NCBI GenBank assembly: GCA_012026655.1
Contig: JAAILG010001346.1
Location: 1-64,000, forward strand
From: Hydrolagus affinis
Taxonomy: Eukaryota
Length of the DNA stretch: 64,000 bases
Reading direction: 5' to 3'
Shown in pieces: positions 1 to 64,000 of this stretch. How positions within the stretch are numbered: the first letter of the stretch is position 1; each line of letters begins with the position of its first letter. Below the pieces are notes generated by a model. That model did not search any database and was not told the origin of the DNA. It saw only the letters and a list, made by a program, of their open reading frames with translations. Made by a program: the position numbers and the translations under genes.

Positions 1-424
1 GAATAAATCTGTTTCTCCGAAGCATCAATTCATTGACAGCATGACATCTCACTAATTGATGGAATTTCTTAACTCTGAAAGTGACTGCCAACGTCTCACC
101 AAAGGAGAGAACATAACTGCACAAGAGCTGAATTGGGATCTCGCAGATATCTGCCAAATTCAATTATCTCCCAGGGATTTCCCTCCGCTACCAAACGCAA
201 TTGAAATTCCACTGGTTTTGAAAATGTAGTCTTCGGGGCATATTGGATTTCAGATAATAAAATAATGTGACATGAACCTCTGGCATTGAAACAGCTTTAT
301 TGTCTTCTTAAATACTCTTCAAAAGCATCAGTAGTGATTGTCAGCACTCGAGATGATGTAACCTGAAATTAATTGTTGTCATCTTTGTTATCCTTGTCCA
401 TTGTTGAAGTAAGTTTAGAGCAGT

Positions 425-535
425 TTTCGCCCACAAAATAGTCAGTCCGTTCACATCACAATGTGTTCTGTGAAGCACTTGGAGATGTCTTAAGGACGTG
501 ATAAGGTGCTATATCGAATGCAAGGATTATTTTTT
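425..535 (+). mobile_element. SINE 3' fragment
   Basis: ttcgcccacaaa...ctgtgaagcactt...gtgctatatcgaatgcaaggattat. Confidence 0.75.
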
Positions 536-579
536 TCTGCATTCTTCATGGAATATTTTTTTTGATCCCTATCTGCCAG

Positions 580-739
580 ATGCTGGACAAGATGCAAAAT
601 CGCTGGAGGTACACGGGATTGTGGAATAAACTAGAAGAGATCAAGGTGGTCATCACTGAGCCGCAAGGAGGCGACAAAAATGACTTTGATGGATTGCTAA
701 AGTCCTATTATAACGCTATAAAGGATAAAGGAGATAAAG
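580..739 (+). CDS. BRIP1: BRIP1/FANCJ internal exon (~human exon 15), helicase domain 2: MLDKMQNRWRYTGLWNKLEEIKVVITEPQGGDKNDFDGLLKSYYNAIKDKGDK
   Basis: Acceptor ctgccag|ATG and donor AAAG|gtacat; 160 bp. Peptide resembles human [54 protein letters not shown]. Confidence 0.96.
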
Positions 740-984
740 GTACATCAAAGAGACAATGTCACACGGGAATCTGTCCAAATATTTTGACTGGGTCCAAATA
801 GATTGGAGCAAACGAGGTTTAAACCTACGGTTTGGCTTCCCAATTCATACACGTCGATATTAAATCTTTGAATCTCGATGTGAGATTTAGATGAATACAT
901 TTAAGTTCAGCGCTGCTCAGTCTTGAAGGAGCATCTTGTTTTTCATATTTAGTTCATTTACCAATTAAGAGAGCATAATAATAT

Positions 985-1190
985 AAGGATGATAATCCTT
1001 ACATTTGATAAAGCGCTTTTCACGTCTCCAAAGCGCTTCATAGAATGTACTATAAAGTGAATTGGCTGCATATATGTGGATGAAAAGTGGCAGCCAGTTG
1101 TGCACAGCAGTGCCCCACAAACAGTCTTGGATTGAATTGACCAATTTACTTTTGTGGGATTATTACCAGCCGTGTGGAGTAAAAAATTGC
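985..1190 (-). mobile_element. SINE 3' half
   Basis: ataatccttacatttgat...cagcagtgccccacaaacagtc...gtggagtaa. Confidence 0.8.
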
Positions 1191-1729
1191 ATGCCTCCAC
1201 GCTGTTGGTTGGGAAGGGGAGACAAACTAATTGGTGAATATTTGCACCAACGGAGTCAAGGTTTCGTTTTAACTAACCTGCTGGCATTTAGCAATGTGGG
1301 AAATGTTTCTTTTCCCTCTTCAGTCTGATCACTGCTCCCTTCGGGATGTCAGAGGGCAAATATCATTCAGCGCTGGGATTACAATGCTTGTCAGCTAACT
1401 GAGCTACCAAGCCGCTAATGTGTTAATTGAGCGAAGCAGCACACGAGGAGACGAGGGGGTTTTGAGCAGGTCAGAGAGGTGGGGCGGTGCGAGGAAGTAA
1501 GTGGGTTTGTACATGAGCATGTGGTAAATACAGAACCATTTCACCGTCAAATTAATAAGGGATGAAAGGGACAGTGAGCACCCAAGCAAAAGTAATATTT
1601 TCAACCTGTGTGGTTGTGGAATTGGAAAGTTTTGTACTGAACCAAATTAGTTCAGATTTAACTGTATACAGTGATAGATTAAAATCACTGTACGTTTGCT
1701 GATCATTTAACATAAAGTCATATCACTTA

Positions 1730-1895
1730 TAATAATAATCCTTGCATTTGATACAGCGCCTTATCACATCTTCGAGACTCAAACACTTCACATAATATAC
1801 TGTAAAGTGAATTGACCGTATATTCTATGTTCGAAATGCAGCAGCCAATTGTGCACCTCAGTGTCCCACGAGCAGTCGTGCATTGAGTGACCCTT
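1730..1895 (-). mobile_element. SINE 3' half
   Basis: taataatccttgcatttgat...gcagccaattg...gtgtcccac. Confidence 0.8.
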
Positions 1896-1904
1896 TTTTT
1901 TTAA

Positions 1905-2117
<213 letters not shown>

Positions 2118-5100
2118 TAGCAACAGTGGTAAACTCTGCAAGATTATGTAAAAAATTTGACTTGACAGAAATGGGGGGGGGGGGGTGTGGGGTGAAATTC
2201 ATGCAGTCGCACGACTACTATTTTGTTTATTTTTTTTCTCCCCAACCCACAACTGAAGAATAGGTGGAAGCTAAAGAAGAAATCCTGTGTAATTTGGTGC
2301 AGTTTCCTCCCTACGTCTATCAGTCTCCGTCAGTCTAATACTTGCATCATTCAAATTGCGTTCTTCCACTCTAGTTGTTTCCCAATCTTCCTCTTCTTTT
2401 GTAATTGAGGAATTATTATGGTAATCTTCTATAAAAATTTGTAAAGCGTAATATATAGAATAATGTGAGAGGGAAGAGAGAGAGACCGCTGGGAGAGAGG
2501 GGGAGAGAGTGTGTGTATGTGGTGAGAGCAGATCGCTTGTGTCAGTAAATGGATGAATCAGTTTCACCTTACGAGTTGTGATGCCTTGTGCTACCTTTTT
2601 TTTTGTACATCTTGCCGGAAGCGTGAAGAATACATTTCATTGTAATTCCGATGCTGCCTGGTACAAGTCTGTTTTGCTCAATTCAATTCACACGCAAAAG
2701 AAATACTATTTTAATAAGGGCAGGACATTGCTAGTATGCTAAGAGTACTATGTGTGTAGTTGGGGGATAGGTTGGAATGGGCTGTGCTTATGTGCTACTC
2801 GCCCATATCGTAAGATATGACCTGTACACTGTACTGTGTATTAATGAGATTTTAAATGATGCATAAATTAGGTACTGGATCAGTGGACAAGATGGTTATT
2901 CATTTTGATGGTTTCGTTCTTTGTTTTGGTGGGAACAGAACTTAGCCGATTATCAGTAAGGCATGAAACGTGAAAACATTTCCCAAACATCAGTTCAAAC
3001 TTATTTTCCGCAAACTGTTTTTTGAGCTGTAAATAACAAGTCTGTGAAAATGGCAAGAGCAGTCTAGTTTTTGTTTATCATGTCCTCAGCAAGTAACAAT
3101 GACCTTTAAGTTTTTTTACTTTCGATCAAGCAGTGAACAGGGTTTGAAAACTGGAGCTGTCACTTTGGGGATTCTTAATGATGATTGACACTTATAGTTC
3201 ACCTTAGACAAAGTGGCATGAAGCATACAGCACTGCTGTACCTCCAGGGAAGCTGTTTGATTTTTTTCACTTCTGCTTGGCTGGCAGTCGATTGAATTTG
3301 CTGTTCATAAGAGAGTTTTGGTTGCATTAGATTTTAATCATGTCACTTGTTCAGAATCCCTGGAAGCGTTCAGGATTGAGAAGAGTAGATGAGACCAGGG
3401 TAATTCTTGCAACCACGGTTTCTTGAAGCATAAAGTTTTAGTGGGGTGGGGGTTATTGAACGCCACGTGCCGCGCCACTGTTCACCGTTAAGTGTCTTGA
3501 CACTTCCCTTAACACCGTTAACATCAGACTGTTCACAAGTAAAATAATCTGACCTGCACACAAATATACTAACCAACTCAATGCAAAGCTACTATTTACA
3601 CTTAATGACTCCTCCTCCCCCTCCACCCTCCCTGGTCCCTTTCCCCAGCTCGGGTCTGAAATACTGTCTGTCCAACGCCTTGCGATGTCGTTCCTCCCCC
3701 CGACATGTAAGGCATTTTACAAATGTAATTTTGTTGTTATTGATCAATAAGATTTTTACTTTTTCAATTCAGTGTTTTGGTGAAGTTTGTAACAAAATAC
3801 AGTAAGAGGTATCCAAGTTGGGAACTGCACCATACTAAGAACACTCGAATTAAGCACAGTATAACCTGATGCAAACTGATGCTCCCGTTCTCTTTGTTAA
3901 TTGTTAAGGTGAATTCTGGTGTGTTACGCATATAGCTTTGACTATATCGAACACTCATGGGATTTCGCATTATAATTGTGTATCACCAAAGACATTGCGT
4001 AATTAATACTCACCAGAATTTTTCTGCCTGCACTTTAACCTTGAGTTCAGGATGTTCAACTCAAACCCTATAGTTTTCACTTTCATGACTTCCTCCATCC
4101 TCTCCGTCCCTCCTCCCCTTCCCCCTCTGCTTCTCCGACCTTGCATGGTTTTCCTCTCATTTCTTTGCGCCCTCTCCAATGTGATATGGAAATGAATTCA
4201 ACGTTGGTGACAGCTACAGTATGGCATGCTCGCCACCTCTATGTGTTACATTTCTGCCCAACGTGTGATAGTGAAACTATGGGATACGTTAGTGTATGGC
4301 TGACATTTGTTTGCTATACTGTCATATTGGTTACCTAAGGCAGAGAGAGACGGCTCCTTATATTAGATCTTACTGAAATTTCCCTCTTCAAACCCAACCA
4401 GCCCTTTGCAAAAGACTTAAAGAGTCCTTCCATACTTTGCAAACCTTTCCATCACTGTCGCCAAACAGACCTGTAAATATAATTTTCTTTGACAGACTGC
4501 AGCATGTGTCAGGATTAAATTTGGGGAAAGCGGAATTTTTGTGACATAGATTGTCTTGTTCATCATCGTCTGACGTTGGCCTTCAGCTGACAGAGTTCAG
4601 GAGCATTTTGCGACAATTCTGCGGGAGCTCGGAGAGTATTGGCTTGTGTTTGATCCAGTGCTGTCAGGTTTCAACATATTCGCACTTTCGGTGTCATATC
4701 GCGCTCTAATGTTGATGATATTATGCCATCGTTATCCCATCTCACGTTGTGTTTAAGATGTGATTTGTGTTTTGTCTGATGCATAAGTGTAATTGTTCTA
4801 CAGGGCATTAGCTAAGCAGCAGATTTGCAGTGTACTGTCTTGATCATCACATCCTACATGGGTCACAGTAAAGGTCTAAAACAACCCACCTGTATTTACT
4901 TGACAAACACAGTTTCAGTTGGTTGCGCAATAAAGATTTTGCTGCTGCTGCTTTCTTCATGGTTCAATACTATATTCATTTCATTTCTCTCTCGGTTGCA
5001 GGATTCAGTAGATCTAAGCTCTTTAGACCACTGATAGAAAAAAATATATACGGCTGACTGTTTCTTAACCTTTCCATCAGAGCTTAATTATTGTTAATCG

Positions 5101-8100
5101 CTAGAGAGTTTACGTAAACAAATCTATGGTTCTTAAGTATAAATCTATATATCATAAGTATAAACTATTCGATAAAGCATGTCAATACGACGACAATTTG
5201 CATTATATCGTTCACTTCACGTGGGGCAGTGGCTCGGAGCACTTAGCTTAACAGTGGCGGAGTTTAACACTGAGCCGGGAGGGGTGGGGGGAGGGAGTAG
5301 GTGACCGGAAGCACAAACAAAGAGGAAGGTCTTCAATACTGATTTGAAGGAGGGGCGCAAGGCGGAGGGATTCAGAAGAGAGAGTTCCAAAGCTTTAGGG
5401 CATAGTGGCTGAGGGATGCTTTGCCTCTGTTTTTCCTTCCTCCCTCCCTCCCTCTCTCTCGATCATCATCATCAATAGCAAGCCCACCTGCTGACTCGAC
5501 ACCCACCCCCCCTCCCCTCAAAAAAAAATCCACCCTCGATGCATTGAACTAGTGACCCAAAATAAGAATAAAAAGTTTTCCTGGAGGACCAGGAAAACTG
5601 GTGGGGGGAGGTAAACTTTGAGAAAGCCAGAGCGATTAATGTGTGTATCCGTTATAGCCTGACTGCATATCTAGTGCAGTATCAGGATATATATGCCTGC
5701 CTACTGGAGAGTATCATATTCTGACCTGACAGACTTGTACTCAGTATAGTTATAGGGAACTTCAGTGTCTGTTGCGATGCTTGTTGAATTATGGAGAAAT
5801 TGGTTTCCGCTGTGAGGCAACAGCTGACATCTACTCCACTGTTAGACAGACAACCATTTCTTTCTGGCAGGGAAGGGGGGAACATAATTTGGAACGCTAA
5901 ACTTTGGGAGAGCGAATGTGGCGCAAAACTCGGCATGTTGACAGTGGCATCGGGTTTATTTGAGGTAGCGGTTAGCTTTGTCCTTCAGACGCTGGGCTGA
6001 AAATTGTCCTGTGAAAGGATCCACAGTGGCCGGTTCATGGTACCCCTTGGTGAAAAGAGCAGAGAGGGCGATATGGCAGGGCGCGGGGGAGAGAAAGAAA
6101 AGAGAGAGAGAGGCAAAGACCCTCCGCCTCGTCCCCTCCCTTGCTCTGCTCCCAGACCTCAGTGCCTCCTCTGCACTCTGTCTCTCCTTATCCCTCTCCA
6201 TCTCTTTACCTCTCACTATCTCATTAATCTCCTCTCTTTGCCTCCTCCTAACCTCCTACCCTCTATCTCATATCTCCGTGCTGCCCCCGCCCCACCCCTC
6301 CATGCAATAAAACTGCATCATATTGCTGTGTTCATGGCGACTAAATCAGAAACTTTGGCTCCTGGCAATTACAGCTACCATGGTTAATTATGGCTACTAG
6401 TCAGAACAATTAATTTCACCTCCTGAACTGTCAGGTTTAGCATCACATATCAGTAGACTTGAGGATAATTGCTTATAGTAGTAATTCTATTTGAGGTCAG
6501 TGAACATTATACTGACATACACATACAACCGGAGCTCAAATTTAATTCTAATAGACTAGAAATAAGAAAAAAATTTGGTTTTGCTCGTGTACTCGAACCA
6601 CTTACGACAATTTATTTGCAAGATTTGTACCTATTTTTTGAGCATATGACTTACTATTTGAGTCATTGAAACTAGGTATGTTATACACATTTTGACATGT
6701 AAACATATTTAATAGGAGCATAGAATAACAGGATCAGAAGGTCATTCGGTCCATCAAGCCCGTTAATTAGATCTTGGTAGATCTTTTAATCCTATTCCCA
6801 TGGGAAGGAAGACTGGTCTCATTAGCTCAACTATCGCTAAACAACAGTTCAGTCCTATCTCTTCGATCTTTAACCTATGCTCGTTCTCGCCTTTAAATCT
6901 CTACATAATCATGCCCTATCCTGCCCCTTTCACGTTGGGAGGAGTCCTATCGGAGGCCTGTGGAATCACCCTTTCCCTCACCTCCTTAAAGGTCCATCTT
7001 AAGACCTTGGTCTTTGACTGGGCCTCACTCATCTTTCTCCCCCACGTGAAGTTTGAGTAGACTCTGGACTGTCCAGAGTCTTGGGATGTCCTCCTGACGT
7101 GAAAGGCTCAGCATCAATATAAATTCGTTTTGGTCCACGATGTGGTATATATCAGTCTGTCAATGTTGGTCCTTCACATTCTTTTCTCTCTTTCGAAGAA
7201 AATGCAGTATGGATCAGAATTTAGCTGGTTATTGTAGGTAACTGTTTCCTGAATAGTCAGTACAGTATTTGATGCTGCCATCAATCAATGCCAGCAGCTT
7301 TCTTGCTGTTAGGTTATTGATTTGAACCAGCCTGTATGTAAGGCCTAGGAATCTCGGCCGCCATCATGTGCCAAGTTTATTGTAAATGAACACTGTACTG
7401 TATATCATTTTTAAAAGATTTGAAATTTTCTAATGCGTTAAACAAGCTGTTGTGCAGTATTCTAGCCATTGAATATCTCCAGCCACTCGCCAAATTACAA
7501 CTCAGCCCGATCTTTTGCCTGTTTGATTTTAATCTTACATTCCTGATTGATTGGCTTTTTGTTAATAAAACAAAGTATTCTTGTTAATAAATTTCCCTGG
7601 GGCAACTTTTAATGTGCAGCTTTGTGTTGTGTTTTTTTCTGTGGTTGCTTTGTTCAATTGTAAATTCTCAAGTCTAACATAATTAGTTTACCTGTAATCA
7701 ATGATATGTGTAGAGTTTGATGCCAAATTGTATAGTTTATTGTAAGTGCATGAAAACAAGTAAGTTCTGGTCTTATTGGGCGTTAAAAAGTTTTTTTTTA
7801 AATTTACCTGCATTTTTTCATTTACGTCTGGTTTGCTGTCATGCTTTGAGCCACCTTGAAGGCGTGATAAGTCACTATGTGAAACCCAAGGATTATTATT
7901 ATTATATTATTATATGTTATTAATCTGTGGATGTTTCTGAAATTATACAGTTTTGATGCACAATTGCTTACTTTAAATTTTTCGTGCAGAATGATCTGCT
8001 TAGGAAATATCTTCATATTTATTCCAATCAACGTTCCACATATCTACATAGCTGCATGCTGTGAACGAGCTGAAAAGAATGCAAATCCTCAACTTGCAAT

Positions 8101-8399
8101 GCTTATATAACTCAGTTGTGTGAATTCCAGATTACATTCTACAGATTGAACGGGTAAAATTTCTTCTGCACAATTAATTTTATGTGCGTAAAAAGATGCT
8201 ATCTCAAATGCAAATGTTATTAATATTAATAATAATATTATACAATGCCATTTTTCTATTTGTAACATAAAAAATTTCAGAAACTTTTTTTTCCCAAAAG
8301 ATTCAGGCATCTTACAGTTTAACAAATTAAGATAATTCTGATGAGGATTTTCAATAGAGTTTTACTGCAGTGGTTCAAATCGATTTCCTGAATGATGTC

Positions 8400-8580
8400 T
8401 CGGCAGGCAGGCTCCGGCATAAGCCACTTTGTGACTTACACCCAATTTATACTTTTTCCCTTGTCAATTCAGCGCCATGAACACAATTGGCTCTGGAAAA
8501 CAAAATTAAACTTGATTTATGGCGATAATTAATTCTTTGCCAGCCTTGTATGTGAAACTAACATGGATCTTTCAGGAGTC
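8400..8580. promoter_or_regulatory. Candidate intronic enhancer with Pbx-Hox and Meis sites
   Basis: TGATTTATGG 8513-8522, TGTCA 8462-8466, TAATTAAT nearby. Confidence 0.4.
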
Positions 8581-9419
8581 CATACAGAGTGACACAATGA
8601 ACTGTGGATTTGCTTGATTTACATAGAATACGTTCTGTTCTTCAGTTCTGAACGTGATGAATAATTGACTTGTTTATGGGGCTGAACGACTCCCGTGTAT
8701 CGCTTCAAGATTCCCACACTTTTGTTCCACATTTGATTACCTGCGTGGGAAAGGGTTTAGTAAACATAGTGTTAATAACTTCTGCATTTTTTTGTTTTGA
8801 AAAGTGCAAAAAAAAAGCAAGACACGAACCTGTGTGTACTGTAAGGCTTAAAGTACTGTCTGCACAACCTCCCAGATAGATCAAAAACTTATTGCTCTTG
8901 ACAGCGACAAGAAGGGAGAGTTAGCCGTAGGCCTCTGACGGATCATCCGCAGAGCTGCTGTGTCTGTAAAGGATGGCTGGTGGCTAATTGTCTATTTTGA
9001 GGATGAGCAGGTAAGGAAAGGCCTCTCTGCTGACATTTGGTTAATTCCTGGTTGCCTGTGGTTTATTGCACATCCTGGATATTTGCTAGCAGGAAGGTTT
9101 GGCTTTTTCACATATGTAACATGTCATATGTAATCAAACAAAAAAGCGCTGTTTGAAATTGTAGCATTATCGGTTGAAATGGATTCTGATTGCATAGATG
9201 TGACATGCTGCCTATGGGTGCTGTCCTTTATCTCCACTGGCTTTGATGCTCGTGGTTAACTCTTTGAATGCCAGTGTTCAGTACAGCCCGCAGAGGGCTC
9301 CCGAGACTTGAATTTCAAGATCGACTTGAATTGATTTAGTTTTTCCAACGTTAACTCTCTTCTACCTTACTGATCAATATTTCCTACCTTCAGGATTGTT
9401 CAGTTTCACCCTCCCGCCC

Positions 9420-10200
9420 CCCCCTTACAAATTCAACTCTCCGAACCTGTCCGCAACCTAGGCGTCAGATTCGACCCCCAACTGTCCTTCCTCTCCACAT
9501 CCGGTCCATTACCAGCACTGCCTTCTACCACTTCCGACGGATCGCCTGTCTCCAGCAATACCTCACCTCAAAAGCCGCTGAAACCTTGGTCCGTGCCTTT
9601 GTCACCTCTTGGCTGGACTATTGCAACGCCCTCCTCTCCGGTCTCCCCTCCACCACAGGTCTCCCCTCCACCACAATCCACAAAATCCAGCTAATCCAAA
9701 ACTCTGCCGCCTGCATACTCACCCGCTCTAAGCTTCGCTCCCCCATTACCCCAGTCCTTGCCAGACTTCACTGGCTCCCTATCCCAGAGAGGATCGACTT
9801 CAAGATCCTCACCCTTGTTTTCAAATCCCTCCACTCCTCTGCACCCTCCTACCTTTCTGATCTCCTCTCCCCCCAACCCAGCACCCATTGCCTTCGCTCC
9901 TCTGGGTCTGGCCTCCTCCATGTCCCCCCGAATCCTCCGCTCCACCCTCGGCACCCATGCCTTCAGCCACTACGCCCCGAGGCTCTGGAACTCCCTTCCT
10001 CACTCCTTTCGCCTCGCTCCCCTCTCTTCCCAGTTTCAGGTCACAGCTGAAGACCTTTCTCTTCGACCGCGCTTTTGGTCACCTTTCTGTCCCTGGTCAC
10101 CTTTCTGCCCAGCTTGGTACCCGGATTCCGCTATTGTAAAGCACTCTGAGACGCCGTCCGGCATGGAGGGCGCTATATAAATCAAAGTTGTTGTAGTTGC
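9420..10200 (+). mobile_element. LINE-2 3' fragment (ORF2 C-terminus and tail), frameshifted
   Basis: Peptides LVRAFVTSWLDYCNALLSGLP, IQNSAA, HWLPIPERIDFKIL, APSYLSDLL, APRLWNSLP; tail gcgctatataaatcaaagttgttg. Confidence 0.92.
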
Positions 10201-12254
10201 ACTAACATGGTGCAATTAATAATATTCCTTGGATTTGATGTAACGCCTTATCACATCTTCGAGGTGTCTCAAAGCACGTCACTGAATACACTGTAAAATG
10301 ACTATATTTTGGGGGCGTAACTTAACATTAACTTTGGCAGTATCTGCTTGAACCATCTAATCCCAGTGGAAGGTGGTGTGACGGCAGAGAAATAAAACCT
10401 TTAAGATTTAACATTAAGAAGCCTGGTAATGAAAACAGTCTTTTAAAGTTTAGTCTAATATCCCAAAAGAAGATTTTTTTTAAAAAAACATTTGTTTTAA
10501 TAATTCTAATAATATTGAATAGGTTATTTGTTTTAGTGTCTACCAAATGTTAGTTCTAAAAGTAGATTTGTGGGATATAATAGAAAAACACTGATTCATC
10601 ATGTCCAGTGCTAATTATTCTAGGACTCTCCAAATCCTCTCCACACAGACTGCAGACCATTTAGAAGCTTAATACCTGTTTCCCCAAATCCAGCCTCCAG
10701 TTCATATGCACGTTGTCAGCACTTTGAGATGTCCTCGCGCTGTGAGAGGGGCTTCTAAATGTAAATTGCGATAGATTCAAACTAAATATTTATTGCTTTT
10801 CTGAAAACCCCTGTGAATCTTTGTTGGGTCCCTTGAGTAGCCGGTTGAAGGTGTTATTTAGATATAGCAAGAATTGATGGTGAACATTTCATTAAGTTAA
10901 AGAATAGGGCAAATATCCATGAAGTTCTCTCCAGGTAATGGAGTTTTGGCTCGATGCATGTAAAATTAAGTGCCACTTAACTGTGTACAATATGTGCTTT
11001 TCATTTATTTTTAAAAATTACATTCCTGAATTAAGGAGCAGGTAAGGTAATAAAGTGAATAATTTCTGAGGTACTGGACTCCTGCTGTTTGTGTCTAAAG
11101 GCAAGAATGAAACCGTGGGTTGCCCACAAAATATACAGTGAATTCACTTTACAGTATACTCTGTGAAGCGCTTTGGACGTTAAAGTAAAGTTGCATTGAA
11201 GACGGAGCTAGAACTTCCACATGACGGAGTGGGGAATAGACGGTGCAGGAGTGCGTAAGGAGTATAAACAATGACGCAGACTGCTTCTGTGCTGTACAGT
11301 CTGCATAAGTCTCAATCTGTCACTTACAAGCCCATTTTGAAAGCCTCTTGGTCTCCCTGCATCTTTTTTGCAGTCTTGTTTTTCGCTACACACCCCCCCA
11401 TTGTTGGTGTTATCTGTGAATTTCGATATTCAACCTCTTGTATCTTGATCTAAATCATTTGTGTACATTATGAACTGTAGCTTTCCTTTATATGGATCAC
11501 TGTGGCACACCACTTCCTACTTCTTGCTAGTCCTTTTTTTCCTACTCTTGTTTTGTATTTTCCAGCCATTAGTCCATTCATATTGTAGGCTATAAATATA
11601 TATTTTTAGCTGAGACTCTCCAACATGTTATGCTTATGTGACCTGTAGAGCATTATGATCAAATTTGTAAATAATAGTCAAAAGGCAATTATTTTTTGAC
11701 TAGCAGCATTTTACGTCAAAAGAATATTCACTCACAGTTTTAAAAGGTTGATGTGAACAATGAATCATCTTTTTCAGTTTGTTTTTTAGGGCAGATTATC
11801 TTGTTTGTCAGCTTTTTCAATTTTTATAATTGTTAATCTGTTAAATTCATAGATACTTTGTCGCTTTCAAAGTGGATGTGGTCTTGAACATCGACAAAAA
11901 TGCCCTTTCTGGATTTCTGGAGTGAAATATTTAGGTATAGAATGATTGAATAATAATATCTAACAATAATCGTTGCATTTGATATAGTGCTTTCATGTCT
12001 TTTTGTAGACGTCTCAACGCACTTCACGGAATATGTTTTAAGGTGAATTGACTGTATAACGTGAAGCATTTATTCTTTTACAGAAAAGTATGTTTTCAAT
12101 AAACTAAAATAAATTGATCCGTTTATGAATGAGTATCACATGTATAAATCTCTGATTATTACACCACAATAAAAGACAGCAAATTATTTTTCAATAAAAC
12201 ACTCTTCTCACATGAAAAGCCCACGCATTTTGTAACCACCATATATTTTAGCCT

Positions 12255-12620
12255 GGATCAGTTGGTGGCATTTTCACCTCTTAGTCAGAAGCTTATGGAT
12301 TCAAGCCTTATCCACATTGGGACTTGAAACTGATATTGTCCAAACTGACACTCGAATGCAGTGTTATGGCAGTGCTGCATTGTTGGAAGGATCAAATGAG
12401 ATGTTAAACTGAGTCTCTGGCTTCAGGTGAATGACAAAGTTCCCATAGCACTATTCAAAAAGAGGAGATGTCACTCAGTGTTCTGACCGATAAATCCTCC
12501 AGATAAAAATTGGTTATTCAATCAAAGGCTGTTTGTGAGATGTTGCCGTGTGCAAAGTTCATCCAAGAAAGACATAATGATACACTTCAGAATGAATCTC
12601 CTGAAGCGCTTCGAGGTATT
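12255..12620 (+). mobile_element. Older DeuSINE-like element (SacSINE1/AmnSINE-type)
   Basis: tcagttggtggca...agtcagaag head; gcagtgctgcattgttggaag; gagatgttaaac; cccatagcactattc; gctgtttgtgagatgttgccgtgtgcaaa. Confidence 0.6.
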
Positions 12621-15359
12621 TCGATGAGTGTTTTTTTTAACGTAATTAAACTAGATGTAGGGGGGGGAAAAAGAACTCTGACCTACTTTCATGAGGTTGG
12701 GTGGTTTCAGATTGGCTCCCAGGCCTGTCCACAACTCCAGGCCCTGCAGAAGCCCGTGTTTCTATTTGTAACATGTGTCCCAGAGGAGGTACAATACAAG
12801 CACAGCGTTAAAGAGAGGATTGCTTGCTGCAGGAAAAAAAATCCTGTTGTGATAACGGTATTCATTTTATCACCATAGTGGGAGGCTTTTGTCTGTCAGT
12901 CTGGCTCAGTTGGTAGCACTCTTGCCTCCGAGTCAAAAGGTTGTGCTTTCAAAGCCCCATATCGAGTTTGTGCAAGTGCTAAACCAAAGTTCTACCTTCC
13001 TATTTATTCTCTTTGGGTTCTTGATGCAAATTTTCTTCTGAATGTGATCAAAATGTGCTTGGTGGTAGTGGTTGGTTTAACAGCTGCTTTGCCTGTGTGT
13101 GCCTAACACACAAATTTTTTTTTTTTTTAGAAAATTTAGATGCCTTTTTTGAAAACTGCAAAATATAAGATGGTAATATAATTTGTTCACGACCTCAGTC
13201 GCCTTCTTGTTTTACTGGCGTTACGATGAAGGCTCCAGGGTGTTCTGTGTAAGGAATTTTCTTAAGACGAAATGTTCATTTGAACCACCATATTCTTGGA
13301 CTGTGTCAAGACACACGGCTTCCGAATTTCTATGCTTGTTCGAGGAATGCAGACTTTTAACGCGCATTGTTGCCGGCTGCTTTGCAGATTGATTAATGCA
13401 TTTATCGAAGAATGCAAATAAAATCAGGTTTAAGACACGAGTAGAAAACATATTCTGTATGGGTGCATTTATCACTTCCTACTGATGTGTGTGTGCATCT
13501 TTTCACTTAGATTTTGGTGGGGGGGGGGTGCGGGGCGGGGTGCGGGGGGTTATGAACAGCCCAGAACTGTTGAATGATGCACTTTTGTGGCTTTGAAGCA
13601 TATTAATTCATTGGCGGCTATGCATGTTTTATGGTAATTCTGGTATGCATTTGATTTGCTTGTGAAACAGATTGGAAATGTTTCCTGAGTGCTAGAACAT
13701 TGCCCTGAACCGTTGGATTATAAATTGCACATATTGGTTGCAGTGAGGATTATGCAATGATTTGTTTAAAAGCCTATTGGAGTAAGCGGAAAGCATATTG
13801 CAATGAGTACCTGCTGTTTTTGGTTCGTAGTTGTTTCATTTCCACCTTGTTTGGGTTTTTTTTAATGCTTCTTTGAATTTCTCCTATTGAAATGAGCATC
13901 AAACACAATGCATCGCTTTTATACTGTGGATCTTGTTTGCTGAGACTTCTGTACAGCATTACAAGTGCATCTGTTCCTATCGTGGAATCAAATTCAAAGT
14001 GACAGCTTTGTGTAGAGATTTAATGTTGTGTGGTATACAAAATGAATTAGTTCTGACCATTTCATTATCCCTTGTGTGGAGAGAGAGAGGGAAAACAAAA
14101 GTGAGGCATTCTGTTCATTCTGTCTTATCTACTTTATTTGCTGATACTGAGTAGATTATTGAATCGTAGCCTTTCTGTTTTCTGAGAGGGTGGGTATTAA
14201 TGTGTGACAAAATCCTGCATTACGAGAATAAGTTCAACTGCCACAGCTCAGTGGTTACATCATTATCTATTTACTAATCGTCAGAATGAATGTTTTATGC
14301 CAGAATGAGCTGATTGAAGCATGGAGCAATTTCTTATGCTTTAATCAGCCGTCTTCTGTTCCAGTATAGCACTGTTGTGTTTACTGTAAGTGAAATTGAT
14401 TTGTGTGTATGTGTGTGTTAATATTGCACGTGTTCTCAGCAAATACATTGTTAAGTAAGCAGCCTTTCCCTTGGGGGGGAAAAAAAAGATTTTTAAAACA
14501 TGTTAAATCATTTTACCGTGCTTCATCTTTAGTGCTCACAAGTCAAAATACAATGTTTTGAAATAAGAACTGGGCTGGATTTGTCACAACTATGAATTTC
14601 ATAACCAGCCGCATTAAAATAAGATGTTTGCATTTCATCTGCGAATTTTTTTTCTCACCATTCAACTCTATCCCATTATAAATTTACCAAGCTGGGTAAG
14701 GTGGTCCATTAGCAACCCCCTGAGTGCTACTTGTGAGACAAGTTTGTATATTACAAAATAGTTCTGCTGTCAGTGTCTCTCTCTCTCTCTGCCTCTGTCT
14801 GTTGGTCTGCTGCTCAATCCTCCTTTGAATGGCGATCATTTAAATTCTTACCCCCTTTTACATGTCTTGTCACACTTAATTTTTAAACAACACTGTTGCT
14901 TTAATAAGTGCATGGTGACCTTGCAGCTTTGAAAATGACAAAGGAAATCTGCACATCAATACGTCAATGACCTTCGGGGCAACTTTCTGTCTACTTCAAA
15001 GTCCTTTATGCATTTATTTATTTAGCTATCATTCAGTCTGTTATCTATGGGAGTTCAGTATGTTTTGATGAGAAGAATCATGGCTAACAATTGTGGGGAA
15101 ATAACATTTCTCACTCAGAAATCAGCTGCTATAATCACAATTCGCCACTTTAACTCAGGATCCCCACTCTTATGATTACTTGAAGTAGCCGCATATTCCA
15201 AACATTACTGCATTGTCGGTCATGCTATCTTCTGACGATGCTTTAGACTAGTGTCTTCCTCCACTGTTCAGGTGAATATTCAAGCACTTTTCAAAATCTG
15301 AAGGGAGTTTCTCCCAGTGAACAATCGCCCTGACAACAATTGGTCATTCATCTGATTGA

Positions 15360-15570
15360 TAATTAATTAATAATATTAATAATAATCCCTCCGAAAAAAC
15401 ACTCTAACAAATTGGTCATTTCAATCCACGACTGCTGTGTGCAATTGGCTGCTGCGTTTCGCCCACAAATATACAGTCAAGTTACTGTACAGTATATTCT
15501 GGAAGCGTTTTGAGACGTCTAGAATACGCGAAAAACGCTGTATCAAATGTAAGGATTATCATTATTAGTA
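15360..15570 (+). mobile_element. SINE 3' half
   Basis: aattggtcatttcaatccacgactg...cgctgtatcaaatgtaaggattat. Confidence 0.8.
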
Positions 15571-15877
15571 TTGCTGTATATACATTAATAACTGCTTCTG
15601 GTTGCAAATCTGCAGTTACTACACTTGATGGAAATACTCTGAAACCCTTAGAGACCTATTATTTCTATATTATTAATTGGTTTTCCCTCCCAATAATGGC
15701 ATTGACTGCTACCTTCAACCAACCAATGCAAAATTGTTCAACCACGTTGAGAAATGAGAATTCATGTCAATAGCGCTTGAACGAGTCTGAATCCTGCTGC
15801 AAAACTGAATGTATGAATTGCCTGTTGTTACTTATTTTATTCGTTTTAACTGTATTCTTTTTTTTTGCAACCTCCAG

Positions 15878-15990
15878 ATTGAATTGAAACGGAAGTATAA
15901 CGACCAGCATTCACAGACGAGAGGTCTGCTTCGTGGTAGTCAGTGGTATGATATTCAGGCATTTCGAGCATTGAACCAAGCACTGGGCAG
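15878..15990 (+). CDS. BRIP1: BRIP1 exon (~human exon 17): [38 protein letters not shown]
   Basis: Polypyrimidine tract, ctccag|ATT, donor GCAG|gtaaat; 113 bp; start of helicase motif VI (QALGR). Confidence 0.97.
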
Positions 15991-16059
15991 GTAAATAATG
16001 GGAGATTCCCAGATTCTCAAATGACATGGTATGCAAGGCGGAAATTAGTATAACTGAAA

Positions 16060-16240
16060 AAATAATAATAATTTGGTCATTTCGATCCACGCTTGTTTGT
16101 GGGACGCTGCTGTACGCAATTGGCTGCTGCGTTTCACCCACAAATATACAGTCAGTTCACTTTACAGTATATTCTGTGAAGTGCTTTGAGATGTCTAGAA
16201 TATATGAAAAGCGCTATATCAAATACAAGGATTATTTTTT
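16060..16240 (+). mobile_element. SINE 3' half
   Basis: Core and tail motifs as in the other copies. Confidence 0.82.
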
Positions 16241-16394
16241 ATTAAAACTCAGTTAATATATATAATATTCACAAGAACTCTGTTTTGAAGATATTTTGTC
16301 AAAGAAAATGTTTTACAATGTGAAACAGTCTGTTTACAAGCATATCCAAATTGATAGAAAATAATTCTAACAAATATAATTGTATTTACTCTAG

Positions 16395-16477
16395 GTGTAT
16401 CCGACATAAGAACGACTGGGGAGCACTGATCCTGGTTGATGATCGATTTAGGAATAACCCGAACAGATACATAAATG
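16395..16477 (+). CDS. BRIP1: BRIP1 exon (~human exon 18): [28 protein letters not shown]
   Basis: Acceptor ctctag|G and donor AATG|gtaagt; 83 bp; completes motif VI (GRCIRH); phases join both neighbours. Confidence 0.97.
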
Positions 16478-17245
16478 GTAAGTCTCCCACGACAATAGAA
16501 TAAGTAGAGAGGACAAATTTGTTGTCTCACAATTCACTTTCAGTCTGTCTGCTCTCACTCTTTGAACTCCATGCCAGAGTCCCTTTGCTTCAGCTCTTTC
16601 CCCCGCCTCCTTCAAGACCCATCTCAAGACGTTCCCCTTTGACCGCTCAACATCCAGTCCTCACCTTCCCTCTTGTGTTAAGAAGTTCCTCTGAAACTCC
16701 CTATTGGATCTACCACTTTAACAATGCGCTCCAACAATGGACTCACTAACAAGCGATCATCTCATTCTATGTAATTTGAGAATTGTGGCTGAAAGGAGAA
16801 GATTTTTTAAAAAAATTGGAAATCATTTTAAAAAGTACAAATGTAAAACATTTTGACTGTTTAACTGAGTGAAGCTAACAGCTTTGCTCAAAGGACTGTA
16901 TAGATAATGTGAATGCTAAATTCCTGCCCCTTTTGTCACTGGATGGTGCTAGAGAACTGCTCTGGCAGTTTGATTGTGTGAGCTGTTTGCTGAGATGTGA
17001 CTCAACCTTTTACGTTTTATTTATGTTGGATTTTTAAGTAGATCTGTGTTTGCAAAGCAACGCAGCTAAATTTAATTGGAACTAAGAAGTTACAAACCGG
17101 GTGTGGGGGCAACTTTCCACGGATGCTTCTCCAACCATCCAAGGTGAGTGGGGGGACATGTGGTCTAAGACGTTGTGCCCAATCCAATCTATAAACTGAT
17201 TTGAAGGTTTGCATTATTCATTTTGAAAACTCATCTAACCCACAG

Positions 17246-17575
17246 GCCTGTCAAAGTGGATTCGACAACAGGTTCAGCATCATCCAAACTTCAGCAGCGC
17301 CTTACAATCGTTGGCCACATTTTCCAAAGCCCAACAGGAAGATGTTGACGCTTTGCACAAGGGTGTTAGCAAGGTGCTCGCCCCCGCACCGCAAGATGAA
17401 AGTTTGCCGAGGGTTCCAGTGGTTCGGAATGAGGATCTCCAATCCGAGATTCCCCACGTACAAGTTGGAATCGTTAGACCGAATTGCGCCCTGCCGAGTG
17501 CTAGCACAGCAAGCCACGTACTTAATGCTGATGTTGCTCCGCCACTTCCTTCCTATAGAGCTGTGGAAACGCCAG
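17246..17575 (+). CDS. BRIP1: BRIP1 exon (~human exon 19): [30 protein letters not shown]...ETP
   Basis: Acceptor ccacag|GC and donor CCAG|gtgtgt; 330 bp, open frame; LSKW(V/I)RQQ marks the end of the helicase core. Confidence 0.93.
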
Positions 17576-18176
17576 GTGTGTATTAAAAAAAATTCCCCAA
17601 ATAATTTCAATTCAAATTAACGTGTTTTCCTGCGCAAACGGAGAGGAGCGTTGGTTGATCTTATTCCTTCTAATCTCCGGTAGTGGTGAGATATTGATGA
17701 CAGGTAAAGGTGTCTGGTGTCTCCAGGTGTCTCCAATTATCTTCTAAGGATAGGGATAGATCACCCTGGTTAAGTGACCTGCTTAATTGAAAGTTTGAAA
17801 TGTTACACTTGTCAACAATCTTATCTTTGAGAGGATGGTGAGAGGGATAACAATACAACACATTTATATAAGCGCCTTTCACGTCGGGAGGATGTCCGAA
17901 GGTTTTGCACATTGTTTTTTCCTTGCGTTTTCGAGCGAGAAACTAGTTTCCTCTGTCGGATTTAGTGTTTGAATTTATAAATCGCCCACAAATGTAAAGT
18001 CAATTCGCTTTGCAGTATATTCTGTGAAGCGCTTTGAGACATCTAGAAGACATGAATGTCAAATGTAACGATTATTATTAAAATAGTCGTTCTGAAGTTT
18101 GTTCAGATTTTTTTTTCAAAAAGCGACGAAATCTGTTCATTTCACGGCTTTGAAATAATTGCCGTTTGAATTGCAG

Positions 18177-19073
18177 GTCACCAGCGAAAAGACGAGCCTC
18201 CTACAATCATAATGACCAGGGCTCCGCTCTTCAGAAATTCTCGTAACCCAGGGAAAGGTGGAAATGTTGGTGGCAGAAGATCCTCAACAACTATTACGCA
18301 GTATTTCAATAAAAATCCTTTGACTTCGACACCTGTACAGAGATCACCACCACAGTTGTACTTGCCAACTGTTGACGTCACTCAAGATTGCGCTGATGAT
18401 CAGAACATTGTGTGTAACTCTGTTAAACTGGGACACCAAACAATACCGAGAACTTCAGCTCACTGTGAGGCAGCGCTAGAGAAAAATCTAAATGCACCCG
18501 CAATTGATAACACAGAGAATATACTGTATACTGTAGAATGTGAATCCCAGGCACAGCAAATCATGTATGACAGTGTGGGAAATTCTTACGATAGTTCTAC
18601 AGCGGTATCACCCTCTCCTGTTTCAGCGTCAGTTTGTGAGTGTGAGGCCGAGGTAGTAGATAAAGAAGAGGATGAGACATTGTTTTATACCCCTGAGCTT
18701 TTTGATGAGGATCTAGAGGAAGACTATTTAGAGGAAGCAAAGCGAGCTAGCCCACAGATAACTGACGATGCTACTCTTGAACCTGAGAACGTAAAAAACG
18801 ATAGTGTCAAACTGTTTCAGAGTACCAATGGAGAGCTCAGTCACCTTGACAGTGCAGCAAGATCCAATGAGAAAGATATGGCGGGTTCAATTATCAGAGG
18901 GGATTATCTGGATTGCGGCCCGCCAGCTAAAGGTGACAATGTACCTAAATTGTCTGCGCTGATAGATAGCGAAGAGGCTGCCAGCTCGCATTCTCAGCGA
19001 GTGGATGAGCCAACAGAAAGTGACCAAAAACGATCAAAGAGAAAACATAGGCTGAGCAGATCAAGAAATAAAG
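18177..19073 (+). CDS. BRIP1: BRIP1 exon (~human terminal exon 20): disordered region with a PIP/RIR-like motif (TITQYF) and TopBP1-type motif (DETLFYTPELFD). If unspliced, it reads on to a stop at 19127-19129.
   Basis: Acceptor ttgcag|GT; same frame as ORF 18212..19129; FYTPELF matches human YFTPELY. Phase-1 donor AAAG|gtacta at 19074. Confidence 0.9.
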
Positions 19074-19350
19074 GTACTACAGGCATTGTTGTCTTAAATG
19101 AAGACAGCTACCGGTTTGATCATGGTTGACTCCTGCTTTAACAACAATTTTACAATAATTAATAGCAATTATCATTATTAATGCCCATCTGTGATCACTT
19201 AAGCATATTGTTTGATAAAGTCTGCCTTTTTTTTCACCCACAAATTATACAGCGCATTCACTTCACAGTGTATTCTGTGAAGCGCTTTGAGACGTCTCAA
19301 AGACATGATGAGGTGCTGTATCAAAAAGCCATCTGAAGAGGTCATATCAG

Positions 19351-19356
19351 AATAAA
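19351..19356 (+). terminator. Candidate intronic poly(A) signal for a short BRIP1 isoform
   Basis: AATAAA about 220 nt after the read-through stop at 19129, followed by GU-rich ctttggtgtttgt. Confidence 0.35.
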
Positions 19357-20211
19357 GTACCTTTGGTGTTTGTAACAGCCAATTTGTTGTTTATAGCAAT
19401 GTTTTTTTTAAGAAAGCACTGCCTACCAGTATTTCAACTCCAAAGAAGTTCTTAAATTTACTTTTTTAATATCAGTGTAAATGGTAAAACACTGAAACAA
19501 TATAATTTGTTCACTCAATGTTACCTGCACAGTAAAGTGCATCAAATATTTATTGGCCTCGGACATTAGTTGTGAAAATAAATGGTTAGGTGGGGGGGGC
19601 AAAACCTTACTTAGGTGCAGTAATCTCTTCTGCTTAAAGTTTGTACAAGGTATATGGTTTATAAGTGAAATACACTATCAATGAAAGTTGTTGTTTTATG
19701 GTTCTTTGCTTTCTGAGATCTGTGTTTTATTTTGGATTGTGGAGATCCTGAAATGTTTAAAAAGTAATCTCAGTCACCACTTCTCCTTCCACATATCTCT
19801 CTCCGTCTCCCCCCCACCCACTGCTCCAGAGAATCAAAAGTACCCTACCATTCCATAGCAGAACGTGTGTTTCCAACACGCCACTTGAATTAAACCTTTA
19901 CAAATGTCTAGTACCTTGCTGGATCACCTATATATATAACCCTGTAACCATAAAATTATGATTGTTCTCATAAATAACTTTTATTAAATATTGGTTCTGA
20001 GTTATTTCTTTCGTAAGCAGAAACTCGCACTAAGATCTTTGGCGAGTATTGATATGCATCCGTTCATTGTCAAAAACCTTCAGTATCTGTAAGTGTTACA
20101 TCTGGCCTGCTCGCAACATCTATAGTCGATTCACTTTATAATATGTTCTGTGAAGCGCTTTGAGTCTGTACCAAATGCAGGGAATATTATTATTATATTT
20201 TCTTTTCTCAG

Positions 20212-21225
20212 GCAATAATAATTCATCAGCATTGTCGAGATGGAATCACCAAAGCGATCGCCCCAACATGGAGATTAGGATAGTGTCAAAACTTGGTGTC
20301 TCGAAACAAGAAGCCAGTTCAGGCTGTTCAGAGAGAGAAACTAGCCATCACATGCTGAGAGTACATCCGAGAGATAAAAGGAAGGTTATGAAACATGCTG
20401 ATGTTGAAAGTCGAGTAAACAAGCAGAAAGATTGTACAAAGGGATCAAGTGAGAGTAAACACAGTCAAAAAGACCAGGACGATTTTTTTAAACGGAGCGA
20501 ACAAAAAAGCAATAAACACAAGCCAAGGTATCTGTCGGGTGAAGAAGCTACACTGCTCAACATTGCCCAGGAGGGAAGCGTGGGAATGAATAACAATAAG
20601 GAAAATGTAGAGAAATGTAAGCTTGTTTTGTCAGAGGTGACTGATCACACAGTAATTCAAAATACTGGAAGCCCAAGGACAGAGAGTGTAGATTTCAATG
20701 TGATGAAATATAGGTTAAGAAACAGACGGGCAAAAAAGCTCTGCCACAGATTGGGTCAAAGCACAACTCGGGTAGAAAAACAATTAAATGGTGCTCAGAC
20801 TGGTGAAACAAAGGACGAAACTTCGCCCAGTAAAACGTCACCCAAAGTGGTCCTTTTCAGCCAGTGCGGAGATCAGTTTACAAAACCTTGCGAAGTGCCT
20901 GTGTTAGACTCAAAACAATCAGCCAAGAGCAAAAGAGGAGCAAAATCTAAGACTGCGAGCTGTGCGTGTCATGGGGACGAATATGGAAAGTCCAAAGCAA
21001 CCGCGGTTCAGTTGGAAGTTCTAACAGCAGAGGAATATCCTTCCCCTGTGCACGCAATTCTTTTACAATGTGATAACATAGATGCTTTGGGAATAGGTGT
21101 CCAGGGTAATGGACAACCTCACAATAACGTAAATCAAATTTTCCATCTAGATAACGATGTATCAGTTGTAGAGAACAGTTTATCAGCTCTCACGAAGTTC
21201 ATCTCTGATACAAAAATCTGTTCAG
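20212..21225 (+). CDS. BRIP1: Putative additional BRIP1 exon (338 codons, S/K/E-rich linker)
   Basis: Acceptor ttttcttttctcag|GC and donor TCAG|gtaagg; 1014 bp with no stop (inside ORF 20160..21431); phase 1-1 matches the donor at 19074. Confidence 0.8.
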
Positions 21226-21278
21226 GTAAGGAAGTTAGCTGTAGCTCGCTCCATAAGTATGTGTACATATATATTATG

Positions 21279-21580
21279 TATCCTGTAGCTCAGTGGTTGG
21301 AGCGTTCGCTTTACAAGTGTGAGATCCATGTTCGAATCCAGGCAGGTCAGAGCAAAACCTTAGGCAAGTTTCCTTACTCCACACAAACACCTAATAATAA
21401 TTCCTCTCCTCCCCCAGAAAACCCACACTAATAAAATTGGTCATTTTCATCCACGACTGTTTGTGGGTCACTGCTATGCGCAATTGGCTGCCGCAGTGAT
21501 GTGGATTAAATAATAATAATATAATCCTTGCATTTGGTGTAACGCCTTATCGTTTCATCGAGATGTCTTAAATCACATTG
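21279..21580 (+). mobile_element. SINE head and core on +, followed by an inverted tail fragment
   Basis: tgtagctcagtggttggagc...gttcgaatcc...gcaattggctgcc, then aatccttgcatttgg. Confidence 0.8.
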
Positions 21581-21758
21581 TTAGATCTTCTGCAGGTTTT
21601 CTTGATTTAGTGAGAAGAAAAAAAAACACTTTCCTTGGGTGGTTATATGAATGGGGTAGATGGGATGGAGCGGGTCCTCAATGATCGAAGGAAAACTTAA
21701 TAAAGTGACTGACTGGCCTTTTATACTTCCTTATCAATAATCCACCTTGTTGTTCCAG

Positions 21759-21847
21759 GGTTAAAGATAAAAACAACAAGAAACAGCTACCGAAAAGCTA
21801 AAGGGAAGAGGGTTAGTCAAAAAAGGAGGATTCTGCAGGATGATCCG
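21759..21847 (+). CDS. BRIP1: Putative additional BRIP1 exon, basic/NLS-like: GLKIKTTRNSYRKAKGKRVSQKRRILQDDP
   Basis: Acceptor tgttgttccag|GG and donor CCG|gtaata; 89 bp, open, phase 1 to 0. Confidence 0.65.
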
Positions 21848-22603
21848 GTAATACGTGATTTTTACTGGCAGTAAAACATTTCAACATGACATAGAACAAA
21901 AACAACAAAAAATTGGATTTATACAGCTCTCTCCACGCCGGACGGCGTCTCAGAGCACAGAGTGCCCACTCGCTCTTCAAATTGGTGGGTGAGCTTTCAG
22001 TCACTCTGCCCCCGCTCTCCGGTTCTCCGTTCCGTCACCTGGCTCCCTCCCTGTCTATCTTCCAAACCGGCCTTTTAATCTCCTTGAAAGTGCATTTGGC
22101 CACCTTCCCCCTTCCCAGTCCCACTCCCATCCCTACCCAGCTCGGGCTCCCAAAGTGTGTGAAGCATTTTGAGATGACATTGCAATACGATATGAAAGGC
22201 ACAAGTAATGTATTGTTATTTGTTTTATTTGTTGGTAAGTTATAATAAATATCGCAATCTCGAGAATAATAGATACCTAGAATGCATTACTAATTAATCG
22301 TATGGTCACGCAGAATAGGCTCAAGGGTTATGAATAACTGTTGTTTGGATCCTAAGACTCTAAACTATGAGCATAAATTCAATAGCTCTCTGATTTTGGT
22401 ATCTCTGAGTTTAAATATAATCTTATTTACTGTGAATGTTTATGCAGTGAGTTTACTTGGTCTCTCATCAAATTAGTAATTAGCTCTCAGTGCCACTTGA
22501 CTCCAAGATGTGTTTACGACAACTGCTGATTCTCAGTGATTAACGGGATATGAGAGTCAGCCTAGACTGTATGCTAATCTCAGGATTTCTCTTCATTTTT
22601 CAG

Positions 22604-22682
22604 CAGAGGCAAAGACTTCAGCCATGCCAACTTGGATTGTTTTGTGTTTCTTGTGGTGCTGAATTATTAGCAGACGCCCAAG
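22604..22682 (+). CDS. BRIP1: Putative additional BRIP1 exon with first CxxC: QRQRLQPCQLGLFCVSCGAELLADAQG
   Basis: NAGNAG acceptor ttcatttttcag|cag and strong donor CAAG|gtaaga; phase 0 to 1; open. Confidence 0.72.
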
Positions 22683-23068
22683 GTAAGATCAACAGCCCGA
22701 TGGCGGTCTAAAAAGAGTTATTTGGAACCAAAGGTAATACTTTGATTTAATATAATAATGTCTCAGACATCTGCCAATTATCACAGGAAATGGGACAGAA
22801 CACTCCTGTCATCAAGGGGAGAGGTAGATATGTACATGTGGAAATGGCCTGCAGGTGATGTTGATATTTTTAATGAAATGTACCTTAAAATTAGCATCGG
22901 AAACAGCGCCTTGGGACATCCACCTGACGTGAAAGGCACTATACAAATGTATTTTCTATTGTATTTTGTACTGTGTATCTATTATCTTGTTTTGAAGATA
23001 ATCCTGTGTGCGGAGGCCTGACGGAAAACTTGCCACGTGTTTTAAACCCAAGTGAAATTTGTTTACAG

Positions 23069-23296
23069 GCTTGATGATGAGAGCTCCCTGTATCAGAGAC
23101 AGTATTGCCAAGCTTAAGGCAGTTTTCCCAAACACAACTAGAAAATCAAAGACTCCAAATCTCCACTGCTATTGTCAAAATCAACCAGCTCAGGTCACAG
23201 GCTCCGAGAACATTCTACTAGTTGTGGAAGATGAAAGAGGAATATCCTACCTGAAGGAAAGAACGCAGCCCTATGAAGTCACAGTAATCAGCAAAG
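23069..23296 (+). CDS. BRIP1: Putative additional BRIP1 exon: GLMMRAPCIRDSIAKLKAVF...NILLVVEDERGISYLKERTQPYEVTVISK
   Basis: Acceptor tttgtttacag|GC and donor AAAG|gtataa; 228 bp, phase 1-1; frame of ORF 23059..23373. Confidence 0.72.
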
Positions 23297-23881
23297 GTAT
23301 AAAAACAGTTAAACCTCACATTATGAACTCATTCACTTGCAACAGACTCGGTCTTGTGTTATTCTGTAAATGATGCAGAATTCTAATAAGGTGATGTATG
23401 ACAAAGTTGAATTGTTGATAAGTTGATTTTACAACAACAGCAAAATTACATTTATAGAGCGCCTTTCATGGAGGACATTCCAAGGCGCTGTTACTTCTAG
23501 CTAAATGACTAAGAAGTCATCATTTAGAGATACGTCTTAATTTTGCCAAACAATAATCCTGCATAATTCTGAATGTTTAGAATGGAAATTCTTAAATTCA
23601 CTCCATTTTGAAAAAAAATTCTGCAAGTTCTTTTAAGGCTGAAACTTAAATTGCAATCTAAATTCAACAACGGGCGCTGTAAAATGCCGAATAAAGTAGA
23701 GTAAATCTAGACCTGCATAGATTTTTCTCCTACTTGTTTATTTTTTGATGTATTGTTTGAGAACTGTTATATTAACTTGTAAAATAACTCGAATCTCTTT
23801 TGTAAATATGAAATAGGCAATAGCCAGAATTATGATGTCTCAGCACTGAATGTCACATTTTTGTTTTTCTGTTCTTGAAAG

Positions 23882-24042
23882 GACCTCGGCAAACAGGACT
23901 AGCATTAAATGCCATGTGGAATTCACAAGAATCTTCTCTAACCACCTATTTACAATGCAGAAACTGTGTCAGTCAGTTGACTCCTCACTGTTCATTGATA
24001 GGTGCTGAAATAATACAGCTAAAAAATGTTCGTCGACCAAAG
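23882..24042 (+). CDS. BRIP1: Putative additional BRIP1 exon with second CxxC: GPRQTGLALNAMWNSQESSLTTYLQCRNCVSQLTPHCSLIGAEIIQLKNVRRPK; terminal exon unresolved
   Basis: Long pyrimidine tract then ttgaaag|GA; donor AAG|gtaggg; 161 bp open, phase 1 to 0. Confidence 0.7.
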
Positions 24043-27000
24043 GTAGGGAATTCACATTGAAGGAAACCTGGCCATCATTTATAGTACTTATAGATTTGTG
24101 GTACTTTTTCAAGGGGTTGTTCAAATATATAGAAAATCACGTTAAATAGCTTTGTCTGGGTATTTCAATTCCTTGCCAATCATTGTTTTTCAAATTTCCA
24201 CTATAAAAATAATAAGACTAACCCTTACATCTGATACTGGGAGAATGCGTTAAAATTCAGCAAACATGTTTTACGAAAGACTGGGTTAAGTGGTCTGAAT
24301 CACTGCATTTGGGATTTGCCATTAATTAAAAGAAATAAAAATGTTTTGGGTTTAAAAAGAAAACATTTGCAGGCTGAGAGCATTGGAAATGAGAAAAACT
24401 CAATCTGCAAGATTGAAGTCAGCTTTACGTTCCTGCCCTAAATGTTAATAAAGAAATATGTGGTTTAATCTAGTTAATGCTTTTGACCATTGATCCAGTT
24501 TATTTTAAATTTCATCATATGTAATGTTGGATTAACCTAGTGATAGTGGATTTATGGTCATGCAATTCACTCCTATTAAGTGTGCAACAAAATTGTGAAA
24601 ACATCAGTATTTTTTTTATGAGAAACATATACCTTACAAAGCATGCTGAAGGAAAACAGTGTTATATTAACCCTAATGTAGCTATCAAGTCACCTATCTT
24701 ACCATTCCCACACTTGGTTCTGAACACTGATATAATTGATAGAGGAATAATTCATTGTTGAAGGAGTTTTAGTAGAAAAATGTTCTCAGAATACAAACGG
24801 GTGTTGTTTGAATTTGTTTAACGTTCTATAGATGTGAAAGTGGATTGACTGCTGAAAACAACGTTCACTCGTGAAGTAAATAGCAATGAGCCCAGTTTTC
24901 ACAATAGTCAGTTACACTATGTACACTACCTTGAACCCCCAAACATATGCGTGCGAGTAAGGTGATTTAATAATGTGCTGCATTGTTGTATTGCTGTGGA
25001 GGGAGTTGTATTAGACAGTCAATGTCAGGAATCCGGAAGGTTGCAAAGTCAAAAATAAGTGGTTTCCAAAGGTGTTGATTTCCATACAGCAGGTGTTTTG
25101 TGTTACGTTGTGTGATCAGCTGCTTTGCGTTCGACTTACTTTGTGCACTTATAAAGCATAGAAATAATAACACTCTCTGCCCACGGCAGGTCTTAACTTT
25201 TACTGTTTCCTGCCTTTTACAACGGAGGCCAAAAGTTTAAAATGTTCAGTTTAGTTCTGATATCACCACCTTTGTTCACATATTATTTTGGGGGGGATTA
25301 CTTTGCGCTAAGACCTGTGTTTGTGCTTTTTAAAAACTTTTGTTCTTTATGTGCAAACGATTGAATCGAAAATCGGTTTTGTATGAAGGGACAGTAAATT
25401 GGTAGTGACGCATCCAAGGTGTGTACAGAACTTTGTCTCTGTGTTGATGACTGACAGGATTTCTGTAGAGTTCTGTACCGCAGGGTGTGAATTAGTCAAC
25501 TGACTGCTTTAAAGCTTCGAGAGGAAAACCTTTAATCTTTTGCCAATTCCTTTCAGAATAACAAGTCAAAGTGTCTTTAAATCCATCTGTGGAATATGTT
25601 TGCAATTGCCTTTTCTGAGTTGCCTTTTCAACTCTGTTAACCCCTTGACTGCTATTGATACGTTTCATACTGCTGTGTGTGTTTTTTTGTTTAGTAGAGC
25701 GATTCAAAGGGGCCAAACAGAGAGAGGAAAATATAGTAATATTTAATAATAAAAATGCCCAAAATAGATCATTCCTGAATATAAATTCATAAGACAGTAC
25801 TGTATTTTACAGTAATATACAGTGCGTAGTGTTGTATTCCCTATTAGTTGAGCCTCTGTCACTCTGAAAGCACCAACTCTTGCTGAGAGTACAATTCCTT
25901 GGGTGCTAGCAAACACTGGTATTTCACACAAGCAGCTGTTATTCCCACTGAACCTGAACAGTGACTGCCAGCAGGCTGTTTGTTTACCCTGAAGAGCTTT
26001 ATTGCAATAGTGTTCTGACCTTCGGCTGAGATGTTAATTGGGATCTTGCTAGACTATGTCCAATGCCCTGCTCTTTCGCCACACATGTTTAATATTCCCA
26101 GTCAGTCTCTGTCTGAGTCTCATTGAAACACCCTGGCTTTCAAATTCTGCCTGTCCAGTTTCTGAGCTCTGAGTATTTCACATCTCCACAACGCTCTTTG
26201 TGGGGAGAGACTTCCTGATCTCAGCTCTGACTGTCCTTGGTCCTGAATCACTCTCTTGCCTCTGCTGGTCCAGTGCAGTGAGGGTAGGGGGAAAGACAGC
26301 AATGCTGTCAATCTGAATAATCAATCTGGCCTGACAGGCAGCTGACAAAAAAAAACATTCTCCAGATATGCAACACATGATCTCTGCCAATATCAGATCC
26401 TATGGCTTCACAAGATTGGATTGAATGAAGAAAGCCCTTTGGCTCGTCTTGCCAACCTTCCTGCCTGGCATCTGTACCAATTGTGAATGAAATGAGAATC
26501 TTAAATTTATGAAATCTAACTGGCAGTCAGACTGAAATATTGAGAAGTTTATATTGTTTGCTTCCTGTAGGTTACTAAAGGACATTACACAATAACAACA
26601 ACAGCAAAGAGTAGTTCTGCCCCTGACACTGGCAGACTGGCATTTAGCTGACTAGGAACTGATCCTGCAATGATTTGTTTAGGATTCTCTTATCAAATTC
26701 TGCACTCTGCTTTAATTGAGGCTCTTAGTAATGGGCACCATCCATCACATCAGAGAAAATGGTAGGAATTAACTCAAAAACATCATTGTCAGAAGCTGAA
26801 CTCATCAACAGATTGTTTTTGAAAATACTGTACGTGGAAACCTTTAATTTCCATAAGCCCATAGGGTTTGCGGTCGTCAGTTATTGGAAAGCAACTTTTA
26901 ATAATATAACTTGTCCTCATTTTGCTCTTAATTTTTCAGGATCTATTTCTAATACATTTTAAAAGCCTTGTTGGCATTTTAAAAACATTAAATGTAAACT

Positions 27001-28214
27001 ACTTTTTATTAAAAATAAGCAATTTAGTACTCTCATCTCTCTGCCTTAGGTAACCATTTCTATCAAATTACTAAAGCGTGGACAGGTGTATTTCAGGAAA
27101 TCCTGTCAGTTTCTGTTTGGGAGATCAGATAGATACGGTGGATTAATGCAGTCTATATAGAATGCCTGGCTCTCAATTCCATTTGTTCCTCTCTTCATGT
27201 ATATTTTTGATTGCTAGGTTTGGCTTGTGCATCCTGTCTGCAAGTTGTTGGCCAAATGGAAGTACTGTACTGACAGTGAGTGCCTCAAATTGCACGCAGC
27301 ACAAAAATGCTTTGGTCAGACCACATCAGAATATTGCATACAGTTCTGGTCATCATGTCAAAAAGAGGTTGTTTTAGAGGAATGAGCTCTGAACAAAGCT
27401 TAAACAAGCTTCAGTCTTGAGACAAAATGATTCAAAAGGAGACCCAATTGAGGTCTATTGTGTCCACAAAATATTCAGTCAATCCAATTTACAATATACA
27501 GTATCCTGTGAAGGATATATTGCTTTGAGATGTCCCAAACATGTGATAAGGTTCAATTACCGAGTTAGCTGAGTGGAGGGGGCAAGCAATAGAGTAGGAA
27601 AACAGGAGGATGGAAAAATAAGGAAGTGTAAGGGATTTGATGGTTTGTACCCACCACCATGCTTAAGCATATCCAAATTCCCTCGATATTTAATGGAACG
27701 GAATGCACACCCTCTCCCTGGATGGATCTATCCTAATTCTGGAGAGTATTAGGCGGGTAATAGGAGGGTATTTAATAATTCTTGAGGGGTGAGATCAGAT
27801 GGACCAAAGAGTTTCTTCATCCAAACTAATCTTGAGATCTTTGAACTGTCTCCCTTTACTTTTCCCACTCCAGCCGCGGTTTTATTGCATTTTGTAACGG
27901 AGTTGTACTAAAATTGAATGCTTTTGTTATTAATCATCTGGGTGTTTTTCGTTCTTTGTCAGCATTTCACAATAGATTAACTACACATGGCTTGCCTCTT
28001 TGTGTAAGAAATCATCGTTAGATTCTTCTTAATGTCTTCTTTTCTCTTGACCTGGTGATATTTGCTTCTTTTTATTTTATGAAAAGTATTTCAAAGAACG
28101 CTTGCATCTTTTTCTTTGAGTTGCTTTAGATTTGTCAGCATTTTCTGTTTTTATTTTAGATCCCAGTAAAACTATTTCTTGTTCTCTGCCATCTATATGA
28201 AATGAACACAGTGT

Positions 28215-28395
28215 AACCACGTTTGAACATGCCTGATAATAATTCCTCAAGAAAAATAAATAAATTGGTCACTTCAATCCACGACAGTTTGTACAGCACT
28301 GCTATGTGCAATTGGCTGCTGCGTTTCACCCACAAATACACAGTCAATTCACCTTACAGTAAATTCTGTGAGGCGCTTTGAGACGTTGTTATTTT
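28215..28395 (+). mobile_element. SINE 3' half
   Basis: aattggtcacttcaatccacgac...ctgtgaggcgctttgagacg. Confidence 0.78.
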
Positions 28396-30567
28396 ATTAA
28401 AAACTCATTGACCTCAAACAGTTAACCAAGTAACTTAAAGAATTGTTTTATCAAATTCCTCATATTGATTTTCATACTTTTATCACTGGAATCATTCCTA
28501 TTTTATGTGTTAATATTACTCAGTATTGTCATTAAATCTGTTCCTTGGATTCCTACCAAATACAGTACTTGGAAAAAAAACAACTTCTAAACATGTGACA
28601 GCTTTTTAATGGTGACATCTTAGTGAACTCTCACTTTGGGTTCTGAAGTTTTTCTTCGAATTTCATTTGGTGCAGAACTTAACAACAAGAAAAGCGCATT
28701 TCTATAGTGCCCTTCATGTAGGCTTGAATCTCTTTACTATAGGGAACAGATGCTGGGCTGTGGGAGGGTGTTGGGGAGGTGATCATTGGCACACTTAAAG
28801 AGGTAAGTGTGAGATGTGAAACGTGAGATGTAAAAACATATAGATGGAGGGGTAGATCCAGAGGATAGGGCATAGTAATGATCCTATATACAGGTACTAA
28901 TAATGTTACATTTTCTTTCACTGATATTAGACTAAAAGATCATTTGTTGTACGCATGTTCAAGTTGAAATATAGATTTATGTAGACGAAAAGAAGAAACT
29001 TATTTGCTTATTTGCCAAGTGTGTGTAATAATGTTTTTTTTAATATCAATATATGGTCCAAGCAATCCAGCTTTATAGTATTAATTCCCAAACTATACCT
29101 TGGACTTCCTGGGTTACTTAAGCTTGTATTTGCTTATTTATAAAGCAGGTGAGGGGTTTATGCATGATTAGACAACCATGTTGCACAAAACAGATTGTTG
29201 GATTGTTTTCTATTTGAGACATTAGCTTTCAAATAGCAGGATATAAAATTATTGCTTCGATACATTAAATCCCTCCCGAGCACTCCTTCCCGAATACCCA
29301 CCTGACCTCAATCTGTAAAAAGCCTCTCAGCTGGCGTGAAGGACAATTTGATGCGGTGGCATTTCTTAAGACTGTATATTGGTTATTGCATGCTAATCGG
29401 ATTCATCATATGATAAAGATTTCATCTGTCACCCGAATACATAATCAGCTATGGCCAAGTGATTGTCTCTTTCTTGAGCGGATTGCTAACCGTATTAGAA
29501 GATGACAGACACCTTATTAATTTGCCTTTGTATTGTAATTTCTTGCTGCCTGATCCTCAGCAGTATGCAAGCTCCCTGAAAGGTAGCTGTGATGGATTGT
29601 TTCATGTCACTAATTCTAGAAATCCTTGATTTACACACTTCAACCCATAGGGATAATTGCAGGCTGTTTGACCAACTGTATGCTGTCTGGCTTTCATAAG
29701 TATGCAAAATAATTCACAGGCTCGTTTGCAATTTGCACACTGTAGTTTCAGATAATGGATGAGTGTTTCTATACATGAAAATTCAGAGGGATTCAATTGC
29801 AAATCCATAAATAAAGCATGTTTTCAACATTTGCGTGAATTGCCACGTGACACGTGAACATTGACAGTGACCATCTGAAGATTTATGAATTACACATTGC
29901 TGAAACACTGTTTACTATTGCGTACTATACCATATGTAGTATATTTCTAAAGCATTGTGCAAGCAACTTCAAAGCACAAGAGTCCAAAGGCCAAGAAGGT
30001 TGATGTACTAGTGATCTGCATCACAAAAAGGTAGTACTTTGGTTCATGCCTTGTGCACTTCTCATGTTAGATATGTGCTTTGGCTTGCTCAGCACACACT
30101 GTTGTTATATACGACAAAGTGGTAAGCGCTTTGACAGGCTACCCCCCACCCTGTGAAGGGTGCTACATAAGCACAACTTGTTGTTGGTATCCTTGGGAGA
30201 AAAATATAACTTTTGTTCATATCAATGTGTAGTGTACTTTTCCTGGTGGATTCTATAGAAATTTCTATATCATGCGAATGATTTTTTTTTGTGTGTAGCT
30301 GAAAATATTATTCAAGTCTTAGAGATGGAAGGAGAATTCAGTTGTTCTCCCAACTAACCATCTGATGAGTTTTATCTTAATAAGAGCTCTAATTAGTGTA
30401 ATGCCAATCTCAGGTAACGTAAACATTGAAAACGTATGTCACTAATCTATGGTATTGATTTCTGAGCCTTGGCTATCAGAGGCGCTTTGTCGTTCCCGGG
30501 AATGAAACTGATCTATTGAGGGTATTGTTCGGAATTTAGCCATATAATCCATTTGTCAATCTGATCA

Positions 30568-30665
30568 AAAACAAAAGTTGCTGGAGAAACTCAGCAGATC
30601 AAACAGCATCCATGGAGAAAGGAAAAGGAGTCAATGTTTTGGGTCTACAACCCTTCATCAGGACT
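30568..30665 (-). mobile_element. Short Penelope-like element fragment with a degenerate minimal hammerhead ribozyme and 10-bp TSD
   Basis: tgctggagaaactcagca...cagcatc...cccttcatcag, flanked by aatctgatca at 30558-30567 and 30666-30675. Confidence 0.65.
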
Positions 30666-33079
30666 AATCTGATCAGTTGACTCAATCTGATCAACCTTGC
30701 ATCAGGAAACGGTGCATTGGCCGTTTGTTTCTGTAAATTGTGCAATAAAAGAATGAGAAATCGAAAGGCACATCCGTATTTGTGTGGATTTTTATGTGGC
30801 TGTTTAGCGTTGGGTTAGTTACACTGGGGATTTCAAATGTTTTAGAGTCTAGACAAAGAGCTAGGATGGAGGAATTGAGGCAGGGTGTTCCAGGGGTGGA
30901 GTATGCTTGCTGAGGCAAGGCCACGGATAGTGGTGCGGAGGAGAGAGAGAGGGTGACCTCGATTTAACATCTCATGTCAAGATGACGTGGTTTGACAATC
31001 GAATGTCAGAACAGACACCCTCTGTGGTCTCTGTAGTTCAGTTCCTGAGCCAGGGGGGTCCGCAGTAATTTAAAGGCATGGCTGATCACAGCACAACCCA
31101 CCCTGACTCATCGGCAGGACCTGGAAGGGCAGACCAGTCACTGGAGGCAGGGACGCTTTCAATTCGCTTCCCATTATCCATGCAAGTCAAAGCCCTATGG
31201 TCAAGTTAGGTAGGTTAGAGTGCCTCCCTTGCAAGTGAGGGGACCCAGGTTTGATTCCCAAACAGGGCAAAACCCTAGCAAGTTTCTTTACTCCACACAC
31301 ATGCTTCTGTTTACCCAATTGCGCACAGCAGCGTCCCCACAAACAGTTGTGGATTTAAATGACCAATTTTATTATTATTTTTGGGGAGAGATTATTATAA
31401 TACAATACACAATACAGTATAATGTGCACGTGAAATACACTCGTTTTAAAAAAAAAGAGCACATTCGTGAGTTGACCTTAAGCTGCGTTTTCTCTGTGCC
31501 CTCTGCAATTCATCTTTTTATTCCCATTGCTGGTGGCGTTAGCGTTCTGTGGACTTATCTGAAAGGGAATGTTATGGCTTGTGGGTAAACTCTTGTTAAG
31601 GAAACACTCGCGGTGAGTGATTAGAGTTTGCTAAACTAATTCGTCACTTAGGGCTTGAGCTGGCATCTGTATTGAAAGAAACACTCACGGTGGTCTTGCT
31701 GTACTAATGATAAAAGTGTCAACAGAATGCTTTGGTCAAAGCAGCCTAATATTTGCAGCACTTCTGATGAGTGACCGTCTATGAGCCCTACAGCTTTAGT
31801 TTATCTTAACAAATGGCTCGTGGTGAGGGACGGTTACATTCATTCGCAGTTTAAAGACGGCAAAGAAGAATAGGTGTAAATGTTAGAGGTGCAAACCAAA
31901 TTCCATATACAAGCCGTGGAAGAAGCAAAAATTCCATTCCCCTCCCTCCCTCTCTCTCTCCCGCTCCTTCTCTTCCCGCACGCCTCTCAATAGTACTGAG
32001 GGAAAACGGTGCCATTTGTATCACAAACAGTTACGCAAGGAGTTACGTAATAATAAAATATGATCACTATATTTGGTGTAGCACTTATATGACGCACCAT
32101 CTCGCTAAGCTAGTGTTTCACGAGGAATTGTCAAATACTGAGTATTTACAGATGAAAGTAACATGGGATTTTTAATGTCCTCAAAACACTCAGCACATCA
32201 GGCTCTTAGAGCAAGTTATCCATTCCGTCACATTGTCTCGCCTAATGCCTTTACCATTTCAAAAGGCTACCTGTTTGACACGACCTACCTCAATGACCAT
32301 ATGATTTAGCGCTTGAGGTATCGCGAAAGGTAAAATAATTCAGCGTCAATTCACAGTGTTGGTGTCAGTGCTCACGTACAACAGACTGATTCAGGTCACA
32401 GGAAGGGCCAGTCATCAAACTAATGGCACTAAATTATTTAGTTTATAAGCCGCCTGAAGCAAGAGTCATGGAATAAATAAGGATTAATTGCTGCTGCCAG
32501 AAATCTTGTTAGAGTAATTACAGTATTTAGTCTAGTGGGTGCAAAATGAGCAATGAAACCATCATTAAAATGTTAGTAATGTGAACTGACAGAAGAGTAG
32601 GATTCAGTTGCCCCGAATCCAAGTCTCTCTGTACTCAGTAGCTTCATTGACAGGGAGGGCATCGAAATCACGGAAATTAAACATGATGGAATCAATTACC
32701 ATAGACTCCCTGTCAGAACCCTGTAGAATCTCTTGAAGCCGCTGCCTTTAAATGAAGATCGCATTGATAGAGTGCACATTGAGGGAAAATAACACCGTCA
32801 GCAAGTGTCATCTAACGGCAGGTACTTAACTCCAGATCAGACTGTGTTTTAACTGTCCTTCGGAAAAATTAGCAAAAAAAAACAAGGTGTTGTAACACAC
32901 TGATTGCACTGGCACACACCAAGCATAAGTTTCTGAGATTCCATCGTGCAGGAGCCTCGGAATTTAATCGCCGCTCACTTATGGGGAAGCCAAGAGATGC
33001 CATTATTCTTTTACAGTAAAAGTGGGATTATCCCTGCGTTTGATGTAGTACCTTTCACGTTGTACCGTGTCCATATCGT

Positions 33080-33445
33080 GGTGTCCCATTGCTTAGTGAT
33101 GAGCGTGCTCCCCTCCGCAAGCAGAGGTTCAATTCCCTGGCCTGGGCGAAACCTTAGGCCAACTTCCTTACTCCAGACGTGCCTGATTACCTAGCAGTAA
33201 GTGGTACCTGGTAATTAGTCAATAGGCAGATAGCTCCCAGAGGGTTAATAATCCCAAAGAGAAAATCAAACAATCATGACCATTTGTGGGGCGCTGCTGT
33301 GTGCAATTGGCTGCTGCGTTTTGCCCACAAAATGTTATAGTCAATCCATTTTACAGTATACAGTAAACCTCAAGATAAGTCATCACAGCGCCTTGGGGCG
33401 TCCTTCCCCTGTGAAAGGCGCTCTATGAGTGTAATTTTATTGTTG
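33080..33445 (+). mobile_element. SINE variant with a longer internal region and L2-type tail
   Basis: tRNA-like head (ggttcaattccc), core, then gtgaaaggcgctctat...ttgttg. Confidence 0.7.
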
Positions 33446-34289
33446 TGTCAGTTGGGACCATACCTCCAATATGAATGATGTACATAAGTCAGTTATGTCA
33501 AACGTGCAAAAGTCTTGTCAATCCTAATTTATGTAAAGTTACGTATCAGTCGGATTTGACACTACTTAACACACATAACAAACACACGAGTACTGAACTT
33601 GTCGGTCACATTAAGGGTTTCGACCTGAAAATTTTCAGATCCATCATTTTCCTCAAAACACCATGTTTCCATGTACATTTCAAGCAGTGGCATACATCTG
33701 TAGATGTGAAGAGGCAAAAATGATTGAACCCATCCAGCAAGAACCATTTCAAAATGTTCCCTCCAGCACTGATTCACGCTGACAGATAATGGCTATGGTT
33801 AGACATTTAATGCAGGTGGGATGTGTACTCAGAAAACACCTTAAAAGCAAATAAGGCCTATTCTTGCCAAAGAAAATTTCTGTTCAAGCAGATAATTCCG
33901 TCTCTGAATACAGGTATTGTGTGACAGGATTCCCCTTGTTTCATTAGAAAATTGGTCTGTGCAATATGTACTGTGTGCTTTTTTTAAAAAAAACACACAT
34001 TTACGACCTTCAACAAGAGGATTTATAATTGCTAATTTGGCAGCTAGAAGGTAAGGAGCTGAATCAAACTCCAGCTTCTGGTTTTTAAAGACATTGCCTA
34101 ATGGAATTTATGACCATATTGTTTATACTTCTAAATACTGTACAGAATGTGGGGTGTTTCGAAGGGCTTCAGTGGTTAGAGAACTAACTACCAACAAAAT
34201 TGACAAGAAATTTGGAAGTGTGGCTGTAATTGCCCCATCTTTGTCCGCTCCCTCCACACCTTCGAATTCGGCCTGAAGACCAATCCGTT

Positions 34290-34600
34290 TTAATCTTGCT
34301 TAACAGTACCCAATGCCTTTGCTCCACCAGGTCTGGCCTCCTCCTTGTCCCCCTAATCCTCCGCTGCACTATCGGCGGCCATGCCTTAAGCCACTACACA
34401 CCGAGGCTTTGGAACTTGCTTCCTCATACCCTTCACCTCTCCCCCTCTCTTCCTACTTTCAGGTCTCGGCTAAAGATCTTTCTTTTCGACCGCGCTTTCG
34501 GTCACCTTCTTCCCCTTTCCCTCGACTCAGGGTCAGACTCCGCCATTGTGACTCTAACCCACGTGAAGAATGCTACATAAATGCAAAATTGTTATAGCTG
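34290..34600 (+). mobile_element. LINE-2 3' fragment of the same family as 9420-10200
   Basis: GGHALSHYTPRLWNLLP...FRSRLKIFLFDRAF, then tail. Confidence 0.85.
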
Positions 34601-36279
34601 TCGTTTATCGTGGAAAATGTTGGATTTTTTTTCAGCCTCTACATTTTTACACCATAATAATCTTTCGCTTCATTTCAAGCAAAGAACCTTCCATTATTGA
34701 TTAGTGTTGATAATGTGCCTTGCATTTGAGATAGTGCCTGATCACGTCGTTGAGATACCTCAAAGTGCTTCACAGAGTGTACTGTAAAATGGATTGACTG
34801 TATTTTGTGGGAAAAAACATTCTTCTCACCCTCCTACCCTACCCTCCATGCCCCCCTCCACCCCTTCTGATCCCAACCAGCTCCTCTGGATCAAATCCTT
34901 GACTGTGCAGTAACTTGGGGCGTCCTCCCGACGTGAAAGGAGCTATACAAATGTAATTTGTTGTTGTTAGATTCTATGATTGTATTCTATCATTTCTGCC
35001 TGTTTCAGATAGTCAGAAGTAATTCGGTTGTAGGAATGTAATTTATAGGTAGTTTTGCTACTCTCAATTAATAAAAAATGATATCCAGAGCAGCAAAGTG
35101 AACTCGCCAGGATTTAGTTCTGTCCTGATAACAATTTCAGGCAGCAATACTTACTTATGATAACTCACCCAATTTTTCACAGGCATCTTCAATGTATCAC
35201 TCTGTAAATCTTACAGCCCCAAATCCCTTTAGTGGACAGAAACTTTGCTTTGTGTGGTTTTTTGGGGGAACCTTTGTAGTTTAATAGAATTAATGAATTG
35301 CTTCACTCAGCTTTGCAGCCCTCAATGATCCAGGCTTGCTTCAGACCAAAGTAACTGCATGTGGGATAATAATAACTATAAAGATCCAGATAACAGGCTT
35401 TGAAGATGCTCCCGTTTGTGACTTGCTAGCTTGGACCTGCAGATGTCAGTAGATCACTAGATTTCTGTAGTTCATTGGAAATCCCGGGACTTTGATACGA
35501 TTTTATGCTTCTTATTTTTGCAACAAATGTTATTGTTGACTGATAGATTCATGTCAGTTTTACTATAGTTTCCAAAGTTAGATAAGCAACATCAAGAATA
35601 AATGTACATTTATATAGCACCTTTCACATTGTGAAGTATGGGTGGGCAATTTCACTGTAAGTGGCATGCGTGGAACAGTCTGGTTTGATTTGGGCTACAG
35701 TGGTGCTAGATATTCTAGAGATGGAACTTTCCGCACATGTCAGACACCCAGGTAACTAGTCAGAATATTCCCTCTCTTCACAAACTAGTTGCTGGTCATC
35801 ATTTATAATAAATGCTTCTTCCCAGACTTTCCATAACTAGAAATACATTTAATAAACTGTTATTGTGTAATATCCTGACACCAATGAAATTACATACGCT
35901 ATATTAAATATTAAACTGTATTAATGATGAAATATGATGTAATATTGTGACACTCCAATTTGCTACAATTATAATAATAATCCTTGCATTTGAAATAATA
36001 CATAATCACATCTTTGAGACGTCTCGAAGCACTTCATAGAATATACAGTAAAGTGAATTAACTGTACATTTGGTGGGCGAAGTCTAAGTCGTTCAATGCG
36101 ATCCATGAAATGATGATTTAGAATTTCTAAAAAATAAAAAAAATTCAAATGAAAAGAGAAGACTTGCAATTTTGTGATTCTTGTACTTCTAAAAACGGAA
36201 TTAACATTTGAAACACCCAGCCCATTATTCGGTGATTTTCAATTCCAATAAAAAAAACAAATGAACTTCAGTTTGTTAT

Positions 36280-36800
36280 GGTGACTACAAATAACAACCC
36301 TCCAAATTCTTTTGAAACATATGCCAGCCTTTTGTGTATTTTGACGTCTGATTCTGTGAGAGACATGCAAGCAAATGCACTTAATCTATTCACAGCCACA
36401 AGCTGAGCTGAGCATGAATGTCATTGATCTGAGAAAGCACAATTGCGCTTTTACAAACTCTTTGTCCCTTATTTGTTTAACTGCTGTAAAATGGAGAGAG
36501 AGAAAAAAACATGTTCGTAATTGCCAGTAACAAGACACCGGTGTATTAAGACCTATATATCATTCATTTAATGAGGATTATGAGAGGTATGAGATTGTAG
36601 TTAAAAAGGTAGCACATAATAAAAGGCAAATATAATTAATGAGAAGAGCCACAATAGGAGGTTTAAGTGTGTCTCAGCTTGCTGTGTGAAATGGATATTC
36701 ATATACTCCCCTGTGAGAAGAGGGTTGTGTTTTTAAGTGTCCTATTCAAATGCTAAATTAAGGCTGTTAAGTGAGTGAATGTTTGAGGAATGGCACAGAA
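36280..36800. promoter_or_regulatory. Candidate conserved enhancer between BRIP1 and TBX4
   Basis: Repeat-free; GGATTA 36575-36580, TAATAAAA 36617-36624, TAATTA 36633-36638, ACAAT 36651-36655, TAATCT 36382-36387. Confidence 0.4.
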
Positions 36801-37242
36801 GGTTAGTCTTCGTTTCTTTCTCCACTCAGTCTTAAATCATAATGAAATGTTTCACAAAGCAAATTTTTGTTTTGCTCCCAAATGAGTACGTTTTACAATC
36901 ACGTCAGCAAGACTCAAGTTGGTTTTGAGTCAAAGCTTCTCTTCTCAACTCAATTCCTTCTGCAATACACTTCAGTTCTGTTAAAGAAAGATTTGGTTCA
37001 CCTTTGATCTATTCTCCATTTCACCTGTCAAATTGAATACGAATTCACTTCACAATGATGCTTTCTGTGAAGCGCTTTGAGACAACGTGATCAGACACTA
37101 TATCAAGTGTCAGACGTTTGTTATTATTATGATTATTACTAACTGTGTGCAGACTTTCTAAAATCATTGTGCAAAATGGGTTATCTGATCACGTTTACTA
37201 ACATCACACAACAAAAAGACCTCATTAACACAAGGATAGTGA

Positions 37243-37547
37243 TAATAATAATCCTTGCATTTGATATAGCGCTTTTCACATCTTTTAGACATCTCAAAGT
37301 ACTTCACAGAATATACTGTAAATTAAATTGACTGTACATTTATGGGAGAAATGCGGCAGCCAATTGCACACAGCAGTGTCCCCACAAACAGTCGTGGATT
37401 GAAATGACCAATATAATAGTGTTTTTTTGATGGATTGTTATTAGGCGTGTGGAGTAAGGAAACTTGCCCAATATTTCGTCCTGATCCGTCTGGATTCGAA
37501 CACAGGTTTTCACACTTGTAAGGTGAGTTACTGAGCTACAGGACTCC
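37243..37547 (-). mobile_element. Full-length copy of the dominant SINE
   Basis: Reverse complement of tail, core, B box (ggattcgaac) and A box (ctgagctaca). Confidence 0.9.
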
Positions 37548-38341
37548 ACTAATGTACACAACCAACATGACTCTTATCTGCTTCAGTGAACAGATGCTAT
37601 GTACTTGTTTGCAAATCCCAAATTTGCTTGCTATTGACTTAAAGGTCACACCAATGCCAATAGCTGGATTGCAATGAAGTTGTTCCATTCATCATATGCT
37701 GTGGGTTGATCGTAACTATCAGCAAAGCCTGGAAGTGTACTTAAGATTCATTCCCCTGAACAAAAGAAGTTTGTAGTTTGGTGTTTGGTTTACTCTGCAG
37801 ATATCATAAAAGGGTAACTAGGCTTGAACTATATTAAAAAAAAGCTGAAGGAAGTAGTAATGTACATTTAAACTATTCGCCAGCTTTAGGCGTGATCGTT
37901 ACGTGTGATATGTGCGCAGGACGATAAGAAAGACAACACACGAAACATTGCAGATGTTGGAAATTTGACAAAAACAGAAGTAGCTGGGAAATCAAAAAGG
38001 CAATCCACGCTTTGTCCTCCGCTAGAATTATAATGAATGTCCAATCTTTAAAGCGTAGAGAATGCCAATGTCTACACCAATGTCTAAATTGATGGGAAAA
38101 AGCTTGTTACTGCCACTAGTCAGATCTGCCTCCTCCTTCCACGTGTACGATTGAGGACAGTTGTATTTTTTACTGCAGGGGGCAGTACAGTATAGCGTAT
38201 CCTTCAAACCCCACTGTTGGCATTCTTTGTCGGCTTTGAATGACAAAGTAAGTTTATGTACGAAGGCAAATCTAAATGATGTAACCCGGAGGCAGCCTTG
38301 AAACCGATAAGCATTATTTTGCATGTCATATTAACCCTTTA

Positions 38342-38682
38342 GGTCCCGTGGCTCAGTGATTAGAGCACTTGTTTTATAAGCTGGGGAGACCAAGCTGGGG
38401 AGACCTGCGTTCGAATCCAGGCAGGTCATGGCGAAACCTTGGGCAAGTTTCCTTACTCCACACGCCTAATAATAATCTTTCCCCCAAAAAAAACCACAAT
38501 AATAAAATTGGTCATTTCAATCCATGACTGTTGTGGGACACTGCCGTGCGCAATTGGCTGCCACGATTCGCCCACAAATATATACAGTCAATTCACTTTA
38601 CAGTATATTGTGTGAAGCGCTTTGGGACGTCGATAAGATGTGAAAAGCTGCTATATCAAATGCAAGGATTATTATTATTATT
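38342..38682 (+). mobile_element. Full-length copy of the dominant SINE, with an internal duplication aagctggggagacc x2
   Basis: Head gtggctcagtgattagagc, B box gttcgaatcc, same core and (tta)n tail. Confidence 0.9.
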
Positions 38683-38959
38683 GTTTACGGTACAAAAGCA
38701 ATTGCCTATTATCACCTGTTTTCTGCCTTGTAGTTTTTGCAGCGTGTTTAAATGAGCACGATTGCAATCTTCTCTTTCCTTCAAGGTTTGTGAAAAATAA
38801 CAGTCAAGTTCCTGCTCCACTTGTAGATTGTAACATTTCCACATCAGCGAGGCTCCATGCTGACTGGGTGAGGTGGGGAGTCCATCAATAAACAGTGGTA
38901 CTGTCAGTGTCTGAGGTGAGGAGGCGCTAATAATAATACGGTAATAATAATATCACAAT

Positions 38960-39225
38960 ATAATAATCCTTTCATTTGATATAGTGCTTTTTACATCTTC
39001 TAGACGTCTCAAAGCACTTCAGAGAATATACTGTAAAGTGAATTGCCTATATATTTGTGGGCGAAACACGGCAGCCAATTGTAGTGTCCCACGAACAGTC
39101 ATGGCTTGAAATGACCGATTTATTATCTTTATTTTTATTGAAGGATTATTATTAGGCGTATGGAGCAAGGAAACTTGCCCAAGGTTTCGCCCTGCCTGGA
39201 TTCGATAACACAAATCTCAGGCTTG
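38960..39225 (-). mobile_element. SINE copy, 5'-truncated
   Basis: Reverse-complement tail, core and B box. Confidence 0.85.
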
Positions 39226-40489
39226 TGTGAGTCATATGGAAGGGCTTCGGCCTTGTCAACATTTCAACTGGAGAAAGTTAGCTCTCATCCAGGACTCGAT
39301 GTCTGACAAACAATCTCAGGTCAGCGGTGGAGCAGGAGTTGAGGGTGGAGCCAGAGAGATAGAGTTGATTGTCATCTGAATGCACTGACAGAAGTGTCAG
39401 CCCTAGATAGTAAGAGTTTTTCAAAGTCCTGAGGTAGAGCTTGAATCCACAACCTTCTGACTCATTGTAAGAGTGTTACCAATTAAGCAAGGCTGGTAGC
39501 TTTCATATAAAAACACATATAGGAAAGTGTGTATAAAACATTCACAAATGTGAATGTCTTTGGAAACACATTCACAGATTCTTCATGATTTGCGACAAGG
39601 ATTATGATGTGAAAATAATTCCTCGATTGTGTTACTAATTAATAATAATAATAATCCTTACATATGATATAGCGCTGAATCAAGTCTTCGAGACGTCTCA
39701 AAAGCGCTTCAGAGAATTGACTATCATTCGTGGGCGATACGGGCAGCCAATTACCCACAGCAGTGTCCCACAAACAATCGTGGTTTGAAGTGAACAATTT
39801 CAATTTTGTTTTGTGGCATTGTGGCATCCTCCCAATCAGCTGTGATTCAATACGAGTTTTGGCAGTGGGTATTTTACATGTGGTCTTTTAACAGCTCACA
39901 GAAAGAAAAGGCAGTAAGCTCCTTGGACTTGGGCTGATACCCAGAGGTGGAATACAGTGTTCTCACACACTGTGACACCTCATCTCCCACAGACAACATT
40001 TGGCCATCAAGGGAACACTGTTGGTGGAGTCAACAGAAAGTTTGGCAGTGGGAACTATACTGCAGGACCTTATGCGCGCAGTAATATTTTACAGCACTGT
40101 AAATCATTACTGCAAGTTCAGATGTAATATTCCTAAATAAATGTGCTTAATAGAACAGGTTCCAAAGAGGCTTTTTTTTCTGTTTTTCTCTCTCTCTCTC
40201 TCTCTCGCTCTCTCTAATGGTGTTTAGTGAATCACTCGCTGTTCTGAGTTCACCGCTGTCACTGTTTTTGATTAGGGCTGAACTGACTTGTGCACTTTCG
40301 AGTTGCAGCTCTCGACTGTTGCATCCTTTGTACTCGTTGGCACAGAAAATATCAAGGACTTTGTTGCGTTGGCAGAGGTCTACGGATTCGCTGGCACATG
40401 TATGTGTTGTGGCAAAATACTTTGGAATAAACAGAATCAAACGTATTGCGAAATACAGTCCTATCGTTTATACCGAGGTCGCAGGGAAT

Positions 40490-40695
40490 GAGCGGACCTT
40501 GTCGACTTAGGGGTTTTTCGGGATAAACGAGCGCACGGTCGAATCGGAAGGTCTTCAGACGTGACCTGAAGATGGGGAATGAAGGGGCAAGGCGGAGAGA
40601 CAAAAGAAGAGTGTTGCAGAGTTTTGGGGGCGCAGAGGCTACAAGTGCAGCCTGCAATGGAGGAGTGGGGGACACAAGGAGCACGCAGAATGCAG
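40490..40695 (-). mobile_element. LINE-2 3' fragment
   Basis: APPKLCNTL...FRSRLKTFRFDRA on the minus strand. Confidence 0.7.
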
Positions 40696-42414
40696 AAGGC
40701 GTCCACTTATTGACTGGATTGAAACTGAAAGATTTGAAAATGCTGCAGAGTCTGTTGGAAGCGTTTGCATGTACAGTATTTCACATCAATGCTGAGAATT
40801 AGAAGCGTTCACTCGCATGCATTTGATATAAGCTACTGTAAATAAAGTTGATGTGTTATTTAAGAGCAGACCGCGTAAGAGCACAACCGTGTGCGTTTTG
40901 GATTAGCGCCTGTAGCTCATAATCGTTTGCTTCCACTTCTTTCGGCGGTGGCTCGGAATGAGCAGCAATGCTCTGCGATCCCTCCTCACACATGCTAAAT
41001 ACTTCTCTGCAAGTCAGGTGCCGAATCCTGTCACTGTTTGACTTCTGCACCATTGTTTTCAGGTGTCTCGGCATCTTGTTGACAGATGATATCCTCATCT
41101 GGCAGGGCTGCAATGCGCTTCTTTCTCACTTGCATCCACGTTCACAGCGGGAACCGTGAACTCTTTTGGCAAACCAAGAGCTTGGTACGTTATCTGATCT
41201 CCGCAGTCTTCTTCAGCCATGACAGGCGTGGGCTGCGAATCCACGCAAGCCACGGAAGTTATCGAGGCAAGAGAGGGAAAGGGAATGCAGGGGGATGGTA
41301 TCAGGGATGAGTGTGTACAGTCAATCGACTTCACGGGGTATCCTGTGGAGCGCTTTGAGACTTCTGAAAGACATGATAAGGCGCTGTCTCAAACGCAAGG
41401 GTTACTTCTGAGTGGTTTTGGCCTATGAGCGGAGACGGCAGGAACCGGGAGCTTTTGTTTTTTTAGCTGAAGCTGAAACCGGTTGAGAGGTGACCTAAAA
41501 GACGACTTTGAAATGATGACGGATTTTGACAAAATCAAAAGGGGACAAATGATTCCCACTGGACTCGGTGAGTCAAACCAAACTTATCCATGTTGTTTTC
41601 TGTGTGTGTTTGTTTTTCTCTCTCCCTCCACCCCCCCTCCTCCCCCCCAAAGCCGTGCGTTTTATGTTGTGTACACTATAGCCCCCATAATTTCAACAAA
41701 ACTATGGCCCATAAACAGGAGGCAAATGGCATCATTGCAGAAAGCAAACAAAGGAACCTCCTGCGAGACGTGTTTTGTGTATCTCTAAACTATTCTTTAT
41801 CTACCCTGGCATCTCTGGTCCCACAGGCAGACTGATATCTGTGCAATCGCTTTGATACATGCCAAGCACCTCAGAAGATTGAAAAAAAACACTGTCTGCA
41901 TCACATTTTATATCTCTGCAGAGCATTGCATGTTAAGTGCAAGAGTCAGACACTGTCTTGATAACTTCCTGCTTCACTTGTTGTATCAGTATATTGTTTG
42001 TGCAGTAGACACTATATGTACACAGTTACTTCTGAGTGTTTTCCGATCGCACGGAGGGATAAGCGCCGCAAATCTGAGACACAAATCAGAATGATCAGTG
42101 CTTGGCTCAGATCGGACCTGCATTTCTCTACGAAACGGACAAAGATTCATGGAAGTGGAATGCACTATTTTCTGAAAAGTTTTAACTCTTGAGTTTAACA
42201 AAAGAAGTGCTATCACTTGCCCTGCCAAACCTAATGTGGAGCATTCGGTAACTTCTAAGACTTGTTTATCAAAGGAACACATCCCTTTTATTTTAGCTTT
42301 TGTGTGCAACAGGATTTTGTTCACAAAAAAATTAAACACTAAGCTAGAGTTCCAATGTTATCTCACAGACAAGTGCTCGCAGTACGTCATTTGTCCTGTT
42401 TGTGAAAAAAAAGT

Positions 42415-42590
42415 CATCCTTGCATTGCATTTGAGCATCTTATCACCTCTTTGAGACGTCCCAAAACGCTTCACAGAATATTAGTATCAAGTGAGTTGAC
42501 TGTATATTTTGCGGGCGAAACACGGCAGCCAATTGCACAGAGCGGTGTCCCCCACAAACGGTCGTGAATTGAGTGACCAAATTATTTTTT
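42415..42590 (-). mobile_element. SINE 3' half
   Basis: Reverse-complement tail and core. Confidence 0.75.
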
Positions 42591-43422
42591 GTAAGATTTG
42601 CTCACCCAGGTGTACGAGGAAATCATTCACGATAAGGTTGTATTTGGGAATGTGTGTTTGGAGTTGAACTCTTGAAGCTTTGCGCAATGTAAATTTACAA
42701 CCATGTCTTGATCCACTTCAATAAATGACTTGACCTTGGAATTGTTAAACAAATGACAAATTTGAAGTTAGCAACGTGTATTCTGTTCATAATCCAACGT
42801 GTCCGAATGCAATCAAGGAGAGCAGCCTAAATACTAGAGGTAGTAGTCGCTAAATGATTTGTAAATTCCTTATCCTTTCCAACTCAAAACCATTTGAAGA
42901 GATTAAGCTTTTGTATTTTTCAATTTAAGCTGCATTTTGAATTGCAATCAAAGCTCTTGTTGATGAAATAATGGTGCGGTGGATAATTACTGGCACAGAG
43001 TTGCTTACAAAAGCCGGAATTCTAACGTGCATTGATGTGACAATGGAATACAAGAGCGAGGTTTGAACACGTGGTCGGTAGTTCAGAGGGATCAAATCGT
43101 TGCCATAAACTCAGCGTTTGTTTTTCTATTCCTTCATAATGCACATAGTCTGTTTTATTTCATTTTTTTTTACTTGAATTCAACGCTGTGTTATTGACGT
43201 GCTTATAGTGATTGGTAGTGAGATTAGTAAAACTGGGGTATGGACTGAGAGAGAGAGAGAGAGAATCTGGCACTTCACAAGGTGTTATTGCGGTTTTAAG
43301 AGGATTGTTCTCTATGAAATTACAGGATTATACACTGTAAAAATGATTGAGCGATTCTCAAACTTTCAAACTTATGACACGTGTGTGGCAGCCTGACTCA
43401 GTTAGCAACACTCTTACTTTTC

Positions 43423-43700
43423 AATAATAATAATCCTTGCATTTAATGCAGCGCTTTTCACGTCTTCTAGACTTCTCAAGGCACTTCACAGAAAATACTG
43501 TAAATTCTGTGGGTGAAATGCGGCAGCCGATCGCGCACAGCAGTGTCCCACAAACACTCGTGGATTGAATTGCCGAATTTATCTTTTTTTTTCTTAAGCA
43601 ATTATTATCAGGCGTGTAGAGTAAGGAACTCGCCCAAGGTTTCGCCCTGCTGGGAACTGAACTCAAGTCTCTTGCTTGCGAGGCGAGTGCTCTAACCATT
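43423..43700 (-). mobile_element. SINE copy
   Basis: aataatccttgcattt...cagtgtcccacaaac...gagtgctctaacca. Confidence 0.85.
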
Positions 43701-46700
43701 GCAGATCATCTCCTTGATGTGACTTCTCAATTGAACCTCCACACCGGCCTTCGAGCTCCACAAGCACCGGCTTATCCCAAACCAGAGCCACTTGCAGTGT
43801 AAATATTTCCCGATAAGCCCGTGTTAACGGGTTTAAATACCGTACTGTGCCATCGGTGCAAAAATGCCCTTGTTGTCATTTTCCTCTTATTACGCCGACG
43901 CACACATTTGGTGCCAAATCACAGCTTCATCTTGGGGGATTTCAATAACCTAAAGCGGTCACATTCTACTGAGTGACGGGGCTTAGTGGTAAATCGCTTT
44001 CCAGTTAGAAGATTTAGAGACAGCAATGTGGACTTAAATCTCTTAGTTTGCTTTCCTAAACTAGCTTAAACCACTTGCTGATCCTCATTACAGTTTGGCT
44101 CATGGGATTAGGCGCAAGGTTTTCGCAAATGTAAAATACAGCAAAAGCAGCTTTAGTGAAAATGCCATTACTCTTTTAATAGCCGCTGCAAAACGCTATT
44201 TACACTGAGAAATTTCATTTGCTCGCAATGCTTTTTTTTCTTCTTCTTCTTCCGGGACACGGGGTAATGGTAAATCACTGAAGTTTATCGTTCCGGCACA
44301 AATGGCATTAGCGTTCAGATTGTAAACGTCACAATATGTTGCGGTGGCGAATGCTGACGCAAATAGGCGCCATCCAACATTGACAGGTGCCAAAAGAGAG
44401 ATTCCATGTCACAGGATCTCTTGACCTCTGTGAGTGATGTATGGCTGTGCAACATCACACAGGCTCATGTAAAGGCACTGGAAGTAAGGACTCTTCCCCC
44501 AGTACTCATAATACTGGACGTTTATTCGTGTATTATCGTCAGTAATCCAATCTGAGAGATGTAATGACAAATGTAAACCACTCAAACTTTGCTCTTATGT
44601 TTAAAAAGGGATCTGAAACCCTTGATTGCTATTTGCTTCTTAATTCACTGACAGCCGAAACTGGAGTCTGTGGGCACTCACTGACTACTCCCCAGTGATC
44701 CAGTGTTCCGAGGACTGTATAAACGCAAGGTGTAGATGTTGAAGCTGCTGTTTGTCCAAAAGGTTGGCGGAGGTCAGGGCATTTGTAGAGCTTGCCATTG
44801 CCTGATAAGTAGATGTTATGAAACAAAGCATAATTAAACGCATGGTGGGCCATTATTCCTGTCCCTAATACTCTCTGGAATTAAGCAACTTGCTTCATTC
44901 ACCCTGGAAGGGGGTGGCAGGAGAGTGTGCAGTCCATTCTATTACACAGAAGTTTCCATGGCTTACATGGAACCCTCAGTTTGGATACTCTTTAAGCACA
45001 GTAATGGATTTGTGCAAGTGTCAGCTCCTGTTAACCCTGCAAGCCTTTAGTGCCAAGAGTTACAAAAGACAATCGTTATTTGGCTTTACGCCACAGTTCA
45101 AGAGCAAATCTAAAGAGTAGCACCTGCTAATCTATACATGTTATTGTGGGGGGGGACTCGAAAGTTTAGTCCATGGTATTGCTTTTTCTCAATGCTGCAA
45201 TGACAGAGATGCCGTCCTTTAGGTGAGATGTTGAGCCGAGATCCCGTCTACCACAGCTCTCTCCGAAAAGCGAAGGGGGGAGTTTCTCTCTCCCCGTGTC
45301 CTCGCCAACAACCTCCCACAGTGTCCCACAAACAACCATCGAGTGAACGACCAACAAAATTGTTCATTCACTTCACGGCTGTCTGTGGGACGTTGCTGTG
45401 CATAAATTGGCTGCCACATTCGCCTACAAATACACATTTACTGTATGTCAAATACAAGGATGATAGTTTTATTATCAATAGAGTCAGACCGACACTATCA
45501 CTGGATCTTCTAAAAACTCATTTTTTTTCCCTACCCTCCAGTCATCCACATTGGATCCAGAGGTCTCCAAAGGCTTGGAAAGAAATCTTTATCTTTATTT
45601 GATAAACTCTGTCACATATTATTTATGATATGGTACAAAATCTATCAGGCGATGTGGTAATATTACATACAAGATGCCTGTTGAATTCTGCTGCCACCTA
45701 GTATATTCATTGCCTCCTGGCAGGTTTAAGACGTGTTGCTTGCAGCTGAAGTCACAACAGTTCCAATTTGTTCTTCCAACAGCTTTGTAAATCCAAACCG
45801 ATAGAGCTGAATATTCAAGTGATAAACACTTGAAAAATCCCAATAAAAATTGCGTTTGTTTTATAATTAAGAAAAGCGTTTTTTTTTCTCTAATGATAAA
45901 TTAAAATACTCCCGAAGTATTTTACCAGAACAGAACTATTCCAGCCATGTTCTACAAACACAAGCAGCTTCTATCGCGCCTTAACACAGGGTAACTCCTC
46001 AGAGCGCCGGGAACAGAATCCACATTGGGGACCAGTAAAATATCCAACGTGATTCATAGGGGTTGTATGTAGGTGTAACAGCTCAGCTCAGTATGTGCCA
46101 GTCAGGCTCAGTGTGTGTGTGCCAGATAGGCTCACATAGGGTGATGGCTCATTTATTCCTGTACAGTATAGATGCTGATATAATCAGATATTTCTCTTAA
46201 CAATCCTGGTGTGAATGAAACGGACCCACTGCAGAAAGTTTGTAACTAACAGGATATTTTGAAAATAATTTTTCTAAAATTTATTGATTATTAGTCAACA
46301 CTAAAAAATCAGCCTTTTTCTTTCATTCCCCTCCAGTCAGGCTCAACTGTGATTTTCTTTTCTTATTAGAAAGGATCAGATGATATGTTTCCGATCAATT
46401 CTGCAGGGTGATTGTTTAAAAACAATTGTTTCATCTTCAGTTCCACAAAAGCCTTTGTGCTTCATGTTATGGCCTTTGAGTGATTAAGCACATAAAATGA
46501 CAAACAAGTTTGCCTTGCACTTGTCTTCTTCCTTCTCTAGACAGATAATCACCTCAAGCCCGTTTAGTTGCTCTGTCAGTCACCAATACCAAGGCCGCTA
46601 TCTCTCCCCCCAAATATATTCACAGAGTCAGTCTAGGGGATATACTTATTGCAACTTAAGTGGTGAGCGTGTCAGCCGATGCCAAGATTTGAAGCTTCTT

Positions 46701-46875
46701 GAGATAGCCAATGTGCGAGACCAAGTGGCTGTAAGATGCCATAGATTCACACTAGAGACCAGAGCTGCCAACCAGTACGTTTTTGCCATATTTAGTACGG
46801 TAAATTGAAGTAAATACGTTAGTACGATTTTTCTTGTTAAAATACGTTGTTTGGAAAATCCGAAATGTTACATGC

Positions 46876-47140
46876 TCTGTCTGTCTGTCTCTCCTTCTCT
46901 ATGTCTCTCTCTTTCTCAGTCTCTCTCTGTGTCTCTCTCTCTTTCTGTGTCTCTCTCTCTCTTTCTGTGTCTCTTTCCCTCTCTCTGTCTGTCTCGGTCG
47001 CTCTCTCTTTCTCTCTCTCTCTGCTGCTCTCTGTATCTCTCTCTTTCTGTATCTCTGTCTCTCTGTCTGACTCTCTGGCTGTTACAATCTCACTCACAGT
47101 CTCTCTCTCTGTCTTTTTCTTTCTCTTTAACTCTCTCTCC
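46876..47140. repeat. Compound (CT)n/(CTGT)n microsatellite
   Basis: Directly visible; explains the spurious ORFs in 46834-47194. Confidence 0.95.
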
Positions 47141-47574
47141 TGCCTTCAATTGCAGTGCTACCTTATGCCGTCGCTGATACACTGTAAATGTTAGCGCTAG
47201 GCTAGGCGCTAGACATTACCTGGAACAATTTTTTTCATGTACGGAAACACAGTAGGGACCTCCCGCTTAACGCAATTTTTGCTTAACGAGAGGTTTTTGA
47301 AGTCCCATTTTACTTGGCATCTTTTCGCGCTGTAATTTTTTCGTTAAGTACCAATAGGTTCTGGGCGAAATACTTTTTTTTACTACAAAATACTGTTTTT
47401 AGCTTTCAGGAGTACTTATTTTTGTTAAAAAAAAAAGGTTGGCAGCTCTGAGAGACACTCATTTACTCCCATTAATTTCTGGTTAGGTTTTTTCATATCT
47501 AGAATTGAAGCTCACCGTTGTGCAATGTTGTTCAATGAAACATTTCATGATGATATTCATACATTCTTACAGTC

Positions 47575-47850
47575 TTACCAGCGCAAGACCTGTGTTCGAA
47601 TTCAGGCAGATCAGGGCGAAACTTACTCCACACACATGCCTCATAATAATCCGTCCAAGAAAAAACCCACAATAATAAAAATTTGTCATTTTCAATCCAC
47701 AACTGTTTGTGGGACATTGCTGTGTGCAGTTGGCTTCCACATTTCGCCCACAAATATATAATCAATTCACTTTACAGTACATTCTACGAAGCGCTTTGAG
47801 ACGTCGATAAGATGTGAAAAGCTCTATAGCAAATGCAAGGATTATTATAT
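47575..47850 (+). mobile_element. SINE copy
   Basis: gttcgaattc B box, core, tail gcaaggattatta. Confidence 0.85.
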
Positions 47851-48699
47851 TCATGGCATGTTACACCTAGGCTTCAATGTGGGTGGGTTTAAATAAATTG
47901 GGAATGATTCATTAGTTCCTTTTGAAAATTAGAATATGGTTACTGTATTGGTCCCTTGATTCCTCAACTAGGAGGGTTACTTTTGGGGAAATTTAATATC
48001 ACCTTTTTTTTCATTTCCCCTCCTCAAATGTGGAATTCTCAATTTGAAATGTACAGCTTGTCTGGTCTAGTGCCAGCCAGCTGCCACTTTCATTCAACTT
48101 CAGCTTGGTAAAACTCCCGGAAAATAGATGTAGTCACAGATACTGAAACTACGCAAAGTCTTAAGTGCAAACAAGTCGTGAGGTTACATTTCCCTTTCTG
48201 GTTGGCTGTGTGTGTGCAGCGCTGACGAGTCTTGCCAGCATTGTATGTTCCTAACAGCAGAGGTCCTCATCACCCAGCCCTTGAATTTATCACTCCTATG
48301 TTTGTAGCTGGGTGGTGTCCTCAAGTCTCTCAATCAAAGCGTCAGACCATCACTTCCCTGTCAAACCCTCTGACCCTCATTATATTTCTGGAAGAGCTTG
48401 TCTGAGACGATTGAGAAAAAGAATAGTTATTAAACTGTGTTGCCTCACCGGTAGAACAATGTGGCAGAACAAACAGAAGCGAAAGAACCTTTTAGAAAAG
48501 GTTCGTTGCTTTTTTTTTCTGTCAGTCAAAGAGAGTGACAGTGAGGAGGGGGGTGGAAGGCATCTCACATGTCAATAACAGCAACGTACATTTATATATA
48601 GCGCCCTTAATCGCAGACAGCATCTCGGAGTGCTTAGTTGTCTTCACAAGACTCCTCTAAATTGTGCAACAGCTCGAACACAAAAATCCTATTTACTGT

Positions 48700-49016
48700 A
48701 TAATCCTTGCATTTGATATAGCAGCTTTTCACATCTTATCGACGTCTCAAAGCGCTTCACAGAATATACTGTAAAGTGAATTTGACTGTATAATTGTGGG
48801 CGAATAGTGGCAGCCAATTGCGCACAGCAGTGTCCCCACAAACAGTCATGGATTGAAATGACCCAATTTTATTATTGTGTGTTTTTTTTGGCCAGATTAT
48901 TATTAGGTGTAATGTATGTGTTTGTGGAGTAAGGAAACTTGCCCAAGGTTTCACCCTGATCTGACTGGATTCGAACACAGGTCCTACGCTCCTCTAACCA
49001 CTGAGTTACAGGAGCT
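48700..49016 (-). mobile_element. SINE copy, near full length
   Basis: Reverse-complement tail, core, ggattcgaac, ctaaccactgagttaca. Confidence 0.88.
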
Positions 49017-51534
49017 CCACGAATGTATGAATGTTTCACTCCCTGTAGAACGGTGCCTGTGAAACAATACAAGAATTGAAATACCAGGGGGAGCAACAAC
49101 AACTTGCATATCGCAACTTTTATTTCACGCCCTTCACATGAGTTTAAGCAACACTTTGAAACTCGTATCGTTCTAAGGTGACACTCCAATACAATGTTGG
49201 GGGTGGGGGGACTGCATTGTAAGAGCTATCGACCTTCAGAAGAGACATTAAACTTGCTCAGATGATGTTAAAGACCCCATCGCACTGTCCTAAAAGCATG
49301 GAAGTTTCTCCTATTGTCCGACCTAACACTCCCCCAAATGCTGTTTGTTTGCCAATTGCTGTGTTTAGCTAGACACTTTGCAGTAAATCTTGTAAAACGC
49401 TTTGAGACATCATCCTGACATGAAAGGCTCTGTCTGTATCAAATGTAAGGATTATTATTGTTTTCGTACGTATAAATTGCCTGACATTCTCCAGAATAGA
49501 GTATTCAAAGCACGTGTACAGTGAGTGTTTAATAAAGGTTTCAGGACAATTCTCATTGCGGGTGTACATTTCTGGCGATGACAGAGCGAGACTTCCCATT
49601 TGACCCCCTCCACACACTCATACACAAGAACTTTTGAGTTGGTTAGATATTTACAAGCTTATAGTCTGGATTGAATTTTCTCTCAGAGCTAAAAGTATAG
49701 AATTAACATGAAAGGGATGCGATGTGCATACGTTCGATCAAAGCAAGGTTAGGACTGCTTATTTAAATACAGACACTTCCATTGAAAATCAAGTGACAAG
49801 ACAGCAGCTTTACCCGCATGTGGATCAAATCAAAATTATCCAGTAATTGACTCTTTACAAGGTCTAACAGTATTGTAATGGACTGACTATTAAGACTTTG
49901 AGTATTTATAGATGGGTCCAAAGTTTTGGGATGAAGGCAGCATACCATTAAGAGCTGTTTTACAAGTCTGTAGAATTAAATGTATTAGCCTAAAAATGCA
50001 CTGGTGCTGACTCTTCAAGCCTGGGATTAGAAAGAGTGGCAGTAGTCCTTGTGTGAACTGGGTAGTGGTGAACCAGTGGGACACAGTGAATAGTCTTTAA
50101 AAATCAACTCCAGATGAGTCTGTCTGGCTGGTTTAGAAGACAAATTCTGTTTCTGTGATGTCCTGACTATTTGCCGGGCCATGTATAATAGAGATCGGCT
50201 ATTTTATAAAAAAAAAGAAGGAGCTTCTTGTGAATTTTTAAATGGAGATTATTGTGAATGTTTGAAGTTGTCTGAGAATTTTGTGAACTTTGAACTTATA
50301 TTATTGATAAGAATTGGATGACATGCAGTTAGCTTAATTTTTATTTTAGATAAAATATAACTGTGAATCTTTCTTACTTCATTCCATCCCCTCCACCACC
50401 ACACCAATATAGAATTCTAAGCGAACTCAAAAAGAGTTGAAATATGTTTACATTTTAGTTTGGGTTTAATGCCTATTTCACGATAAATATTCAATACAAT
50501 ATGATTCCTTCAATACTTCAAGATTTCCCACGAAATGCGTCAGACACTACATTTTACAGTAAATCCCGCAAAGCACTTTGAGATGTCCTCCCGCGTGAAA
50601 GACGCTATGTCAAAGCGATATTATTAAAAAGCATTGTTTTAACTATCCTTTCTCATTCCATCGCTGAGTACAAGATCATTCTTGGTTTTATGGGATACTG
50701 CTGCGCGCAATTGGATGCCACGTTTCACCCACAATTACACAGTCAATTCACTTCTCTGTATATTCTGTGAAGCGCTAGTAAACGTGAAAAGCGCTATATC
50801 AAATGCAAAGATCATTATTATAGTGAGGGTGATATGCTATAGGTCCATGAGATCGCAGTGAAACTTGAAGGAACGGTAGCAACAACAGCTTACATTTACA
50901 TTATGCCCTTCAATCTGATTAACATTTCGGATAACTAGAAAGTTGGGTAAAGGAGAGGAAACGGAGGATTGTTATTCATGGTGGAGAGATGAGTGGTGTC
51001 CCCAGGTGTCAGGATCACTGTTCACCACCTTTTATTACAGATGATCTGGATGCTGAACAATAAATGGTATGCAACTTCAACTCACAAGGTGATGTAGGCA
51101 AGATTAGTCCAATGGGTAGAGAAATACTAAATTTAATGCAGACAAATGGGAGGTTATACATTTTGGGAAGAACAACAAGGAGAACAAGTAAGTGTATAAT
51201 GGGCAGTAAAATATTAAAACAACAAAAATTACATTTGTAGAGTGTCTTTCATGTCAGGAGGATGTCCCAAGTCCCTGGGAAAAAGGAAGGGACAAGCAGA
51301 AGGACCTAGGATTTAATGTCCATAAATCCTTAAAGGTGGTATAGGCAAGTCGACAAAGCTGTCCATAAAAAAGCTAATTCTAGCGGTGAAATTTGAGTTA
51401 TTCTGGACGTGTAAAACTGGGAACTTATCTCAATTCTGTCCTCAGAGAATAATGCCCACTTCCATACACACAGATGGAACAGACCCTTGAAACTCTGATT
51501 TTGTAAAGCTTTATGCTTTTTATGGAGAAAAGCA

Positions 51535-51815
51535 AACAACAACAACAAAATTACATTTATAGAGCCTTTCAGGTCGGGAAGACATCCCAAGGTGCTGAAT
51601 AGTCAGGTCAGGACTCGAGCAAGGAAGAGGGGCAGGGTAGTGGGGAGAGGCGGGAGAGAGTTAGGAGGGGAGGGAAAGAATTGGCAGAAGGCATAGTCGA
51701 AGAGGAGGGTCTTGAGAGGGTAGAGTGGCTGAAAGCCTGTTCGCCGATGGTAGGGCAGGTCGGGCGGAGGACATGGAGCAGGCCGGAGCCTGCTGAACAG
51801 AGGGGGCGGGCAAGT
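51535..51815 (-). mobile_element. LINE-2 3' fragment
   Basis: SAGSGLLHV...TIGEQAFS, with a (caa)n tail on the plus strand. Confidence 0.75.
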
Positions 51816-53218
51816 TCAAACCTCTCCTTTGATATCCAATTAAGTCTGATCAAAAAACAACTTTAAATAAATGATTCTAATAACATGTAAAATGTGTAGT
51901 TTGGGCTCGGTTGAGCATTCTCACCTCAAGGTCAGGCTTCCAAGCCTCACTTCTCAGGAACTAAATCCATAACACAGACCAGACCATCCATGCAATATAA
52001 CAATGAGGGAGTTCAGCGGTGGGGTGGAAAACGGCTGTAGAAATAGCGCTCCGACCAAAGAATATGAAGTGCTTCTCTTGCGAAATACAGGAGAGGATTC
52101 GCCCACAAAATGTCATCGATTTAAGTTACATTGTGCGCTGTGAATGCCGTGAGGCGTCTAGAAGACGTGATTTGTGCTTTTCCCTCCGATCCGTGCCTCT
52201 GGTGGCTTCTCTAAAGCTCCAGGACTTTTCCATTCGGAGACGACTGCAAATGTGTTATCTCAAGTTCATCATAAAGTGTGTTTGGCTGCCGCGTTCCGGC
52301 CACCAAACACACACTCGGTACACTTCACAGTATATCCCGTGAGGCACTCTGGGACGTCATTCCAACGTGAAAGGCGCTGTACAAACATCATTTTGTTGTT
52401 GCCTTGAAGGCGTGATAAAATGCAAGGATTAGTATTATTGTTGTTTGGAGAAATCTTGAGAATTTCATATTTTCTCCCTCTTGCAGCTTCGAAGTGGTTT
52501 CCGAAAGCATGACCCGTATCGCCCGCATAGTGCTAATCAGTCGTGGGCCCAAAGGGCTAATTATTATTTTTTTTTTACTAATTGTTCTGCTTACTGGGTT
52601 TTACGGCTCGCGTGTGACTAACTGCTCGCGTGTGACTAACAGGCTCGCTTTGTACAGGCAGAGGTTAGCCAGTAGCAAACTAAAAGAAAATCCCAAATGT
52701 GTGGACGTAAATTATGAAAGATGCAGTGATGCCTGTGTCACAATCGATCTCAGTGAGTTATAAAGACGGGTGATTTTGTGACGGGGGGAACTTTCCCACA
52801 AGTCGCTGCTGTGTTATTTCCCTAGGCATTAAAATAATCTGAACTGAATCCCATTGACACAGACACGTTTCAAACCCCAATATCAATGTCCGGAGGAGTA
52901 ATGTACTGTTTGAACAGTTCTTTCGTGATGTTCTTTTAAACACCTTTGCTCCCGAGTTTGCACAGAGAAAGATTGATGCGGCTGCTCAACATTTCCGAGT
53001 GTCCCAATTCCATTCTTCTCTATCTCACTCTTCATTAATTCCTACGGTTTTTTTTTGCTCAACCAGGTGTCTGACACATTTATAAACCCCTTGCGGTATT
53101 CAACGGTTTAACACTCTCTAGTTGCAATGAGAAATGCATGTCTAGAGTTCCCTGGTAATTATAATAAGTGGACTCGCACTGCACTTGCCTTGTGAGTGAA
53201 GAACACATGCGAAGATTT

Positions 53219-53273
53219 TATATACTCTATATATATATATAGATACATATATATACTGTATATATATATATAT
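53219..53273. repeat. (TA)n microsatellite directly 5' of a SINE
   Basis: Directly visible. Confidence 0.85.
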
Positions 53274-53274
53274 G

Positions 53275-53590
53275 GAGTCCTGTAGCTCAGTGGTTAGAGC
53301 ACTCGCCTTACAAGCGAGAAACACGAGTTCGGTTCCAGGCAAGGCAAAACCTTGGGCGAGTTTCCTTACTCCACACGCCTAACAATAATCTCTCAAAAAA
53401 ATAAGAATAAAATTGGCCAATTCAATCCACGACTGTTTGTGGGGGACGCTGCTGTGCGCAATTGGCTTCCGCGTTTCGCCCACAAATGTACAGTCAATTC
53501 ACTTTGCGGTATATTCTGTGGAGCGCTTTGAGACATCTAGAAGACCTGAAAAGCGCTATATCAAATGCTGGGGTTATTATTATTATTATT
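53275..53590 (+). mobile_element. Near full-length tRNA-derived SINE (dominant family; Deu-like core, L2-like 3' tail)
   Basis: A box TAGCTCAGTGG; anticodon-like stem ctcgc-cttacaa-gcgag; degenerate B box; core tgtggggacgctgctgtgcgcaattggc; tail gcgctatatcaaatgc...(tta)n. Over 25 copies or fragments in the window. Confidence 0.9.
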
Positions 53591-56249
53591 GGCAGCTGCC
53601 AAGGAACTAAGTACTGTATCTCAAAACACATTGATGGAATTTAGCCAACAGCTAGGACCACCTTGGAAGCCATTTATGATCATGGCTACTAGTTTCTCAG
53701 GAGACATGTTGGGAGAGTAACAATCTACAGTGTTATGACCGTCAACATTTGAAGTCGAGGAGTTGAAGGGCTGTAGAGTTTAGACTCCACCACATTCCCA
53801 CGGCCAAGCGTGTGACCTCGGGCTTCAGTTAAACTCTCAAACATATATCCTGGTCACAAGTCGGCCAACAGACAACTGTGAGTTTTGTGCTGGTCGAAGT
53901 TCAAATAGAATCATAGAATATTACAGCACAGAAGGAGGAGGAAGGACCACTTTGCCTGGGGACAGGCAGACTGAAAGAAGCTCCATTACCTTACCATACA
54001 AGTGTCGTGAGATCTTTACATTCACCTGAGCAGACGGGACCTCATCTTAACATACCGTCCAAAAGGCAATCCACTGGAGTGTCAACCTAGTCGATGAGCT
54101 CAAATACCAATATAAGGTTTCCATCCACCCACCTTCTTTCTGACTCCACAGGCTAGAGCGCTGCATGACTGAGACAAGCTGTCACCCGATAAACCCCATG
54201 AGCAGATTTATAAATCTTAAAATCGAGGCGCTTAGGTGAAAGGTCAAGCCCCATGAACGCAAGCAGTGGCTTCACAAAGTCAGAGAAAGAGCCAACTGAA
54301 GAAGGTCATGTGAGGCTAACGTTTCTGAACGTTGACTGTTGAAACCTCGCCGCACCATTTGGGAAAGATGAGCCAAAGTGCAGTCCAGCTCCGGCTCTTC
54401 TCGTGCTTACCTTGTAAAGGACTTTTTGTGACATTCTCCCTCGGCCTGAGCTTTGCCGTGTGAGTGCAGGTTGTTGTGGTCGAACACGTTCACGTGTTCA
54501 GTTCGCCCTTTACCATTTTAGCACAGTCACAGTCGTGTTGTTTTCATTATTTGAGCGTGAGGTAAACCAATCAATCTATCAGTGCCCGCGATGGCTAATT
54601 GCTCTATCTTATTTCTCCAGGTTTGGTTGGTTCCTGCAGCAGTTTGGCATTGCCCGCTGCTCAATATCCCCGGCAACGCACTGGCAGACGACAAAGAAGG
54701 CAGCGAAATCTTAACGCCAAAGGTGGCATGAGATTTACTCTTATTCCTTCACCAAACCAGTTAACACTTAACAGTTTTTATAATACGTATATATCTGCGA
54801 AAGACATCTATCTGATGGAGTCACAAAATCACAGGGTTCGTAACACCTTTCATTCCTTCACGAAAGCCATCTACCTGGACAAGAGATTTATTTTTCCGTG
54901 TGTTCCTTTTGAGATGCACTTTATTGTGTACAGTGATAAAAATTTGAACGCATCGGCCACGGTTATCCTCGCACTTATGCGGTTTGTGTTTCGAGCGATT
55001 GTACGAGACACCGGGTGTAGCCCGCAGAGGAACCGTGCAGACGTTGTAAGTAAATGACATTAAAATGCTGGCACACTATCCGCTGAGTAAAGCGATATTT
55101 TGACTCTGTACCTTTATATTTGATGGCGAAATGTGCCTGCGATGAACTTAGACAGGACTGGACAACCAAGGGAGTGGCAACACATTACAATTTACAATTA
55201 CCCTTGGTGCGAGCCTCCAGGGAAGGAAACAGATCTTTTTTTCTCTGTTGGGCAGGACAACAGAGACATTCCGAGCCGGTTTACGTCATGTTGGCGTACC
55301 ATTAGGATCAATGTAACCTTAAAGAACGGAATCAAATAGAGCATCTGAGAACGCAGTTCGCTCGTCGTGTTCAGAAGCTGAATTCACGCAAATCTTATGA
55401 TAACAAGGCACTGTGATTTTCTGAACTGTCTGATGACCTGCACTAAACCTATTTTATGTTGAGGACACCATCAAAGAGGAAGGACAAGATAAGTAATCTC
55501 TCTAGACTAGTTTAAAAAAAAAGAAAATACACTTTCATCCGTGCCCTTTAAGCGTTTTAGTTGCTACTCGTTTCACATCGATGGTGATTTAGGTTTCACT
55601 GAGTGGATGCGCTATCCGTTCTGGTAATCTTGAGGGCAAGGTGTCAGTCTGGCTCAGTTGGTAGAGCTCAAGGCCTCCTGAGTCAAGAGGTCGTGGGTTT
55701 AAGCCTCACGTCAGGACTTTTAGCTCATGTTCGAATCCAGGGTACCCTTTTGACTGCTGAGAGCCGGATGCTCTATTTGAGAAACCGCTTAAACAATATT
55801 AGAGCATTTCCTTCCCTTCCAGAGCATAACATTTACACAGCATCGTTTTCTCATTGGAAGGACGTCACAAAGTGCTCAACACTGCTGGTTGTACACCTGA
55901 GCTGGGGGCTGGGGGTAGGAAGCGGGGTGGAGAGGGGAACAGATGACCGTAAGTGTAGTCGAAAGAGTTAGGTGAAACTTGAGGGAGGGAGGGAACCAAC
56001 GAACGAGTCGGATGGACTCTGGGAATGAACTCCAGAGAGTCAGGGCAAAATGCCAATGGTGAGGAAGGTGGGGTGTAGAAGAGAAAGAGAGAGAGAAGGA
56101 AGCGAGCTGGTATTTGCTGGGCAAAGGGTCAGTAGATTGAAAAAGGTAGGGTGGAGAGAAGGGGAGGAATGATGAACGGAGAGGAGTTTCTCACTGTTTG
56201 GGTATTTGTCTGGAGATTTCCAAGAGGAATTTAATATCTTCTGAAACAC

Positions 56250-57459
56250 AAAATCATTTGCCAACTCGATTTATTTACCATGCATATATAGAATGTATTC
56301 CTCTACTTTTATGTTCTCTCTGTGTCAGGAAATCAATACTATATTCATGATTCACACAGGTTTGTTTGACTGTAAACAATTCGTCACTCTAGGCTTGCAA
56401 AAGAACTCATCTCCTGCCCCACCCACCCCCCAAAAAACTGCGCGTTCAAAGTTAATTTAAAAAAAAAAAAATCTCTCGCCGCGTCTCGTTTTGCACATAA
56501 ACATGACTAGCTAACATGGATGTAATTAAGCAAATATATGTTTGGCATATTCAGCAACTGGGATTGTCTCCCAATAGTATTAAGATTAAATAAAATAATT
56601 GCAGTGAGGCATGTTGTGACAGTCCATGACTGACGTACCGACTGGCGCATTCTCTCCAGACCGACCCTTGCCCCTGGAGGTCGTGGTGCTCAGGTTGTGG
56701 GTGACGAGGGTGGGGGGGGTGAGGGGGGGGGGCTTCCCATAAGGAAGAGAAGATGAGGAGGAGGAGGGTCTCAGAGTTCACCTAAGACCCTTCTTCTTGG
56801 GTGGACCCTGGCCATAGCATCACACTTGGATGGAGCAGGCGGCTGGAAAGGCAATGGAATGCCTCACTCCGCACACTGAATTCACAGTCAACAATTGTTC
56901 GTACGTAGGTTGATTAAGAAAGATATTGTTCTTTATATGTTTCCAATATTGGATATAAGTACAAAAACACTGATTTGTTTATATATATATATATAATATA
57001 TATAATATATATAGCATCGTCCATGGCATATAGAACAATTGGGATGCGGAGGGGGTGGGGGGGGGTGGAAAAAAGCTCGGGACTTTCCAATGTCGTGATA
57101 AACTAGAGACTGCCACAGCACCAACCGACCTCTTTGCGGTTGATTTGAGCTTGTTTCCCTTTGACCAAACACAGGACGGTTTCCATTGAGTTTTTTGTGG
57201 CGTGACTGCGTTGAGCGATGAAACAGATATGGAAAAAAAAAACGGGCGAAAAGTAACCAGCTCTTGGGACGAAATAACCGGCACGGACACCGCGTGTGCG
57301 TGTACACGTGTGTGCGTGTGAAATGTGTCTGTTCCCATCCATGAGAATCCAGCCTTTTCTCCTCTCTCCCCCCCTCTCCCCCCACCCCACCCCTCCAACC
57401 CACCACCACCACCTTAAGTCACTTCCTATTCACACTGATTCACTGGTTTCAGTCTTGAG
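56250..57459 (-). other. TBX4: Probable TBX4 3' UTR (~1.2 kb)
   Basis: Free of recognisable SINE/LINE sequence; runs from the stop codon to a minus-strand AATAAA. Confidence 0.6.
56270..56275 (-). terminator. Candidate TBX4 polyadenylation signal AATAAA
   Basis: Plus-strand tttatt; a GU/U-rich element (gattttgtgttt) follows on the minus strand. Confidence 0.55.
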
Positions 57460-58067
57460 TCAGCTGTCTGTCCAGGTTGTCACAGTGCCCAGGCCCGAGT
57501 GGTACTGGCCAGGTAATGACGATAGACTCTGTGAGAAGAGCAACTCCCGAGTGCTCTGGGTGTGAGTTGTCGACGGGTGTCTCTCGTGGGGGAGGAGAGG
57601 GACCCTGTCCCGGGGGGAGCAGGCTGCCCCCCCCGGCCCTCGGCCCCTGGCTTGGTGCTGAGGCGGTGAGTAGCCGCTGTACTGGGGGTCGCAGGGCGGC
57701 TGGGGGCTCTGTGCGGGCAAACCGGGCAGGTGAGGCATCATGGCCGTGGTGGTGAAGTGAGCTGAGAAGTGCTGGTAAGGGACGGTGTCCATGGTCTGAA
57801 CCCCGCAACTGCCATAGGGAGTCACGGGAGCCCACATGTTACAGCCCAGGGCTTGGGAATGGTCTTCGTGGCCCGCGGCCCCTCCCGCCTCGCCCCCCGG
57901 CCCCGAGAACATGCAGGCGTCCCTCAGGTCGGCTTCGCTGCGGTACGGCGGGCTCAGCACCGGCTGCTCGTAGGGCGGGGGCCGGAAATAGTGCTCGTCT
58001 CCCAGCGAGGAGGAGGGGGCTTCCAGGAACGGGCGTTTGCAGGTCAGCTCGGGGTGGCCGTGGGCTT
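57460..58067 (-). CDS. TBX4: TBX4 last coding exon: AHGHPELTCKRPFLEAPSSSLGDEHYFRPPPYEQ...QYHSGLGTVTTWTDS*
   Basis: Acceptor cctttcag|AA; open to TGA at 57462-57460; C-terminus matches human TBX4 QYHSGMGTVENWTDG rather than TBX5. Confidence 0.96.
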
Positions 58068-58249
58068 CTGAAAGGTGAAAAGAGAGTCAGCGATGGTTGC
58101 TATCTCACTACCCTCTGCGTGAAGTAATTCCTTCTCAATTTTCTCTTAAAACTCCCTCATTGCTCTTATGGTTACAGACTCCTCAACTAGTGGAAACAAA
58201 CGATTACAAACTTGTTTCAGGCCAGCCTCCACCCCCCCTCCCGCCCTTA

Positions 58250-58520
58250 AATGTTGTCTCTCTAACCAAAATAATCCAGTCTATCGACGTAAACCTTGTA
58301 CTCTTTTCATTACTGCTCTGTTCATACGGTGTTGAGACCAGAATTGGACACAGTATTCCAAATGTGCTCTAACCAAGGTTCTGTATAAATTGAACATCAC
58401 CTCCTCACTTGTTATATTCTTTTTGTCTGTCTGTAAAACCCAAGGTCCTATTGGCCTTTTAAAAAAAAATGTACGTTATGGCTTTATCTCCCTGAGCAAC
58501 GACTTTTAGAGATTTGTGGA
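58250..58520 (-). mobile_element. CR1-type LINE fragment
   Basis: ccagaattggacacagtattccaaatgtgctctaaccaaggttctgtata is the reverse complement of a LVRxHLEYCVQFW-type sequence. Confidence 0.7.
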
Positions 58521-60080
58521 TGTGAATCCCCTCTGGCTACGGAATGTTTCACTGGCCATGTTTTCACCTGGTTAAAATACGCGCACAGAGGTAAAAACTG
58601 CCATGTTGCTGTGGCCCCCATTGATATAAAGCACAGATGAGCATTAAAGATCCCACGGCACCACACGGAAACTAAAGTGCCGATCTCTTCTGTCTTTGCT
58701 TGGACACATGTTAAAGACCAAGTTTGTCCGTTCTCCCAACACTTGTCTCGCATTGACTCGGGAGACCGACGGGCTGGGTTTGATTATTTATTACACGCCA
58801 TCGGATTGCATAAGTAGAAACAGCAACATGAAGGAGCAGTGAAAAGGATTGTTATAAAAATACCATTACTGTACAGCTACAAAGACCGAGCTTCTTAACA
58901 TCCATCAGCATTAGACCCGCTTATCAGTTCAGCCAACTTAATTGCTGACAGCTAGCTCCCAGACCCCACTCCCCTGACAAGATCTGACAGCTCTTTTCAT
59001 TTCCCTTATCATTCCCTTTCCTCCCACCTTCCACACAGTAATGGGAAATTACACTCCCGTTAATGTCACTCGGACAATAACTCTTTCTAATCCAGACAGT
59101 CGCACACATCTGTGTGTATTCTCAGCGAACAGTTTTGTGCACTGTGTAATAATTTACAACAAATAATATAATATAATAACATAACGCGTGGTATGCTGGA
59201 TGGACACTTGTCAGTGCCTCCCGACGTGAAAGGCGCTGTACAAATGTAATTTTGTTGTTGTTGCTGATGGTATGTTGTGCAGTGAAATCGGTTGTGAACG
59301 TTTGTGTTCAGATAGAATTCACCACAACAACAAAATTACATTTGTAGAGCTCCTTTCGCGTCGGGAGGACGTCCCGAGGCGTTGTGCAGTCAGTGTTTGG
59401 GACCCGAGTTTGGGGATCGGTATTGGGGAGGCTGGAGGGTAAGGAGGGGAAGGGAAGGGAGAGATTGTTGAGTGACCAGGACATCGGGAGAAACTCGCTT
59501 TGAATATGCTGTGGGATCTCAAACATCCACCTGAACACGCAAACCGCACCTCGGTTTAATAATAACAATAAAGTTACTAAAAAAAAATCCCTTACATTTA
59601 ATGCAGCACCTTGGGAGAATGTCGGGAATGTTGGGAGAATGTGGGCTGAAGCGCTTCACAGGATATAGTGTAAGGTGTAGTGACTGTGTGTTTTGAGGGC
59701 AAATCTGGCAACCAATTCACACAGCAGTGTCCGACAAATGGCTATGAAGCGGTGTCCACCCTATCAAGGTGCACAGTGTCTTGAGTAATTCTGCTACTGA
59801 CCAAATATAAAACTTCCTTGTTTTGTACCAGTTTCACTGTGATTTTTTATTGCCACTTTGGCTAGTCACCAACTCGACCCTGCCTCTCAGCAACAAAGTG
59901 CTCTGACTGGGGGAATGAGGTGGGGATGCGTAGCCTAATTTCGCCCACAAAATATACAGGTCAAACTCACTTAACAATATATTCTGTGAAGCGCATTGAG
60001 GCGTCTCGTTGAAGTGATAAGGCGCAAGATCAAATGCAAGGATTACGATTTGTATTAGTAGAAAGGTGGTTACCAGTTAC

Positions 60081-60316
60081 CTCTTGGTTTGAAACAGTGA
60101 TAGATTAATCCTGAATCTCTCTGGGCTGTGAAGGGTGTGAGGGTGAGGTCCTGTGTGCCTGACGTGGTTAGTTGCAGTGGCCCGTTGCTCTCGTAAGGAT
60201 AGTGCTGGTGAATCTGCGTCCCGTGAACCGTGCCACACTCCATCTTGGGCGTCAACTGGCCGTGGTTCGAGAGAAGCCGTTGGCGAACGATGCTCTTTGA
60301 AATGACTGGGTACTCT
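60081..60316 (-). CDS. TBX4: TBX4 penultimate coding exon: EYPVISKSIVRQRLLSNHGQLTPK...RDSGLIYHCFKPR
   Basis: Acceptor ttttctcttggtag|A and donor AGAG|gtaact; 236 bp, phase 2 to 1; resembles human KEYPVISKSIMRQRL...RDSSLFYHCLKRR. Confidence 0.95.
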
Positions 60317-60799
60317 CTACCAAGAGAAAAATATACACATTGCTTTCAAACCACACGGAAATTCTGGGCTGAGAAAAGATCGAGGCTTTGCAGATACAAT
60401 ACACCACGAATAAAATTGGTCACTTCAATCCACGACTGTTTGTGGAAAGCTGCTGCGCGCAATTGGCTGTTGTATTATTGTGGTTTTATTTTGGGAGGGA
60501 TTATTATCAGGCGCGTATGTGTGGAGTAAGGAAACTTTCCCATGGATTCAAACACAGGTCTCACGCTTGTAAGGCGATTGCTCTGACCGCTGAGCTGCAC
60601 TGTACTGGGTTTTATACACGGGGCAGAGTATCAAAATACAGCAATAATATCAACTTGATTCAAATTTTATGCAAATAGCTGCTGTGTGACACTTCTCAGT
60701 TCTGCTCAGTCCCCAGCCTCCTCTCCCAACCCCCAGCCACCCTCTCCGTCCTCAATCCTTTCTGTTCTCCGTCAGCTTTTCTGGATAACACAATTTACC

Positions 60800-61225
<426 letters not shown>

Positions 61226-61559
61226 TCATAAAATCTCTCCACAGGGCTCGATCTCGACACGCCGTGCTACACGGAAACGCACCACACAACGCTCAGTGCT
61301 TTTCCTCGGTGTGTGGACGTCCGTTTTGTGAGGCTAACCAACCTCTCCCTCGCCGTGTCTCGCAGATGTGGCCTCCCGACGTGAAAGACACTATAAATGT
61401 GATTTTGTTGTTGTCGTTAGTGCACTCTAGTGTTATGTTAGATAAAAAAAGTTGCTGTTGTGGAAGCAGACTGAAGCACCCAGGTTGCCTTCCGATATCT
61501 GACTTGATATATGCAATGATTTTTATTATTAAGTCGGAAGGCGGTCTCAAAGCTCTTCA

Positions 61560-62490
61560 CAGTAAAAACATAGGGTAAACGCTAAATAAATACCAAATAC
61601 AGAGTAAACACTGGGTAGTAAACACAGTGTTTACTGGGGAACCACAGTAAATGGGTAAATATGCAGAGAAACAGTAAGAATATAGTGTAAAATACCAGGT
61701 AAATATACTGAGTAAAGTAATACCCATTGGATCTGGTACAGGTATTTAGAGTAAACATCAGGCAAACATTGGGTTAACACACCCAGTAACAACAGCAAAT
61801 TATATTTCAATAAAGCCTTTCATGGCAGGACGCCATCCCAAGCCACTGGACAGTCAGGGATTTGGACCTGAGTTGGGGGTTGAGATTGAGAGGAATGGAG
61901 GGCGGGGAGCGTAGGGGAAGATAGAGACCGAAAGGCCCAATAAACGCTGGGCGATGGCACAAAGTAAACAGCGACCAGGTAAATACCCAGTGTAAACATT
62001 GGGTAAAAACACAGAGCAAACACTGGGTAAATAAGGAAAGTAAATACTGGGTAAATACAGTGTATACTGAAGAAACCAGAGTATAAACACCAGGTAACAG
62101 CACAGGGTAATCACCCCGTCCCGGTGGAAAACTGGTGAACACAGAGTAAACCGCGGGTAAATACAGGGAGGAAACAAGTAAATAAATTGAGTAAAAAGCA
62201 GGTAAGCGCTGGGTAAAAGACACAGAGTAAAAACACTGAATATCGGGTAAATATACCCAGTAAAAAACGGGTAAACATAGAGTGAAACAACAGGTAAACA
62301 AGGGGTTAAAAGAATGCAGAATTACACAGTAAAATACGAGAAATAAACATTTGGCAAATGCATAGAGTAAAAACACCAAATAAACCCTGGGTAAAACACC
62401 AGTAAATACACTGACTAATAACACCGGGTAAATACCCTGATTACCCACCAGGTAAAAGCAGGGTTAAAAAAAACACAGGGAAAAATTACC
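61560..62490. repeat. Degenerate minisatellite (~12-14 bp units, gggtaaa(c/t)ac-like) in a TBX4 intron
   Basis: Dozens of gtaaac/gtaaat/gtaaaa cores at short regular spacing; explains ORF 61807..62448. Confidence 0.85.
61805..61965 (-). mobile_element. LINE-2 tail fragment inside a minisatellite
   Basis: taaagcctttcatggcaggacgccatcccaagcc...gaccgaaaggcccaa. Confidence 0.6.
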
Positions 62491-62500
62491 TGGAAAGAGC

Positions 62501-62532
62501 CACTCACTATCACTATCACTCACTATCACTCA
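62501..62532. repeat. (CACTAT/CACT)n short tandem repeat
   Basis: cactcactatcactatcactcactatcactca. Confidence 0.8.
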
Positions 62533-63179
62533 GTGATTTAAGTAAATCACCTTAATGTCAAAACACCTGATTTGACATCGAGTCTGGGTTCTACAAAGTT
62601 CCACCTTTTGCTCTCAGCGCATCTGGATTCAGTGTCCGATCTTCAAACCGGCCACCGAAGCCTCCATCTGGGCTCCGAGCATTGCTCGGGGAAAGCCTTC
62701 AGCCATCACCCAAACCTCAGGAGCAAAAAGATTCTCACCCCTTTCGCATTCTAAATTTTCATTCAACATAATTTACTCGCTAAACATGAGCCGTCCGTTC
62801 CTCCGTATGTCTGTCCAGCGCTCTCTGTCGGATATCGGTTGTTTAATAGGTGAAGGCAATGAAATGTAACATCTGGAAAATGTAAATTATGTTTTTGAAC
62901 AGCAGCAAATGTTGATAGGGATCTGTCCAGATCACCTCAAAACAGGTCTTATTATCCAAACTTGTCAACGCATCTGCTAGCACTGTCTGTGCGCTGCCTC
63001 CTATAAGTTGTTTAATCCTTACTGAGCTGCGGGTATCTGCTCCCAAAGCAATAAGTTCCATTTCCTTCTGCTACACTCTGTCTATCTTGTGATAGAGACG
63101 GTGAGAGGAGGAAAGCACTTCAAGCCTGAGGAATAGAAGCGCATCCAGCCATTAAGAGGTATCCAGAATAGATGGGCTA

Positions 63180-63517
63180 AAAATAATAATAATCCTTGCA
63201 TTTGATAGAGCAACTTTTCACATCTTCTAGACGTCTCAAAGCGCTTCACAGAATGTACTGTAAAGTGAATTAACTGTATATTCGTGGGTGAAATGTGGCA
63301 GCAAATTGCACACAGCAGCGTCCCCCACAAACAGTCGTGGATTGAAATGACCAATTTTATTATTATGTTTTTTTTGGAGGAATTATTATTATTAGGCGTG
63401 TGTGTGTGTGTGTGTGTATGGAGTAAGGAAACTTGCTCAAGGTTTCCCTGACCTGCCTGGATTCGAACATAGGTCCCACGCTTGTAAGGCGAGTGCTCTA
63501 ACCACTGAGCTACCCAT
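63180..63517 (-). mobile_element. SINE copy, full length, with internal (GT)n
   Basis: Reverse-complement tail, core, B box and ctaaccactgagctac. Confidence 0.9.
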
Positions 63518-63559
63518 GTGGGGGGTGAGTAAGCAGTTCACAGAGCCTAGTGAGGGAGA

Positions 63560-63885
63560 GGACACGAGCTGCAGAGTTCTGATTTAGTCCATTCTGCACA
63601 TGATTAAAGCATGGCTGAGGATTTCGGTTTAAAAGGAAAGTTGGGAGTTGAACAAGATACTAAGGTTCCGCACTGGCTCCATGAGGGACTGTGTATCTGT
63701 GCAGATTGATGCTTTCAGCGCCTGAGGTGGGAGGGTGTTGATGGGGGCCAAGCAGGGGAGGGTGGGCTTCTCTGTCTTGTCAACATTGAACGGGAGAAAG
63801 TTAGTTCTCATCCAGGATTTGATGTCTGACAGGCAATCGGTCAGAACAAGCAGTGGTCCTGGAATCCAGGGTAGAGACAGAGAGA
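63560..63885 (-). mobile_element. LINE-2 reverse-transcriptase fragment
   Basis: W-MRTNFLPFNVDKTE...VRNLSILFNSQLSF, typical of the L2/CR1 RT C-terminus. Confidence 0.75.
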
Positions 63886-64000
63886 AAGAATTGCGTGTAA
63901 TCTGTGTATTTGCAGAAGTTAATTCTATCTATACCTGCACATTTCACACACACATACATATACACACTTACAAATATACAAATACACACAACATTAACGC

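What the first reader, a model, noticed from the sequence alone, without database searches (positions are those of the whole stretch)
19074..24042. BRIP1/FANCJ appears to continue about 520 aa beyond the mammalian C-terminus, through five extra in-phase exons
Seen in sequence: at ...RLSRSRNKG the DNA reads AAAG|gtacta. Five stop-free exons with canonical AG/GT ends follow (20212-21225, 21759-21847, 22604-22682, 23069-23296, 23882-24042). Their phases chain exactly (1-1, 1-0, 0-1, 1-1, 1-0; 1571 nt in total). Recalled knowledge: human FANCJ ends at about ...KNKGMFPGFK in exon 20. Inference: this lineage keeps a longer, possibly ancestral FANCJ, and the mammalian end may have arisen by loss of this donor and read-through into the intron.
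Basis: partly seen in the sequence, partly recalled or inferred. Interest (0 to 1): 0.85.

Follow-up and report, generated by a model that had tools for sequence, protein, structure and literature searches.

The report
Extra coding exons downstream of BRIP1
Five real, weakly expressed coding exons lie just after the BRIP1/FANCJ gene of a shark-like fish, but the gene's usual message stops before them, so the usual protein ends much as in mammals.

Summary
All five segments have AG/GT ends, one open frame each, and phases that chain over 1571 nt. The first lies in a 425-codon open stretch, the longest in the window; 20 shuffles gave 122-193.

The reading "FANCJ continues" is not what the RNA shows. 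In three poly(A) RNA runs from one sample, reads cross the GT at 19074 with no loss of depth: 19, 20 and 21 reads at 18917, 19110 and 19168 in X3. Depth ends between 19941 (7) and 20050 (0). So the usual mRNA stops at TGA 19127-19129, 17 codons past ...NKG, with a 3'UTR of about 0.8-0.9 kb.

The five exons carry same-strand reads at about 2% of BRIP1's depth. Introns free of SINE spikes had none. No 19073/20212 junction was listed, but repeat-derived joints crowded the junction table.

I lean towards a rare long isoform, made when a weak donor competes with a poly(A) site (0.4). A separate neighbouring gene is nearly as likely (0.35). The big exon has no relative among 1.84 billion proteins. 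The model is still open at 24042. The scan noted this stretch once before (s1-906292).

The parts
18177..19073 (+). Last coding exon of BRIP1/FANCJ up to the weak GT (phase 1 to 1, 897 nt). It holds an acidic YTPELFDED stretch and ends in ...KRKHRLSRSRNKG.
   Evidence: open stretch 18170-19126; acceptor AG at 18175-18176. RNA depth is 18-27 in X3. The gene's identity comes from upstream exons.
19074..19129 (+). Read-through tail: 17 further codons after the Gly codon that spans the donor, then stop TGA at 19127-19129. This is the end of the usual protein.
   Evidence: translation. X3 has 20 reads at 19110 and 21 at 19168, against 19 at 18917, so there is no drop at the donor.
19130..19990 (+). 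3'UTR of the usual BRIP1 mRNA. It has AATAAA at 19351 and 19577 and ATTAAA at 19889 and 19983. The RNA 3' ends lie about 19,941-20,050.
   Evidence: for the signals. for X3 depth: 19 at 19906, 17 at 19920, 7 at 19941, 0 at 20050; five molecules begin at 19944. The reads carry locus-specific variants (19528 in 11/11; 1-nt deletion at 19592 in 15/19).
20116..20211 (+). SINE fragment whose AT/T-rich tail runs into the polypyrimidine tract of the acceptor at 20212.
   Evidence: family D1, copy 20116-20181. (depth spike in bin 19979-20175). (acceptor score 9.9, 99.4th percentile of all AG by a crude score).
20212..21225 (+). Big coding exon of 337 whole codons. It is Ser/Lys/Asn/Glu-rich and probably disordered. 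An in-frame ATG with good context lies at 20268. An out-of-frame ATG at 20240 opens a 12-codon uORF.
   Evidence: RNA reads reach depth 0-2 in X3. An allele or relative (X1) keeps the frame: 11 nonsynonymous and 6 synonymous changes, no stop, and one 18-nt in-frame insertion.
21759..21847 (+). Exon 2: a basic, NLS-like stretch (…RKAKGKRVSQKRR…).
   Evidence: Two X3 reads at 21787 carry the locus-specific variant. Depth is 0 at intron places 21648 and 21715.
22604..22682 (+). Exon 3: the first CxxC knuckle (FCVSCGAEL). A tandem CAGCAG acceptor lies at 22601-22606.
   Evidence: Pfam Zn_Ribbon_1 E=0.016, 15.4 bits, below the cut-off of 25. PDB best hit is the LysW zinc ribbon, E=1.7. Its bin has depth 2.11 in X3, with a few reads of the other orientation.
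23069..23296 (+). Exon 4: 76 codons, with HCYC and a hydrophobic strand-like stretch (ILLVVEDERGISYL).
   Evidence: Depth 0.95 in X3. Only a weak PAXX match, E=0.49.
23882..24042 (+). Exon 5: the second CxxC knuckle (LQCRNC). It ends in phase 0 at donor AAG|GTAGGG with no stop, so further exons are expected downstream.
   Evidence: Depth is 1.47 in X3 and 0 in the next two bins. PDB best hit is an RPB9/RPC10 zinc ribbon, E=2.1.

Best explanation
The window holds the 3' half of a BRIP1/FANCJ gene from a cartilaginous-fish-like genome, convergent with a TBX4-like gene.

Shown: the usual BRIP1 mRNA does not splice at 19073. It reads through that weak GT, stops at TGA 19127-19129 and is cleaved and polyadenylated about 19,941-20,050. 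The usual protein therefore ends in ...NKG plus a 17-residue tail.

Shown: the five downstream segments are real exons on the same strand. The first is a true coding exon. All carry poly(A) RNA reads, and the introns free of SINE spikes carry none.

Inferred: they are alternative 3' exons of BRIP1. They would be reached only when the weak donor at 19073 is used before the poly(A) site about 0.9 kb downstream (a composite terminal exon, with splicing competing against polyadenylation). The result would be a rare long FANCJ, a few per cent of transcripts in this sample. Its tail would be about 370 residues of basic, serine-rich, probably disordered linker. A cysteine-rich module of at least 155 residues with two CxxC knuckles would follow. 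The 3' end of this model is still missing.
For: Gene identity: the exon near 1980-2105 hits FANCJ chain 9ej9_A at E=4.5e-20, against about 5e-6 for XPD. Helicase_C_2 matches on three exons, only two above Pfam's cut-off.

Read-through: X3 depth is 19 at 18917, 20 at 19110, 21 at 19168, 19 at 19906, 7 at 19941 and 0 at 20050. X2 and X4 show the same shape at lower depth. Five molecules begin at 19944. ATTAAA lies at 19889 and 19983.

Real exons: the open stretch is 425 codons, against 122-193 in shuffles, with codon periodicity p=3e-4. X3 reads fall in 6 of 8 exon-bearing bins free of SINE spikes and in 0 of 5 intron-only bins (one-sided p=0.016). A sixth such intron bin, 22146-22342, was left out of the test and is also 0. 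Reads at 20438, 21218, 21787, 21834 and 21839 carry locus-specific variants.

Link to BRIP1: the strand is the same and the frame fits. The acceptor at 20212 is the best of the set, at the 99.4th percentile of all AG, as expected for an internal exon. The frame is open from 20154, before the first ATG at 20268, and an out-of-frame ATG at 20240 lies in between. The weak donor (score -0.56) fits a site that usually loses to polyadenylation. The few reads on the exons follow BRIP1's level across runs: about 0, 9 and 1 read-equivalents in X2, X3 and X4. That fits proportionality to BRIP1 (p=0.67) and not equal expression (p=0.001). This is rough, and all runs are from one sample.
Against: No 19073/20212 junction was listed. 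The table shows only the best-supported joints, 904 were not shown, and all those shown are SINE-derived.

The depth does not drop at the donor. The big exon has only about 2% of the last exon's depth (0.41 against 22.8 in X3).

The donor is at the 86th percentile of all GT in the window. Six other phase-1 GTs in the same exon score higher, so the in-frame fit is weak evidence.

The in-frame ATG at 20268 has a good context (A at -3, G at +4), as a start codon of a separate gene would.

No relative of the big exon was found in 1.84 billion representative proteins or in the PDB's full-length FANCJ. Exons 3-5 also have no FANCJ hit.

Constraint is weak: dN/dS is about 0.48 from only 17 changes.

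Only one RNA sample was available.
Confidence: 0.4

Rival explanations
1. The five exons, plus missing 3' exons, are a separate weakly expressed gene that starts about 0.1-0.3 kb after BRIP1's poly(A) site. Translation would start at ATG 20268. The product would be an orphan or fast-evolving nuclear protein with a disordered N-terminal part, a basic NLS-like stretch and a Cys-rich C-terminal module.
For: BRIP1 transcripts end before 20050, where depth is 0 in all three runs. ATG 20268 has a good context. The donor at 19073 is weak and not special among the phase-1 GTs. CpG observed/expected is 0.83 at 20001-20500, against 0.24-0.33 just upstream. Nothing in the exons resembles FANCJ.
Against: A very strong acceptor sits exactly at the start of the open frame. 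The frame is open for 38 codons before the ATG, and an out-of-frame ATG at 20240 precedes it. The reads follow BRIP1's level across runs. No pile of 5' ends was listed. Passages of PMC6669545 describe brip1 and tbx4 as neighbours in teleosts with no gene named between them. No homologous stand-alone protein was found.
Confidence: 0.35
2. One reading: the long protein is this lineage's main and ancestral FANCJ, and mammals lost it by donor loss and read-through.
For: The frames chain. By recall only, the human protein ends at about the same distance after the conserved TPEL-type motif.
Against: The read-through, short-tail form is already the dominant mRNA here. The big exon has about 2% of the last exon's depth. 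The big exon has no relative in any protein of the 1.84-billion library, which has no length limit.
Confidence: 0.05
3. The exons are transcribed but not functional as protein: a young or decaying open frame, or spliced noise downstream of BRIP1.
For: Expression is very low. No homologues were found. Divergence from X1 in the big exon (17 listed changes in 1014 nt) is no lower than in the flanking non-coding DNA (11 in 760 nt), though the list may be incomplete. Exons 2-5 show no codon periodicity.
Against: A 425-codon open frame with codon-position bias is far beyond chance. The frame is kept in X1, where the only exonic indel is 18 nt. Four further exons are each open only in the frame the chain needs.
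Confidence: 0.12

Closest known systems
Canonical vertebrate BRIP1/FANCJ terminal exon (human exon 20, by recall)
   Same: A long, poorly conserved acidic and basic tail exon follows the helicase core. The usual mRNA ends the protein shortly after a basic ...NKG-type stretch and has its own 3'UTR.
   Different: Here the last Gly codon overlaps a GT that could act as a splice donor, and in-frame coding exons follow 1.1 kb downstream. The similarity of the C-terminus to human could not be shown by sequence.
RTEL1, the sister Fe-S helicase, with its long isoform carrying a C-terminal C4C4 RING
   Same: Alternative 3' splicing gives RTEL1 forms of 1219 and 1300 residues, and only the longer carries a Cys-rich zinc module (passages of PMC11344278). 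If the link to BRIP1 holds, this locus would follow the same logic.
   Different: No sequence similarity to a RING was seen. The two CxxC knuckles here are about 110 residues apart, and the join to the helicase is unproven.
Composite terminal exons, where intronic polyadenylation competes with splicing (for example the secreted and membrane forms of IgM heavy chain; recalled textbook knowledge)
   Same: A weak 5' splice site is followed by an in-frame stop, poly(A) signals and observed RNA 3' ends inside the would-be intron.
   Different: The spliced alternative has not been seen here.
Zinc-ribbon knuckles (Pfam Zn_Ribbon_1 PF13240; LysW, RPB9/RPC10)
   Same: FCVSCGAEL and LQCRNC look like zinc-ribbon knuckles and give the top weak hits.
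   Different: All hits are below threshold (15.4 bits against a cut-off of 25; E=1.7 and 2.1). The spacing is not typical. The joined domain was not searched.
PAXX (C9orf142), XRCC4-like head domain
   Same: Residues 9-46 of exon 4 align to PAXX residues 56-93. All 5 PDB hits are PAXX chains.
   Different: E=0.49-0.95. No Pfam PAXX hit. Exons 3 and 5 do not hit PAXX. No PAXX-like acidic tail motif was found downstream. I treat this as chance until tested.

Membership tests
BRIP1/FANCJ (gene identity of the upstream exons) | The helicase C-terminal domain exons match FANCJ better than XPD, CHL1 or RTEL1-type paralogues. | tested here: met
   9ej9_A FANCJ residues 752-794 at E=4.5e-20, against XPD/RAD3/CHL1 at 5e-6 to 2e-5. 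Helicase_C_2 at E=1.4e-13 and 4.1e-6 (both above the cut-off of 25.3 bits); a third exon scores only 13.9 bits (E=0.059), below it.
BRIP1/FANCJ (the five exons as part of its transcript) | RNA that joins 19073 to 20212. | tested here: inconclusive
   no such joint is listed, but only the best-supported joints are shown and 904 are hidden. Depth does not fall at the donor. The big exon has about 2% of the last exon's depth.
BRIP1/FANCJ (the extension as a conserved part of the family) | Relatives of the extension exist in other FANCJ proteins. | tested here: not met
   0 hits for the big exon in 1.84 billion representatives, with no length limit; no hit to the full-length FANCJ chain in the PDB. 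Exons 2-5 could not be searched against long proteins.
Composite terminal exon (splicing against polyadenylation) | A weak 5' splice site with a stop, poly(A) signals and RNA 3' ends inside the downstream intron. | tested here: met
   (donor score -0.56, 86th percentile of all GT; ATTAAA at 19889 and 19983). (depth 19 to 7 to 0 between 19906 and 20050; five molecules begin at 19944).
Composite terminal exon (splicing against polyadenylation) | A spliced alternative product from the same promoter. | tested here: inconclusive
   There is only indirect support: the reads on the exons follow BRIP1's level across three runs of one sample.
Zinc ribbon (Pfam PF13240) | A score above Pfam's gathering cut-off. 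| tested here: not met
   15.4 bits against a cut-off of 25, and exon 3 only. The domain is split over three exons, and the joined peptide was not searched.
PAXX / XRCC4-like | Significant sequence or profile similarity over the head domain. | tested here: not met
   E=0.49; no Pfam hit; the neighbouring exons do not hit PAXX.
Independent protein-coding gene | Its own transcription start between BRIP1's poly(A) site and ATG 20268. | not testable with these tools
The ATG context is good.

The most novel reading that the evidence does not exclude
Jawed vertebrates may originally have had a second, long FANCJ isoform. It would be made by splicing from a donor at the very point where the mammalian protein now ends. 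It would carry a nuclear-targeting linker and a C-terminal zinc-binding module, parallel to the RING-bearing long isoform of the sister helicase RTEL1. Cartilaginous fishes would keep it as a rare or tissue-restricted form, and mammals would have kept only the read-through end.
Probability: 0.1. Interest if true: 0.7.

Novelty: new variant of a known kind. Interest (0 to 1): 0.4.

Why it matters
FANCJ's C-terminal tail is where partner binding and regulation take place (by recall: BRCA1 and TopBP1 binding, and modification of the last lysine).

A second isoform that swaps the short tail for a linker plus a Cys-rich module would be a new way to regulate this repair helicase. It would also explain why the protein's end overlaps a GT that could act as a splice donor.

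If the exons are instead a separate gene, they define an unannotated protein without known relatives. It would sit in the BRIP1-TBX4 interval, which is otherwise studied for limb enhancers.

The practical result stands in both cases. Gene models for this lineage should not extend the main BRIP1 product through these exons without junction evidence.

Tried and rejected
Tandem duplication of BRIP1's last exon: rejected. BLASTP of the two exons gave a best E of 0.25, and the only repeats nearby are SINE pieces.

Transposon or viral open frame: rejected. There are no Pfam hits and no hit in 1.84 billion proteins.

Homologue searches gave nothing usable:
- The big exon against the representative library.
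- BRIP1's last exon against the word-indexed library, which sees only proteins of 165-527 aa (829 candidates, none scored).
- ESM Atlas with exon 4 (best 0.80, a bacterial cluster, at the level of noise).
- The scan's own notes, by sequence.

PAXX lead: not backed by exons 3 or 5, by Pfam, or by a scan for a tail motif.

Check of the human C-terminus: the PDB's FANCJ chain did not align to the last exon or its tail.

Completing the model downstream of 24042: a crude splice-site and open-frame scan of 24043-56500 gave 42 candidates, none convincing. It was abandoned.

dN/dS from X1 has too few changes to decide.

Literature: three searches found no paper on a long FANCJ in fishes. They were BRIP1+shark+C-terminal (9 papers, listing only). 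FANCJ/splice variant/C-terminal/zinc came next (12 of 4,221 listed). The third combined FANCJ/BRIP1 with cartilaginous-fish terms (12 of 2,962 listed). I read passages only of PMC6669545, PMC6328202, bioRxiv 10.1101/2025.04.20.649719 and PMC11344278. Supplements were not opened.

The joined spliced peptide was not translated as one piece, searched or folded. So the Cys-rich module, which is split over exons 3-5, was never tested as a whole.

Full report
WHAT IS IN THE SEQUENCE. The window has no N. On the + strand it carries the 3' half of BRIP1/FANCJ. Three short exons match Pfam Helicase_C_2, two of them above the cut-off. The one near 1980-2105 hits the solved FANCJ chain 9ej9_A at residues 752-794 with E=4.5e-20, against 5e-6 to 2e-5 for XPD, RAD3 and CHL1. 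The last coding exon starts at 18177 (AG at 18175-18176) and is open to 19126.

THE FIVE SEGMENTS. All five have AG/GT ends. Each is open in exactly one frame, the frame the chain needs. The lengths 1014+89+79+228+161 sum to 1571 nt, and the phases run 1-1, 1-0, 0-1, 1-1, 1-0. The fifth exon ends at a donor with no stop, so the model is unfinished. Without splicing at 19073, the frame runs 17 more codons to TGA 19127-19129.

IS IT MORE THAN CHANCE?
- The big exon lies in a 425-codon open stretch (20154-21428), the longest in the window on either strand. Twenty block shuffles gave maxima of 122-193.
- It has codon-position base bias (chi2 25, p=3e-4), of the same kind as BRIP1's own last exon (chi2 58). 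Three intron controls gave p=0.046-0.7.
- Exons 2-5 pooled show no bias (p=0.45, 183 codons), so sequence alone does not establish them.
- Against a DNA-like run of a close relative or another individual (X1, 0.53 of sampled words), the big exon has 11 nonsynonymous and 6 synonymous listed changes and no stop. With 800.7 and 210.3 sites, dN/dS is about 0.48.
- Its only indel is an in-frame 18-nt insertion, while nearby non-coding indels are 9, 1, 6, 4, 4, 3 and 1 nt.
- This is weak evidence. BRIP1's own last exon shows 5 nonsynonymous and 0 synonymous changes over the part compared.

WHAT THE RNA SAYS. Only one RNA sample was on offer: three stranded single-cell poly(A) runs of raw reads, X2-X4. 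I laid them with X1 on 18600-24500.

1. BRIP1 reads lie almost only in the first-mate-on-minus class, as expected for a + strand RNA. They cross the donor without any loss. The X3 depth along the stretch was:

| Place | X3 depth |
|---|---|
| 18917 | 19 |
| 19110 | 20 |
| 19168 | 21 |
| 19528-19800 | 11-22 |
| 19906 | 19 |
| 19920 | 17 |
| 19941 | 7 |
| 20050 | 0 |

X2 and X4 show the same shape at depths of 1-9. These reads carry variants shared with X1 at this locus (18662 in 23/23, 18854 in 18/18, 19528 in 11/11, and a 1-nt deletion at 19592 in 15/19). So they are not stray repeat reads. Five molecules begin at 19944. ATTAAA lies at 19889 and 19983. The usual mRNA therefore has the read-through stop and a 3'UTR of about 0.8-0.9 kb. 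The stretch 19074-20211 is not retained pre-mRNA either, because the transcripts end before the big exon.

2. The downstream exons carry a few reads of the same orientation. In X3, 6 of 8 exon-bearing bins free of SINE spikes have reads. None of 5 intron-only bins do (one-sided Fisher p=0.016). A sixth intron bin, 22146-22342, was left out of the test and is also 0. At single places the depth is 1-2 inside exons (20246, 20353, 20438, 21004, 21215/21218, 21787) and 0 just inside introns (21252, 21648, 21715). The bin with exon 3 also has a few reads of the other orientation, so I do not lean on its higher depth.

3. The level is low. The big exon's mean depth is 0.41 against 22.8 for BRIP1's last exon in X3, and 0.09 against 4.0 in X4, about 2% in each.

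4. No splice joint of the model was listed. This is not evidence of absence. The table keeps the best-supported joints, all 15 shown are SINE-derived, and 904 were hidden.

5. The few reads on the exons follow BRIP1's level across the runs: about 0, 9 and 1 read-equivalents in X2, X3 and X4. That fits proportionality to BRIP1 (p=0.67) and not equal expression (p=0.001). These are rough figures from binned depths of one sample.

SPLICE SITES. I used a donor frequency table recalled from memory and a crude acceptor score of my own.
- The 19073 donor scores -0.56, the 86th percentile of all GT in the window and the weakest of the six.
- The donors at 21225, 22682 and 24042 are at the 99th percentile or above.
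- The acceptor at 20212 is the strongest, at the 99.4th percentile of all AG. Part of its pyrimidine tract is the tail of a SINE fragment at 20116-20181.
- The in-frame fit to BRIP1 is weak evidence. Of 11 GT sites scoring at least -1 in the last exon's coding part, 8 are in phase 1, and 6 of these score higher than 19073.
- For a separate gene: the first in-frame ATG (20268) has A at -3 and G at +4.
- Against a separate gene: the frame is already open 38 codons upstream of that ATG, and an out-of-frame ATG at 20240 opens a 12-codon uORF across it.

WHAT THE EXONS ENCODE. The big exon is rich in Ser, Lys, Val, Asn and Glu, with 10 Cys in 337 residues. It has no Pfam family, no PDB relative and no hit at E<=0.001 among 1.84 billion representative proteins. 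It is not a copy of BRIP1's last exon. Exon 2 is basic and NLS-like. Exons 3-5 (about 155 residues) hold 9 Cys, including FCVSC and LQCRNC about 110 residues apart.

The only hits for exons 3-5 are weak:
- Zn_Ribbon_1 at 15.4 bits, below the cut-off of 25.
- LysW at E=1.7.
- An RPB9/RPC10 ribbon at E=2.1.
- PAXX at E=0.49 for exon 4; neighbouring exons, Pfam and a tail-motif scan do not support it.

Its fold is open. A Yippee/Mis18-like or zinc-ribbon fold is only my guess from the two knuckles.

LIMITS OF THE HOMOLOGY TESTS. The word-indexed protein search sees only proteins of 0.55-1.75 times the query length. Single exons therefore cannot reach a full-length FANCJ; one search found nothing for the last exon. 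No vertebrate genome collection was available. I could not check how well the protein library covers cartilaginous fishes. So the blank argues against a widely annotated, conserved extension but does not prove that relatives are absent.

EXPLANATION.
- Shown: the usual FANCJ of this animal ends by read-through of the GT at 19074, as the mammalian protein is said to. The read-through end is therefore not a mammalian novelty.
- Shown: there is a spliced, weakly expressed, same-strand coding unit just downstream.
- Inferred, at 0.4: it is an alternative 3' part of BRIP1, made when the weak donor wins over the poly(A) site 0.9 kb downstream.
- For this reading: the internal-exon-type acceptor, the open frame ahead of the ATG, the lack of room (about 0.1-0.3 kb) for a separate promoter, and the way the exon reads follow BRIP1's level.
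- Main rival, at 0.35: a separate orphan gene starting at ATG 20268.

COMPARISON WITH WHAT IS KNOWN. The nearest precedent in logic is RTEL1, the sister Fe-S helicase. [quoted passage not shown] I found no paper describing a long FANCJ in fishes (listings and passages only). Passages of PMC6669545 describe brip1 and tbx4 as neighbours in a conserved cluster in teleosts. Here a 208-codon open stretch on the minus strand at 57463-58086 looks, by recall only, like a TBX4/5 last exon; Pfam gave nothing.

VERDICT. The find is of moderate interest: a likely unannotated coding unit, and possibly a rare long FANCJ isoform. One RT-PCR or a long-read data set would settle it.

Noticed in passing
window 57463-58086 (- strand): A 208-codon open stretch, rich in Pro/Ser/Tyr and holding ...VPYQHFSAHF..., looks by recall like the last exon of TBX4/5. 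It lies in the GC-richest part of the window (0.51), convergent with BRIP1. Pfam found no family.
   Followed up: partly
window 17990-18055, 19243-19308, 20116-20181; also 21270-21520, 22860-22960, 23430-23500: Copies of a very abundant SINE family, with DNA word depth up to millions and hundreds of RNA reads in both orientations. They swamped the joint and loose-end tables. The tail of one copy supplies part of the pyrimidine tract of the acceptor at 20212.
   Followed up: partly
window 20958: The related DNA run X1 carries an 18-nt insertion inside the big exon. It is in frame and adds no stop (read by eye), and looks like a local duplication.
   Followed up: partly
window 22601-22606: A tandem CAGCAG acceptor lies at exon 3. 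The alternative acceptor three bases upstream would add one codon in frame.
   Followed up: no
window 9355-10177 (+), 34230-34594 (+), 40355-40780 (-), 51606-51862 (-): Repeated open stretches with similar Pro/Ser/Leu-rich translations (…HWLP…FKIL…). They look like fragments of one interspersed element in BRIP1's intron and in the intergenic region. This is by eye only.
   Followed up: no
window 46800-47190: A CT-rich low-complexity tract, open in several frames on both strands (translations SLSLSL.../ERERER...).
   Followed up: no
window 19073/20212, 21225/21759, 22682/23069, 23296/23882: At all four phase-1 junctions of the model, the split codon would be a glycine codon (G|GN).
   Followed up: no
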